A DNA stretch of 59,665 bases, the filler included, from Sphacelaria rigidula (Eukaryota): assembly GCA_964200075.2 (NCBI GenBank). It is 4 parts of 4 records of this genome, joined end to end, with 100 filler letters (N's around TTAATTAATTAA, not from the genome) between each part and the next. Parts side by side here need not be neighbours in the genome. Positions count along the whole stretch, not along the records: positions 29,891 to 44,728 come from CAXNAA020002022.1; 3 more parts are not named here. One strand, 5' to 3'. The notes under the pieces were generated by a model. It did not search any database, was not told the origin of the DNA, and saw only the letters and a program-made list of their open reading frames with translations. Below, in pieces: positions 1 to 59,665 of this stretch. The stretch's first letter is position 1; each line of letters begins with the position of its first letter. Position numbers and translations under genes: made by a program.

Positions 1-48
1 GATGGTTGAAAGAGCTAAAAGTTGAGAATGAGGTCGTAAGGGTGTGTC

Positions 49-140
49 GGGGGGGGGGGGGGGGGGGGGGGGGGGGTGCACTCATTTGTTGCTTGCCTTA
101 GTCGTTTGGCCATTGACCACGAATCCCTTTCGAGGCGGGG
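49..140 (-). mobile_element. 3' end of LINE retrotransposon with 28-nt C tail (G28 on + strand)
   Basis: ACTCATTTGTTGCTTGCCTTAGTCGTTTGGCCATTGACCACGAATCCCTTTCGAG matches the 3' end of the RT-bearing LINE at 34819-36446 and the copies at 29718-29790 and 33407-33449; G run at 49-76. Confidence 0.75.
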
Positions 141-193
141 GGGGGCTCCGTGTCGACTTTTTTCTCTCGACAGACGCTTATGTGGTACGAAAA

Positions 194-481
194 ATGTGGC
201 CGAATCGGCACATCTCAAGAGCCTGAGGGTGGCTGACGGCTCCGAAAAGCACAAGAAATGGAGACCAGCAGGCGGGTTTACCCCGCCTTTCGACCACTTC
301 AGGGTGCACGCCACGTGGGGTTGAAAGCGAAGTAAGTTACGAGTAACAATGGAACATATGTGGCTGCATCGGCAGATCTCGAGAGCCTCCGGGTGGCTGA
401 CGCCCACAGGAAGTGAAAAAAGTGAAAAACAACAGGTGGGTTTACCTCGCCTTTCGGCCACTTTAGAGTGCACGCCACGTG
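194..481. repeat. Two diverged direct repeats of about 124 bp, period 164 bp
   Basis: 194-317 and 358-481 share ATGTGGC..ATCGGCA.ATCTC.AGAGCCT..GGGTGGCTGACG ... GGGTTTACC.CGCCTTTCG.CCACTT.AG.GTGCACGCCACGTG. Confidence 0.8.
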
Positions 482-1411
482 TGCTTTCCCTTCATAATTA
501 CCCGAAACTTTACATATCTCGCACGCATCACTATTTACATCATATATACGTATGCCGTTCCTTTTTCCCGCACGCGTGTGCGCTCTAACAACGACGGCGG
601 AAAAATGAGCGCCAGTCGAAAATTCCCGCCTCTTCGGCGTCGCGGGGAAAAATCGACAAACGTACGAGTAGCTAACCGCTGTGAACCTTACGTAAGCGTA
701 GGCAGCAACCCCCGCTCCCAACGTCATTGTACGTATATATCACGTATTTTCCCTTTCCCGTCCAATCACACGAAGTGTCTACGCTTTCGCCACGTCTGTG
801 CAACAAGTTGGTCGGTAGCTGACTCGTGTCGTGCAGGGACGGACCACTGATCGCGACGGGGGTTGATTGAAGACCACGACTGCATGAAGAACAATTTATT
901 TATTCTCTACGGTGGTGGTGAAAGATACGGTAGCAAAAATAAGTGGAGGAAAGTAGTGAACACAAGAATTATGTATATGTGGGGGTGTCACAAAGCCTTC
1001 CTCCGTCGCGGACAAAGTGTCCGAAATCGCCACCGTACGCACAATGTCAGAGCAGTTTCTTGTTGTCACGCTGCATGCAATAATGATGAGTGGTTTCAAG
1101 GCGGTATCTTGCGCATTAACATCGCTCTTTCGTTTGTATTGCTCTCCAGCACGAGATCAAGAACGGACACCATAATATAAAAATATTCAAGGTGTATCGT
1201 GCAATTGCCACGCTATCATGACACACTGTTGTTATTATTGTATCGCTTGAAACAACGAAGAAACTCGTCGACAACAGATGGACATTTCCCAGCGAACAAT
1301 TGATGGCGGCGGTTGCGCTCTCTTCACGTCGTTGCTACGCGCACCTCCCCCTCCCCTCGCACAGCCCATTTTTAGCTGTAATGTACAGTCGGGTATGTTC
1401 CCACGTGGATT

Positions 1412-1793
1412 CCCTTCACCACTACACCCCGAGGGCAGTCCATCTGGATCATGCATCCTTTTATCGAGTGGAATTGATGCCGATGTAACAGATGACCTAC
1501 TTGCGCTGTCCAAGGGTTAACCCTTAGACCGCGAAGGTAGGTCACCTGCTGAATCGGCATCAATTTTCACTTGAAAAAAGTACCCGTGGTCCAGATGGAC
1601 TACCCGCACCGCGGTCTAAGGGTGAACCCCTTTGGGACCGGACTCCCAGAAACAGGTGGTTGGCACCCAGGGGCGTTTCTGTGGATCGGCATCATTTTTA
1701 CTTGGAAACGACTGAAAATAGTGCCGATTCACAGAAACGCCCCTGCGTGCAAACAACATGGTTCTGGGAGTCCGGAGTCCGGTCCCAAAAGGG
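1412..1793. mobile_element. Cluster of three piggyBac-like MITEs (CCC...GGG ends, TTAA sites)
   Basis: TTAA at 1517-1520 and 1794-1797, TGAA at 1623-1626. Element 1521-1622 has TIR CCCTTAGACCGCG/CGCGGTCTAAGGG; 1627-1793 is a near-complete hairpin; 1412-1516 is an inverted, diverged copy of 1521-1622. Confidence 0.7.
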
Positions 1794-2182
1794 TTAATTG
1801 GGCCTCAGCACCTTTTCGGAATAACGTCACCGAGTATAAGGTTTTGCGTCAGGAACCCAGACATTCTCGGTGATCAGCTCCACTCTCTTGACGACGCAAC
1901 ATCATCTCCAATGGCAATAAACCGTCTGCAAATGCCTTTTCATGACATTATTCCATTCCCTAAAATTGTTTCATACGTACCGGGGCAGAGATGGGTTGAT
2001 CCGTTGAGACCGCGGACTCATCCCGAGGAAGGGGAGGGGTTCAAAATGTGAGGGAAAAAAATAAAAACGATACTGCTTCCAAATGTTCACGCAAACAAAT
2101 TAGCTGCTTATTCCGTTTTTCCCCCAGCGGTTCACCTGTGGCATCTGTGGCGTTGTCAGCTGCTCTGATTCCCACTTCCCAG

Positions 2183-2183
<1 letters not shown>

Positions 2184-2229
<46 letters not shown>

Positions 2230-2527
2230 CGCAACAGCCGGGGTCACACAGGAGGAAGGACAGCACATAAACTTTTTCTTTTTTTCACCTTTACTACCCC
2301 ACCTTCCTTCTGTGGTGCTTGCCTTTGTTTTTTACCGCGAGAAGGGTTCGGCGTTCCCTTTCCCTCGTCGACCGTTAAGTCCAATTTTGTGTACCCACGA
2401 CATATTCGCTCTTCACTGTTGGGCATGGTGTGAGAAAAGATTCCAGATCGCTCCGGGAATCGAACCTCCTCCTCAACCATCAGAAGGTCACGAGGTTACC
2501 AACTACTGAGCCACCGGGGCGACCGGC
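2184..2527 (-). mobile_element. tRNA-derived SINE ending in (CA)n
   Basis: Minus strand head GCCGGTCGCCCCGGTGGCTCAGTAGTTGGTAA has an A box (2497-2513) and B box GGTTCGATTCC (2456-2466); body is homologous to 29891-30129; (TG)n at 2184-2227. Confidence 0.75.
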
Positions 2528-4459
2528 AAGATTATCAAATTTGCTTGTACCTGATACGTCCACACTATCCTTCATGTTCTCAACCATATGAGAAAATTAG
2601 TAGCGTGGACGAATCAGAAACGAGGGAATGCGATTCGACCGCACGGTTTCGACACGAAAACAATTTGATAAGACACGGCCCAAGTTTCTTCCACTACTGT
2701 TATTGTGGCCCAAAGAAATGCTGATAATATTCGAGTACAGTTACTGCGCGATCCTACTGTTGTCTGTATCCTTCGCAGGAAGAAGATGATGATGACAACG
2801 ATAGAGGATCATCAGCAGCACACATCGTTGGATGCAACGACAGTATAGCACAAAAACAGTACAGATAAGCAGCAGTAAAATTCAATCAAGAAGATGTGTT
2901 TGATATTGCGTGGTGTGTGCATTGTTGAATCAGGGTTCGGCGCTCCGTGCTTGTGCACAACACTGAGAGCAGCTCATCAATCTGCACTCAGCCAAGCATC
3001 ATATTTATATATTATGGAGTTTCGGGAAACAATCTTTCTAGCCAAAAGCTATTAATACTGACTGTATTTCCCATCCACACACGACACAGATCTGCCTGTA
3101 CTTTACAGTAAACAGAAATCTCACTTTTATAGAGAATTTGGAAGATTCTTTCTTGGATTCCAAAAACCGCTGTGATCTATTTCCCACTTTCGAAGATACT
3201 GTTTCCGAAGTATACGAATCTCACCGAAAAAATAAATCAAGTAGTCCTGCTCCTATTACGGGCGGGTACTAGAAATGTCCGTGTGTACGATCGATGCCTG
3301 AAACTTGCAAAACGACCAGAAATGCGTATATATGATGAATGCCACTCTGGCGTCTCTCGAGAACTGCAACAGCATCAAAAGTCCCAACAGAGGGCACGCG
3401 GGGATTGGCTTATAGTATCTATATCAAGAGCAGAAATCGCGCTTAAGTGCAGAAAAAAAAATATCAAGAGATTTGCATCAGCCCCTACTACGCGGAGTTC
3501 ACAGTCTGACTTGTTTACAGTAGTCTGGCTGATGGAGCGAATTGAATCTTGAGGGCGTGCTGACTACCATTTACAAATACCGTTTCCCATGAGAGACCCG
3601 ATCGCACCATCCCTAAGATGGCATTGCACAAGACCCTTGTGTACTCGTTTTATCAGCAGCGAGCTTCCTTTTTCACAGACTCCAATCATTGCACAAGGGT
3701 GAACAAGCAAGGCCTACGTGCCACAGGCAGTATGTATGCATTCTGAAGCATTCCTGCAGAAGGTGCGGGTTTTTGAATTTTCATTACAAAGATCTGAAGA
3801 TCTTGATAAATTATATAGCAAATTATCTAGTACCATTGGAGACATGCCATGACACACATCCCCCATCCCTGGGAGTTCAACCCATTAGACTTACGGAAAC
3901 CCCTTTCCCCAGGGTTTCCAACTGTGACAAAAAAAAAAAACCGTTCTCCAGGGTCTCGGATTGTGCCTCCCCCCTCCCTTGACTTCGAACGGGAAACCCT
4001 CGGCTCTCCGTGCAATCAACCGAAAAGTGGCCTGTGCTCCAAACACCCACCACCTTCACTCCACTTACCCACCGAGCCCCCCCGTCGATCTCCCGCATCT
4101 TCTCCCAGTCCGGCGGTGCTGTCAAGGCTGAGGTTCTTATCCAGTCCCCATCTAAATTTCTACATCTGTCGCTTGTTCCCCGACACAACGATTCCCGTGT
4201 CCTTCCTTCTCGGATACATAACCAATACAGCAACCCCGCCGCCCTTCCCGTGCTTACTGAGAGAAAGCCGTCCACCCCGCATCAAACGAGGCCTTCATTG
4301 CGAGGAAGAGCTTGGTGCCGAGCTTGCGAGATCATCACCACCTTGACCAACAGCAGCAGCTGAAAAGAAGCAGGGAATAGTTTTCGCTATTTCTCCACTT
4401 TCCCGGTGGGCAACGTGAAAACTGCACCGACATCATCTCGTGTCCCACGTCCCAGGAAA

Positions 4460-7400
4460 ATGGCAATGCGAAGACTGAACTGCGCAGTACAAAACTATGC
4501 CTGGGGCAAACGAGGGTCAGACTCCAAGGTTGCCCAGCTCAAGACGCTTGAGCGAGAAGGCTTTGAAACGGAAGAAGACAAGATGTACGCCGAGTTGTGG
4601 ATGGGTACGCACCCGAACGGCCCGAGTCGTGTTATGCCTGAGGCTGGTGATTTGATCGAGGGAGCAGAGGAAGGACACGCCGGAATTTTTCTGATTGAGC
4701 TTTTGGAGACCCACCCCCATTACCTGGGAGACCTCGAGTTCATCGGCGACTTGCCTTTCATGTTCAAGGTCCTTTCTATCAACAAGGCTCTGAGTATTCA
4801 GGTAAGACAAGTGGTTAAGATGAGTAGGCTCGAGTTGTCCCAGACGGGCATCCACGCTCGCACTGAGCGGTGTGTTGGGATTTCTTATGGTTTGTCCACA
4901 TTTGGGTGAAAGTTTGACTGTGGGCATGTATTTTTGTTTCGCTTAAAATTTTTCTAGGGGTCCATGTCTTACCGTCCTCTCATGGCGTCTGGCGGCCGTT
5001 TGGTTGGTTGGTTTCGGCGGAAAAATAGGTTTTCGTATCATTTTTTTTGTCCCATGAGTCGAAGCATGATCTGTATCAGCTCAAGCACATGGCGCCGACA
5101 GAGTAGGCGCTTTGTCTAGGTGCTCATGTTCTCGGGGAAAGAGGGGGAAATTCTTTGGATGTTTTCGTTTACACTTGGCGCTCTTGCTCTGAATTCATGG
5201 TGCTTGTGTCTGTGTATGCAGGCGGGCTATGTCTCTTCTATTCCATGTGAGATCATTACAACGAAAAATGCGCGCGTTTTCGTGGGGGCAGGGGCACACT
5301 GCGCCCGCCGACAGTGTACATTACTGTCTCGCGGATCATTGCCATAAAATGTTGATCGTATGCGTCCAAACAGCTGCACCTGGCACTCCGTACATTGCCG
5401 CACCGAGTGTAGCGGCCACGGCTCATCTGGTTCGGATACAAACCATTTACCCCCTTCAAATGGCTGCAGGAGAAATTATTAGGCTTGTATGTTCCATGAC
5501 CCGTCTGGACCTTTATCCAACATATCAGGGTCATCACGAGCTTTTCACACGTGAAACGTTTGGCTCGAGAGTTCTTCGTTTTCATCTGCTGGCGCCCTTC
5601 CGGAGTCGTGGTTTCACAAACGCCTGCCGTAGCGACTTGAATTATCCATGACCCTACGCACACAAGAAAGTGCCCGTGGATGGTAAGGACATCCAGAGTA
5701 CGTGAAGCGGAAGTTGCTTGTGCTAGGACCATACTACCTCGTATCTAAATGTTCTCGCATACTGCCCATCGCCGTCTGAGCCTCACAGAACGGCCATCTC
5801 GCACGAAGTGACTCGAACAATCCGATTCAAGTACAAAATAGGAACTTGGTGTTGAGTGGATCTTTACTGTGGTTCGTGAGGAGACACGCGCAAATGTATA
5901 AGTCGTCCAAGGAGCTGGCTCTAACCAAAAGCGCACGTGGGTTTGTGTACGTATTGAACAGACACTTCATCACATCTCGTTGTTGGAGCTGAGACATGTC
6001 TGTCGGGTATCTCGGCCGACCCTCCATCCAGAGTTGGCCGAAGGCAAATGACGTCGTGAATCTTCGCCGGCACCTTTATTTTTGCAATATGTTCCGATTG
6101 TCCATCTCTTCCATTTCGCAATGTGTTCGGATTATTCATCTTACTCACGATGCAATGATAGGCGCACCCCGATAAGAAGCTGGCGGAGCGACTGTACGCG
6201 ACGAGACCGGATTTGTATAAGGATGACAATCACAAGCCTGAAATGGCCGTGGCGCTTTCGGACTTCGAGGGTCTGTGCGGATTTAGGCCCTTCGAGGAAA
6301 TCGTCTTCAACCTTCACAGGTACAGTCATACTGTGAACTTGCACAAAAAATCAAATCCAGCAGCTAACATGCACTATCCATGTACCAAGTGCGGGTGGTA
6401 CATGGTACGCACACTTTGATGTCAGCAGGAGTGCGAGCAAAGCGTGATAACTGCTTGACTGCTGTGGAACAGAACCTCGTCGTCGCGCAGTTCACCAGGC
6501 TGTGCTGCTCTAAATATTTCAACTTCAGCTACTCTGTAGAGTGTGTCCTCAATTACAGGCGAACGTAACAGTCACGCGCGGGGGAGGAAACATTGGTTGT
6601 ACGACTTGTCACAACAACAATTTCGTTCACCGATGCTGATCATACAAGTCATCACTCGTTATTTCGCGAATCTGAACTTGGCGCCATAGTGCTGGCCCTA
6701 ATCTCGATCGGCGTCAACTGGTGCTGGCATACGGGTTTGCAGACTGTACAACCTCGCCCGCCGACTTGTGAAATGTTGGAAAAATAATATCCAGCAGCCA
6801 TCGTAGATAAGCCGTGAAAAAAGTCACATCATCAACAGTCAATCTCAGATATTCCGAAGTTCCCGTTGCGGGTGTCGCGTGCCTCCTAAAGGGTGAAAAT
6901 GTGTCCTGTCCCGTGCTGGTGTACAAATTATCCACCCGGCGACTAACTTATTTTCTAAGAGCTGTCACTGGTGTGGTGGACTGTTTGAATGAACCTCACC
7001 TGAACGATTTTTTGTGTGGGCAACTTATTCTACGGCAAGCCGAGTAGAATGATTCAAGAACGCCCAGTCGTGGTGATTTCAGGTCATGGCTCGAGGAGAG
7101 GTTGGAAAAAACGAAGACTTATTGTACGTCGTGGTGATATCATTAAGCTCGTAGCACCTCGATGGTGCCCGTTTTTCGGGTAAGTTCAACCCTCGTCACA
7201 CTAGTTTTTCCTCGGTTGATGACATTGGGCAAGATTCACGCTTTATACTATGTGCATACGAGCTGGACTTTAATATCCCTATTCCAGCCACACTTGACAC
7301 TTCCGTGCACACGGCACGTACTACGTACACATCGAAGCGACCCCTCAGATGCTGCGGTACTCGAACTGTGTAAGTTGTGCTGTGCGCACCATATCTCGGA

Positions 7401-10400
7401 CTGTCGTGAGCCATAGCATATATGCTGTCCGCCCTACCGATTGTCCAACAGGTATCCTGAGCTGCGAGGATTGGTGTCCTTATCAGCCATGCGAGCGATG
7501 TGCAGCATGCCCGAAAAGCTGGAAGACCAGAGGGACGCTTTGAGGAAACTGTTCAACTCGTATATCACCGCTAAGCCGGAGATTGTCGCGACTCAGGTCA
7601 ACGCCCTGGTTCAGCGACTAGGCCCTCGAGTCAACCCTTATGACGATGGTGGCTTCTCTTCGGACGGGAGCATGGTGAGTCATGAATCAACACTAAACAG
7701 TCAACAAACATGGCAGTTTTCGGGTGCAGCGCCGTCTTTCAGATCCCAATTCCAACCCTTCCCCGGTATCGCGGACATGTAACTGATATGCGACGTCCCT
7801 GGCTGTTCGTTGGACGCCAGGCATGTCCGAGTCAAACTTGGCATATATTTCCAAAGCGGCGAAGGACTCTGGTATTTCATAGTGTTGGAGGCAACGTATT
7901 TGTTCCCGACTATCTTCCACCGCGCTGTAGTCGGGTAGGTTTCCTGCACCTTGTTCCCTTGCGGGTCGTGGTATCGGTCGGTCAAAGTGCAGTCGACCGG
8001 TAATTGCTACAAACCCCCTCCAAGTGCACGTGTACAAATCATACCTCACGCGTACTCATCTTTTCTCGACGATGCGGAATATAACACGGTGCACGTTATT
8101 CTGACATTTGTTTTTGGCAACTCTTGCCGAGGCCCGATGCTTGTAGGATGGTATGGCTTCGTGCCTCGATCACTTTTGACACTATGATGGTCGTCGGTCG
8201 TGGCCTTCACGAGTACATGTCCATCCCCCTCTCGTGCGTAGACGACCCCGTCATCATTTCGAAAATGCCCCCGACGGATCTACTTCTGCTTCATCTTTCA
8301 TGTAACTTCAAAATTTCGGCATATCGTTGGTCATGCAGACGCAAAAAGACGGAGCAGATGCGAGATTCGTGACTATGACGACTGCAACTATTCTATTGCT
8401 GGTCAAGCTGAACAAAATGGTTTCCAGGAGCTCTCGATTTACCCTAACTTGAGACACGTGTCTTAACTTCATCGTACGTCATAATTTATAGCTCGTGTCG
8501 TGTGATCGTAAATGTACATGGTACTGTAAACTGCTGTCCACGTTTGAATTCCGCTCGAGGACCCAACCCTGTGTTCCTCCTCGAGAAGCGCCGTGCATTT
8601 GTGTGTAACAAATGTTCCACCAATTGACGAACATTGAACCACGTTACCGCACTCGGTATTGTTCACGATTCTTTCTGTACACCTCAGGCACAACATTTGA
8701 AATCCGTACATGATACTTTGTATGTCCGAATCCGAAACCTGATGCTTTTCGAAGTCACCCGGAGGGCCCTGGTGTCTCTTGATACGACGATGCCGTACTG
8801 CAAAAGTATCATTTGTCGAATCAGGATTAATTTTCAACAGTAACTGTATTGCCAGATGATGAACTCGTTGTTGAAGACTCAGCAGTACGCGCAGTTGGTC
8901 CGTTTGGCCCAGGGGACTGGCGCTTGTCCTTTTAGTGAAATAGGGACTGGACTACACGTAGTTGAGGTCATGAAATTGATGGAGACTATCGCAGACATTT
9001 TCCTTTGCAGTGGGTCGGGCCGCATGACGTAATCTATGGAAGGATGCGGAACCTTGATTGTTGCATGGCGTTCATTTCAGAGCTGCTGTCGTGCAATCAG
9101 GACAGGGCACTGGTTTTGATCTCATGGATGCTTGTCGCCCTTCCACAGCCACCGTTACGTTGTGGGTAACTCAACTTTGTTGAGATGACGTGTGGACCAA
9201 CGTGTGGAGGCGTCAGATATATCAAATATGCTAGTAACTGACATACTGCATTGCACCCAGTGGTGAAAGTTATGATCACAGTACTATGAGCTGCACGCGT
9301 GTTGAAATGGTGTGGCCCACGAGAACAACGCGGGCATCTCATGGACGGAGAGCGGGTGTTGTACCGTGGGGTTGGAGTTTGCAGACGTCGAAATTTAGTC
9401 TCTAAATGATTTCTAATGCCAGAGTGTGGGCGGGTACCCTCGCCTCATGCGAATCCAGCTGCACTTTTCGCCTCCTTGCTCGACACGCCATCACATGACG
9501 TTGGCATCATCCTGCATGGACGTTGTGCGTGCCACCTCTGTAGATGGGTCCATGCCTTTTTCCATTCGCGTCTTCGCTTACCAGGTACCGTAGACGGTCA
9601 ATGCGTTTTTATCACGTTGATGCCGTTCGATTGCGGGGCAGGTGTCTACATAACACACAACAATTCAGCAATCAAACAACCTCTCATTTGTCATCCCCCA
9701 GGACCACACTGATCATGAGGACATTGACCTGGAGGACATCTACGGCGAGGACCTCGAGCACCGGGAAAAGGGAGAGGTGTTGCTGCGCCGGCTAAAGCGT
9801 GAAGATGTTCACGTGCAGGAGCTGATGCGCAGGTTGTCGGAGGAATACCCGGGGGACATCGGCATCATGATGCCTCTGCTGCTCAACTACATGAGGATGG
9901 AAGAGGGGGAGTCATTCTTCATGGCGGCTAATGAGCCTCACGCATACCTCAAGGGGGACATACTAGAGGTGAGGGCGCAAAACTTGTCAGTTGTAGGTCC
10001 ATTTTGGCATTATCTGCGGCGTCGGTGTGACTGGTCCGTCTTGAGAGTGCCGGGAGCTATCGCGTGTTGAACCCTTTCTTCACTGCCAGGTTTGATCATA
10101 GCTGAATCGACACCATCTGTAATTGGGCAAAGGGTAAGGTCCAGATGGACCGGCACCCACAACGATCGAACGGCTCCAAGTTTTGAAATGAGATGCGATC
10201 TTTCTATCTTCCTTCGTCGCACTGTCTGATACACAGATGTCTATTGGTGACGACTCTCATTCCATCCCATCCCAATTGACAACAGCAGTCGTGTGCACGC
10301 GTGTACAGCACAGATAGTGAAGTGAACAAGTCATGTAGTTCCTGTCCCCCTCCTCTTCCGTATCACGACGGATCATCGTCTGATTTTGTTGCCCCCCCCA

Positions 10401-10894
10401 CCCGGCCCCCCCCTCCTCCCTCCCCCTCCCTTTTGTGCCAGGTGATGGCCAGATCTGACAACGTTGTCCGCGTTGCCCTGACGCCCAAGTACCGAGACGT
10501 GCCTCTCCTGTGCGAGATTCTCACGTACCACATGGGCGCACCGCCCATCGTGAAGCCTATCCAGGAAGACAGCGTCTGTCGTCGCTTCACCCCGCCCATC
10601 GAAGATTTCGAACTCGACGACATGCGGATTCCTGCGGGAACGGAATATATCCCGTCCGTGCTGTCGGTGCCAGCAATCTACATCGTGTTGGAAGGGGAGG
10701 GTGACGGGACCGATGGAGTACGACAGACGGTGCTGAGGCCCGGGGTGGTCGTTTTCGTCGCCGCGAAGTCGGTCGTTACGTTCAACGCGAAATTGGGATC
10801 TCCGATGAGGGTTGTACGGACGCATACCAACGTGCACCTCGATGAGGTGGCTTCGAGTAACGGCGGCCTTCAAGTCGTGGCTCCGTTTGCTTGA
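4460..10894 (+). CDS. MPI: Mannose-6-phosphate isomerase, type I (phosphomannose isomerase); 5 exons, about 480 aa
   Basis: Exons 4460-4801, 6162-6319, 7452-7674, 9702-9968, 10442-10894, all GT-AG and phase-consistent (1443 nt). Motifs [89 protein letters not shown]; Zn ligands Q/H/E/H present. Confidence 0.96.
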
Positions 10895-13800
10895 TGTGAT
10901 TCGGAATCGGGGTCGTAAACTTGCCCGGATGATGGCGAAAGGATTCGCGGACTAGACTTGGAATTTCTCACCATCACCCGCCGTTCCTTGTGTAGCGGTT
11001 TCTTTTCCAGGAGGGAAGGAAGGGAATGACTGCTGCATGGTGGCTTCATGGATTTGTCAGCTTTTTCACTTTCCCCCAGTTTTTTGTCCAAGAAACGCTT
11101 TCGAGACACTCTTCATGTCCTTCCTTTCGCAAAATATTGGAGCTCCAGCGTGGCGAGTCGAGGTGATTCTTCCTTGCTTCCGTTGGTCTTTATTGCCTTG
11201 TTCTCTACGTTCGTTCTCTTGTTTGGCTCGAATCGATCGGGCGTCACAGTCAACTAAAACGTTCCCGTTTTTTCTTGCCTGCTGCATTCGGCCTGTGGCA
11301 TTCAGTGACTTGTAACGTGAACCTGAAGAGAGGACACCCAGATCTTTGAAACGGGTTTGTCTCCTTAGAGGTGCTGTCTCGAAGTATGACGAGGGAGCTG
11401 GTACAGGGGAGTCAGTGAAATTATCTCGAGAGCAGGGCGCTTTCTTTCGACTTGACATTGTGCAGCACAGGTACCCCAGTTGTACATACATGTATTTTTT
11501 GCTTTTTTGGGGGGACAGGAAATGCCGATGACGAAGCAAGTCGATGAACAATGCGTTACTACGCGGAAGGCGTTGCAGGAAAGCAGGTTCGACTTTTTGC
11601 TTCTTCAGGTGCAGTTTGACTGCTGATTCAGTAGAGGTCTGCGGTTGCGTCGAGTGCAGACTAATGGCTGATTTTCATAGGATCCCGCTTTTGGACGTGG
11701 CCCTTGGGCGCGCATACATGTAGTTCATCCGCGAGGCGAAGATGTGGGTAAGGCGCCTGTACGTGTGGACCTTGGGGGCATGTCATTTTGCCCATGAGCG
11801 TTTTTTTCCTGGACGCCGCGTTTCGCCAACACCCTACACAGGAGAGCGGTGCTAGACTATGGTAGATGACAGCTCTCGAGCTAACTTGGACTTGATAATC
11901 TGTCACATCTTGTGGCTCCAGATGTTTCTTCTTTACGCAGTTGTATCCCGAGTGTAGGATTCTCCTGTGCTCCTCCGTCACAGTTCGTCCTATGTCGTGC
12001 TTTCGCAGGCCAAGATAAACTGGACACGGTACTATTATTCATGGTATACATGATGAGATGCTGCGCACAAAGTTGGGTATATTTTGCATTTTGCAGTACG
12101 CGGTCTCACTTGGTAACGGGTGCAATTTGGGCGGGGGGCAGGAGGCATAGCGTCGCGACTTTTTCGTTCGACGTCTAGAAAGCTAAGATCTCGATTATTG
12201 ATGAGAGTCTCTTGCTTGGAGCATCTTACGCTGAAGGGTGATCCTTGTTTTTATTTTTCCCTCGATTTGGCCGAGGAGGTGCATGGAAGGCGCTTGGGCG
12301 ATTGTTGTCCGGCGGTCGAAGTTTTTGAGAATTTATATCGTGTGATGCGTTAGAAGCAGGGAAACATACTGGTCCCGCGTCCTCAGGATTCGATGTTGGG
12401 TGGTTTTGTGAATTTAGCGGGGTCAGTAATGGATGATGGTTGACTCCGTCGCCGGAAGAGGAGTGCGTCTCCCCTCGGGCGATGGCGTTGGCCATATCTG
12501 GGGGGTGCCAACAATAGTGGCTAGTGTAAAGCTTTCTGGCTTTTCGTGTAGAGATGGCACGGGCTCACTCTCGTGCGAAGCATGTCTCTGGGTGTAACAT
12601 ATGATTTTCCGTGTTCTTGAGTGTTGTGATGGTGCGTAAGGCCGTTTCGATTTTGTACCTCACGTTGATCCACGAATCTGGGTGGGCCCCATGAGAATCG
12701 TCCCTTCACTGGCCGGCGATGTACGCTATTCGGTCGGGGTGATTGATGTGATATGGTGGGTTGCCCAGGGGAGTGGGTTGTTACTCGCTTCGCAGGTTTG
12801 GCTGCCAGTCCAGTTCTTGGGGTGAGAAAATGTACAGATCAACTCGACCACGGGGACGGACGCCCTTGTGTATTCTATTCATTTGTGATCGATGACTTGT
12901 GATAAGAATCGCTTGTGGAGTATGCCAGTCACCGTGTCTTCCTAGTCCCATACGATTTTCGTCTTTTTGTATCTCATTTTTTTCGTGTTGCTACAATATT
13001 TTAGCTGGATGCGAGGGGGGGTATTCCCGAAATTGATACTGTGTGGGTGATCGCAATTTCATGTGGCGATGTGTTTTCCCAGGTGTTACGTCCGATTGCC
13101 GCTCTGTAATGTAACGATGCGTGCATGGTATATATCGTTGCAAGGGACAATGGATTGGCGAGCTTTTCTTGCGAGGTGGCTCGAAGATGAGAGTGGTTGT
13201 GTCATTTTTTTGTACCGTGGCGGTGTGATGTGAGTCTAGTGGATGGTTGAAATCAGATTCCGTCTGGTCTTGTGTTCGTTTTTGATTTCTCGATGTTTTT
13301 GTGATGAAGGCACGCACTTGGTCGGGTGATACTTGAGATGTCGCGTGTTCCCTTGAGGTGCTGCAACAAGATATTATATCATCCAGGAACTATAGTAAAG
13401 AATTAATCAAGATCTATTTATGTAAGGTTTTTCCCCCCCCGCCGTTGCCCTCGAGCCGCAGACGTCGTGTCCGCGAGGCTGGAGGAGCGACGCGAAGCAG
13501 TACAGCACTCGGCTGGTGCGGACACTTGGTGATTCCTACCACTGTCGTACTGTCGTACTGCCCCATGCCACGGTAGTGCGGGGACTGAGGGACTTCTACA
13601 AACTTCCCCTCGCCATCCCGCGAATACCACCCGTAACGCAGTCGTGATGTCGATCGTGGCACTTGGACCGAGTCAGCAATCCAGCTGTGGTGACATGATG
13701 AACGCGCCCGAGATGGAAACGAACCGGAGACACTCACTGGGACAAGGAGAATGAAACCCATGAGACGAACAGGCGAACATGGCGGGCTGAAGAATTGACG

Positions 13801-14123
13801 AGCCTGTGCCACATGATTTCGTTGAGGAAGTCTTGAGCAAAGAGCACATCCGATCGAAAAAGTATCAGTCGTGGGAACAAATTGTGGCTCGTCTATTCCG
13901 ACCGCACTGTCTTGACTGAAGATCTTAATCCATGAAGCCTGCAGACACCGTGAAGAAAGAAGACTTCATAGAAGAGGGGAATGTGAAACTAGAAGACGGG
14001 GGCCATAGAAGACGCAACGAAGCCCACAAAACAGTACCGCAACAATTGAAGAGCGGGTACACGCACCAAGGAGTATACGGTTGAAGCATCGACCAAGGAC
14101 AAAATCAACAACCGATAGGAAGA

Positions 14124-14719
14124 CCGACTCTCGTGGGAGCCGTTCGGAATATGTTCAAAACTGCCTTTTTGGCCCTTCTCCGTCGTTTTACGCCTGAAAA
14201 GATGGCTAGGCGAATGTTGACGCCTTGGGATGGCTTGCTCTACTCATTGAGGTCCTTCGATGGCAACTTTGCATTTTCCGCTGGTCGCACTTTCAATTTT
14301 GGCCAAACACGGATTTTCAACAAAAACGGTCAAGCGATAAAAAAACAGGGGAAAATTTTGATCGCTTGACCGTTCTTTACTGAAAATCCGTGTTTGGCCT
14401 CGGCCAAAAACAAAGTGCGGCCGCAGCAGGAAATGCAAAGAATGTTGCCCTAGATGGGTCTCAACGAGTGCAGCAAGTCATTCCAACGCGTCAACATCAG
14501 CCTAGCCCTCTTTTCGGGCGTGAATCGATCAAGAAGGGCCAAAAGGTAGTTTTCGACAGGAATTAGGTTCAATTCTACAGTAATAATAAAAAACATATTT
14601 GAATTAATTAGTTAATTACGGAAATAAAGCTTGATTGAGGATGGACGGTTGGATGGATGGTTGGATTGTATTTTTGGACACAGGGGAAGACAAAACTGAA
14701 CGGCTCCCATCAGAGTTGG
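14124..14719. mobile_element. MITE-like element with about 22-bp TIRs containing a 400-bp foldback
   Basis: CCGACTCTCGTGGGAGCCGTTC (14124-14145) versus GAACGGCTCCCATCAGAGTTGG (14698-14719); imperfect palindrome 14152-14558 centred near 14350. Confidence 0.65.
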
Positions 14720-14846
14720 GCCAAAGGACAGAAAAATTGCAAGTCTTGCTTTTACCCTGTTCTTTGAACTAACTTCTTGTACCTTTTAACAGCCAATCAT
14801 CTATGTTGAGGATGGTGCTTTTGATTGAGGATGAGAACCCGGAGGA

Positions 14847-14946
14847 NNNNNNNNNNNNNNNNNNNNNNNNNNNNNNNNNNNNNNNNNNNNTTAATTAATT
14901 AANNNNNNNNNNNNNNNNNNNNNNNNNNNNNNNNNNNNNNNNNNNN
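14847..14946. other. Artificial contig linker N44-TTAATTAATTAA-N44
   Basis: Exactly 100 nt; the 12-mer gives stops in all six frames; identical linkers at 29791 and 44729. Confidence 0.98.
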
Positions 14947-15529
14947 TCTGACTATGGCATGTATGATCATGAGTACACACCCCGCTCCCCCGAGGATGAA
15001 TTTCGGGCCCAAAAGTTTGTCACCAGCATGTGTTGAAGTGTACCACGTATAACAGTCGACGCTCCCGCCTAGAGGGAAGACATTCAACAGCAAGTCATCT
15101 TCGAGATATTTTGGCTGAAGTTACGGTCATTTCTCCCCTTCACTCCCTTAGTCCTCGTGTTTTCATGCCGTTGAGGGATCGATGGCTTCGCCCATCATTG
15201 AGCTGTCGGGGGGAAAAGCCCAATATGTTCGATCCATGCTATGATGAGCTGAAAGTCGGCATGCTCTCCCTGCCGCTATTTTCGTGCCTTTTTTTTCCGT
15301 CTTGTGTCTTCTGATTTTTTTCCATGTCCTCTGCGCAATTCCTCCCCTTTATTCCCTGGTGGATTCTGCTGATTTTCCTCTTGTGTTTCTTCTCTTCTAC
15401 TCATCAATCTCGACCCCTCACCCTTATCTCCAATTTCCCCCCCCATGTTTTCATTGCTGTACCCGTTTCGTCGTCATTTGAAACCGCCTCTACTGCTCCA
15501 TCTCTCCCTCGCGACGACTACTCCGGCAG

Positions 15530-15626
15530 TGGCATGGATATCGACCCATCAATGCTGTTCCACATGTTCATGCAACAGGGGGGCGGGCGACGTGGCGGCG
15601 GGGGTATGCCGTTCAACTTTGGGTAA
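15530..15626 (+). CDS. Orphan terminal exon, G/F-rich C-terminus of a DnaJ (DNAJC7/TPR-J-like) co-chaperone; rest of gene lies outside the contig
   Basis: CAG acceptor at 15527-15529, then GMDIDPSMLFHMFMQQGGGRRGGGGMPFNFG*, resembling the DIDPxxxFxxF...GG..FxFG tail of J-proteins. Confidence 0.55.
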
Positions 15627-18600
15627 TTGTTGAGGGCGGACGCCTCTCCCTGTCCCGTCCAGGGCTGTGTTATTTACTCTTGTTTTCTATTGATGAGAGG
15701 AGGGGGAGGGGGGGAGCTCACGAGACGAGTTTGAACTCTGTTTCGTTCCGCTTTTGCCGTACCTAACGCTTACCCTCGAAGGGGACCGGGGAGAGTATGT
15801 GCGAATCGGCTCGGGGGGGGGGGAGGGTGTTGGGGTCAACAGACGGGCTTCGNNNNNNNNNNTCTGGCGTCCCTCGGGCTTCGAGGGGTGGGGGGCCGGG
15901 GGGGTTGTCTGCGAGGGGGTGGGGGGGGGGGGGGAGTGTTTTGGCGACAACAGACGTGCTTCGTGCGGTGGTAATGAGGGATGGCGACGGCAGCGGCGGT
16001 GTTTCGTCTTGGTTAAACCTGATGTAAATTTTGCCCCAAGAGAGAAAAAAAGGGGAAGTTAATGCCTTTTGATTTTCGTGTGTGTCGTTGTCGTTCTTTC
16101 TAGTGGTTGTGCTTGTGCTTTGTCCGGTCTCTTTGCAAGATGAGTCATTCAATTTGATTCGACTGATCGCGGGCGAGCTGGGGAATAGCGCCTTCAATAA
16201 TATATATGAACATACACACACGCATCACGCCACACATGCGGAATATTAGGTGCCAAAAGGGTGTGACTGGGCCTCTTTTCTCTACCGGGAGATGTCTAGG
16301 CCTCTCTAAATGCGTCCTCTGGTACAATAATTGGGTGGAGGAGGTATTGGTCACTCGTGCGGCCAGCTGTAGCTGCAAGGTTTTACGCTGAGATGCAAGC
16401 TGTTTTTTGTTTCTGGTCAAAAAGCAATCGAGCACACACCCTCGACATTAATTACATTTGTCGCAAGTGTGCTGCGTATAGTATGGAACATATTGTGTAT
16501 TGTATTGGACGCAACAGTCTATACTGTATGCGGTACACTTTTTGACAGTGCACTCGACTGTCGAGGTTGTGCAATCGAGCACGTCGCGTTGGTTTCGTTT
16601 GGTTTGATTTGGTTCGGTTTAGTCTCATCTTCAAACAAGACGTGTCTTGCCGGGGGTAGGCAGGTGGCTTGGTGGCTTAGAAGTGGAGAACGCTTAAAAA
16701 TGGTGGCAATGCTAGCGGAGGTCGACGTTGCTCGTGTCTCGGAAAGGTAAAATCGAGCGCTTTGTACACTTCAGTGTTTGGTTGCTTGTGCTGATCGTCC
16801 ATCTGTACTGTACGACGCGACTGCAGTTCTTCTTGAACATTTCTCTCTTTCCTAGTGTATGGAGGCAACGCCATCCGTGCGCTCTCTGCAAAACTTTCGA
16901 GTGTTCTCACCCCTGTATTGACACCGAAGTTCCCAGCAGTGGTTTTTTGTTGACAGTTTTTTTTTCTTTGCTTCGTGATTGGTTGATGTGCTCAGATCAT
17001 ACTCCGTTCATCGCCGAGCGCCACGCTCTCCCCGTTGAGTGCGTCGTGGACCCCAAAGTGGTTGTTACTGTAGCACATGTATGTTGTGGAACTAGCCTAA
17101 ATTCTCGGTTGTGTTATCCTTACCTTCTTACAAGAAAAAGAGTTGAAAGTGGTTAATTCATCCCGTTCCACAGTAGTATCGGACGTTAGTCTACCGCGCA
17201 TGCCTTGCTTGACGCCCGGCAATCTCTCGTGCACCAACGTGGGAAATCATATCTTTGCACGCAGAAGGAAATGTTCTGTTATGGTGTCTCATGATGCTAC
17301 TGCAGGTAGCGATGCTGGTGGGTGGAAGGGTCATGAGAGGCTGGCTGTGAACGAGGTGCTACACGGCATGAATCTCTCCGGATAATCCCTTGCCGGAGAG
17401 GCCAGCGTAGTCCGTTCATTTTGGTATCACGGCCGTGTCAAGTTGGTAGGTTCCTCGGGAAGGTTTGAAGGTTTTGGTCGTGTTTCTTCCTTGAGGCGGA
17501 AAAGTTATTTGCTTGATTTTCGCGAGGCGGCTTCACACTTTTTGGGAACCAATGCCCCCCCTTATTCATCCACACACACAAGGTTATGAGTTGTTTTAAC
17601 CTCTCTTGGTTGGGATGCGTGGTTGTCACGACAGCGCGGCCTGTGTTGGCCCCATCGAATCTCTCAGTCATGTGGACGAATACCTTGATGTGTGACGGCG
17701 TAAGGCACGTTGGCGTAGTCATATTCTCTTGTCTTTGAGGCGAAATTTTCTGGCTTGTGGCCTCCGGGGTAGGCTCTTAACTACTAAATGAATCCAAGCA
17801 CATGAAGGGAAACCCAGCCTCCTTCAGCAACCAGTACCCACGTCTTATCCCTCTGAATTTTGGCGGTGGGGATGGTGCAGGGCCTTTTTACATTCATGCT
17901 TACTCTCCTACAACACCGACATCTTCAGATACTAGGTACTACCTGTTGAGTCGCTTTGAGGTACTGTAGGTCAATCAGGACTCACTAGAATAAAGTCCTC
18001 GACATCTTCATCGAGGGAAGCTGCGGAAACTGACGAGTAAAATTGATTATAGGTTGTCTTGCGTTTTCCAAATAAAGCATGCGTCCACCCGGGTCGCTAT
18101 AAGATGTGTAGTGGAGGGGTATACATGGTGAGTAGTGACTGGCTGTCTGAAGGAAACTTGAGGAAAGGGGCAGGATAACAGAAACAAAAGCAGAGTGATG
18201 GATCGACATGGACGCCAGGCTAGGAAGTATAGTGAAACCCTTCTGGCAAGTTTCAGACAGGGAGGCGATACAAGAAGCAAGGTTGTCGAAAGTAGGCATA
18301 TTTGTCGCAACTTGGAGACATCTGGACAGCACCGCACTACTGTTGCGGAGTGATGACTTCTAACCACCCAGTATGTATGGAGGATGAAAGCGTCGAATAT
18401 TAAAGATATGGCTTTCGAAGAACTAAGGTTATATCTTTCCGAGAATTACAGGGGATATCATGCGCGCGCACGCGTTCAGCGCGCGAGGGTGGTGGTGGTA
18501 GAATGTTGGGAATATGTTCGATGTTTGAAACGCCCGCTGCCAACACTTGCTCAAGGAAAACAACGTGCATGGCATTTGTGATTTTGAGTCCACATGTGTG

Positions 18601-20470
18601 TGTCGCCCTAAGCATGGTCCAACGGCAACACATGGTTACCACCACTACCACAGGCTATTGGCGAAACGATCTGAGGTCGTATCATGACAACCTTCTCGTG
18701 CAAAAGAGAGCGGTTCCACTCGGGGACTAGAGCTTTTTCAAGCAGGCGTGTAGGGTGTAGTAGCGGGTACCGATGGCAACCACGGCTCTGCTGTGTACAC
18801 GATGTAGGGTAGCGGATTTGTCGCAATGGTTGCTGTCGAGGCATTTTTCACCTCTTATGGGGGGAGAAAACCCCCACTTCTCGGCGGGGAGTGATTCTCA
18901 TATCTCATGCGTGTGGCGTGCTTCGGAGATGACTCTCGTTGTTGTCCACGAGCAATGCTGTTGGGACATTCGCACCTCTGTCGGTGCGATAACTGGTCCT
19001 CTAAGTCTTGCTTTCGTCGATGACGGTGAAAGTGGGAGAAGAGGTATGGAATATGAGGCGCTGCGTTCGATAAACTTTTCCGAAAACACGAGATGTTCCC
19101 TCCTGTGTGCCTTCACTCTCGCCAGCGAGTGCACTGCCTGCTACTGCACATCGTTGGATAGAGAATATAGCTGAGAGGAGCATCTCATCTCCAGTTTTTC
19201 CGTTCACATGTTTCGCCGTCGTGCTCAGGGTTGAGAGCCGCCGTAACGCTTCACGTCGATTGCAGGTGCCTCTGCTGAGCGCCCGACCCTGACCAAATCG
19301 AGTAGAAAAATGCCCTGATTCGTTTTCAGTCAACCCTGAGTAAAGTGGGTATACTCGTCTCGAAAATCAGTTGACTAAAATCAATCCTCGAGATCTGGAT
19401 TATATCTTCGGTACGTGAAGTGGAAACCTGGGTCCCACAACAGACGCGCTGGAATGGCAAAACTGTTGACCCTACAGGTCAAATATCCAGGTGGGTGCCA
19501 ACGTCTAGGTTGGATCTCCAAGACATTCTGGGTTCAAGCGGATCTCCCGAATAGACTTCCCAGGTGAAAATCCACATCCCAGATGGGCATCCCATATTGA
19601 CATCCGTATCCCACGTGCGCGTATCTGGTGAAAACCCATATCGCAGATGAATGTAAGCTGTCAGATGGACGTCCCAAAACGGATAACCATACTCTGAACG
19701 GAGCTTACACAAAAGTGCAAGGCTCTCCAAGTTGCATGAGGAACATCTCATGAGGAAGAGCAGCAGAGTCCGTACCCCTTCGCATTGGAATTTTGTAGAC
19801 CGATGAAGAACGAATGCCTCGGAAAATTGGACCAACCATTTTCACGACATGAGAACCACCGGATGAGAGGAAGTTGAATGGCAAGGGTACCAAATCATGT
19901 AAAAAACTCCGGGATTGTCATCAGCTTGGGGAACAACCTCTCCCCCCCCACCCCCTCTAGAGTGCGTTTAGTTATTATCAGTCACCCCAGAGTCAAAACC
20001 CTTTCCCCCCACCACGCCTCCCCCGCCAATACACGGGCCTGGGAAGATTTTTCTCTCCAGTGCGCGTCTCAGAGGTGTCATCATATCGTTCTAAAGCAAG
20101 CACAAGCTGTGCACATTCTTTGAAGCGCCATTTTTTGAGGCAACGCGGCGCGCGTCACTCGTAATCGATTCTGTAGACAAGATGTACCATGCCTTGGTAT
20201 TTTTGCGTGTCACGCAAAAGGAGGGGTGGTTTCACGTGAACGTGTATGCAGCGGCGATGGATACGCGTCCCATGCACGACTCTCGTTTCCGTACAGAAGC
20301 AACGAGCCCCCATGTCCCCCACCCCTGTTCCGCACGAAACGTGCCACCAATCAATTCAGATATCCGCAGATTTCTCCTGCTCCTTTTTCTCGTTCTAGTT
20401 TAACGCTCTCGCCCCCACCACGATGCCCTTCCTCGGACGGACTCTCTTCAGCTACTACTCTATTGCGCTT

Positions 20471-23400
20471 CTACTTTTCCTCGTCCTGCAATGGAGAGAC
20501 AACTACCCTAGCTCTCGACAGTCTATCCGCGTAAGGTAACTCCGACATCCCTCGTGCCCAACCACCTGAGGGTACCGCTACCACCACCGTCTCTGCGCCG
20601 CGGTGCACGCCGGTGAAGCCCGTAAGATCCGAAAGATTGCGACGTCTTTTTACGTCGGCCTTCACGCCACTTTGCCATCTGTCGGTCAATGGGCCAAGGT
20701 GGGAACGGGCAGAAAGTAGGGCAGAAGGGAGTGGAACGATTCCGCGACCGCATTGCTGTTGGGGAGGGTGGAGGGGGTTGGAGAGGGTGGAGGGGGGCGG
20801 ACAATGTGAGGTGTAAAAACGTTGACACTTCTTCTCGTTGAAATTTCCCATGCAAAAATCTTGTTTTACAATACTGAAATCAAATTTCGCATGCTGGGGT
20901 TGTTTTATCAAATGTGCTGACTACTGTGCGATATCTGCGTCTGCCGGGCTTATGATGAGCGACTGTTGTGGCGTGTGAAACGATGGGGTCAAGAGTGAAC
21001 TGGGCATCCGCTGACGTGGGGACGTACTCATTTTTTCACGATGCAGATACAAAATATTCAAGCTCAAAACTAATATGCTGCATGCTAGCGTCTCCACCTT
21101 TGTGCTAGTTTGATTCATGTGGTGCGAATCGCCGGCGTCTATTTGCGATCTCCGCTTACCTGGACTCGATGTCCACCTCTATGGACGGTGTTGCTTCGTC
21201 GAGCGCCATATCGAGGTAAAATCCCTTGCTGCGATACCTGTATCCCTCCCGCCAGTAGGCCTCCTCTGGTCCAATTCGGATGGCGTGTTCGAACGCCTTG
21301 AAATACAGAAAAAGACGGATATACACACGCTTTTGATGCTAACGGGGGATTTGCCGGAATGTCCACAAAGAGTTACCAAGCTAGTGCAGTGCAGGATGAC
21401 AAAATAACTGTGGTAGTACTTGAACATCACGCGAAACCGTAGACACGAAAACATCAGGGGAAGTTTCAACAATTAGCATCATGGCGAAGTCCAACAGCGT
21501 GAACTTCTCATATGCGCATGCTTGCTCAGTCAACCTCAGCAGCGGGAAAATAGCACTGCACCATCGTTCAGTATTTGTCTTGTTCCGCACCTGCCGACTG
21601 GCCGTAAACTGACGCTTGAATGCCAGTACCCTACCCAAATCACGAAGTCGTTTGCCTTGTTCACTCTCCAAATATATTTCCCTGCCCAGAATCTCGCCGC
21701 TCTCGATCTCTGGCCCTACTGAGGTCACGCTACCCCGAATGGGCAACACGCTCTCCAGCGATGGCATCAGCGATTCCCGAGCACTGCAAGAGCTACCGTT
21801 TTGAGCGCATGATTCTCCTGGTGGTGCACCGTTTGCTTCAGTTTGTACGCCCATTGCCGTTCCCTTTGTCGACGGCAGCTCACGCCCAATTTCGGTCGGC
21901 TGTGGTGGGTGCGAATGTAGAGACGGTGGTGTACGGGACTCTTTGTCGCAGAGCTTGTGCAGAATGGACGCGTGTAGGTCGGCCAACGCTCCGGCGGATT
22001 CCGTGAGCCATGCGCCTTGGTTCGTCGCTTCGTTTTCGACTAGCCCTTCGTATCGGAGTAGCGTCTCGTGAACTTCCTTCTCAACCTTCAGGGTTCCGAA
22101 TACCGCGTATGGCGCAGGTTGGTGACCACCACAAAGATGAGTATAGACGACGGTGAAGTACACATGGAATGAGAAAATAGTGCTTGAAGTTGCGTGTGTT
22201 CCATACGCTGGATATAGTCGACCGAAGTTGAATGCCGTCACCCGTTCCATAATATATATATATATATATATATTCGTCACACTTTTCGACCCCGCTCCCC
22301 CCCCTTTCCTAGGGATGAGTCCGTGGTCTCAAGGGTTCTGCCCCATCTGTCCCTCGGTACACGCCTTGCATTTTGGTAACCCGAATCGGGTCAGCACTCC
22401 CGCACCGCGTCAACCTTCGTCAAATAGAATTTTTCCCCTACTCATGCTCTCACATTTTTCAACAACGGAGATCAGATATTTTGAGGAAAGAACAGTTCGA
22501 CCTGTCGGGAATCGACCTAGTTGGTGGCCCATGTAACATGATAGATGGACTACCGGTACGCGGCGGCTACGTTGGTTCAGTGTATATGTAACCTTACAAA
22601 GGCGATGCGATTCTTCACAAAAACGAGAAAACTGAACGAAGAGCTGATCACGGGAGAGACCAATAAACCTGCGTGTGCTCGTCATCTTCTCCCTCGCCAT
22701 CACCATCACACATGCCGAGCCGAACCCTCGCCGCCTCAGCGGCCGCCACGGGTTGTTTTAACTCTAGCAGACACTGGTAGACACCCGTCGCCGCCCGCTT
22801 CCTTCTGGCGGTTTCCAAATCCTCTTGCACGCGCTTACGTTCAGCTTCCTCATCCTGCAAAGCGGCCACAGCTTTGGCTCGAGCCTTTTCATCTAGTAGC
22901 ATGAGCTTCCTTTGTTGAGTCTCCTGCTCGTCTCTCTCTTGCTGAGTCGGGATATGTTCTGCTTTCTCATGTGTGTTTTTGGGGAAATTTGCTTCACCGT
23001 AGATTGTGCATATTGTCAAAAGGTGGTAACGTACACGAAATGCGATGCGACTGCTCTGTCTCTAATGTGTACCCGCCTTCAGGAATGAAGATGAGATGAG
23101 CAGGCATTTGCAACAAAATCGCAGCGACTCAATTGCAGGGCGACAGAACAATACAGTGGCAATTGCAATACGATTCTAGCGGCGAAGTAAACTCGAACGT
23201 GCGAGTATATCGTAGCAGCTACACGGGGCTAAAGCAACCAGCAACCGCAAATCCTTCATACATGGCGAGCGTTTGCTCTACAAGAGAAAATAGTCCATGG
23301 TTGGGAGCGTTGTCGTAACTGCGGTAAAACTGCAGTCATCACCCGGCGGAAGAACATACGGTTATATCTGACATGACGACTTCAACGTGGATATAACAAC

Positions 23401-24878
23401 CCCACACGTGCAAAACTCCGGACATATGATGTCCCATACATGAGATGTGTTTTACGTGACAATTTCGTTCATGTTGGCACTTGCGCCTTTGTTTCGTTGA
23501 TGTGTGTTCAAAAGGAGCCGGCTGCGGTCCGTTCCCTCTCCGCGACGTCACGTCAGATGGATCGCCTATTGAAGACCAACATCTCTTGACGCAGAAATTA
23601 CGACAAAGGACTTCTCGTTTATCATCCACTTGAAATACTCGAAATGTTCGCGGTGCTCGTGACCTGGTGCATGACAGACTTGAGGGAGGCGTGAGACGTC
23701 GGGGGGATTCACATCCAGCCATCAAGATAACCGAGATATACACAACTTGAACTCCAGGAGCTGGGTAAAACGATCTGGTCAGCTGACGACGCTAATCAAT
23801 AGTCAGAAATGTACGGCCATCACTCCGCTGTCTTGCATACCATACCGGCGGAGATTGCCATTTTCTACATACGGTGTGATCGAGTATTGTAGCACGCTGT
23901 ACTGATTCTCCCATCAAAAGATCACTTTTACTGAGAATCTCACTGACAACGATTTCCTCGACAGAGGAAGCAATCGGCAGGATAAGGAAGATGACTGAAT
24001 GCGAATAGCTCACCAGGTGAGGGTCTCACAGCGATCTGAAAATTCTTGAGGGCATTTGCGGGATCGGACATAACAAGATTCAACACGGCCATCTCCAACG
24101 CAACATCGTGGCGTTCGCGAGGTGTTCCCCGCACCATCCTTGATCGAAGCTCCCCGATTCTTGTCATTGCTAGGTTTAGGTCGAGTCTTTCCACGCACGG
24201 CCGCTGTTGTTTGCTGTTACCAGTTGCTTGCTTTTTATGCTTTCGTTGACGAGTTCTCAATGTTCGTTGTGTGGATGTTGTCGTGACAGACTTGTGGTTG
24301 CCATGACAGTATTTTCTCGACGAGTTCCGATCACTCGAGCCCGGTGCCGAAGACGGTTTCACCGCGGGATGCAAACGACTCGAAGCATACGGTTGTTGTC
24401 GTGGTTCATCAGCTGATTCAGATGTAGGAAAGTCATCTACCCCTCGATTGTCCGTCGCTAGTGGTGCCGTATCCTCACGCGAAACTCTGCTGCTTGCACT
24501 CATTGCTGGGATGTCGATCACGGGTGACTTGACTGCTTCGTGCTTGGGGCGTACTCGTGACCGAGAAGCAGCATGATGGCGCGTGCCGTGCAACGGCTTT
24601 GCTCGGGAACATTTTGTGCTACCAAGGGGATCCACTGACAACTTAGCAAAGCCCCTACCGTTGGCACAAGACGCGATGATACGACGCTGTCTACCTGCCC
24701 ATTGAGCCTGGTCCTGCTCTTCGGCGCGCAGAAGGTCTTGGACAGAACGTACGAACCTGCAGGCATTTAATCCAAGCGACATACGCACGCGGAGCTGCTG
24801 AGGTCGCCCGACGACGCGATCTTGATTAACATTCATGTTGCGATAATCTATGCCGTGTAGATCATACGTACGCAACAT
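20471..24878 (-). CDS. Multi-exon TPR-motif/coiled-coil protein of unknown function (5' structure uncertain)
   Basis: Phase-consistent exons 22991-22669, 22085-21591, 21296-21160, 20678-20471 (stop). Splicing creates a TPR-like motif LRDLGRVLAFKRQFTASRQ|AFEHAIRIGP. Upstream ORF 24878-~24030 has a second TPR-like helix pair (DVALEMAVLNLVMSDPANALKNFQIA); exons in 23000-24000 unresolved. Confidence 0.65.
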
Positions 24879-25305
24879 TCGCCGAAATTAATTACGGCCA
24901 CCAGTTCATACCACAGTGCAGTAGCTATCCTTGGTGTGCTCTTTGAGTTGGTACGAAGATGTGTCGGCGGCTTTGTTTTCAATCATGCTTGGGGCGGACG
25001 CAGAGAAGGCGTGTAGTTGCTTGTCCCGGTATACGAACATTTTACATATTATCCAACACTTCCGCATCCCACTGAACCGCAGCGGGCACAGATAACGTAA
25101 CGACAGCACATCTCGTCATACCATTATCAAATCACCCGCTGCTTATTCCTCGGGACGAACCCAGAACCTCGAGGGATCAACCCATCTCTCGCCAGGCAAA
25201 TTTTGGTGTGGTGGATTGGATCAGCACTGCCGCACGGCGTCGACCCTGTCGCCCAATTTTATTTCTGCTCATGCCCTCTTCTTGCTCTCCACGACGGAAA
25301 CCAAG

Positions 25306-26233
25306 GTTCTGCTTGAGCAAAAAATGCTGCAAAAAACTTCTGTTTACCTGTCGGATTCGAAGCTGCGACCTTCCACCCCAACTGGCTGGGTACCCGTTAC
25401 ACCACCGGGGCGCGGCTATGGTGGGTGGTTTTACACCTTTCCGACAGATGCGTACAGTAATGGTGTCATTTACCGTTGCATACTGTCGTCGGACTTCCAC
25501 GCAACGACCTACCTCTTTTCTGCCAAGTCTCTGCCCTCCCGTTCGATGCGCTTCGTCTCGAAGTATGCCACCACAGGTGCGAGAAGCTCGCCCTGTTCTT
25601 TGGCACCACCCATATTTCCTCTGCCCACCAACTTGCGGAAAACTAACGATCCGTGCTCACATTACAGCACAGACGACAATATGCACCTTACAGTACAGTG
25701 CAACCGTAGGTGGTACCACGGCTCGTGCGGTTTTCTCCTGATCTACGAGTATCTGTGTTCCTTTTCGCCGTTGGAATAACGCCGCAAAACGTTCGGTTCT
25801 TGTGGCAATTCCGCCGCTTCATACACCCGACCAACAGACAGTATCGACACATATTGACAAAATCTTCACCACACAACTCTCGGTGTTGCTGTGGCAGCCA
25901 TCAGCAAGAACTTTGAGCTCGAGAAGTGATCAACCGGAGTGTAGTATCTGGGTAAAACCGCTCTGCACAGCACAGAAAGGAACGATGTGTACATGAAGCT
26001 TAATGCATTTTCTTTCATATGCCTTCGCATTTATCACTTGCTTCCTCCCTCGTGCCTAGACCAACGCTTGAGATAGCGTAGGATCCTCGTACATGTCAGT
26101 CAGTAGGATGATGCGATGAGCGTGGAAGATGCAATCTCCCATGGTCCGGGATTGCTTTACGCCTGGGCAAGCGAAGAGAGGGCAGATGATTGTGATGGAA
26201 GCAGCATGGGGGGTGAACACGATTCACCAGGGA

Positions 26234-26271
<38 letters not shown>

Positions 26272-26628
26272 GGTGGCGGTGGTGGTAGTGATGGCGGCGG
26301 TGGTAATGGTGTCGTGTGGGAACGAAGAGCATCCTACAGACAAGAACGGCGGGTCAGCTGCTCAAACTCATCATCCTTGTCCGAAATCTCGAGCGATGTA
26401 CACCAAGAGAGAAAGAACAGCGCCGGAAGCGGCGTACAGCACAGCAGAAATACTGAAGAAATTTCTGCTGCTGCTTGTCCACGATCAGCAGCAACGGTAT
26501 CGTCCGTACCCCTGGCTGCTGTTGCGATTGGCAGGGTGGTGGATGACGCGGGGATGCAGCCACTGCGATACGGGCCCGTGCCCGCGAGTCCGCGACGTAC
26601 ATCGGGTTCGTCATGCAACGGGGATGAG
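25306..26628 (+). CDS. Internal exons of an unknown protein with a poly-Gly tract, divergent from the TPR gene
   Basis: Phase-consistent exons 25306-25576, 25842-25951, 26107-26628 with AG/GT borders; (GGC/GGT)n at about 26236-26286; start and stop exons uncertain. Confidence 0.45.
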
Positions 26629-27959
26629 GTAATTTTCTCACTGTATGCGTACTGTCGACGGGTGCCCTGTGAAAATCAATCACCATGTTCACTTTCCGTA
26701 AGTGTAAGTGGTTCCCGCCAACAACTGTGGGTACCGTCTCTTCTCCTGTTTCTTCCTTGGCCAATTGTATCTTAGTCATCGAGGAGCCGCCGCTCATCTG
26801 TTTCCACAATATAATACAAGACGATGCATGCAACAGCAACTCTCCACACACGAGGCACACGCGAATACTAAATAATGTCAAGGGAACACACCACCTTTGC
26901 ACATCGTTTTCTAACACGCCATCACTATTTGGTCCTCGCTTGTTCTCCGCATCTTGAATTAAGAACACACGAAAATGGTGCGCCTAATGTACCGCATTTA
27001 TAATTTATAACATAATACCTTTTGTCTGTGACTCTGCAGGTGTAGCAAGATCCGAAAATGTTTTTTCTAGAAAGATTTGCCAAGACAACGAAAATATATC
27101 AAAAATAAATACTTCTTGAGCCATCCCACGGTGGGGCGAGGAGGTGTTTTGGACAAGGTTGTCGTCCGAAAATCGTCACTCTGGGACGCTGCTTGGGGTT
27201 GTAAAGAGTTCTTAAAATAATCCTGATGCCAGTATTCACCCCTATATCGTTTGCTCGACGACACCTTACACCGCAAAACGCACCAACAGAAGTATGTCGT
27301 TGTACGTCACACTCACAACTCCTTTGTTGGGGCAACAATTTCACGGCCCGACGAACAATGATTCACCTGAAAATTGTTTTCTATTAGAGCAATTGATACC
27401 TACCGTACGAATCAATCCTTGCGCTTGGTTTCAGCGTTGTATCCCAGGTACGCGCACCCCAAGCGCGTGGAATAGCGCAATTTTCCCCTTGATATATACA
27501 CATGTTCTAGTTCAGTTTCTCTCCTTCTCTCGAGCAATCAGGGGGGGCAGAAATCGTAGTTTTCGTATTTTGAACCACCGACGGCTCGCCCAACCCTTGC
27601 AAAAATCCCATTCACCCCTACGTGGGAAGACTTTTCGTATGATTGACGCTGTCGAGAAGTGGTATACGGCACTTCTGTACACCAAAATAGCCGCACTGGT
27701 ATGTATGCCGGAATCCCGCAGTAGGACCAGCGCCGCCTTGTAACAGCTGATAAAACGACAGCAATTTCACATGTCTCATGGTATTTAGTGTTGCAAGTTA
27801 AATGTGCTGCGCTGCTCGCGGCTCAAGACGCCCATGTCTGTGCGCACATGGGGCAAAAACATGCGTGTGCACATGATGCACACAGTGCAACAGCATCTAC
27901 ATGTACACTTCAGTACAGTGCAAATTGCCTGTTCCTTTGCTACGCGCGATCACGCGTGT

Positions 27960-28500
27960 CCTTCTTCTCCATTTTCATTGTTCACAATATCGTTCTTGTC
28001 GACATTAGATATCTCATCAACGTTGACACATGACAGCCTACCCACGCGCGGTGTTCGAGCCCAGGGTTACAAGGAACGCCTGGTACGTGCTGTCGGAACC
28101 GACCCTGAAGACCCACCTTGATCTAACAACTTTCTGTCCAGGAGAAAGTTTCGAGCGCGGTTGAGTTCTTGAAAGCTTTTGATCCCCTTGTCAGCCGCAG
28201 CTTTCCACAGCTTCGCTTCCGGCAACTGCATGGCCTCCTTGAGGATGATTGGGACTATGTTGACTTTCTCCCCCTCCGGGCGAATTCGCACCTGAGTGCT
28301 GCTGGCGGCGTGGGAGTACTCCAGGAAGTCGATGAGTGCACTTCTATGCGCATTGCCAGCAGGTGCACTCGTCGAATTCCTGTTGTATGCCTACGCTGCC
28401 ACCAATATCCAGCTGCAAACTCGTTCGAATAGGTAGAAAGTCAAGATAGTCCTGAACACCTTCAAGGAGGTCACGGACTTGCCAAAGCGAAGCTGTGGAC
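27960..28500 (-). mobile_element. Ty1/Copia remnant (pre-RT region and RT start), inverted relative to the adjacent copy
   Basis: VPIILKEAMQLPEAKLWKAAADKGIKSFQELN then frameshifted PPGQKVVRSRWVFRV. Confidence 0.75.
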
Positions 28501-28519
28501 AATCGTGACTGACAAGGAT

Positions 28520-29590
28520 ATGAAGAGCCTACAATGAACCAATGTGCACGCACTCGTACCGCGCTCGAAGGTTCCTCCTGGAGAGAATGTTGTTGGATCA
28601 AGGTGGGTCTTCAAGGTCAAGCCCGATGGCATGCACAAGTCGCGCCTTGTGGCCTAGAGTTGAAACCGAGTGCCAGGCAAGGACTGCGGCGGTACCTTCG
28701 CACTCGTTTGCAGACTTAAGAGCGTTTGGATGGTGCTTTTCATCGTGGCGGAAATGCATTGGAGGATCTTCCAGCTCAAAGTGAAATCTACTTCTCTTTA
28801 TGCGTACACCGAGGAGAATGTGTTCGTTGAAATGACACCTGGCTTTGAACAAGAGAGAATTCAGCTCTTACTGGAGGTGAAGAAGAGCCTGTACGGGCTA
28901 GTTCAACGGCCCCCGAATTGGTGGGAAAACATTGACCCGACTCTGGTAGAGAACAGACTTGTCTCGCTCAAGTCTGACGCCTGCATCTACATCTACAACC
29001 ACAACGACGCGGTCGTCATCCTTACCCTACATGCGAACGATCTCCTCGAAGTCGGAGGTATCATCCAGGTGACTGAGATCATCAAAATGAATTTGACGAA
29101 CATATTTAGGAAATGAGGCGTGCAGGCTGCCAGCTCACCGCGTTTTCGGATGCGCACTGGGGCAATAACCCGGACAACGGGAGGTCGACGGTGGCCTACC
29201 TCAGGGTGATGTCTAAGAACCCCGTTCGTTTCAACACCTGGATGCAGAGCCTCACGGCTATATCCGCAATGGAAGTCAAAATGCTTGCTTCGGTACTGGG
29301 GATGAAGGGTGTGGTTTTCTGTTCGACCATGGAGTGAGCTACGGTTTGGATAGGAGTTAGGGCAAGAGCCGGTAAATATCGAAAGAACGGCCACGCTCCA
29401 TCCACGTCATCGACAACCGCGCCTTCATACCTTTGCGCTTCTTCTACATTCTTGAGCCCGTCAAAGATTGGGAAAGACGGCATTCATTACATCCCCACGG
29501 AACAACAGCACGTTGACATCGGAACCAAGCATCTAAGTGAACGTCGCCGTCGCTTCCTTCTCGACAAAATGAAAATCCGGGGAATAACAT
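28520..29590 (+). mobile_element. Degenerate Ty1/Copia reverse transcriptase and RNase H
   Basis: VPPGENVVGSRWVFKVKPDG, KKSLYGLVQ, SDACIY, LHANDLL (decayed YVDD), AFSDAHWGNNPDNGRS, YIPTEQQHVDIGTKHL; stops, frameshifts and an internal deletion. Confidence 0.9.
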
Positions 29591-29717
29591 CACCGACTCT
29601 ATCTGTGTGTATATATGTTTGTGTGTGTATGGTTCTGTTTCTGTCATTGTGTAAATTGGTGGATATTTCAGTACTTCGAGATTTGGCTCCGCATCATCTC
29701 TGATTGCAAGAGCCGAC

Positions 29718-29790
29718 GGGGGGGGGGGCGTACTCATTTGTTGCCTGCCTTAGTCGTTTGACCATTGACCACGCATCCCTTTCGAGACGG
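29718..29790 (-). mobile_element. 3' end of the C-tailed LINE, cut by the contig end
   Basis: G11 (29718-29728) followed by CGTACTCATTTGTTGCCTGCCTTAGTCGTTTGACCATTGACCACGCATCCCTTTCGAGACGG. Confidence 0.8.
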
Positions 29791-29890
29791 NNNNNNNNNN
29801 NNNNNNNNNNNNNNNNNNNNNNNNNNNNNNNNNNTTAATTAATTAANNNNNNNNNNNNNNNNNNNNNNNNNNNNNNNNNNNNNNNNNNNN
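29791..29890. other. Artificial contig linker N44-TTAATTAATTAA-N44
   Basis: Same 100-nt structure as 14847-14946. Confidence 0.98.
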
Positions 29891-30129
29891 AGCTCTACGA
29901 AAAGGTCGACGAGATAAAATGACTGCTGAACCACTCTCGCGATAAAAAAAAAAAAGGCAAGCACCGCAGAAGGAACGTGGGGTACTAAAAACAAATAAAA
30001 AATAAAAAGCTCCTGTGTTGACCTTCCTCCTGTGTGACCCCGGCTGATGCGCCCACATGTACCGAAAGGCGTAGACTGGCGTCCAGAATAGTGATAGATG
30101 GGACGACAACACACAACACAACACAACAC
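29891..30129 (+). mobile_element. 3' half of the tRNA-derived SINE with (CAACA)n tail
   Basis: Homologous to the reverse complement of 2225-2375 (GGCAAGCACC.CAGAAGGAA, CCTTCCTCCTGTGTGACCCCGGCTG.TGCGCCCACA). Confidence 0.75.
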
Positions 30130-30524
30130 TCATGATACGCCGGAAAGACCCAGGGAGCCTCGTGACGATTTCCCTTGTATATGTTGTAGAAAAGCTCTTA
30201 TCATCCTCAAACTTGGCAGTTCCGTAGATATTGATGCTCCAAATGGAGAAATTGTGTTCATGGCAAGGGTTTAAAGTTTCTCCGCTATCTACCGGCTTCC
30301 GGGGGTCCCAGTACAAAGACCCTCGAAAGGCGGTACAGAATGACTCAAAAGAAAAAATAATGACATGATGCGTCCCAGGATGGTCCAAGGAACACATGTA
30401 CGATCCTTGGTGGAGAAACTCGAAAATCTCATACCGTTTTTCCTGGCTTGACGTGGAATTCACCCAAAAATATGTGTTTATACACAAACCAAGTAGTTAG
30501 GAGTTTGCACGTTTTAAGCTCACA

Positions 30525-31266
30525 TCCTCGCACAAACGCGCAAATCTTCACACTTATTACGAGTTAGACCCTGAAACTTTGCGCAAATATGCTATGAATC
30601 ATTACGCAAGTTGCGATTAACGAGGATTTTTTAACTCTTGATTTTTTTGCGGGGGCCCGACGGGATCCAAGTCGTTTTTTCAAAACTTTTTTTCGAAGTC
30701 ATCCATTCTGCGACCCCCGAAAACCGGCACTACAGTCTTTTTTTTCATTTTTTCGCGAACGTTCTGTCGATGCAAAACCCAAGGAAGAACACCACAGAGT
30801 TTCGTGGCCAACCTCGATTAACTGGTGCTTGAATTTTCATGTTCCACGTCGAAAAAGGCCCGAAAACGCCATTTTCCTACTGAAACGTACTAGTTTGCCG
30901 TTTCACCGTGGCACGGCAAGGTTCATCGCACAAACGCGGAAAACTTCACGCCGTTTTAAGGAGTTAGACCCTGAAAAATTGCCCAGGCGTACTATGGGCC
31001 ATTGCGCAACTTTGTATGAACGAGGTTTTCTTCATTTTTTTCACCGTTTCACGGGGGTCCGACTGGATCGAAGTTTTCCCGACAAAACTGGGACCCCGGA
31101 AAAATGGTGGAAAAAGTCAAAGAGTAGAACAAAAAACCTCATCATTTCAAAGGTTGCGTACTGACCCATGGAACACCTGTGCAAAATATCAGGGTCTAAC
31201 TCCTTAAAACGGCGTGAAGTTTTGCCGATGAGTGTATTTGGGGGGGGTTTCGTGAAACAGACTGTA
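30525..31266. repeat. Probable non-autonomous DNA transposon end with subterminal direct and inverted repeats
   Basis: Diverged direct repeat about 30529-30672 versus 30927-31074; perfect 35-bp inverted repeat 30940-30974 / 31189-31223. Confidence 0.55.
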
Positions 31267-31299
31267 GGTCAGCATCATTCCGAATTCCTCCGCATTGGA

Positions 31300-31929
31300 C
31301 TGCATTCGCCCGAAATGTAGGTCAAGACCGCCCATCACGCGTCGACCACCCCCGGCAACTCTACCGCAACGAACACAGTTAATGGATCCATACGGACTGT
31401 CGCGCGTACCTCAACTTGACCACCTTTTGCGAACTGCCGTAATCCGTCATCAACAACTGTGCCCCTTCCACCCCTGTTGTTGGGGGCGCTATGCTTTTTC
31501 TGACACATGGAGAACGGCGGGGTAAAATTTAGTTCGTGCTTGTAAGATGGCCTCACCACTTTGCACGGCCAACAAGATCAATCAGGCCCGGCTTTGGATC
31601 GCTGCAGTCTCCCTCCGTCGCCTGCTTGAAAAGTGAATACAGGTGAAGCCTCTGATCGGACGACAGCGATAGTCCTTTCACTGTAATCATGTGGTTCGCC
31701 GCCATGCCAAACAACCTCTCCGTGTCCTGTCAGTTCGAGAATCGGACATATATCTTGGTTTCAGTGAGTAACCCCACTCGATCTATCTAAGCGATAACTG
31801 CTGACCCTAAAGGTTACATGTTTCTGGCGTACATTGAACCCAATGCTCTCACTCCCAAGGTTCAACAGTTGGCACGATAAAGATCCTGCATACACTACGA
31901 ACCTCAGCATTCACCGTTGGTGAAGCCAT
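31300..31929 (-). pseudogene. Acyl-CoA-binding (ACBP) plus ankyrin protein, ACBD6-like, truncated or decayed
   Basis: Exons 31929-31915 (MASPT), 31726-31557 (DTERLFGMAANHM...QRLHLYSLFKQATEGDCSDPKPGLIDLVGRAKW) and 31473-31410 (GGRGTVVDDGLRQFAKGGQVE). Last ACBP helix is missing and the following ankyrin-like VVDA..GG..LHF is frameshifted. Confidence 0.75.
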
Positions 31930-33394
31930 GTTGCCCTGTTCGCTGCTGCTTGTTCCGGTTCCAAATTCGGGCCCAGCAACTGATGGAAAATGACCTATTT
32001 TGTACATACCTTGTACGATATCGGGGGGGGTAAAGAAGTGCAGCGTTGAGGGCGATGGCACGGCGGCAAGAGCGGCTTACTTTCGTGGACGACTCCACCA
32101 TACTAATCGTTTCTTCGCTTGGGCTACTGTGCGTCGGTGCAGCTGTATTATGGGTTATTCGGCAGAGTCCAGACTGGGCCGCCATCGAGGTAAAACGTTT
32201 CAGCACTAAGCTGTCGCGGTATCGTCGCGCCGTAGACACGAAGCGTCTCACGATCATTGAAGCGTCTGCGTCGTTTGGTACAGTGCAACAGTACAGTAAG
32301 CAGGTATGGTCGATCGTATCGAGATCCGAGGACTTCGCGATTATAATACGCATGATGCAGTTGGCATGGTTCAGTGACAGCTGCACAAGCAATAGGCAGA
32401 ACGTCGGTTTGGTACGAAGTATTGGTTGACGCTGGCTCTTTTCAACCTACGTCGTCTTTTTTTTCACATGGTTTTCAGGATCGCATCCATGTATGGAACC
32501 GTCAACCATAGCACTTCCGTAGTGGATATGCACTTGCGCTTTAGATACAGAACAGAACGTACCGCGAGAACAATCCCCATTGTACATGTCGAAAATGACA
32601 AACGTAAAACCGAAACACGCGCTGTCCACAGACAAAAGTACCACAACAAACAGCACACCCGTATGGGCAACATCTGACGTTCACGGTTCACAATACCTTT
32701 CCGAAGGTCACTTCTCGCACATGCTGTGTCGCTGGCAGCCCGTGTAATGATCCGAGCATTGAGTTACCAACGCCCGCACCCATCAAAACCGCTATGTAAC
32801 TTGACGATTCCCTCGTTCGGGGTGCATATGTTTGTTCGCGAAACGCACTCAAAACTAAGGATGAGGAGGGGCCTCCACTGCCCTTGTGGCGTCGATTGTT
32901 GCGATTGGGAGTTAGAGGCGCAGTGAGGCAAAACCACCACCACGAAGAGGTTGAAGGGGAAGGGGAATTGAGAGGCGGGACACGCGTGGTCCGGGGGGGG
33001 CGACAAGCGGCTAAAGCTGCGCGAAAAGAGGCCAAGAAGCGAGCAAAGGAAGATTTCCGGCGTTCTCAGGAGGCGGTAGCGGCACACAAAACGCGGCAGC
33101 GGCTGAAAAATGAGGTGTGTGTGCGTGGTTGAAAAATGATGTTGGTGTGGGGGTGCCTACACTGAGAAACGCCTTAGCTTCTCTTCTCGTCTTCATGACG
33201 TTCAACTTGCCCAAAAACGGTGTGACACCCGAAGTCATTTATGATATTTTTGACACCGGAGAAACGTCTGGTGGAAACCAAGAACCCCTACACACGCACA
33301 GGCTCCCGAGAATGTAGGTCAGGAGCCACCCCCGCCACCCCCCATTATGAGAAAAGCTCACAACTGGCGATGTGAGGGTGTGCCCTTGTTTTTG

Positions 33395-33461
33395 ATGAGG
33401 AGTGGGCGTACTCATTTGTTGCTTGCCTTGGTCGTTCGACCATTGACCAATGAGGAGTGGG
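33395..33461 (-). mobile_element. 43-bp 5'-truncated LINE insertion with 12-bp target-site duplication
   Basis: ATGAGGAGTGGG at 33395-33406 and 33450-33461 flanks the LINE terminus at 33407-33449. Confidence 0.8.
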
Positions 33462-33703
33462 GGGGGGTTATCCCCTAGATACGTCGGATAATGGCAGTAG
33501 AATATACTGTACACCAACTGCAGGCCAGGAGCCACCACCAGCTCGCTGTGAACAAGGTTTGGGGGATACCTTCGTTCAGCGGTGGTGCTCCTTGGATACC
33601 ATGGATTATGGTGAAACTAAGTGCTCCAGAGTGATCAATATAGTCTGTACCGCAGCACGCACGACTGCCGCACAGCCGTGTATGGAAAAGACAAATGGTT
33701 TCA

Positions 33704-33801
33704 CCCTTTGGCCGCCAGGGTAGATAATCTGTTGAATCGGCATCACTTCCACTTGAAAAACTACCGCGTGACCCAGATGCCCTACCCTGGCGGTCAAAGG
33801 G
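33704..33801. mobile_element. piggyBac-like MITE, same family as 1521-1622
   Basis: TIR CCCTTTGGCCGCCAGGGTAG/CTACCCTGGCGGTCAAAGGG; internal TGAATCGGCATCA.TT.CACTTGAAAAA shared with 1521-1622. Confidence 0.7.
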
Positions 33802-34377
33802 TTTTGACACAAATTTTATTATGATATCGTGGGCTCAGGTCAAAGCACACAACCACCAGAACGGAGAGTTAGGGAGACCAGGAGAGTGCCTCATGTGTGG
33901 CTCATCAACCCAAATAGCGATACGAGATGTTCATCTGAAGCCAGGTACTGACACTGCACAGATAGAGAATTTTCTCCGATCATGATGCCCGGTCGGATAT
34001 CACGATGTATTTCGGCAAGTACTTGTCGATGTGGGCGAAGCAAATCACTTCATCGCACACGCTCCCTCGGACCCGGAAAAAAACATTTCAGCCGCGCACA
34101 AACGCCGTAAACCCACCTACTTAGCTATCGTAAGTTAGAACGTGGATCCCCTGTTCCACAAGTGACAACTATGAAGCCTTTGTGTAGATGACCCTTTGCG
34201 TCATTCGGTACACAAGAAAAAAAAGTGAATGTCAGCCTTGGCTGACTGACATAATCGCGAATGAGCGAAGTTGTAACGACGATCCAGAGCGAATCCGAGC
34301 CTGCTCGCTATCTTGGAGTTTTTACTCGACGTGTCCTCACGCGCAAAACTTAATATGGTTACTCACTCAGACACATG

Positions 34378-36471
34378 CTTCCTCTGCCCCATAAGTTAGG
34401 GTATTTGGATTTACAAGCAGCGTTCGTCCCAACAGCGTGTGTGTACGACACTAAGGTTGTTGTCCTTCGAACTGTAAAACGTAAGGGAGACCGATAAAGG
34501 GAAAACAATCCGATGACTAATTCTAGGAATATTTGGAAATTTGTCTGGATTTGTGTTAGGGTATTTTTGAGAACAAGCTTCCAGCGATGCGGAGGACACG
34601 CAACTTTCAAGAAAAAAAAATGCTTCCAGAATAGGGTGCGAAAAATATCCATTTTCAGGGATCTGTTTTTTTCCGGCCGTTTGGCCGCAGGTTAAAAATG
34701 ATGAGGATGAATAAAGGGGGCTTCAAGCCAAGAATGCCGAAGAAACGAGATCAAAAACAACCTATTCGTAGTCGACACGGTTTGAGGACCCGTGGAAACC
34801 CAAGACCCTAACTTATGGTGGGGGCGGGGGGGGCGTACTCATTTGTTGTTTGCCTTCATTTGACCAGTGACCATGCATCCCTTGCGAGACAGAGCATCGT
34901 TTCTGCTCCTAATAGAGACACCTCCAACGATTGGGCGCTCATTACGTGTCTTCCCTACTTTACACAAAAACCTTCTACATAGCTTATCCCCTTTCTGATT
35001 CGCCGTCTCTGGCCACCATCCATCTCCTTGTATAGCCATCATTTCCTCGCTACTGTCTAATGCAATAAACGAGTTCATGCCACGTTCATTTACTTTCCGC
35101 ATTTACCTCTCCAACACGTCCAGTTCTTCTTTGTATAGTTCACATTTTGCCACTCTATGAGTTCTACTCTGTATTGATTTGCCACGGGGGCAATTCTGTG
35201 CATTGGCTTCCTCCTCCACTCGACTACTGGTATACTTCTTCCTTCTTTCTGTCAGGTCCAGATCTCCCACCCGAAATCGCAGTCTCATTTTTTTCGCGGA
35301 GTCCGTTGGGTCAGCAAATATGTTTCCATCCCCTTTCCTTTTCTAAACCCCCCGTATATCTTCAGGTAATCTTCCTCGTCTACTTTCCGATTTAGCGCTT
35401 CTTTTCCCTTATTTCTAGCATATCTCTTTTTTCGCCTTGTACTAGCCACATTCACCTATGGACACTATTCCGTCTTTGTGTCCTCGTATGCTCTTCCATA
35501 TTTCCTCGACTTCTTTATCCCCACCTTATTCTTGCCTGCTTTTTCATCGCTTTTTCCATGCGGCTCTGTCAACTGTTGCTGTGGGTACAATCCCAACTCT
35601 GCTCCTAATGCTGTTTCACTCGTCATGTTTGAACATGCAAGAATTTTCTTAGCTGCTGCCATCTATACTTTTTGTAGCTTCTCCACCAACTTCGCGTTTC
35701 CCTCTCATACTCCTCCTGCATATTCTAGCTTTGGTACAATCACATTCGTCAGAATACGTAGCTGAATCCTTGTATCTGGGTGCGAGTCTTTTAGGACCAC
35801 GTCCATCTTGCCTATCTGTACCTCACCCTTTTGTGTTACCTTTTTAATGCATGGATCCCAACAACATTTTTGTTATATCTATGCGCCAAGGTATGTATAC
35901 TGCTACTAGTCTACGCTTGACAGTTTCTCTTTTACCCATTCCCATTTGAACTCTGACGGGTTTTACTTGTCTTCGTTACATACAAGTACCGCGCAATTGT
36001 TTACACTGACCGTCACTCTCCATTTCCTGGTGTATTGTAGCGCCCTCTCTGCTTGCTCCTACACTCCATCTGGTGTTTCTGATATCCCCATAAAATCATC
36101 CGCAAACGTCAATCCCGATACCGTATATTCCCCCGCCTTGACTCCTTGCTTTTCTGCTTCTATTGTTATCACCAAGCCACTAATAAATACGTAAAAAAGA
36201 GTGGGTAATAACGTACATTCTCGTGCAACTCCTTGCAAAATATACAAACATTTCGATATTTTCCCGTCGAGCATCATAGCACTTTTGGCACATTCTGCCA
36301 TCTTTGCCATTCTCCACATCTTTCCTCTGATACCAGTTCCCCACAACATTTTTCACAGCCCATTCCTTCATACTGTGTCATAGGCCGTTTGTACGTCTGG
36401 AAAGAATACGTTATCAGCCCGACGTTTTCCCTGCCTCGAATAGTATACCCTAACTCATGGGACAGAGGGAG
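34378..36471. mobile_element. Stowaway-like (Tc1/mariner) MITE interrupted in its right TIR by a LINE
   Basis: Left TIR CTTCCTCTGCCCCATAAGTTAGGGT (34378-34402); right TIR ACCCTAACTCATGGGACAGAGGGAG (36447-36471) followed by TA. Confidence 0.7.
34819..36446 (-). mobile_element. 5'-truncated degenerate LINE (RT, C-terminal CCHC-like region, C tail) with 14-bp TSD
   Basis: GIRGKMWRM, ILQGVARECTLLPTLF, GLTFADDFMGISET, LRFRVGDLDL...CPRGKSIQSRTHRVAKC; ORF stop at 34839-34841; TSD ACCCTAACT(T/C)ATGG at 34805-34818 and 36447-36460. Confidence 0.9.
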
Positions 36472-36728
36472 TATACATTTAGAAATCGTTAGCTCAATCC
36501 CTCCCATCCAAAAGTAAAATTCACGACAACAAACGCACTGCAGAAAACCATTCGCCCTAGTTGATGTTCATTATGGCATCCCTGTGGTGCTCGAAACTGG
36601 CTCGAGGGAAGCCTCGGTGATGATGTCGCCGTGTTGTCGTTCGGACCGTGTGTACTCGAACTGAGCCTTGCCGTTGCTGTCTTGCCCACGAAGAAAATTT
36701 GGACGCACGTCAATATGCCTTGTTCGAC

Positions 36729-38090
36729 CTAGTTTAGCGGGTTGTTGGCCAATTGAATAGCACCCTGGTTGTCTTCAAAAACCGGGGTGCACTTCTCCTC
36801 CACGTCAGATCGAACGAATTCGAGGATCCCCAGCACGAACAGCACCTTGTTGGCCACCTCATCAACTGCAACGCACTCTACTTTAGTACTGGACAACGGT
36901 ACCTCATCCTGGGTCCTCGATACGCCTACCACAAATGCACCTCTGAACACCAAATAACTGCTGCCGCAGATCATTGTTGCTTCGAGTTGGCATAGTCGGC
37001 GTCGGCGCATGCCACTGGTCCCTCACTACAACTACGCTCGTGAGTGATGCCTAGATCGCGCGTGCTGTTTAAGTACTCCAGGATGCGAACCACCCTCAGG
37101 AAGTCATCTCATTGAAAGTGATTATTGTGTCGCAACACTCACCTCATAGCGTCCATAATGTCGGACCGAGTGTTATTCGATAGCCAAATCGAAGCTCCCA
37201 CCGCCTGTCTGCACGGCACATCCGTCTCAGGTCTCCCCTTGTCCACCTGTGTCGTCTTTTTATAATAGATGCAACACATGCAGGGGTGGGGGCAGTGCAT
37301 GTATCAAACCTGTCGTCTACAAGAGCGGACTGAGAAGTCTTGATCGTTCCATGGACTCAGTTGCGCTCGCATACACATCCACCGTAGACTGTTATGTCTC
37401 TAAGATCCTTTGTAGGAAACTTGGGTAGCAATGCTGCCCTAATCTGAGCAAACGCCATCCGCGTGCACAGTCAGTAACGCTCTAACATGACCTTCCTATA
37501 TCAAACCTAGAACGCACGGTTCAACGAAGAAGTGCTCGAATCCATACTCCTCAAGATCTGTCACAAACTTGGCGTTCCAAGCCCTACCTGCTTGCTTAAG
37601 CCCATAAAGCGTTCGCAAGGCTCCAACATAGCATCCGGACAAATCACCACAGGCTTCCGCCAAGCGCACGTAGATCTCCTCTAGATATGCTTGGATGGAC
37701 GCGTGTTCTACGTCGAAGTGATGCATCTTTCGGTTTTCTTTACACGCATACGCGGTGAGCACTCTTAACGTGGACTAGATGGGGTTGGGGCGAAGATGTG
37801 GTCGAGATCACAACCAGTCTGCTCTAGGTTTCCAAAACACACAAACTGGGCCTTTGGCTTGGCCACAAACTCACTCTAATATACCTGGCAGCTATGCAGC
37901 CACTTCGTGCCAATTGTCTTGCGCTCGTCCGGGCGCTGATCTACAACCTCCAACGTCCCTTTATCCACAAACCCAGTGAGCTCACTCTGCATGACCTCTT
38001 GCCACAGTTTTGTGCTTCGATTCGACTACTTCACGGCGCGTTCCGGTTGCAGGCTCTATCTCAGTTACCTGCCCGCTTTTAACACCATAC
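36729..38090 (-). mobile_element. Degenerate Ty1/Copia RT and RNase H
   Basis: KTIGTKW, HHFDVEHASI, RTLYGLKQAGRAWN, EPCV, SRTQDEVPLSSTKVEC, VFEDNQGAIQLANNP; many stops and frameshifts. Confidence 0.9.
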
Positions 38091-41000
38091 TCCCCCGAAT
38101 GGGCCATGAAAATCCACTGATGAGCTCGAGAAGTTGATGTCCCCGGTCAGGTCTGTCAGCTGTGCCATGATGCTCCACTGCTATGGAGAATATTTTGCAG
38201 AGAGGACACATTCTACGGTAGCCCCCCCCTGGAACCAGCCCAAAAGTGTCACGAAAAAAGTGGTTATACAGCGCCTGATGTTTGAGTTAAGGCTGCATGA
38301 AGCGTCTCGTATGGACGACATCGCCGAGAACGAACTCAAGCATGGGAATTCCCAGCAGCTCGTCGTGCTTGACTTTTTCCATTTCGATTTACGTTAAGAT
38401 TTTGTCTGCCCAAACCAGGCACATTATTAGGGAGGGCTATCGTAAAAAGTGTAAGAGGAATAAGCACCACTTTTTTTCTGTGTGCCTATGACTGACAGTC
38501 AAATGGTAGAATTCACTTTTCACTCCCAGGTGGCCAATACTGGGCGACTTGTAGGGCATTTAACCCTTTTGAAACCGTTGATGGGAAATTGACGATTTAC
38601 ATTCGACGTTTTTTCGGGCAAGAAATGGTTGTTTTTTTACAGCCGTTGAGCAAACGATTCGCCAAAAGCGTGTTTTTTCAGACCCGTGCGAATGGAATGT
38701 GAAAGAAAAGAAGGTTCGAAGGTCCTCTATTTTACGGGTATGACGAATTGTTCGCCCCGTCGGTGTTTTCTAACCCCGGCCAGAGTGCACGGCTGACCTT
38801 TCGTGAAGCAATCTTCACGCCGCACCTGCAGTAGATGCTTTGTATCGCATCATAGCAAGCCTGCGCCTAAGTTGCAATAAAAAAGGCGACACCGACGGCA
38901 CATTTACCTCACTTGTACCCCCGCCTTCTGTCTGTATTCGCAGATAGTCACCGTCAGGCCCTGTGGGGATGTATTCACCTACTCCTCTGTACTGCTTGTG
39001 ACCATGATATTTTCAGCTTATGTCAAGGGTAAACTCACGTCATGCACGCTACTGTACTCTGTCGTACTCGTTTATACTGCACCATACTGTGGTTTGATCA
39101 TTCCATAACGGCGACGAGGATGTCATGTACCCCGCCCTAATACATACTCCTGGTGCAGCGTAGGCGGGGGTCATTACTTTGGCATATCCGATACAGGCTG
39201 TCATTTTGTAGGCTGTGATCTTACGGCACATACCATCCTGCGCTTTGTGCTGCACGTTTCCACGACACCACCTCTAAACTGCGGGTTGGTCATGCCTGAA
39301 CGTTGCACAGCCGTACTTTGTGCTGCGTGAGGTGTATTACTCCGGCTGCGCTGTCGCGTTTGGACCGTCTGTCCTCGTGGGCGGCGTTGGGGTTTCATGC
39401 AATGATATTGCATACCTTCTGTCTTCTGGCATGGAAGACCGTAACACCGTTATTCAGTTATACTGGACTGTAGTGAAATGTAGTTGCTTGCTGTAGTTGT
39501 AGTGAGTTAGGCTGGTTGCGAAAGGCTGTCCCGGCCGGTTGTCGACCGTTTGCTAGTATATCGCCTGTCTAGACGCTTGCAATCACGTCCGCCTGATGTC
39601 TCCTACATAATCCTCTGTGCCTCGCAGCGTTTTGACTTGCCGCGGTTACTGTGTTGACGTTTGGTAAGCGAGCGGGGGGGGCGGTGTGCGCCGGGGGGCA
39701 ATGGGCTGCCCCAACCGCTCTTGCAGCTTTTTCAGCGAAACGCCAGGCAGCGTCCTGGCCGTGCCTCTATGCCACATCTTCCAGCTGAACGTGAATTTTT
39801 TATGGGTCGCTCTTGAGCGCTTTCACATGCGGCGACGCGATTTCCACGTGCTCCACCATATCACTGTCGCCGGCCGTATAGTGTGGCTTCCCACGCTCGC
39901 CAACTGTTGGTGATTCAGCCCACCAAAACGATGCGTTAATCTAATTTCAAGTATACTAGTGCACCACTCTAAGTTCAAGTATACTAATGTGACGTATTCG
40001 TATTTCACAGATTCTACTGAATAAAATCACATATATAGGAGTTTGTACTATTTTGCGAGAGTTTTGTCCATGCACACAATTGGACACACTTCGCCCGTCG
40101 CGTGATATCATTGGACGAATCCAACCCGATCGCTCCGGGGTTTCATTTTCGGTATATCCATGGCGTGTGCGTCTGGAGTCTTCTTTGGTCATCCACAGTA
40201 AAAATGGTCGCCGTCGATCGTTTCTATTTCCATCTTTCCTTCTTTGTCAGGGCTTCTCATAATGAGGCGTCTGACCCGGGGACGGGAGGGGAGGATTCCA
40301 AAAGGGTTGATGGATCATGCCACCAATCAGAACTATCAAAATGGTCACCCCATCACTCTTCCGGGCTATTGCCAGACCTAGATTTTTTCTTGATACACGC
40401 ATGGCTGATCTGGGATCTATTCGCTCACGATCGGGGAGTTTGCACGCCCCCCAGTCAAAATCCTTAAACTCCTGAATTGTCTGCCGGCGAAACGGTGCTG
40501 GAGATCAAGGGGTTAAATTTACGGTTGGTGAAAAGTTAGATTTCCTCACCCTCGGGAAATACCAGAATTTTCTGAAGTCACCAAGATCATTTACAACACT
40601 TGTGCGCAGTTTTTTGTGGCACCGGCGATCCAAAATCAATATCAATGACACCGGTGGAAGGACAAAATAAATGCAGAGGCTGCGGAGTTGTCTCCTTGGT
40701 TGCAATGTCCGGTACCATCGGTCATTTGCTGATGGCGCCACATTGTCAAATGTTGTGTCCGCAGACTGTAGTTTCCCATGCAAACCTGCTGCTGTTATTA
40801 CTTGGTGTGTACTATTCATCTCAAGCTCCCCACGTACAATCAGCGTTATGCTACACGCACAACGCTGAACGCTGAATGCGCAAACGATACTTCTTGGCTG
40901 GACTCTTCTTGTGGCCTAGCACTACTGTTCTTGTCTCAGAATTGTCCGACGATTTGACTTTAAGTTGCTGGTATTCACCCTGCCGATTGCTTGCGTCTGG

Positions 41001-42377
41001 TTGACCAAAGGTAACACCATTTACACGCACATTTCACAGTATATTTTCACCATTGAAACCCAGCTAGACACTGGGTATAGGGGGTTCTGTCATATCATTC
41101 CGATGAGTTTCGTCGCCGTTGCTAACCCCACGCTGCATTTCCTTTTTTGCTAATTCTCTGTAGAGAGAAATGAGACCAGAACGTATCGTGCGACCCTTTC
41201 AAAATTGGAATCGCGCCCGATTTCGAAAGAAGTGTGAAGAACCGCACCTTATGGAACAAAATCAATGACCATTTGGGACACAAGTGATCCCAACAATTTT
41301 CAACTCCAGTAAGCAGGTGGGGCTATGATCAAAAATGGGCCCCCCATTTTGAACCCTTGACCGAAATTGAAGAGCTGTTCAGCTGTTCTAAATCGGGTAA
41401 ATAACCAAAGTAAGGGACACGTCATGTATTACTTTACTGCGGCATGAACAATCTCACGCCCTATCTCATGTGCTGTAGCTGTCACTGTACTGCGGTATGT
41501 TCAGACCTTGCGGAGGCGGTTTGTTCTCCGTCAGAATTGCCTGAGCTGTTGTGATGTTGTCTCCCATCTGTACAAAATAGTTGTGGTCGATACGTAGCGC
41601 TGTCTTGCCAAAGTTGGGTATTTCATTCTGTGTTTGTTAGATGGGGTTGTGTATTACGCAACTCACAAGGCGCGTTGTGCCCAGACCCATCCTTCCTGTA
41701 CTGCAGCTGACACTGTAGTGTGGTGCGTTTGAACCCTGCCAGGGCGGTTTGATCTGCGCTGGAGGTTGCCCGAACTCCCATTCTGTTGTTTTGTCCCGGT
41801 CGCTACGAAATTATATTCGGCACGCAGTCCATTCTACACTGTCAAAATTTTCATGGTGCGTGGGCTGCTGCGTCTTCTGTAAAACGAACGAGCCGCTTCC
41901 TGCCCCTATCCATCATTTCTATGCTGCAGTTGTCGCTGTGCTGTGGTACGTTTGAATCGAGGACAGCTCGGTCTCCGGTGGGCATTGCTTGAGCTTCTTT
42001 ACTACTGCTGTGTTCCGGTCTGTACAGCGTTACGGCGGGAACTCAGTACTGCTGTTCATCTGCACATAGTACAAAAATACGTCACGTTATGACTGTGCAG
42101 CCGTTGTGCGTCCTGTATTGTTGTCCAGGTGCAATAGTCCTCATCTCCGATTTTGTGCCGTAAACCATGTTTGAATGGCCCGAAGGGCTGCCAGGCTTGT
42201 AGTGAGTATCTCGTGTTCCTGGGCGTCCTGAAGGCTGCAAATGCTGTAGGTGCCAGCCAGGTGATCCGTGATTGCGTTGTGTCTAATGTAGGATCCACAG
42301 CGGGTGAGTTTGAAGCTTGAAGTGCGGAGCGCAAGATGGAACATCCCATTTCTCACCTGTCCGTATTTTTTTTATGC

Positions 42378-42810
42378 TAGATCTGCGTCAGATTCCGTCT
42401 GAAAATACAATGTCGATTTTCGCGTGCAGCAGGAGAAGATAGCTGCGTAAAAGACACGAGGGCTCACGAAATCACCTCGCCTACACTGAGATGCATCACG
42501 TACCCCGAGGTTCGCACTGTGAGCTGAGATAAGCTTTTGGGAATCGGTTGATCAATAGGTGACCCATCGGTATGAAACTGACTGTAGTACGATCGATCTT
42601 CACCTAGGATCTGCGGTAGGTTCCGCGTTTCTCCTGTTGCCTGTCGTCTGAAGACGCAATAATCGATTTTCGCTTACCGCAGCTGGTGAAGAAGCATGGA
42701 GAAGTGCTTAGGAAATCGTCCCGCCTTCACAGAGATGCGTCGAGTGGCACGAGATTCGCACTGTGAGCTGACATCAGCTTCTGAGAGTCAATCAATCAAG
42801 GGGTGACTGA
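42378..42810. repeat. Diverged tandem duplication, period about 230 bp
   Basis: Shared blocks GATCTGCG, CGTCTGAA, TCGATTTTCGC, GAGATGC, TTCGCACTGTGAGCTGA in 42378-42565 and 42605-42810. Confidence 0.6.
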
Positions 42811-43924
42811 TGTCAACAAGACGACACACCGTCGTTTCTATTTTCAGATACGGACCCAATCTCCTATCGAAGCTTGGAAACAAGAGGGAGAAAGCCTGTT
42901 TGCGCGTTTGCGTGTGACAATTGATTGACGGCTTCATGTAAAATGCAGCACTTGACTGAATAGCACACTCTCGAGTCGCATCGTTCTTCTCATAAAATAT
43001 GTTGTGCTTGTGGTCCCCCTACCCTCTCCATCCGCACTCGCACAAATGTGTGCTTGTTATGCATAGCGACGGAGGGCTCAAGACAAGGACCACGCGGAGG
43101 AATCTGCTGCCCGATCAATTGCGGAGAGCGCTGCCAAGGAAGCTAGCGAACGCGCAGTCCAGGCGGAGCGGAAGCTGGAGAGTTATATATTGAGTCACAA
43201 GGTATCACACGTTTGGCTTTGGATCGCCTCATCATTTTGAACAGTTTCTGTGGCCTATGATTACTTCAGTTGTCACCGCCCTCTGGTGAATGTTTTCCAG
43301 ATCAGCGTACGGTTGTCGCAGCGGTAGTTGCAGCAACGATGCGCAGCAAGACTTGTGGCGAACACATCGCGTTTTTCCCTGGGCAATATACGCCAGCAAT
43401 GTGCTTATACTCGCGGGAGAAATCGAACCCTTTGAACATTGAGATCATATATGTTAAGGGGCATTTGGTGTTGAGGCACACGCCGTTTGTGATGCGTGTG
43501 GTTAGCCGCATCTCGAAGGGAGAATCGTGGTGGGAAACACAGCGGAGACGTTGGATATTCGGACCTGCGTTGTTACCCTTGGGGATGTGAAGGTTGCACC
43601 CCCAGGTGGTGATGCCTCCACACGGATCAAACGGGTGGGTGCGAGCTTCGCTCGTTGGAAGCATTTTCACGGCAACGCGCGTTTCCTTCACGACTCTTCC
43701 TGGCGCTTTGATGTAGATGTTCGATCAAACTTGAAAAATATCGAACATGGCTTGAAGATAACTCATATTCAATATGTTACCACTGTACTCATGTACCGCG
43801 GTCGACGTCAGGCGCTGTCATCTCGGGACGGTAAATCTACCTTCCGAAAATTGCGTTTCTTATGACGCTCTATGATTAGTCGCTGGGATACCCTTCGCCC
43901 CCCCCGCCCTCCCCCACTCCCCTC

Positions 43925-44672
43925 TGACAAAGAATTATAAAAAGAAATCAACGCGTGGGCAGAGACAAATGTAGAGACGTCGAAACGGAAGGATAGAGGC
44001 TCGAAAATTTACAATTGCAGAGAGAGTTTACTAGAGATGAAGTAAAGGAGTGCGTAGCTAAACTCAAGAACAGAAAGGCAGCAGGGGCAGACGGAATAGT
44101 AAATTAATGTATCTGGGGGAAAAGGAATGATTACCATGATGGTCGTGCTGTACAACTGGATCTGGGAAAACGAGTACACACCCAAGAGGTGGAGAGAAGG
44201 AGTAGTCGTCCATCTTTTCAAAAAAGGAGACAAAAGGAGACAAGGCTGACCCAGGAAACTACAGAGGGATAACGCTACTGAGCACGGTAGGGAAAACATT
44301 ATGTAAGATTCTGAACGATAAGAGCAGGAACGATGCGAGAAAAGGAAGACAAAATCAGCGAGGGACAAGCAGGATTTAGACCAAACCGTAGTTGCGTAGA
44401 CCATGTGTACACACCGGGCTGACAAGTAAGATTATTCAAGGTAGGAAAGACACCGGGCTGACATCGTACTGTTTCTTTCTAGACGTGCAAAAGGCTCATG
44501 ATGCAGTATGGAGAAATGGGTTGTGGAAAAAGTTGTGGGAAGCTGGGATTGGAGGAAAGATGTGGAGAATGGTAAAGAAGATGACAGAATGTGCCAAAAG
44601 TGTCATGATGCCAGACGGGGAAATATCGAAATCTTTGGATATCTTACAAGGAGTTGCACAAGGATGTACGCT
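43925..44672 (+). mobile_element. LINE reverse transcriptase fragment, same family as 34819-36446
   Basis: EVKECVAKLKNRKAAGADGI, LFKKGDK, DPGNYRGITLLSTVGK, EGQAGFRPNRSCVDH, FFLDVQKAHDAVWRNGLW, QGVAQGCTL, with frameshifts. Confidence 0.92.
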
Positions 44673-44728
44673 ATATAGCCTCTGCCAGACGATCTGGACA
44701 AGAGGGCTATTCAGTGAGGGACTTCTCC

Positions 44729-44828
44729 NNNNNNNNNNNNNNNNNNNNNNNNNNNNNNNNNNNNNNNNNNNNTTAATTAATTAANNNNNNNNNNNNNNNN
44801 NNNNNNNNNNNNNNNNNNNNNNNNNNNN
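44729..44828. other. Artificial contig linker N44-TTAATTAATTAA-N44
   Basis: Same 100-nt structure as the other two linkers. Confidence 0.98.
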
Positions 44829-45285
44829 GGACACAATCCCGGGGAGCGGTTGATTCTCATTTCAAAATACCTTCTCATTTTTCTGGCAACCCTGTTATCT
44901 CTCCTCGAGATCTACCAACTATTGGGGCTAAATATTTCGACTTCCGCTCCCGAGGGGCCAGGGTGCCACTATCAGAAGACAACCAGCATTCGCATTCAAT
45001 TCTCGCGTCGTGCTAACCCGCAATTCCTAGTCGCCTCCTGGCCTAGGAACTGCCCAACGCCACGACTGGTTCCGGTCTCTGGTCACGTGCCCATCTGTGT
45101 TTGGTCGCGTGGTATGCGGGGAGGCGTTTGAATCTTGTATTCGGGATGCGGTGTTGTTCAACCAAAGATGACCGTGAGATCGGGCTGCTGTACACGACAA
45201 GTGAGTTTCAAGGGAAATACAAACCACGAACCAAACTGTTCAAGCTTCGAGCAGCGCCACCAAAAACCCAATTGACTCACCGGCT

Positions 45286-46040
45286 TCACAGCTACCCCAC
45301 AATCATCCGAAATATCCCTTTAATCCCCATTTCCAACCCCTCGTGCAGCACCCACGCCGACACACGAGCCCAGTCGTCGCTGGCGTTCCCCACCCACCCC
45401 TCCAGTTGCTGCGCCTTCCCCTTGCGATGACGCGCAATGCACAATACCAGAAGAGCCCGGCGACGCCACCTCTTGTCGACTCTGTTGGCCGGAACGTTAG
45501 CCAGGAGCTCGCGTGCGCGTCTGGCAAGGTCTACGTCCTCTTGTATTTGTTTGGTGTAAGAATGTAAATTTGGATGTAGTACCTCCATCCAATCTCTGCA
45601 TGACTGTCTTGCCTTCATTGTCAACCACGGTCTCGTCTGCGCCTGAATTCAACAAGAACTCCACTATCTCGACGATGTCCATATTAACAGCATGGATCAT
45701 GTCGGGCATTGTGCAAAGGCGTGCGGCCGTCCTTATCCTGTGTATTGAGGTCTGCACCGTGGTTCACGAGGGCGCAGATTTCGTCCAACTCGTGAGTACA
45801 ATTGAGAGGCGTGCTGCCTCCTACCTCCCGAGCTTCGATGTTGGCCCCAGCCTCGATGAGTAGATCCACCGTGGTCTTGTCCGACGTCCAATGAAGCGGT
45901 GTGAACCCTGACCAGACAGCACCATTGACGTCCACCCCGAGCTCGATCATCGTTCTTACACCACCCAGACTGAGCGGAGAATGGTGCCACCGGTCTCGAA
46001 GAGTTATGTCGGCCTCACCTTCCATGAGGATTCGCATCAA
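45286..46040 (-). pseudogene. Intronless ankyrin-repeat protein pseudogene
   Basis: SGFTPLHW, LLIEAGANIEAREVGGSTPL, LVNHGADLNTQDKDGRTPLH, VEFLLNSGADETVVDNEGKT; C-terminal RELLANVPANRVDKRWRRRALLVLC...GIFRMIVG*L*; two frameshifts and a premature TAG. Confidence 0.85.
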
Positions 46041-46564
46041 ACCACACCAAATCGTGTTTCAGTCACGCGTTGTGTTCCGACATCCCAACCAAAAATAATT
46101 TAGTGACGCCAAACGGTGTAGACGTGACAACAACGTGTGGCCAAAGAACCAACCTCATCGTGCGAACGCATCAAATGTACCACGGCATGACCCTTCCGCC
46201 CCCCGCCCCCGAAAAAAAACGTACTGCGCAACAACACCTATCCAAATATTTCCCTGAGGCTGCAAACACCGCCTTCTACACACCGGTTGGAGCTCCCTCG
46301 AAAATAATTAACTCGCGCCGTGCTACAACAGTGTTTATCGTGGCCGACTTTTGCCCCGCTGTTCCGTGAGCCTCCAGTGTCACGCGAGCTACCTGCTATA
46401 CTACACGAGTGGGTGGATGGTTGTTGAAATAAACAATTTGACGAATGGCCCTGAAACGTTACCCAAACGGATCGGTGTTTTGAGGTTTCAATTCCCGTGA
46501 AAGCGAAACACCATCAGGGCTATATTTGTGCGTCTTGTATCGCCACTAAAACCGACACCACTCA

Positions 46565-46885
46565 CCAGGGATTTACAGATACCTCCTCCAATCTCAGCAC
46601 CCTCCGCGCGAAACCGATCCGTCGCCACCGATTCCGCTCATCCACCACCACGCCACCTCCGGGGAGCCCGCCCGCTTGGCATTGCTGCGAATCCTCCATG
46701 CCACGCCGGCATGCGCACTACTTCTCTCCTTTCTCAGTTGCGCCCTGCCGGCCGGGGCCTTCGCGATAGCCTACGCACGCGCTCGACATCCTTCACGTAG
46801 CTGCACCTAGCGCTGTTTTGCCATCCTTATCCACGGTCGTCGCGTCCACATCTAACTTCAGCACATGGCCCACCACATGCACGGG
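46565..46885 (-). pseudogene. Second, more decayed remnant of the same ankyrin family
   Basis: HVLKLDVDATTVDKDGKTA, KDVERVRRL, KAPAGRA, RRVLRLEEV parallel the C-terminal half of 45286-45680. Confidence 0.6.
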
Positions 46886-49757
46886 TCGTTGTGACTCGAA
46901 TTTTACCGCTGTCTTGGGTGATGTCAACCGAAGGTCCACCGCTCCCGCGGCTGTGTACCGGCGTTTGATGTTGTTGTCTTAGGCGGATGTAGAAGAGAAC
47001 CACCACATGCGCGGCCCATTGTGATCCAGGAGGAACCGTTACGTGCTGCCGCTAGTCGCAACGGCGTGTTTTTGTCATTTTTCACGAGGGTGGCCACTGC
47101 GTCAAGATCGATTCCGGACGTCGGGTGGGTCGAATGTGCCTCCTCGGTGGGGCTCGTCGCCGGTGTAGTTCTTCCTTTAATGTTTGAGGTGAAGCAACGC
47201 GAAACCAGCGAGGAGGGACAAAAGAGAGCTCGTCAGTTTCCCTACACAGCGACTAATGGGTAACAAACCCACAACAGATGTCGTAGCAGAGAGAGAGGTA
47301 AGAGGGAGAGAGGGGGGACGCCACACACACGTCACCTCACAGGAGTAGTACAAAACTACGTAGTCCAGCGAGCAGAGAGAGAGAGAGAGAGAAGACGGAC
47401 AGAATCAAGGCCACTCACACACGTCAGTCCCCACACAGCAGCAAATGGGTAACCATCCACAATAGATGCCCGTCACCTCACAGCAGGAGTACAAAGCAAA
47501 ACTACTTGGGCCAGTGAGCAGAGCGGCAGAGAGAAGAAAACAAGCACACGCAGCCCAACCCTTAGGCCAGAGAGCAGAGAGCGCGACAGAATGGGAGAGA
47601 GGAGAGTGTGTAACTGGTTCTCCCGAGTAGGAACAAAAAGATTGCACCGCATGGGCGCGTGTCCCTTTCTATCTATCTATCTCTTTGCGACAACAGTGCC
47701 TCCTTTCCCCGCCCCTTCGCCACTCGCGTCTCGTGTAGCACACATCGACAGCGACAGCACGATACGACGCAAACCACAGCTGTGTTCTACTGTGGTCTAC
47801 TGCTATCGTGTGTAGCTGAAGGTGTGTGCGTGCGCTCTATTTTGTGGTGGGTGGTAGTGGTGGTGTAGGACGACGGAGAGGAAGTAAACGCGGCACGAAG
47901 CACTGCAAGTTCAAGATTGTGAGCAGCACCGACACTCTCCAAACAATGTGGTCGTGGGTTCTCTTTCACTGGATGTGTTTGCACAGACTGTAGCCCCGTC
48001 TCTCTTTTTTTCTGCACACACCTTTTCCCCCCCGCTTCCATTCCGTTGCCATACACGCCGTTCCTGCCCGCACCTCCGCTCCCCCCGCTCTTTCGCGGCG
48101 GACACTTCAATCGCCTGCAGATACTAATACTTCTTGCTCTCTTTGACGGAAAACGAAAGATCTAGCGTTCTGATTTGTGTCAGGGAACACTCACGTGTGT
48201 GTGTCGTTGACAAGTAATGATCATTTGTGGTTCGTTGACCAGGGCTGTTGATGTTGACCAAGATCGCAGGCCCCACCACCTCGTTTTGCTGGTTGCCCGA
48301 GCGTGTGATGCACAGGATTTGTCTGGGTAAGGGCTCTTGTGGCAAAAAATCCACCTCGTCTTCCACACAGCTGTTCTCGTCCACCTTATTTCGTTTTGCT
48401 GTCCTTTTTGATGGCCAACGGGCAACCAACGCCTGCCCATCTTCCCCACAAACGAGTGCAGCAGTTCTCTCACGATGTTGTTCTGATTCCACCGGTAGAG
48501 CTGTTGTTTTGTTTTTACAATCTTGTCCGTGTCACGGATGGTATAGCAAGCAAGGCGTACCCACCTTTGCCGACATGGCATCGTTTCGTCGTGCTTTTTT
48601 GTTCCTGGTTTTGAACCAATCATCCCTTTTGACAATGGGCCTCCTTTCTGAACAGGCACCTTTGTGTTTTGTCTTGTGTCCAACTCACGTGTCGTGGAAA
48701 CAAGTTGATGTCGTGAAGCTTCCTTTCCCCTTGTTGACCACAAGACTGTTCCACCTGCGATGATGAATTATCTACCAGCACAACCTTGGTTGTCCCAAAT
48801 TTGAAATGTGTGCATCACTGGTGTTGTTTTGCAAAGGTATTCCCGCGGGCATTGTCGCGACCGAAACAATTTTTTGGCACGGCTTTGACCCGAGTGGTGA
48901 ATCGCTTTAACTGATGCCCTATTTCCCACCTTTTCCCACGCCCTCGCTCTCTCTCTCGATCACACACCGTCCTCTCCACCACCTCGTCAGCAGTGCCACT
49001 TTTCGGGCGGCTGGATCTCGCGGCTGGGTCCACTTGCTGCTGAGGAGAGCGAGGGCCGTTTTTGTTGTTGTTGCGGACAGGAGATTCTTTGGCGTGGAAG
49101 GTGAGGTACTTGGCGAAATGTTCGTCGCGCGTGTTTCAGATTTCGTCGTGGCGCATCGCTCTACGTGCGTTACCTTTTCCCACCTTCACCTGCGCTCCTG
49201 TTGTCTGCATAACATTTCCGCTCCAGATGAACGCGTTGCCTTTGATCGCAAGGTTCTACAATAGGAATCCATTCCAAATTGTGTTTGAAAGAAAGCGTAT
49301 ATTGGATTGAAGAGACGGGCAGAACGAGTTATAGGCAACGCCGCCCTTTCACCACGCTGCCGCGGTCGCTTAGAACAAACTGGGCAGGCGTGGAACGAAT
49401 TAAGCATTGTACGACCACACCTTGCACTGCTGCTAATGATGGTGCGTTGCTCATGTCCGCATCTACAACACAATTTTTCTACTCGCCCTCCTGCCGCTTG
49501 CTACTGCTGTTGCCGTGACTACAGCTGCTGTACCGCGTAGATAGAAAACACAGCGCTCAGTAGCGTAGCTGTATCTCATCAGCAGCACAGTCGGGTAACC
49601 CCACACACCGTCGCAACTCTCGGTGTGTTGCATGCGAGCTACTTTGCACGAGCGAGCCTCACGTTACCTACACTGTCTCTCACCGTCATTTCATGCTCAT
49701 TCTCAATACTGTCGCTACGCCTCTACACGGCCACACCTTTCCACTACTTTTCTGCAG

Positions 49758-52290
49758 ATCCCGAACACGACCTACCCGGCTAAGGTTGACGATGAAAGCC
49801 CGACTACACGAAAAAGCAGACACAAGGGGTGCAACCCCCGCAGGACTATCCTGGCGAACCGATGCTGGGATAAAGACGAGGTACGTGATAATCTCGTTCC
49901 GATGCTGTTGTGTTGCAGAGCCCGATTTTCTTCGCACCAGGACAATGGGCTACAATATTCGCCACAATTGCCGTCGGAAAACGAAGCCCCTCCCGAGCAC
50001 TATTGGTGTCCCAAATCTATTTGTGGCGGTGGTTTCTATCGATACAGCGCTCATCAGTTGTATTAAGGGCAGCAATAGAGATTGATCGATATTTCCCAGA
50101 GTCCATTGTGGTAGCCGATGCCTACCGAAGCTAGTTGTCTCAATAGACTGTGGTGGAAAGTGGTGGTGGCGACATGGGCGACGATGGCTCGTACAACTCG
50201 GCTTCATTCCAGTCTGATGGTGAAGGTGGGGTTGACGACGGCGTCCAGTGCAGCACGGGTTTATCCAAGATACTCTGGGTGTTGTTTCTGCTTCATCGCG
50301 CTTACATTCTCCACGCTCACCAAACTCACTGCTCTCTTTTGTTAGCGTCAGGACGGCTCATCGGGTGGTGGTGGTGGTGGTGGTGGCGACATGGGGGGTG
50401 GCTGCGGGGCTGCCAGCTCCACTGAACACGGCGATACGAGGGGAAAGGATGTAGGGGCGCCAGCCTGTGTGCAGGAGAGTGGGGAGGGTCTCGAATGCGT
50501 GTGTGTGAGATGGGCGGGCCTTGCAGCTAGGGAATATATGGACGGAGAGTCACCAGGATGCCAAGGGTTGGATGCGAGAGGTGGCGGCAATTGCCTCCCC
50601 CCCCCCCCGACGTGAGCCACAGAACCTTCAGGTGAGAAAAAGAATAAATCCAGAAAAACAGAAACAAGGCTTTTCGGCTTGCCATGAATACGGGGCCGTT
50701 TTTGCTGCTGATCCATCCTGCTGCATGTGCTCCTACAGGTGTGCCACACCACATAACGCCACACACGTGCTGTCTCGTTCAAACACACGAGTTCCTTTGG
50801 AATCGCTTGGTTAGGTGTTTGGTTCCTGGATTGGAAGTTTCATCCCTCTCTCTTCATGTATCGTGACTGGCGGTGTGTGTGGAATCCGTGTGTCGAAAAA
50901 TAGAATACGTCACCAGATTGGTCTGGCTTGTTTCATCGACCCCATACCTTTCTGCTCACAAAGAAGCACGTGTGTTGGGAGATTATGTTCACGTGTTGCA
51001 AGAGCATACACTATCATTGCCAACGTAAAAAACTGGAGACTCTCCTTCCCGCCCAAGCAGCTCATTGTATGTGCGTGTGTTCTGCGCGTTTTTTTTTCTC
51101 TTGGAATATCAAAGTGTGGGTTATTTACACAACACTGATTCCGCCTCTCTCATGGTGTGGCGTGATACCTTGTCTGTATGCAATAGCAGACACCCAACAG
51201 CGAAAAGCCACACACGATGGGTCGGAGGATCTCAACACACGACGTACTGTACAAATCAAACTCATCCTCATAAATTCAGGAAGGAAAACGATATCGCTGC
51301 CGGTGAGGTCATCGATCTAACCAACTTCAAGGTATCGGATGAAAGCAGTAACGGAACCGGCTCCCGTCGTCCACGACATCTCCGATAGCGACAGACACAT
51401 AAATGGAGGAACCGGCGCCCGCCTTCAACGCGCCCGATGCGGAAGTGGCACAGATTGTCCGCCTGTGTATTCAACACGTCTCACTGCCAGCAAGTGGAAG
51501 CACGTTCTTGTTTTATGCGCGGGTGCTGCGCGCACGCATTTACTCTCTATCGGAACGTGTGCTTCCACACAGCACGCCTTGCTCGTCACAGTAGACTTTC
51601 CTAACAACACACACATTACAAATCAAAAACCCCGGCTGGGAAACTCCGAGATATCGGATGACGAAAGCAATCATGGCCCGATCACCGAAATCGAACTTGA
51701 AGACCCGGCTCTCGTCGTCCACGACACCTCCGACAGCGACACAGACTCAGAGTTGGAGGAACCGGCGCCCGCCTTCCACGCAGCCGATGCGGAGGTGGCA
51801 CAGATTGTCCGCCGCCGCCACCGCGTACTCTCAGCCGGTCGCGGGCCAAGCACATGAGGAATCTGAGCGACATTCCATGCAAGCTGACCGCGCGTCGCCT
51901 TGAGGACCACAACGACGCTCCCTGACTGTTGTTGCATAGTTCGTGCTTGAAAAGGGGGCGGCCATATGGCGCGATCAGCGGTGTGCTATTGGTGTTACGG
52001 TGATTTGGGGTGCTTGCTTGGATGTATTCATCGCGTGTTGCACGAGGAGGGTAGAATGTGTGGCCGGCGAGCTGTGGAGTAGTTGAAACATTCAAATGAC
52101 ACCCATTTTACACGATGGCGGGAAAGCAATACTTGTTGTGCCGCGGCCAGCTGCTCGAGGTCCATCCAGAAAGCAAAACACCTCTTTGCGAGTCACTGGT
52201 GTGCGCGTGATGATGGCTGTGCCCCGTGCCTTACTACAAGAAAAGTACGATGGTTTAAGCAAGCGATTTGAATTGGCGAACGTGGTGCCA
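49758..52290 (+). pseudogene. Copy A of a short-intron gene with an internally deleted PRTase-like last exon
   Basis: Candidate introns 49881-49940 and 50632-50738, acceptor at 51279. Peptides LQLGNIWTE, EPAPVVHDISDSD, AIWRDQ, LCRGQLLE, ESKTPLCESLV, CPVPYYK match copy B; many stops and indels. Confidence 0.65.
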
Positions 52291-52424
52291 AGCATTGTAT
52301 TATCAACCACAAATTCCCTCGTAAGAGCAGACCAAAAAGACGTCGCCCTGATTGAAATATCCGAGGGTAGGCGTGGCAACGTCTGCCATCGGCGGAATGT
52401 AGCAATCGGCGCATGACTAGTACA

Positions 52425-53252
52425 TCAAGCGAGCTTTGTGGGAGGCGCTGTGTAGACGAGCTTGCGCTTCTTGCCGCTCCAGTTGCTCAGCCGGTTCAAG
52501 TTGTCGGTCACGTGAACAGCAATATTGTTGAGCACCTTGTTCCTCCTTCTCTCATACAATTTCCTCTGCTCGGGAACGGGGGAGTCCTTGTAGCCAAGGA
52601 CACTCTCTGCGTGCTTCTCGAAATGATCGATGTAGCAAGGCGGGATTATCCCGGTGAACATGTTTACAGCTTGTTGGGTCTTCTTAACTAGGATTTGCAG
52701 GATCTCGACGTATGCCTCTTCCTTTGGGGCGGTTGTCCATCCATCGCGGCTACGACACAACCTGACTTTGTTGTACCCTTTGCATGCCCGGAAGTTCATG
52801 TTTTGCTCTAACGAGTACAGCTTTAACCCAAATTTGTAGAAGACATCGAGTCCAGGAAGGGATTTCAGTAAATCCGCGATGAACTCGCTGTTGATATGTT
52901 GCAATGACTCCTTTCCCGGAGGGTGCACGAATACAGCGGTAGTGTCGGCGTTGACGACAATGCTCTTGTTTGCACGAACAGGCTTAGATCGCCACTCCTC
53001 TTGCAGCTCGCCCCCAGGGGTAGAGTACAGGGCGATGTTGGTTATGACCATGTGGTCCTTCAATTCTTTGGTAAGCATGATGTCGGACATGTGCTCCGCG
53101 CTTTGCGCGTACACGTATACACTGCCGACATGATACCAGATACCTAGGTAGATAAGATTCGGATACTCCGTGCAGACAGGTTCCAACACGGTGCTCAAGT
53201 CAAAGCACGATGGGTTCGCCTTCACCCTGAGCTTCCTGTGACGCAGCGCCAT
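52425..53252 (-). CDS. Intronless 275-aa hypothetical protein, giant-virus-like (HPxGKESLxHI motif)
   Basis: Uninterrupted ATG-to-stop ORF; colinear diverged paralogue at 57261-58061 conserves many peptide blocks; AT-rich leader. Confidence 0.8.
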   Translation of the reverse strand: MALRHRKLRVKANPSCFDLSTVLEPVCTEYPNLIYLGIWYHVGSVYVYAQSAEHMSDIMLTKELKDHMVITNIALYSTPGGELQEEWRSKPVRANKSIVVNADTTAVFVHPPGKESLQHINSEFIADLLKSLPGLDVFYKFGLKLYSLEQNMNFRACKGYNKVRLCRSRDGWTTAPKEEAYVEILQILVKKTQQAVNMFTGIIPPCYIDHFEKHAESVLGYKDSPVPEQRKLYERRRNKVLNNIAVHVTDNLNRLSNWSGKKRKLVYTAPPTKLA

Positions 53253-53282
53253 TTATATTAGTATCATAAAATATTATTGCTC
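53253..53282 (-). promoter_or_regulatory. AT-rich upstream element (putative viral-type promoter)
   Basis: AATAATATTTTATGATACTAATATAA-ATG; similar AAAATATTTTGTGGTGATATTATAGA-ATG precedes the paralogue. Confidence 0.45.
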
Positions 53283-53284
53283 AT

Positions 53285-54055
53285 CTAGACGCACGGGGGT
53301 GGTGCCGAACGGTGGTGACAAGTGCAGGTTTTCTTACTCCCTATACAGGCGGTAAGTGGACTTTCTAGCATGAAATTAGCCACAGTCTTCGTCAAATACA
53401 CACATTCCTTCTCAGATCGAAGACGCGAAAATTGCTTCGTCTGAGACGCATGTGTGTCTTCGCGTCTTCGCTTCTCCGATCCGAGAGCCGGCAACACGAC
53501 TATCGTCGCGTCGATCTGACTTTTGGCTTGCGATATTAACGCTATCTGCTGGGCTACGGTCAAGGTGAACATCGTTCCGCTTTTCTGGTTTGGGACAAGT
53601 GCAGCTTCATCGCACCGTGCAGGCTGTAGCGGAAAAGGAAGAACTTCAACTAACGAGGCATAGCTTAACCGCCGTCGTTCGTGTGCTCGGGTGATGCACA
53701 ACGAGCTATCAATCTCTTGCAGTCTCAGCCTTGGTGATGCTACAGCTGCTAATTCTGGCGATGAAAGTGGTGTGTACGAGTCACGTTGGCTACCGTCGAG
53801 TTCCGAAATCGGGTTGATTTTTGACGCGCTGCTGAACCAACGCTTTTCTTTTGCGCACGAATCACTATCGTGTTTTTGTGTGCGAATAACAGTTTTCTCT
53901 GGCGCAATTCTGCTGCCTCTCGTAGAAGAAGAAATCATTGCCTGTATTTGCGCAGAGAGAGTGGGTGGAATGCTGTGCGTGCTTGCTGATGTCAAGCTTT
54001 GCCTCGTACTTAGGCTCCGACTGTTGCGACTGGCACCACGGTCAGTGCTTTTCAT
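53285..54055 (-). CDS. Intronless 256-aa Ser/Arg-rich hypothetical protein
   Basis: Open ATG-to-stop ORF ending 32 nt before the next ATG, AT-rich leader; no recognisable domain. Confidence 0.45.
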   Translation of the reverse strand: MKSTDRGASRNSRSLSTRQSLTSASTHSIPPTLSAQIQAMISSSTRGSRIAPEKTVIRTQKHDSDSCAKEKRWFSSASKINPISELDGSQRDSYTPLSSPELAAVASPRLRLQEIDSSLCITRAHERRRLSYASLVEVLPFPLQPARCDEAALVPNQKSGTMFTLTVAQQIALISQAKSQIDATIVVLPALGSEKRRREDTHASQTKQFSRLRSEKECVYLTKTVANFMLESPLTACIGSKKTCTCHHRSAPPPCV

Positions 54056-54070
54056 TTGAGGTAAAATACT

Positions 54071-54667
54071 TCATGAAAAAAATATGTCCTCAAAAGCGAT
54101 CATCGCCATCGTCCTTGTTGTGTTGCTGACCGTTACATGATCGCCCCTGTCGCGGGGTCTTACGAACTGTGTTTGTGCGTTGTTTTCAGTGGATCGCTGT
54201 TTCCTTTTTCTGTCTTTGGGAGAGTAGATAATTCTTTGTTTTCTTTGAAACCAGTTTCCGGCCCTTTCCCGGCGCTTGTACACACACTCTTCCTGCACAG
54301 GTTAGGGAGAAGCACGCCACGCGCGACTTCCCGTACTCTTCACGCGTGCCCTATTTTAGGTGCGGCTAGGTTGCGCGTTTAGATCCTCCGGGGATCTATC
54401 TTGTGCCGCGGCGGTGGTCCTTCTTTGCGCCGAAGCATCTCTTGTCGAAAAAGCGCCGGAGGTGAGGTTCAAATTTCATTGTTTCATTTCTAATCTTGTC
54501 ACGCGTGTGACACGATACACGCCTTCATTGCCAATGGGTTGACCTCGGAAAACTTTCTTCCCTTTGCTGAGTTGGGGGCAACCAAATGCCTTGAGCTTGG
54601 TTTGTTTTTTCTGTTCCCACCGCTCTCGCATTAGCATCAGCAGTACTAGTACTTTCAGCAACGGCAA
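54071..54667 (-). pseudogene. Possible decayed co-directional ORF
   Basis: ORFs 54476-54667 and 54071-54298 are in one frame, separated by a few stops; ends 15 nt before the next ATG. Confidence 0.25.
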
Positions 54668-54997
54668 CTAGTTGTGTTCTGCATGCCGGAAAATGCTTGT
54701 TAACGTCTTGGTCTGGTAGGTAAATGCGCTTTTCCTACGCTTGTCCGTGACATTTGTAGGTATTCAAAGTGTGTAAAAACATGCCGCGAAAGCAGTCTCG
54801 GTTTGCATATTTTTCTCCGAGTAGTGTTGCATTTTTCCGTTTGCCGTTGTGCGAATTTTGTGCGCCTCGCCATTTTCCCGCTCTCTTTAGCTCACGTACA
54901 CACACCCTCCCTCCGCCACAGGTTTCCTCCCGCTCGCCATAAACGACTTCCCGCACTCTAGACCCATGCCCCTCTTCGGCTCGGTTCTTGGATCGAC

Positions 54998-57246
54998 GTG
55001 GAGGAATTCGTGTATGTGATGGGTGATGGGCGGGTCTTGCAGCTAGGAAACATATGGACGGAGCCGGCATGCCAAGGATGGATGAAGATTTGGCGGCAAT
55101 TGCCTCCCCGACGTGGGCCACAGAAACCATCGGGTGAGAAAAAGATTAAATCCAGAAAAACAGAAACGGGTCCCTTCGGTTTGTCATGAATACGGGGAAA
55201 GGGGTCTATCGTTCTCGACACACACACGCACATCGGAGCTTTGACGAGCACATGCGTACTTGGTTTTGTTTTTCGTGGGTGTGAGAAGACCTTTGCCCCT
55301 TTTATACTGCTGATCCATCCTTCAGCATGTGCTCCTACAGGTGTGCCACACCACCTAACGCCACACACGTGCTGTCTCGTCCAAACACATAGTTCTTTTG
55401 AAATCACTCGATTAGGTGTTTTGTCCCTGGACTGGAACTTGCACCCCTCTCTCATCGTCGTGTATCGTGACTGGCGGTTTGTGTGGAATCTGTGTGTTGA
55501 AAACATAGAATACATCAGCAGATTGATCTGGCTTGATTCATCGACCCCATAGTTCCGGCTCACATAGAAGCACGTGTACTGGGAGATGCGTACGTGTTAA
55601 CACGATGTATACACTATCATTGCCAATATTTAATACATGAGATCCTCCTTCCCGCCCAAGCTGCAGTTCTGGCGGCAAAGCGGGAAATATTTGATTGTAT
55701 GTGCGTGTGTTCTGTGCGCTCTTTTTTCTCTCGGAATGATCAAATCGTGGGTTTGGGAAACAACACTGATTCCGCCTCTCTGTTGGTGTGGCGATGATAC
55801 CTTGTCTATATGCAACATCAGACATGCAACAGCAAAGACCCACACACAACGTGTCGGAGGATCTTAACACACACGACTTCCTGCACAAATCAAACTCATC
55901 CTCATACATTCAGGATGGGACATAACACAGACACCGTACTTGAAGAGCCAGCTCCTGTCGTCCACGACGTTTCCGACAGCGACACAGACACAGAAATGGA
56001 GAAACCGGCGCCCGCCTTCCACGCAGCCGATGCGGAGGTGGCACAGACTGACCGCCACCGCCGCCGCAACAGCAACGTCGGTCCCGTCGGCCCCCTCACT
56101 CCTTCACGGGCCAAGAGAATCAAGCGGCTGAGCGACCACCTCTCGCCGGCCATGTCGTGCAGGCTGGCGGTGCGTCGCCTCCACGACCACAACGACCCTG
56201 CCTGATTTGTCCTTGTTTATATGTTGTGCAGAGTTGTTGGTTGATACCGGGAAAGCTATCTGGCGCGATCAGTTATGTGCGGTACGGGAGTTTCCCGTTG
56301 ATACCAGAGCGTGCCTACCTTTTCTCGAGAGACAAAGGGAAATAAGTGGCGAGAATTCGTGCGTAGCGAGGGTTTTAGAGTGTTTGATTGAGTCCATTTG
56401 CCGCGCGTCGCGCGCGGAGTTGTTCGCGGGGATAGAGGATGTGGCGAGCCACCTGTGGAATAATCTAAAAGGATCAAACGATACTCGATTTTACGTTGCT
56501 CTTAGCGGCGACAGCCGCGATGTTTGCTTTTCCAAATCCACCATGTTTGTGTCTGTCATGATGATGGCGACAAATACACAACTCGCAGAATCATTCCGTG
56601 GCTTCCTGTGCCATGGGCAACTGCTTGAGGGTGTTAATTCAGATACCATACAGCACGTAGTGTATGCAGATGACGATTCGTTCTCGGGCTCACAACTGAC
56701 GGACGGAATTAGAGCTGTCCACGCATTTTTTGCGGATGCAGCCCATATAACTCTGCACATTGCAATCCTTTTCATCTCACCACAAACACGCCAGAAAGTA
56801 GAGAGTGATATGCCCGAATTCGGCAACACATTTTGGTACATTCCACAATACCAAAAACAACCAGAGTCTCTCGTTAACGCTCTTCGCCGCGTGCCGGGAG
56901 AAAATCTGATGGATTTCGCGCACAGATTTTTAGACCACGCTGATTTATTCTCCCACGGCCGTGACAGTGTGCTGAGCAGCCACTTGTCTATACTGATCTC
57001 GAGATGCCCGATCAGAAGTCTGCTCACCTCCACTTTCTGTTGGACCCACAAACACTCTCTTCAGAGAGCAACACACCTCTTGGCGAGTCGCTGGTGTTTG
57101 GGTGCACGCCGCCGAGCGATAACGAAGCCACTAGAAAGATGATGGCGGGAACACTTTGTCCCTTGCCTTGCTACAAAAGAGTACGGTGGTATGAGCACGT
57201 GCTTGAGATTAACGAAGATGGGGTAAAGCGGAAACGGAAGCTGTAG
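54998..57246 (+). pseudogene. Copy B: short-intron gene ending in a phosphoribosyltransferase-like domain, frameshifted
   Basis: Introns 55134-55340 and 56170-56233 (GTGCGT..CCTGAT..AG), acceptor at 55913. Last exon 56234-57246 has FSKSTMFV, HVVYADDDSFSGSQL, then after a frameshift near 56973 LVYTDLEMPDQKS and CPLPCYK. Confidence 0.7.
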
Positions 57247-57260
57247 ATCAAGCCAGGTGT

Positions 57261-58061
57261 TTAAACAAGCATGAGTTTCTCACCACTCCAGCTACGTAGC
57301 CGACTTAGCCTATCGTTGACGCTGACGGCGATTGTGTCCATCCACTTGTTTCTCCTCCTTTCATACAACTTCCTAAACTTGGGAAGGGAGCTTTCCTTGT
57401 AGTCAAGAGGACAGTTAGCGTACACATCGAAATGATTAAAGTAGTAGGCCGGTATGTCGTCCCTTAACATGATGACAGCTTGTTGGGTCTTCTCCACCAG
57501 GATTTATAGGAGCTCATCATAAGCCTCTTCCTTTGACACGGTGATCCACCCATCATCACAACGCACTTTGACATACTTGTAATTCTTTCGTGCACGGTAA
57601 TTGATGTTTTGCTCAAGGGCGTACAGTTTTAACCCGAATTTCAAGAACACGTTGATATTGAGCATTTGTTTCAGAAGATCCACGACGAACTCTTTCGTGA
57701 TGTGTTGCAGAGACTCCTTGCCCAGGGGGTGCACGAATATAGCCTTCGTGTCGGCGTCGACGACAGTGCCCTTGCTTGCGCGCAACGGTCTTGATCGCCA
57801 CTCCTCTTGTAGCTCACCCTCCACAGCAGAATACGGTGAGATGCCAACGCAGTCTATGTGCGCCTTCTCTAGTAGTCCCGTAAGAGTAAGGGCTGACATG
57901 CTCTCCTTGTTTTGCAAGTACAAACACACTTTAGCTTCCTGATACCATATCCCGAAGTAAATGAGACCCGGATACCTTTCGCGGACATGCTGTAAGATGG
58001 TGCATAGGTCAACACATGATGGGCTGGTCTGTGCCACGAGCTTTCTGTGACGCAACACCAT
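57261..58061 (-). pseudogene. Paralogue of the 275-aa gene with one in-frame nonsense codon
   Basis: YDELL*ILVEKTQQAV aligns with YVEILQILVKKTQQAV; TAA at 57504-57506 replaces Gln; otherwise 266 open codons. Confidence 0.8.
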
Positions 58062-58090
58062 TCTATAATATCACCACAAAATATTTTAGG
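58062..58090 (-). promoter_or_regulatory. AT-rich upstream element, paralogous to 53253-53282
   Basis: Shared AATATTTT core followed by A/T-rich spacer immediately before ATG. Confidence 0.4.
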
Positions 58091-58189
58091 GGATTTTGAC
58101 GCAGTGTTTCTCAATAGCAGCGTTTGCCACAATGAAACACCGAGGCGACGTTTCGCCAGATCCATGTGACGAACCAAGCATGCCATTCA

Positions 58190-59620
58190 GTTCCGAACCA
58201 GTTCAAATTTCTCTTTTGTACGGACAAGAGGTGCAGCATACCATTCAAGGTGGTGTTTGTCGTTATTGAGTTGGTATGTATATGGGAGGCAAATGCCTGA
58301 ACGATCGAACAATCCTACAACGGGCAAGCTGTGACACGTTTCTTTATGCACAAGAAGAACAACATATTAAGCTGTTCGCGACACATCCGGCAAACTTCCC
58401 TCATCCAAAATGAACTTGGATCCAAAACCCAGCTGTCCGGTTCAGAACCTCTTGACAGAATGGATGTCACCTTGATCGCAAGTTGGTTCATCTCAGGTCC
58501 AGCATTTGGCTACTTGTCATGCGTCTGGTGTATTAGATCACACCCTGATACACGTTTTGATACGACACCAAAATCACTGTACCCAATGTACGAAAACAAT
58601 ATAGATACGGGTGACAAAACCCCTCAAATACGACCACCACCATGAAGGACAAGGGAACACGGCCCTTTGTCTTACGGTTCTCTCACAAGCAGGAAGCTGT
58701 CTTTGAAACCAGCTGTCCGGTTCAGAATGTCTTGACAGAATGGATGTCGCCTTGATCACAAGTTGGTTCATCTCAGGCCCAATGTTTGGCTTCTTGTCAT
58801 GCGTCTGGTGTACTAGATCACACCCTGATACACATTTTGATACGAGACAGAAAATACGGTACCCACTGGATGGAAACAATATAGATACGGGTGACAAAAC
58901 CCCTCAAATGCGACCACCACCATGAAGGACAAGGGAACATGGTTCTTTGTCTTTCGGTTGTCTCAAAAGCAGTGAACTGTCTTTGGAACATACAAGTGCG
59001 TCAGTCTGGAGCAGTTCTGGTTTTCTCTTTTGTACAGAAAAGAGGCCGTAGCATACCATTCAAATGGTGTTTGTTATTATTGAGTTGGGTATCATAATGG
59101 GAGGCAAAGGCTTGAACGATCGGACACGCCCTTAACGGGCATGCTATGAAACGTTTCTTCCTGAACAAAAGGACAAAAACAGCACGCTGTTCGCGACGCA
59201 CACGGCGAGCCTGCCTCATCCACAGTGAGGTTGGATCCCAAAACTAGCTGTCCGGGATCCCTCGGAATGTCTTGACAGAATCGATATCACCTTGATCACA
59301 AGTTGGTTCATCTCAAGTTCAGTATTTGGCTACTTGTCGTGCGTCTGATGTGCTAGATCACACCCTAGTACATTTTTTTACACGAGACAGAAGTTGCTGT
59401 ACCCAATGTATGGAAACAATATAGATGCGGGTGGTGAAGTCCCTTTACTACGACCACCACCATGCAGGACAAGGGAACATGGTTCTTGGTCTTACGGTTT
59501 TCTCAAAAACAGGAAGCTGCCTTTGAAACCAGCTGTCCGGTACAGATCGCCTTGACAGAATCGATGTCACCTTGATCACAAGTTGGTTCATGGACCAATG
59601 TTTGGCTTCTTGTCATGCGG
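58190..59620. repeat. Higher-order tandem repeat [B-A-A][B-A-A'] with 280-bp A unit and about 815-bp period
   Basis: A units start at C(C/T)AGCTGTCCGG 58429, 58709, 59244, 59529 (last one partial); B segments about 58190-58428 and 59000-59243. Confidence 0.9.
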
Positions 59621-59665
59621 CGAGTCATCCTACGATAGGGGGGGGGGGTATTTTGGGCCATTTGT

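Follow-up and report, generated by a model that had tools for sequence, protein, structure and literature searches.

A LINE with an oligo(C) 3' end that inserts into C-runs in the genome of Sphacelaria rigidula

Mammalian L1 elements have a poly(A) tail and A-rich targets. Other LINEs end in other ways. In UnaL2 and ZfL2, which are found in eel and fish, a stem-loop is bound and slippage takes place on the 3' repeat, according to the passages of PMC4176376 and PMC1636434 which deal with these elements. RTEX elements from green algae are reported to have repeats other than poly(A) at their ends, among them (CA)n, (CAA)n and (CCAT)n (Table 3 of PMC3747384). The closest described systems are RTEX-1_Ec32 and RTEX-2_Ec32 from Ectocarpus sp. 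7, classified as LINE/RTE-X and listed with 'single EN-RT ORF; (C)n 3'' and a 'C-rich' TSD (PMC12477816, Supplementary Material 3, 2025). Their non-autonomous partners share the last ~60-100 bp (same paper). The C tail is already known, and what the present work may add is its mechanism and the short copies described below. We have found no account of this mechanism in print: the text passages of PMC12477816 contain nothing on the tail, priming, hairpins or 66 nt copies, and its Figure 1C or other supplements may show more. We have also found in print no numeric target rule, no two-hairpin module overlapping the coding region and no class of 66 nt copies. This is the one paper we have found on RTE-X in a brown alga. 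Our search found no paper on a poly(C)-tailed retrotransposon, a weak result, with most subscription journals and Repbase outside it.

We have analyzed a stretch of 59,665 nt from Sphacelaria rigidula (the window), made of four contigs with N linkers between them, together with related sequences elsewhere in this genome. An initial annotation had noticed a LINE family with an oligo(C) end in this window. The observation is real, and its interpretation is partly supported. The family is a genuine LINE with a high copy number, and it very probably belongs with RTEX-1/2 of Ectocarpus, to which it is likened by the listed description and by its proteins: the 90% cluster of one homologue (P0004) includes Ectocarpus proteins. 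Both have a single EN-RT ORF, a (C)n end, a C-rich TSD and thousands of copies, as well as partners which share their last ~60 bp at ~80% and are found in tandem. The (C)n trait is present here as the annotation had said, and among brown algal LINE entries it is already catalogued for RTEX-1/2 (PMC12477816). As to lengths, the longest Sphacelaria copies (L154 and L225) align over ~5.0 kb, with a 5' end which is not fixed, compared with 5.5-5.9 kb in the Ectocarpus lists, and the partner has ~320 bp, compared with 188 and ~605 bp.

The copy which was first noticed (34805-36460, Table 1) is an old, broken, 5'-truncated copy of an endonuclease-RT LINE. Its minus strand, from 36446 to 34834, corresponds to the 3' third of the ORF (residues ~814-1360 of a 1360 amino acid homologue). 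Three-frame translation of this body shows many stops and at least one frameshift, and its identity to five longer copies is 74-79% (blastn). The end of the frame reads as initially described: AAC AAA TGA (34847-34839) and GTACG (34838-34834) are followed by C8-G-C5-A, which reaches 34819. The terminal module has a 3 nt deletion and is 63 nt long, while most copies have 66 nt. The 14 bp repeat which flanks the copy is also present, but its two halves match at 13 of their 14 bases rather than at all of them.

Comparison with paralogous arms places this LINE in the C-run of the right arm of a small host element. Seven host-repeat arms were compared: four have C3, two have C4 (one of them is the left arm of the window's own element) and one has C2. 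At least 13 of the 15 tail bases of the copy therefore came with the insertion, because the empty arms hold at most C4. The host element is ~440 bp long without the insertion, with ~25 bp inverted repeats, and TA adjoins its right arm and most paralogous arms. We take it to be an element resembling a MITE of the Tc1/mariner type.

Table 1. Features of the window related to the LINE family. Strand is given as - for the minus strand and as a dot where no strand applies.
Position	Strand	Feature	Basis
34378..36471	.	Small element which hosts the LINE; its terminal inverted repeats are at 34378-34402 and 36447-36471	Inverted pair, paralogous arms
34834..36446	-	LINE body, 5'-truncated, RT core to C-terminus	tblastn with P0003, blastn
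34834..34896	-	Putative terminal RNA module: last ~20 codons, stop and GTACG	Sequence alignment
34839..34841	-	TGA stop of the single ORF	Translation
34819..34833	-	Tail, C8-G-C5-A	Empty paralogous host-repeat arms with C4 at most
34805..34818	.	TSD, 3' copy, starts with CC on the element strand	
36447..36460	.	TSD, 5' copy, 13/14 match, one extra C before it on the element strand	
49..145	-	Mini-copy of ~60 nt (77-136) with C28 tail (49-76) and C9 on its 5' side (137-145)	
29718..29790	-	3' end with C11 tail, cut by contig end	
33395..33467	-	Mini-copy of 43 nt (33407-33449) with perfect 12 bp TSD (33395-33406 / 33450-33461)	

Two other copies had been said to end in the same way. The C28 and C11 runs (49-76 and 29718-29728) are indeed found, on other contigs of the window. 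These copies have C tails, but the one which starts at 77 reads GTGCA instead of GTACG, and both are mere 3' ends of ~60 nt, the second of which (29729-29790) is cut by the end of its contig. A fourth copy, at 33407, had been overlooked. Its target holds C9, and its CCC lies entirely inside the TSD, with no tail beyond. In all, the window contains six matches to the 3' end with up to three mismatches (0.15 expected), two of which look like chance. A second broken fragment of the LINE, from the RT region (43926-44673, plus strand, residues ~638-880), stops ~55 nt short of the end of its contig.

Intact homologues have a single ORF coding for an APE-type endonuclease and an RT, with a C-x-C...H...C motif near the end. 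The ORFs of the long proteins have 1253-1426 amino acids, and Pfam finds Exo_endo_phos (PF03372) and RVT_1 (PF00078) in all five of them, with the endonuclease N-terminal to the RT. A search among solved structures gives matches just to the RTs of L1 and R2. In a metagenome set of 80 loci, many of them cut short or broken, three close relatives reach the stop codon, and they show the same TGA-GTACG end followed by C8-10. Their protein identities are 88, 75 and 51%. In a tree of 40 chosen, unnamed rows, these three C-tailed loci form one clade with three close proteins (100/99). In several distant metagenome loci, the ORF is followed by repeats of TGTAA or by (CA)n, (ACA)n, (TAC)n or (ATT)n. 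The RTE-X label should be taken as provisional, since it comes from PMC12477816, where it was drawn from best blastp hits; the passages of PMC5753468, PMC3905857 and PMC11203168 which touch on RTEX give no usable definition of it. Two other Ectocarpus families have been ruled out: RTE-1/2 have a (CAA)n 3' end where the Sphacelaria tail is C, and CRE-1 has an RT-EN order and a (CA)n end, where we find an N-terminal endonuclease and a C tail.

The last 16 nt of the element have 4225 exact copies in the genome (244 Mb in 27,214 contigs), while the reversed control has none. CCCCC follows directly in 2970 of them. A sample of 73 distinct copies at 70 loci, taken around the first 100 listed places with most contig-edge places skipped, was used to study the tails. 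The first ten bases past the element end are 81.5% C, and the leading C-run has a median of 7, with a range from 0 to 28. An A8 run is found within 100 nt downstream in just three of the 73 copies, and no downstream 10-mer (without N) is common to more than three. In this sample, neither poly(A) nor a conserved UTR follows the C-run, and the poly(A) tail of an L1-type relaxed LINE is absent. The family does have an oligo(C) end and a 3' UTR of 5 nt, as the initial annotation proposed. The bases which interrupt the tails (31 T, 17 G and 7 A, with 161 T, 98 A and 79 G as background) are scattered over many positions; they were examined as a possible sign of one master tail. Broken full-length copies of the LINE exist in this genome. 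A 63 bp tandem repeat with six copies lies upstream of the longest one (L154:5238-5619).

TSDs were studied in 89 of 214 copies with a perfect terminal 66-mer. Dropping 15 copies at contig edges left 74. A TSD was accepted only if it was junction-anchored, had 8 nt or more and contained four or more bases other than C; duplications made only of C were rejected. Clear TSDs, 8-21 nt long, are found in 28 of these 74 young copies, while 46 have none which passes the filter; the null rate of the TSD finder is 1/361. The TSD starts with C in 27 of the 28 cases, and on inspection also in the exception, L178, behind a rearranged junction. The 5' junction of L178 contains a repeat of 8 nt from the start of the module and of 8 target nt, as from a template jump. 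The C-run of the target, read from the 5' copy of the TSD, has at least three bases in 25 of the 28 copies and at least five in 21, while runs of these lengths cover 1.6% and 0.2% of window positions. A test which does not depend on TSD calls gives the same picture: C5 or longer is present within 25 nt upstream of 43 of 61 short copies (0 of 60 in the control stretch), and G5 is present in none of the 61. The element inserts into C-runs, with a fixed orientation throughout the sample.

How much of the final C-run belongs to the element can be estimated from the same 28 copies. Nine of them have no C beyond the target, and in all nine the 5' run is longer than the 3' run, which is what a nick within the target run would produce. 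The other 19 have 1-17 extra bases, and 122 of these 136 bases are C. Individual values of this excess are soft, because the length of a C-run does not stay the same after insertion and is affected by assembly from short reads. Part of the C-run is supplied by the element and much of it is target DNA; to this extent, the claim that the C-rich end is the element's own holds only in part, and in the nine copies the target already contained the whole run.

One might suppose that the element has no tail at all: it would stop at GTACG, and every C would belong to the target, with slippage making the run longer at initiation or afterwards. The nine copies without excess and their longer 5' runs fit this explanation, as do the window copy at 33407, which has no C beyond its TSD, and a median leading run of just 7. 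Nevertheless, tails of 11-18 nt on C1-C3 targets (L124, L081, L080 and L019) argue against it, and so do the 13 or more extra bases of the copy in the host element, whose empty arms have C4 at most. L040 is a further objection. It has an inverted G-run together with the element end at the 5' side, the one such case among 277 ends. This is a 19 nt copy (L040:255-304) within a 17 bp TSD, and its counterpart is seen in the 5' poly(T) L1 inserts of PMC2837659. We regard the absence of any tail as unlikely.

Another explanation would be a true analogue of poly(A): the RNA would be cut after GTACG, and a nucleotidyl transferase of the host or of the element would add untemplated poly(C). Such an enzyme could produce extra bases which are 90% C and variable in length, with nothing conserved past the C-run, but the tails are short, with their median of 7. 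Besides, an enzyme which polymerizes a single base could not make the (CA)n, (ACA)n, (TAC)n and TGTAA ends of distant relatives, and Pfam finds the endonuclease and RT domains alone in the long proteins. We consider this slightly less probable than the absence of a tail. That the runs are sequencing or assembly artefacts, such as poly-G calls, is very improbable and already largely refuted. It is true that the assembly is fragmented (27,214 contigs) and has a few very long runs, such as the one in L050 and the C28 near a contig start. On the other hand, the runs are equally frequent on both strands, recur in three metagenome contigs and lie between TSDs which contain unique sequence, and (C)n appears in the curated long-read annotation listed in PMC12477816.

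Our preferred interpretation, with a probability of about 0.7, is that this is a stringent LINE of the RTE-X type, which would prime through G:C pairs where L1 uses T:A and would recognize its 3' end as other stringent LINEs do. The starting point would be a protein from the one ORF seen in intact relatives, with an APE-type endonuclease and an RT, which ends 5 nt before the C-run. This protein would grip a two-hairpin RNA module within its own last codons. The G-rich strand would be nicked in or beside a run, consistent with the insertion into C-runs on the element strand, always in one orientation, with the TSDs described above. The 3' G's of the nick would pair with a short oligo(C), copied into the RNA from the genomic C-run of the parent, and the pairing register and slippage would set the number of extra C's (0-17). 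The bias could come from a preference of the nuclease for G-runs, or from G-run nicks being the only ones able to prime. Each insertion would leave new C-runs to be reused later. In fact, six of 63 short copies are nested in the C tail of another element. The last and weakest step concerns the ~66 nt copies: they might derive from RNA trimmed to the edge of the protein-bound module, or from an RT which halts there. The unusual transcript end suggested by the initial annotation is not required, as an ordinary transcript which holds the C-run of its parent would suffice.

The likeness to mammalian L1 is considerable: a homopolymer tail matches a homopolymer target, the TSD starts with the tail base, and an inverted tail is occasionally found at the 5' end. 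The Sphacelaria LINE differs in using G:C rather than T:A, in its one ORF and short tail, and in an apparent sequence-specific recognition of its 3' end. If this is true, the pairing of tail and target in LINE priming can switch to G:C and does not depend on poly(A) or A-rich repeats.

The last 66 nt of the element code for the last 19 residues and the stop codon, and they seem to behave like an RNA signal as well, to judge from alignments. Two hairpins with a conserved linker are found here by hand alignment, both in the LINE and in a SINE-like partner. This partner is a non-coding element of ~320 bp which ends in GAGTAC-A-(C)n, with 3333 exact ends (for example in L132, L133 and L152), and its 3' end shows 77-83% identity with that of the LINE over ~52 nt. 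ARAGORN found no tRNA head in four partner loci. The partner copy of L133 is placed in the C tail of a LINE and has its own TSD.

Hairpin 1 is paired in L224, L225 and L228 and in partner copies which are intact; its loops have 4, 9 and 13 nt, and L228 has one two-sided change which keeps the pairing. Both hairpins are also present at the end of the ORF in the distant LINEs L227, L259 and L262, whose proteins have 31-37% identity. Other bases are paired there, so that both hairpins of L227 and L259/L262 pair through two-sided changes. Loops range from 2 to 13 nt overall. In these three loci (L227:3089-3153, L259:3625-3685 and L262), the module is followed by AT-rich or TGTAA repeats. Some results are less favorable. 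Hairpin 2 of L228 has one mismatch, and three partner copies out of five have a broken pair in hairpin 1. Folding of single sequences gives nothing striking: z ranges from +1.1 to -2.2 over eight folds, and most energies are no better than those of shuffles. MAFFT unaided did not recover the hairpin alignments. Two upstream strands compete for pairing with the terminal GAGUAC, so that the closing helix has two alternative registers. A hairpin descriptor finds 8 matches, where the reverse strand gives 3 and shuffles give 2.1 on average, and a C-terminal peptide trace is found in 16 of 148 distant proteins and in 36 of 1184 control windows; both descriptors were composed after seeing examples (L227 and L259 for the hairpins). 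The last 409 nt of L228 match the S. rigidula genome just over the last ~76 nt, which speaks in favor of the module and against a second subfamily of the L228 type in this genome.

A 3' stem-loop common to the LINE and its partner SINE is a feature of stringent LINEs, and it is found here by hand alignment. In UnaL2 and ZfL2, as described in the passages cited above, a SINE-shared 3' stem-loop is likewise followed by a short repeat where the RT starts with slippage. There, the stem-loop is in the 3' UTR and the repeat is UGUAA, while in Sphacelaria it overlaps the end of the coding region, the repeat is C and the target is a C-run. By analogy with these elements, the LINE protein may bind the stem-loop. 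The module is a candidate for a very short RT-recognition RNA, whose parts could be swapped in an assay.

Many copies contain little more than this module. We have measured 65 copies away from edges and gaps: 37 of them have 58-72 nt, with a mode of 66-67, while 13 are shorter and 15 longer, although long copies may be underestimated. The density of this class is ~8 times that of shorter copies and more than 20 times that of slightly longer ones. Of the 74 copies with perfect 66-mers, 63 stop there and 11 are part of longer copies. This boundary is also where the predicted fold and the homology with the partner begin, and the 5' ends scatter over ~12 nt. Contigs from four public runs are of uncertain kind, may come from this organism and are not suited to show the ends of RNA. 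Their summed depth peaks over the last ~90 nt, and each edge of the module has loose G-rich ends. The Ectocarpus tables list RTEX-1 copies of 132-3244 bp (in 25 of 44 rows), but these rows were picked by small-RNA change and are no test for 66 nt copies.

Instead of truncations, the 66 nt copies might be a self-propagating mini-element, with its own RNA, transcribed or cut out, and mobilised in trans. The abundance of the 58-72 nt class, the 63 perfect 66-mers which end at the same place and the loose ends in the four public runs would agree with this. The identical 66-mer is found inside the 11 longer copies, however, so there is no diagnostic base; the 5' ends are spread, no promoter is evident, and in three loci searched with Rfam up to an E of 5, no model of a self-cleaving ribozyme matches and nothing else is relevant. 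The mini-element seems rather unlikely. An origin by trimming of RNA to the part which a protein protects, or by a stop of the RT, would fit the absence of diagnostic bases. A bolder proposal, which we put forward only tentatively and as doubtful, is that the ~66 nt module exists as a separate RNA with a few C's, freed at the foot of the structure, either where a nuclease stops or through self-processing. Such an RNA would give TPRT a complete natural template, steered to G-runs by nothing but G:C pairing, and these copies would be a minimal retroposon without promoter, derived from the coding end of its own LINE, with a two-hairpin fold older than the C tail.

The many C/G runs of this genome, and its stacked repeats, may have one of their sources in insertions of this kind. 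Other features of the window include 280 bp spaced repeats (58273-59619), a duplication with a spacing of ~4.2-4.8 kb (50623-57843) and three open frames, at 21381-22328 and 23940-24887 (315 codons each) and at 56132-57142 (336 codons).
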